From the IMG/VR virus record IMGVR_UViG_2585427793_000003: 10,573 nt of DNA; one strand, given 5' to 3'. The notes beneath the pieces are model-generated. The model was not told the DNA's origin, made no database searches, and saw nothing but the letters and a program-made list of their open reading frames with translations. This DNA comes from a virus. Taxonomy: Duplodnaviria > Heunggongvirae > Uroviricota > Caudoviricetes. Below are positions 1-10,573 of this stretch, in pieces. A program made the position numbers and the translations under genes. Every line of letters begins with the position of its first letter. Positions within the stretch are counted from its first letter, which is position 1.

Positions 1-1
1 A

Positions 2-317
2 CTGCGGCAGGCCAGCGAGACAGATCTCCAGCCAGGGACTATTGAGTACGAACGCCATCGACTTACGCGTGCGCAGGCCGACGCACAGGAACTGAAGAAT
101 GCCAGAGACTCCGCTGAAGTGGTGGAAACCGCATTCTGTACTTTCGTGCTGTCGCGGATCGCAGGTGAAATTGCCAGTATTCTCGACGGGATCCCCCTGT
201 CGGTGCAGCGGCGTTTTCCGGAACTGGAAAACCGACATGTTGATTTCCTGAAACGGGATATCATCAAAGCCATGAACAAAGCAGCCGCGCTGGATGAACT
301 GATACCGGGGTTGCTGA

Positions 318-343
<26 letters not shown>
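2..343 (+). CDS. nu1: Terminase small subunit Nu1, C-terminal part (5' end lies upstream of the window)
   Basis: Frame is open from position 2 to the TAA at 341-343. The ORF track gives only the ATG-initiated part (119..343). C-terminal sequence ...LSEYIEQSG matches lambda Nu1 as I recall it. It sits immediately upstream of and overlapping the large terminase gene. Confidence 0.85.
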
Positions 344-4024
<3,681 letters not shown>

Positions 4025-4044
<20 letters not shown>

Positions 4045-5344
4045 TCTCCCGCATATTGCCAGCATGGCTTTTAATGAGCCGCTGATGCTTGAACCCGCCT
4101 ATGCGCGGGTTTTCTTTTGTGCGCTTGCAGGCCAGCTTGGGATCAGCCGCCTGACGGATGCGGTGTCCGGTGACAGCCTGACTGCCGGAGAGGCACCCGC
4201 GACGCTGGCGTTATCCGTTAATGATGACGGACCACGACAGGCCCGCAGTTATCAGGTCATGAACGGCATCGCCGTGCTGCCGGTTTCCGGCACGCTGGTC
4301 AGCCGGACGCGGGCGCTGCAGCCGTACTCGGGGATGACCGGTTACAACGGCATTATCGCCCGTCTGCAACAGGCTGCCAGCGACCCGATGGTGGACGGCA
4401 TTCTGCTCGATATGGACACGCCAGGCGGAATGGTGGCGGGGGCATTTGACTGCGCTGACATCATCGCCCGTGTGCGTGACATAAAACCGGTATGGGCGCT
4501 GGCCAACGACATGAACTGCAGTGCAGGTCAGCTGCTTGCCAGTGCCGCCTCCCGGCGTCTGGTCACGCAGACCGCCCGGACAGGCTCCATCGGCGTCATG
4601 ATGGCTCACAGTAATTACGGTGCTGCCCTGGAGAAACAGGGTGTGGAAATCACGCTGATTTACAGCGGCAGCCATAAGGTGGATGGCAATCCCTACAGCC
4701 ATCTTCCGGATGACGTCCGGGAGACACTGCAGTCCCGGATGGACGCAACCCGCCAGATGTTTGCGCAGAAGGTGTCGGCATATACCGGCCTGTCTGTGCA
4801 GGCTGTGCTGGATACCGAGGCTGCAGTGTACAGCGGTCAGGAGGCCATTGATGCCGGACTGGCTGATGAACTTGTTAACAGCACCGATGCGATCACCGTC
4901 ATGCGTGATGCACTGGATGCGCGTAAATCCCGTCTCTCAGGAGGGCGAATGACCAAAGAGACTCAATCAACAACTGTTTCAGCCACTGCTTCGCAGGCTG
5001 ACGTTACTGACGTGGTGCCAGCGACGGAGGGCGAAAACGCCAGCGCGGCGCAGCCGGACGTGAACGCGCAGATCACCGCAGCGGTTGCGGCAGAAAACAG
5101 CCGCATTATGGGGATCCTCAACTGTGAGGAGGCTCACGGACGCGAAGAACAGGCGCGTGTTCTGGCAGAAACCCCCGGTATGACCGTGGAAACGGCCCGC
5201 CGCATTCTGGCTGCAGCACCACAGAGTGCACAGGCGCGCAGTGACACTGCGCTGGATCGTCTGATGCAGGGGGCACCGGCACCGCTGGCTGCAGGTAACC
5301 TGGCATCTGATGCCGATAAAGAATTACTGAACACACCAGTGTAA
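4025..5344 (+). CDS. C: Head maturation protease gpC (S49/ClpP-like serine peptidase family)
   Basis: GTG start at 4025 preceded by a GGAGG-type Shine-Dalgarno at about 4011-4015, giving 439 aa as in lambda gpC (N-terminus MTAELRNLPHIASMAFNEPLMLEPAYARVFF). The track's ATG at 3890 is an upstream extension into B in another frame. Overlaps B by 20 nt. Confidence 0.85.
4739..5344 (+). CDS. nu3: Scaffolding protein Nu3, translated from an in-frame internal start within C
   Basis: In-frame ATG at 4739 corresponds to the lambda nu3 start (lambda 5132 minus the 393 offset). The Ala/Gln-rich C-terminal region suits a scaffold. The nested-gene call rests on lambda knowledge; no strong SD is visible. 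Confidence 0.6.
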   Translation: MDATRQMFAQKVSAYTGLSVQAVLDTEAAVYSGQEAIDAGLADELVNSTDAITVMRDALDARKSRLSGGRMTKETQSTTVSATASQADVTDVVPATEGENASAAQPDVNAQITAAVAAENSRIMGILNCEEAHGREEQARVLAETPGMTVETARRILAAAPQSAQARSDTALDRLMQGAPAPLAAGNLASDADKELLNTPV

Positions 5345-5353
5345 GAGGCAGTT

Positions 5354-5686
5354 ATGGCGACAAAAGAAGAGTTTAACCATTACCAGCCGCTGGGTAACAG
5401 TGATCCGGCTCATACCGCAACCGCGCCCGGCGGGTTGAGTGCGAAAGCGCCTGCAATGACCCCGCTGATGCTGGACACCTCCACCCGTAAGCTGGTTGCG
5501 TGGGATGGCACCACCGACGGTGCAGCCGTTGGCATTCTGGCAGTTGCTGCTGACCAGACCAGCACCACACTGACGTTCTACAAGTCCGGCTCGTTCCGTT
5601 ATGAGGATGTGCTCTGGCCGGAGGCTGCCAGCGACGAGACTAAAAAACGGACCGCGTTTGCCGGAACGGCAATCAGCATCGTTTAA
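5354..5686 (+). CDS. D: Head decoration protein gpD
   Basis: 110-aa ORF, same length and largely identical to lambda gpD (...[33 protein letters not shown]...). AAGAGG SD at about 5344-5349. N-terminal residues differ from lambda. Confidence 0.93.
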
Positions 5687-5703
5687 TCTTCCCCTTCATC
5701 AAC

Positions 5704-5728
5704 AAAGGCCGCCTGTGCGGCTTTTTTT
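5704..5728 (+). terminator. Intrinsic-terminator-like hairpin in the D-E intergenic region
   Basis: AAAGGCCGC (5704-5712), loop CTGT, GCGGC (5717-5721), then a run of 7 T (5722-5728). GC-rich stem plus U-tract, 14 nt upstream of the E start codon. Confidence 0.5.
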
Positions 5729-5741
5729 ATGGAAATAATTT

Positions 5742-6767
5742 ATGTCTGTATATACAACTGCAGAATTACTGGCATCGACCCAGCATCACTTTAAGTTCGA
5801 TCCGCTGTTTCTGCGCCTCTTTTTCCGTGAGAGCTATCCCTTCACCACGGAGAAAGTCTATCTCTCACAAATTCCTGGACTGGTAAACATGGCGCTGTAC
5901 GTTTCGCCAATTGTTTCCGGTGAGGTTATCCGTTCCCGTGGCGGCTCCACCTCTGAATTTACGCCGGGTTATGTCAAACCCAAGCATGAGGTGAATCCGC
6001 AGATGACCCTGCGTCGTCTGCCGGATGAAGATCCGCAGAATCTGGCGGACCCGGCTTACCGCCGCCGTCGCATCATCCTGCAGAACATGCGTGACGAAGA
6101 GCTGGCCATTGCTCAGGTCGAAGAGATGCAGGCAGTTTCTGCCGTGCTCAAGGGCAAATACACCATGACCGGTGAAGCCTTCGATCCGGTTGAGGTGGAT
6201 ATGGGCCGCAGTGCGGCGAACAACATCACGCAGTCCGGCGGCACGGAGTGGAGCAAGCGTGACAAGTCCACGTATGACCCGACCGACGATATCGAAGCCT
6301 ACGCGCTGAACGCCAGCGGTGTGGTGAATATCATCGTGTTTGATCCGAAAGGCTGGGCGCTGTTCCGTTCCTTCAAGGCCGTCAGGGAGAAGCTGGATAC
6401 CCGTCGCGGCTCTCATTCCGAGCTGGAGACAGCGGTAAAAGACCTGGGCAAAGCGGTGTCTTATAAGGGAATGTATGGCGATACGGCGATCGTCGTGTAT
6501 TCCGGACAGTACGTGGAAAACGACGTCAAAAAGAACTTCCTGCCGGACAACACGATGGTGCTGGGGAACACTCAGGCACGCGGTCTGCGCACCTATGGCT
6601 GCATTCAGGATGCGGACGCACAGCGCGAAGGCATTAACGCCTCTGCCCGTTACCCGAAAAACTGGGTGACCACCGGCGACCCGGCGCGTGAGTTCACCAT
6701 GATTCAGTCAGCACCGCTGATGCTGCTGGCTGACCCTGATGAGTTCGTGTCTGTACAACTGGCGTAA
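5742..6767 (+). CDS. E: Major capsid protein gpE (HK97-fold)
   Basis: 341-aa ORF, same length as lambda gpE with extensive identity (FKFDPLFLRLFFRESYPFTTEKVYLSQIPGLVNMALYVSPIVSGEVIRSRGG...). N-terminal residues differ from lambda. Confidence 0.95.
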   Translation: MSVYTTAELLASTQHHFKFDPLFLRLFFRESYPFTTEKVYLSQIPGLVNMALYVSPIVSGEVIRSRGGSTSEFTPGYVKPKHEVNPQMTLRRLPDEDPQNLADPAYRRRRIILQNMRDEELAIAQVEEMQAVSAVLKGKYTMTGEAFDPVEVDMGRSAANNITQSGGTEWSKRDKSTYDPTDDIEAYALNASGVVNIIVFDPKGWALFRSFKAVREKLDTRRGSHSELETAVKDLGKAVSYKGMYGDTAIVVYSGQYVENDVKKNFLPDNTMVLGNTQARGLRTYGCIQDADAQREGINASARYPKNWVTTGDPAREFTMIQSAPLMLLADPDEFVSVQLA

Positions 6768-6769
6768 TC

Positions 6770-6787
6770 ATGGCCCTTCGGGGCCAT
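6770..6787 (+). promoter_or_regulatory. Perfect 7-bp stem-loop with TTCG tetraloop in the E-FI intergenic region
   Basis: ATGGCCC (6770-6776), TTCG (6777-6780), GGGCCAT (6781-6787), exact inverted repeat. It lies between the E stop (6765-6767) and the FI SD GGAGGAG (6799-6805). Confidence 0.45.
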
Positions 6788-6808
6788 TGTTTCTCTGTGG
6801 AGGAGTCC

Positions 6809-7207
6809 ATGACGAAAGATGAACTGATTGCCCGTCTCCGCTCGCTGGGTGAACAACTGAACCGTGATATCAGCCTGACGGGGACGAAAGAAGAACTGGC
6901 GCTCCGTGTGGCAGAGCTGGAAGAGGAGCTTGATGACACGGATGACGCAGCCGGTCAGGACTCCCCTCTCAGCCGGGAAAATGTGCTGACCGGGCATGAA
7001 AATGAGGCTGTATCAGCGCAGCCGGATACCGTGATTCAGGATACGGCTGAACTGGTCACGGTCGTGGCACTGGTGACGCTGCATACTGATGCACTTCACG
7101 CCACGCGGGATAAACCTGTGGCATTTGTGCTGCCGGGAACGGCGTTTCGTGTCTCTGCCGGTGTGGCAGCCGAAATGACAGAACGTGGCCTGGCCAGAAT
7201 GCAATAA
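6809..7207 (+). CDS. FI: DNA packaging protein gpFI
   Basis: ATG at 6809 preceded by GGAGGAG gives 132 aa as in lambda FI (MTKDELIARLRSLGEQLNRD...). The track's start at 6770 lies inside the upstream hairpin and has no SD. Confidence 0.85.
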   Translation: MTKDELIARLRSLGEQLNRDISLTGTKEELALRVAELEEELDDTDDAAGQDSPLSRENVLTGHENEAVSAQPDTVIQDTAELVTVVALVTLHTDALHATRDKPVAFVLPGTAFRVSAGVAAEMTERGLARMQ

Positions 7208-7218
7208 CGGGAGGCGCT

Positions 7219-7572
7219 GTGGCTGATTTCGATAACCTGTTCGATGCTGCCATTGCCCGCGCTGATGAAACGATACGCGGGTACATGGGAACGTCAGCCA
7301 CCATGACATCCGGTGAGCAGTCCGGTGCTGTGATACGTGGTGTTTTTGATGACCCTGAAAATATCAGCTATGCCGGACAGGGCGTGCGCGTTGAAGGCTC
7401 CAGCCCGTCCCTGTTTGTCCGGACTGATGATGTGCGGCAGCTGCGGCGCGGCGACACGCTGACCATCGGTGAGGAAAACTTCTGGATAGATCGTGTTTCG
7501 CCGGATGATGGCGGAAGCTGTCATCTCTGGCTTGGGCGGGGCGTGCCGCCTGCCGTTAACCGTCGCCGCTGA
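7219..7572 (+). CDS. FII: Head-tail connector protein gpFII
   Basis: 117-aa ORF with GTG start and GGGAGG SD at 7209-7214. Matches lambda FII (MADFDNLFDAAIARADETIRGYMGTSAT...). Confidence 0.9.
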   Translation: MADFDNLFDAAIARADETIRGYMGTSATMTSGEQSGAVIRGVFDDPENISYAGQGVRVEGSSPSLFVRTDDVRQLRRGDTLTIGEENFWIDRVSPDDGGSCHLWLGRGVPPAVNRRR

Positions 7573-7583
7573 AAGGGGGATGT

Positions 7584-8162
7584 ATGGCCATAAAAGGTCT
7601 TGAGCAGGCCGTTGAAAACCTAAGCCGTATCAGCAAAACGGCGGTGCCTGGTGCCGCCGCAATGGCCATTAACCGCGTTGCGTCATCCGCGATATCGCAG
7701 TCTGCGTCACAGGTTGCCCGTGAGACAAAGGTACGCCGGAAACTGGTAAAGGAAAGGGCCAGGCTGAAAAGGGCCACGGTCAAAAATCCGCAGGCCAGAA
7801 TCAGGGTTAACCGGGGGGATTTGCCCGTAATAAAGCTGGGTAACGCGCGGATTGTCCTGTCCCGACGCAGGCGTCGTAAAAAGGGGCAGCGTTCAGCCCT
7901 GAAAGGTGGCGGCAGCGTGCTTGTGGTGGGAAACCGTCGTATTCCCGGCGCGTTTATTCAGCAACTGAAAAATGGCCGCTGGCATGTCATGCAGCGTGTG
8001 GCCGGGAAAAACCGTTACCCCATTGATGTGGTGAAAATCCCGATGGCGGTGCCGCTGACCACGGCGTTTAAACAGAATATTGAACGGATACGGCGTGAAC
8101 GTCTTCCGAAAGAGCTGGGCTATGCGCTGCAGCATCAACTGAGAATGGTAATAAAGCGATGA
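7584..8162 (+). CDS. Z: Tail completion protein gpZ
   Basis: 192-aa ORF, the same length as lambda gpZ at the syntenic position. GGGGGA SD-like purine run at 7575-7580. Confidence 0.9.
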   Translation: MAIKGLEQAVENLSRISKTAVPGAAAMAINRVASSAISQSASQVARETKVRRKLVKERARLKRATVKNPQARIRVNRGDLPVIKLGNARIVLSRRRRRKKGQRSALKGGGSVLVVGNRRIPGAFIQQLKNGRWHVMQRVAGKNRYPIDVVKIPMAVPLTTAFKQNIERIRRERLPKELGYALQHQLRMVIKR

Positions 8163-8554
8163 AACATACTGAACTCCGTGCAGCCGTACTGGATGCACTG
8201 GAGAAGCATGACACCGGGGCGACGCTTTTTGATGGTCGCCCCGCTGTTTTTGATGAGGCGGATTTTCCGGCAATTGCCGTTTATCTCACCGGCGCTGAAT
8301 ACACGGGCGAAGAGCTGGACAGCGATACCTGGCAGGCGGAGCTGCATATTGAAGTTTTCCTGCCTGCTCAGGTGCCGGATTCAGAGCTGGATTCGTGGAT
8401 GGAGTCCCGGATTTATCCGGTGATGAGCGATATCCCGGCACTGTCAGATTTGATCACCAGTATGGTGGCCAGTGGCTATGACTACCGGCGCGACGATGAT
8501 GCGGGCCTGTGGAGTTCAGCCGATCTGACTTATGTCATTACCTATGAAATGTGA
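8159..8554 (+). CDS. U: Tail terminator protein gpU
   Basis: 131-aa ORF, same length as lambda gpU. ATGA overlap with the Z stop at 8159-8162. Confidence 0.92.
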
Positions 8555-8561
8555 GGACGCT

Positions 8562-9302
8562 ATGCCTGTACCAAATCCTGTAATGCCGGTGAAAGGGGCC
8601 GGGACCACCCTGTGGGTTTATAAGGGGAGCGGTGACCCTTATGCGAACCCGCTTTCAGACGTTGACTGGTCGCGTCTGGCTAAAGTTAAAGACCTGACGC
8701 CCGGCGAACTGACCGCTGAGTCCTATGACGACAGCTATCTCGATGATGAGGATGCGGACTGGACTGCGACCGGGCAGGGGCAGAAATCTGCCGGAGATAC
8801 CAGCTTCACGCTGGCGTGGATGCCCGGAGAGCAGGGGCAGCAGGCGCTGCTGGCGTGGTTTAATGAAGGTGATACCCGTGCCTATAAAATCCGCTTCCCG
8901 AACGGCACGGTCGATGTGTTCCGTGGCTGGGTCAGCAGTATCGGTAAGGCGGTGACGGCGAAGGAAGTGATCACCCGCACGGTGAAAGTCACCAACGTGG
9001 GACGTCCGTCGATGGCAGAAGATCGCAGCACGGTAACAGCGGCAACCGGTATGACCGTGACGCCTGCCAGCACCTCGGTGGTGAAAGGGCAGAGCACCAC
9101 GCTGACCGTGGCCTTCCAGCCGGAGGGCGCAACCGACAAGAGCTTCCGTGCGGTGTCTGCGGATAAAACAAAAGCCACCGTGTCGGTCAGTGGTATGACC
9201 ATCACTGTGAAAGGCGTCGCTGCAGGCAAGGTCAACATTCCGGTTGTATCCGGTAATGGTGAACTTGCTGCGGTTGCAGAAATTACCGTCACCGCCAGTT
9301 AA
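8562..9302 (+). CDS. V: Major tail tube protein gpV with C-terminal Ig-like (Big_2-type) domain
   Basis: ATG at 8562 with GAGGA SD at 8553-8557 gives 246 aa as in lambda gpV ([35 protein letters not shown]...). The track's start at 8532 overlaps U and lacks an SD. The C-terminal ~85 aa are Thr/Val/Ser-rich beta-type sequence. Confidence 0.92.
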
Positions 9303-9317
9303 TCCGGAGAGTCAGCG

Positions 9318-9741
9318 ATGTTCCTGAAAACCGAATCATTTGAACATAACGGTGTGACCGTCACGCTTTCTGAACTGTCAGCCCTGCAGCGTATTGAGCA
9401 TCTTGCCTGGTTGAAAGAGCAGGAAAAAAAGGCTGAATCCAGACAGCAACCGGAAGTTTACTGTGGAGGATCTTATCAGAGGCGGGGCGTTTCTGGTGGC
9501 GATGTCCCTGTGGCATAACCATCCGCAGAAGACAAAGCTGCCGTCCATGAATGAAGCCATTACGCAGATTGAGCAGGAAGTGCTTACCACCTGGCCCACG
9601 GAGGCAATTGCTCAGGCTGAAAACGTGGTGTTACGTCTGTCCGGAATGTCTGAGTTTGTGGTGAATAATTCCCCTGAACAGGCAGAGGACGCCGGGCCTG
9701 CAGAGCCTGTTTCTGCGGGAAAGTGTTCGACGGTGAGCTGA
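9318..9741 (+). CDS. G: Tail assembly chaperone gpG, reading frame interrupted by an apparent 1-nt insertion near 9441 (possible pseudogene or sequence error)
   Basis: The span is 424 nt, not a multiple of 3. Frame 0 from ATG 9318 reads MFLKTESFEHNGVTVTLSELSALQRIEHLAWLKEQEKKAES, then runs into a stop at 9519-9521. Frame +1 resumes the gpG-like sequence from 9442 (DSNRKFTVEDLIRGGAFLVAMSLWHNHPQK...CSTVS) to the stop at 9739-9741. Frame +1 is closed upstream by TGA at 9412-9414. Confidence 0.7.
9717..9723 (+). other. Programmed -1 ribosomal frameshift slippery heptamer G GGA AAG (G to G-T fusion)
   Basis: GGGAAAG at 9717-9723, with GGA and AAG in the distal G frame 6 codons before the G stop. 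The -1 frame continues open from 9723 to 10157. This matches the known lambda G-T recoding site. Confidence 0.75.
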
Positions 9742-10157
9742 GTTTTGCCCTGAAACTGGCGCGCGAGATGGGGCGACCCGACTGGCGCGCCATGCTTGCC
9801 GGGATGTCATCCACGGAGTATGCCGACTGGCACCGCTTTTACAGTACCCATTATTTTCATGATGTTCTGCTGGATATGCACTTTTCCGGGCTGACGTACA
9901 CCGTGCTCAGCCTGTTTTTCAGCGATCCGGATATGCATCCGCTGGATTTCAGTCTGCTGAACCGGCGCGAGGCTGACGAAGAGCCTGAAGATGATGTGCT
10001 GATGCAGAAAGCGGCAGGGCTTGCCGGAGGCGTTCGTTTTGGCCCGGACGGGAATGAAGTTATCCCCGTTTCCCCGGATGTGGCGGACATGACGGAGGAT
10101 GACGTAATGCTGATGACAGTATCAGAAGGGATCGCAGGAGGAGTCCGGTATGGCTGA
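9723..10157 (+). CDS. T: T segment of the G-T tail assembly chaperone fusion (made by -1 frameshift from G, not independently initiated)
   Basis: Open frame 9723..10157 encoding FDGELSFALKLAREMGRPDWRAMLAGMSSTEYADWHRFYSTHYF..., as lambda gpT. It begins at the slippery site and has no SD of its own. Ends 8 nt into H. Confidence 0.8.
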   Translation: MFDGELSFALKLAREMGRPDWRAMLAGMSSTEYADWHRFYSTHYFHDVLLDMHFSGLTYTVLSLFFSDPDMHPLDFSLLNRREADEEPEDDVLMQKAAGLAGGVRFGPDGNEVIPVSPDVADMTEDDVMLMTVSEGIAGGVRYG

Positions 10158-10573
10158 ACCGGTAGGCGATCTGGTCGTTGATTTAAGTCTGGATGCGGCC
10201 AGATTTGACGAGCAGATGGCCAGAGTCAGGCGTCATTTTTCCGGTACGGAAAGTGATGCGAAAAAAACAGCGGCAGTCGTTGAACAGTCGCTGAGCCGAC
10301 AGGCGCTGGCTGCACAGAAAGCGGGGATTTCCGTCGGGCAGTACAAAGCCGCCATGCGTATGCTGCCTGCGCAGTTCACCGACGTGGCTACGCAGCTTGC
10401 AGGCGGGCAAAGTCCGTGGCTGATCCTGCTGCAACAGGGGGGGCAGGTGAAGGACTCCTTCGGCGGGATGATCCCCATGTTCAGGGGGCTTGCCGGTGCG
10501 ATCACCCTGCCGATGGTGGGGGCCACCTCGCTGGCGGTGGCGACCGGTGCGCTGGCGTATGCCTGGTATCAGG
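10150..10573 (+). CDS. H: Tail tape measure protein gpH, N-terminal part (3' end lies beyond the window)
   Basis: ATG at 10150 with AGGAGGA SD at 10133-10139. Frame is open to the window end and encodes MAEPVGDLVVDLSLDAARFDEQMARVRRHFSGTESDAKK..., matching the lambda gpH N-terminus. Absent from the ORF track because there is no stop within the window. Confidence 0.9.
   Translation, partial: MAEPVGDLVVDLSLDAARFDEQMARVRRHFSGTESDAKKTAAVVEQSLSRQALAAQKAGISVGQYKAAMRMLPAQFTDVATQLAGGQSPWLILLQQGGQVKDSFGGMIPMFRGLAGAITLPMVGATSLAVATGALAYAWYQ

Follow-up and report, generated by a model that had tools for sequence, protein, structure and literature searches.

Tail assembly in phage lambda requires both gpG and gpGT, made in a ratio of about 30:1, with gpGT arising from a programmed -1 G-T frameshift at a slippery heptamer (PMC5009743). 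The G gene described here lies in a lambda-like block of head and tail genes (nu1' to H') of E. coli 3-373-03_S4_C3. The window that was analysed, 10,573 bp in length, is the entire contig JOQL01000062.1 of the draft assembly GCA_000714065.1 (2014). Its first base falls within nu1 (lambda 394) and its last within H (lambda 10965), and its identity is 97.2% with lambda J02459 394-10965 and 98.5% with a prophage of E. coli 10035776-3. The GenBank entry MW057783.1, 'Campylobacter phage CJLB-4' (48,361 bp, host C. jejuni), scored as high against the window as lambda did over all 10.5 kb; it uses lambda gene names and has the appearance of lambda DNA deposited under a different name.

The tail chaperone genes of the window are arranged as in lambda. 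The gene order is V-G-T-H (V 8562-9302, G from 9318, T up to 10157, H from 10150), which places the chaperone pair between V and H. Its members belong to PF06894 (Phage_TAC_2) and PF06223 (Phage_tail_T), and the slippery heptamer is identical to that of lambda and leads into an open T frame, all of which are attributes of a lambda-type G/G-T pair. The T frame matches lambda at 144 of 145 positions, and the G protein, when repaired, is 87% identical to lambda gpG. Unlike lambda G, however, the G gene of the deposited window loses its reading frame after codon 41 through a net gain of one base. The allele also differs from the lambda class, since it belongs to the 'WLKEQEKKAES...LIRGG' class and carries an 8-codon patch of lambda type.

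The frameshift in gene G

As seen from the sequence and the list of ORFs, G starts with the ATG at 9318 and is read normally through ...KKAES (TCC at 9438-9440). Beyond 9440 reading is out of frame and runs into a TAA stop, which results in a product of 66 aa (Table 1). The rest of the gene, beginning with DSNRKFTVED, is found in frame +1, where it starts at 9442 and reaches the regular G stop at 9739-9741. A first-pass annotation, made from the sequence alone, had proposed precisely such a split of G, and hence of G-T, with frame +1 closed upstream by a TGA; the sequence bears out both statements, while the frame-0 stop, which had been placed at 9519-9521, is located at 9516-9518.

The +1 frameshift is present in the deposited sequence, as a global alignment of the window with lambda J02459 394-10965 confirmed. 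Across the 10,573 bases, a single additional base in G was the sole indel, and the coordinate offset to lambda changed from -393 upstream of this base to -392 downstream of it, in agreement with the gene spacing that the first-pass annotation had used in its argument. The two G fragments adjoin at position 42 of the PF06894 profile, which means that nothing has been lost but the frame; in bits, the repaired G scored 183 and the two fragments 62.6 and 108.6. In the deposited sequence, G cannot be read through from its start codon to the slippery site, since frame 0 is stopped before that site; if the joint is an artefact, the frame is uninterrupted. The interruption was also correctly distinguished from the programmed -1 site, where the GGGAAAG heptamer is intact.

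Table 1. Positions of features around the interrupted G gene, in window coordinates.
Feature	Position	Strand	Description	Basis
Left exact segment	9287-9442	+	156 nt; non-lambda ('WLKEQEKKAES-SGNLQVSVEDLIRGG') G allele of the E. coli 10035776-3 prophage	exact match, alignment
TGA	9412-9414	+	closes frame +1 upstream of the shift	sequence
Truncated G ORF	9318-9518	+	66 codons: 41 authentic gpG residues, then 25 out-of-frame residues; TAA at 9516-9518	PF06894 profile positions 1-42
A7 run	9424-9430	+	not the indel site	same in intact alleles
CAG	9440-9442	+	common to left segment and patch; net +1 base arises at this joint	alleles align TCCAG-TGGC / TC-AGACAGC
Lambda patch	9440-9467	+	28 nt, CAGACAGCAACCGGAAGTTTACTGTGGA, equal to phage lambda; in register with right flank, one base off with left flank	exact match, alignment
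G remainder	9442-9741	+	frame +1, DSNRKFTVED...CSTVS, then stop	PF06894 profile positions 42-125
Right exact segment	9466-9931	+	466 nt; non-lambda allele again; sibling contig (L010) identical	exact match
Slippery heptamer	9717-9723	+	G GGA AAG, programmed -1 G-T frameshift, intact	sequence, alignment; role from PMC5009743
T reading frame	9723-10157	+	open in -1 frame	PF06223, 54.1 bits
5' part of H (tape measure)	10150-10573	+	open, 141/141 identical to lambda; contig ends here, ~140 nt before the H allele-divergence zone

The first-pass annotation had considered a decaying prophage, and had proposed that the neighbouring phage genes be checked for inactivating mutations. None was found in the window. 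The 12 complete genes A, W, B, C, nu3, D, E, FI, FII, Z, U and V contain no internal stops and no indels relative to lambda. The T frame and the N-terminal part of H are likewise open, and the slippery heptamer is preserved. G is thus the sole broken gene, and its neighbours lend no support to the idea of decay.

Several other properties of the contig were recorded. The window versions of gpA, gpC, gpD, gpE and gpFI (318-2243, 4025-5344, 5354-5686, 5742-6767 and 6809-7207) occurred on no other contig among ~15 billion proteins, as was also the case for the gpC of the sibling contig described below, while gpB, gpV, gpFII, gpZ and gpU of the window are common. These singletons are in line with chimerism, but would also fit a rare phage lineage. 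At 5334, near the 3' end of C/nu3, the window is, like lambda, without a 12-nt insertion (ACCTGAAGCTTT) that is present in the otherwise closest prophage, that of E. coli 10035776-3 (C of 443 aa). Three substitutions within 85 nt (490, 521 and 573, from the end of nu1 to the start of A) occur in no reference that covers the stretch, and directly follow a short lambda-type patch (425-440).

A joint between two G alleles

Exact-match tiling resolved the site into three segments that overlap by 3 nt and 2 nt, such that a short patch of phage lambda is flanked on both sides by one and the same non-lambda allele, which is a common one (Table 1). The closest G allele, that of E. coli 10035776-3 (WP_001400123.1), is identical to the window over both flanking segments; the 8 substitutions and the indel that separate the two all lie inside 9443-9465, and the rest of G is identical. 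Where the G genes of E. coli 10035776-3 and phage IdasGreatGrand read AGT GGC AAC CTG CAG GTG TCT GTA, in frame and for a total of 140 aa, the interrupted G of the window has the lambda-type patch and one additional base.

The gain of this base can be understood from the alignment of the two allele types. Their CAG triplets are positioned one base apart (TCC AGT GGC versus TCA GAC AGC), and the best alignment needs two compensating one-base gaps; a switch of alleles between these two gap columns therefore results in the gain of one base. In the window the joint reads GAATCCAGACAGCAACC. An example of a 31-mer across 9440-9442 is AAGGCTGAATCCAGACAGCAACCGGAAGTTT, for which the intact-allele counterpart is AAGGCTGAATCCAGTGGCAACCTGCAGGTG and the lambda-type counterpart CAGGCGGAGTCAGACAGCAACCGGAAGTTT. 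The first-pass annotation had placed one extra base around 9439-9442. This location holds, as the shift arises in the CAG at 9440-9442, but no single base can be named as the extra one because this CAG is common to two exact-match segments.

The A7 homopolymer just upstream had been put forward as the context of the indel. However, the intact alleles of E. coli 10035776-3 and phage IdasGreatGrand match the window up to ...GAATCCAG, through 9442, and carry the identical A7. The run was therefore rejected as the indel site, and its slippage as the cause, the shift being located at the left edge of the 28-nt patch. The same region contains A AAA AAG (window 9425-9436), a dnaX-type -1 slippery heptamer in the zero frame of G that is also found in the intact 'EQEKKAES' alleles; a -1 slip at this heptamer would lead to the reading of GGC and then TGA (9434-9436), and to a product of ~39 aa.

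Next to its structure, the joint is characterized by its uniqueness. In 20 aligned gpG alleles, WLKEQEKKAES was always combined with SGNLQVSVE(D/E)LIRGG, and DSNRKFTVED always with LMK...QAES...(A/V)IRTG; the two halves were never joined as they are in the window. Natural hybrids inside this codon stretch do exist among these alleles, for example DSNRQVTVED, DSNRQFTVED and SLNRQVSVED. Scans for junction patterns, including in-frame hybrid variants with 0-2 bases at the joint, returned no match in genome, viral or metagenome contigs. Among 5,426 complete E. coli genomes with ~6,700 G copies, none covered at least 80% of 9400-9490, and none matched 9439-9530 above 91.2% over the full length. An exact look-up of the repaired 140-aa G protein found no copy among ~15 billion proteins, the 66-aa product (KEL20525.1) is a singleton present on one contig only, and the 120 listed homologue cluster representatives are all single ORFs of ~133-150 aa. 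Homologues with this exact sequence in an intact single ORF, which the first-pass annotation had named as evidence that would speak against its claim, did not turn up; the outcome was the opposite, since no other sequence shares it. Nor did the lesion recur in related isolates or other sequences, the sibling S4_C2 being in frame with a different hybrid.

Source assembly and sibling colonies

The isolate stems from the study of Richter et al. 2018, in which 100-bp HiSeq 2000 reads were assembled with MaSuRCA 2.3.2 (PMC6222053); its reads (3_373_03_S4_C3) are listed in Table S1 of that study as SRSS568359. Three colonies from one stool sample, S4_C1, S4_C2 and S4_C3, are all ST10, phylogroup A and O16:H48, with genomes of ~5.3 Mb. 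Look-ups of gpC and gpW, aimed at sibling assemblies with the same prophage, revealed no identical copy and led only to a locus of S4_C2 (L010, on the 265-kb contig JNMS01000004.1) that was reached via a rare gpW allele. This locus is 98.1% identical to the window, and 99.7% over 9466-10573.

At the site of the lesion, the G gene of S4_C2 is a different hybrid, which is lambda-type on the left and in frame. Its markers at 9454, 9457, 9459, 9460, 9465 and 9468 are lambda, lambda, other, lambda, other and other, respectively, and after marker 9468 it is identical to the window through 9931. This hybrid was not present in complete E. coli genomes either, where the best match was 93.8%. Accordingly, two colonies that look clonal, S4_C2 and S4_C3, display two different unique hybrids at one site in G. 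The lambda-type 5' half of G was seen only on the contig of S4_C2.

The H gene of the S4_C2 locus (L010:9700-10300) contains five private 1-nt deletions as well as private substitutions within ~500 nt, beside switches between lambda-type and L009-type sequence, and was called as three ORFs of 229, 124 and 516+ aa. It looks like a blended consensus. As these indels occur at allele switches, the same pipeline makes junction-associated indels in this prophage.

Origin of the extra base

We consider it probable that the G frameshift arose when two co-resident prophage alleles were merged into a chimera during consensus building or assembly, and that it is most likely not biological. In this scenario the genome would hold two lambda-like prophages, unlike each other in the 5' half of G but near-identical from 9466 onward, and the lambda-type allele would be present in isolate S4_C3 itself. 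The super-read/Celera consensus of MaSuRCA would have mixed both alleles, with ~25 consensus columns at the border of the shared segment coming from the lambda-type copy; one base would then be gained if the first gap column followed allele 1 and the second followed allele 2. The real prophage would possess an intact G and G-T. An assembly error had been named as an alternative by the first-pass annotation, and it became the best-supported reading through the tiling, the uniqueness of the junction and the origin in a short-read draft, to which the like errors in the sibling assembly are added. The lesion coincides with the switch between two allele types at the joint 9440-9442, and there is no other lesion in the 10.5 kb.

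The case resembles collapsed-repeat-boundary errors in short-read drafts: the window is a short orphan contig that breaks off within phage genes, its lesion sits at an allele switch beside a region shared with another copy, and the sibling assembly has clustered 1-nt indels at other switches. Both contig ends fit breaks at the edges of sequence that is shared with, or diverges from, another prophage in the genome, and an end just short of the H divergence zone is as expected of a contig bounded by a repeat edge. Unlike in those errors, the putative chimera in the window was deduced from the assembled sequence and not at the level of reads. Contig-wide counts of allele flips between reference pairs were 65-81 for the window and 84-110 for lambda and mEp332 in the same test. 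The window thus flips no more than bona fide phages do, which means that its fine mosaic is normal and provides no evidence of chimerism. Likewise, a composite haplotype re-phased from the window and the sibling (4400-7800) had a best database identity of 97.6%, which is no improvement on the 97.9% and 97.1% of the originals. That the window and the sibling show 'complementary' states when compared with a third sequence was dropped as an argument, because such a pattern is trivial at biallelic sites.

There are arguments against the chimera. Illumina consensus is normally accurate, the second, lambda-type allele was seen only in the assembly of the sibling, and the patch of the window is lambda-type at 9459 and 9465 while the sibling contig has the other state at both, so that the donor was not exactly the deposited sequence of the sibling. 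Moreover, a real recombination event would leave an identical footprint. Such an event, the main rival explanation, would be the transfer of a short gene-conversion tract from one co-resident lambda-like prophage to another. The tract would have its anchor in the identical sequence on the right (from 9466) and would end 25-28 nt into the divergent island at the out-of-register CAG microhomology, either through homology-facilitated illegitimate joining or because two 1-nt loops in heteroduplex DNA were repaired in opposite directions. This explanation accounts for the tiling and the microhomology at the joint no less well than an artefact does, the genome of the sibling contains a lambda-type donor allele, and natural hybrids occur within this codon stretch; the need for gpG and gpGT at a set ratio in tail assembly (PMC5009743) is also counted on its side. 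We nevertheless regard a real mutation by recombination as unlikely, since the junction is a singleton in every collection searched, the different hybrid of the sibling at the same spot would need a second independent event, and the sibling H gene shows that the pipeline itself creates such indels. Compared with consensus errors at the repeat edges of draft assemblies, recombination events of this kind are much less frequent. It is very improbable that the +1 joint is real in the more specific sense that one-sided, homology-anchored illegitimate recombination or patchy heteroduplex repair inactivated the tail chaperone, with this copy surviving on gpG/gpGT supplied in trans by the second prophage or on rare A7 slippage.

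A simple one-base insertion, as envisaged by the first-pass annotation, by replication slippage or as a sequencing indel, for instance near A7, would presuppose an in-frame hybrid ...KKAES-DSNRKFTVED-LIRGG... that reads GCTGAATC(A/C)GACAGCAACCGGAAGTTTACTGTGGAGGATCTT. An A7 run located 10 nt upstream and the fact that repair of one base yields a full-length PF06894 protein would suit this idea. Nonetheless, it has very little chance of being correct: the A7 is the one found in intact alleles, an in-frame hybrid was absent from the complete E. coli genomes, the 0-2-base pattern scans and the protein collection, and under slippage the position of the extra base exactly at the allele switch is an unexplained coincidence. 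Least probable is a real indel rescued by recoding, in which low-level transcriptional or +1 ribosomal slippage on the A7 would produce a 'compensated indel', a concept that has been described previously (PMC5009743). What favours it is arithmetic only: dropping one A between the TGA at 9412-9414 and the stop at 9516-9518 gives ...EQEK RLNP DSNRKF..., a 140-aa gpG in which the sole change is KAES to RLNP. The sequence is, however, a singleton and hence without conservation, there is no evident stimulatory element, seven A residues are few for efficient slippage, and with gpG needed in ~30-fold excess over gpGT (PMC5009743) a few percent of product would probably not suffice. Programmed recoding was rejected because the shifted arrangement is not conserved in homologues.

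If the frameshift were real, both gpG and gpGT would be lost from this prophage copy, as the first-pass annotation had correctly stated, and no tails would be made unless another prophage complemented the defect. It would then be a single private allele with loss of function, in a gene that is well understood, and would show a neat footprint of recombination but no new biology. The preferred reading, an assembly chimera, matters mainly as a warning: in short-read drafts, a frameshift in a structural gene of a prophage can be a chimera of co-resident alleles rather than a sign of prophage decay, and scoring such frameshifts as pseudogenes would inflate estimates of cryptic prophages.
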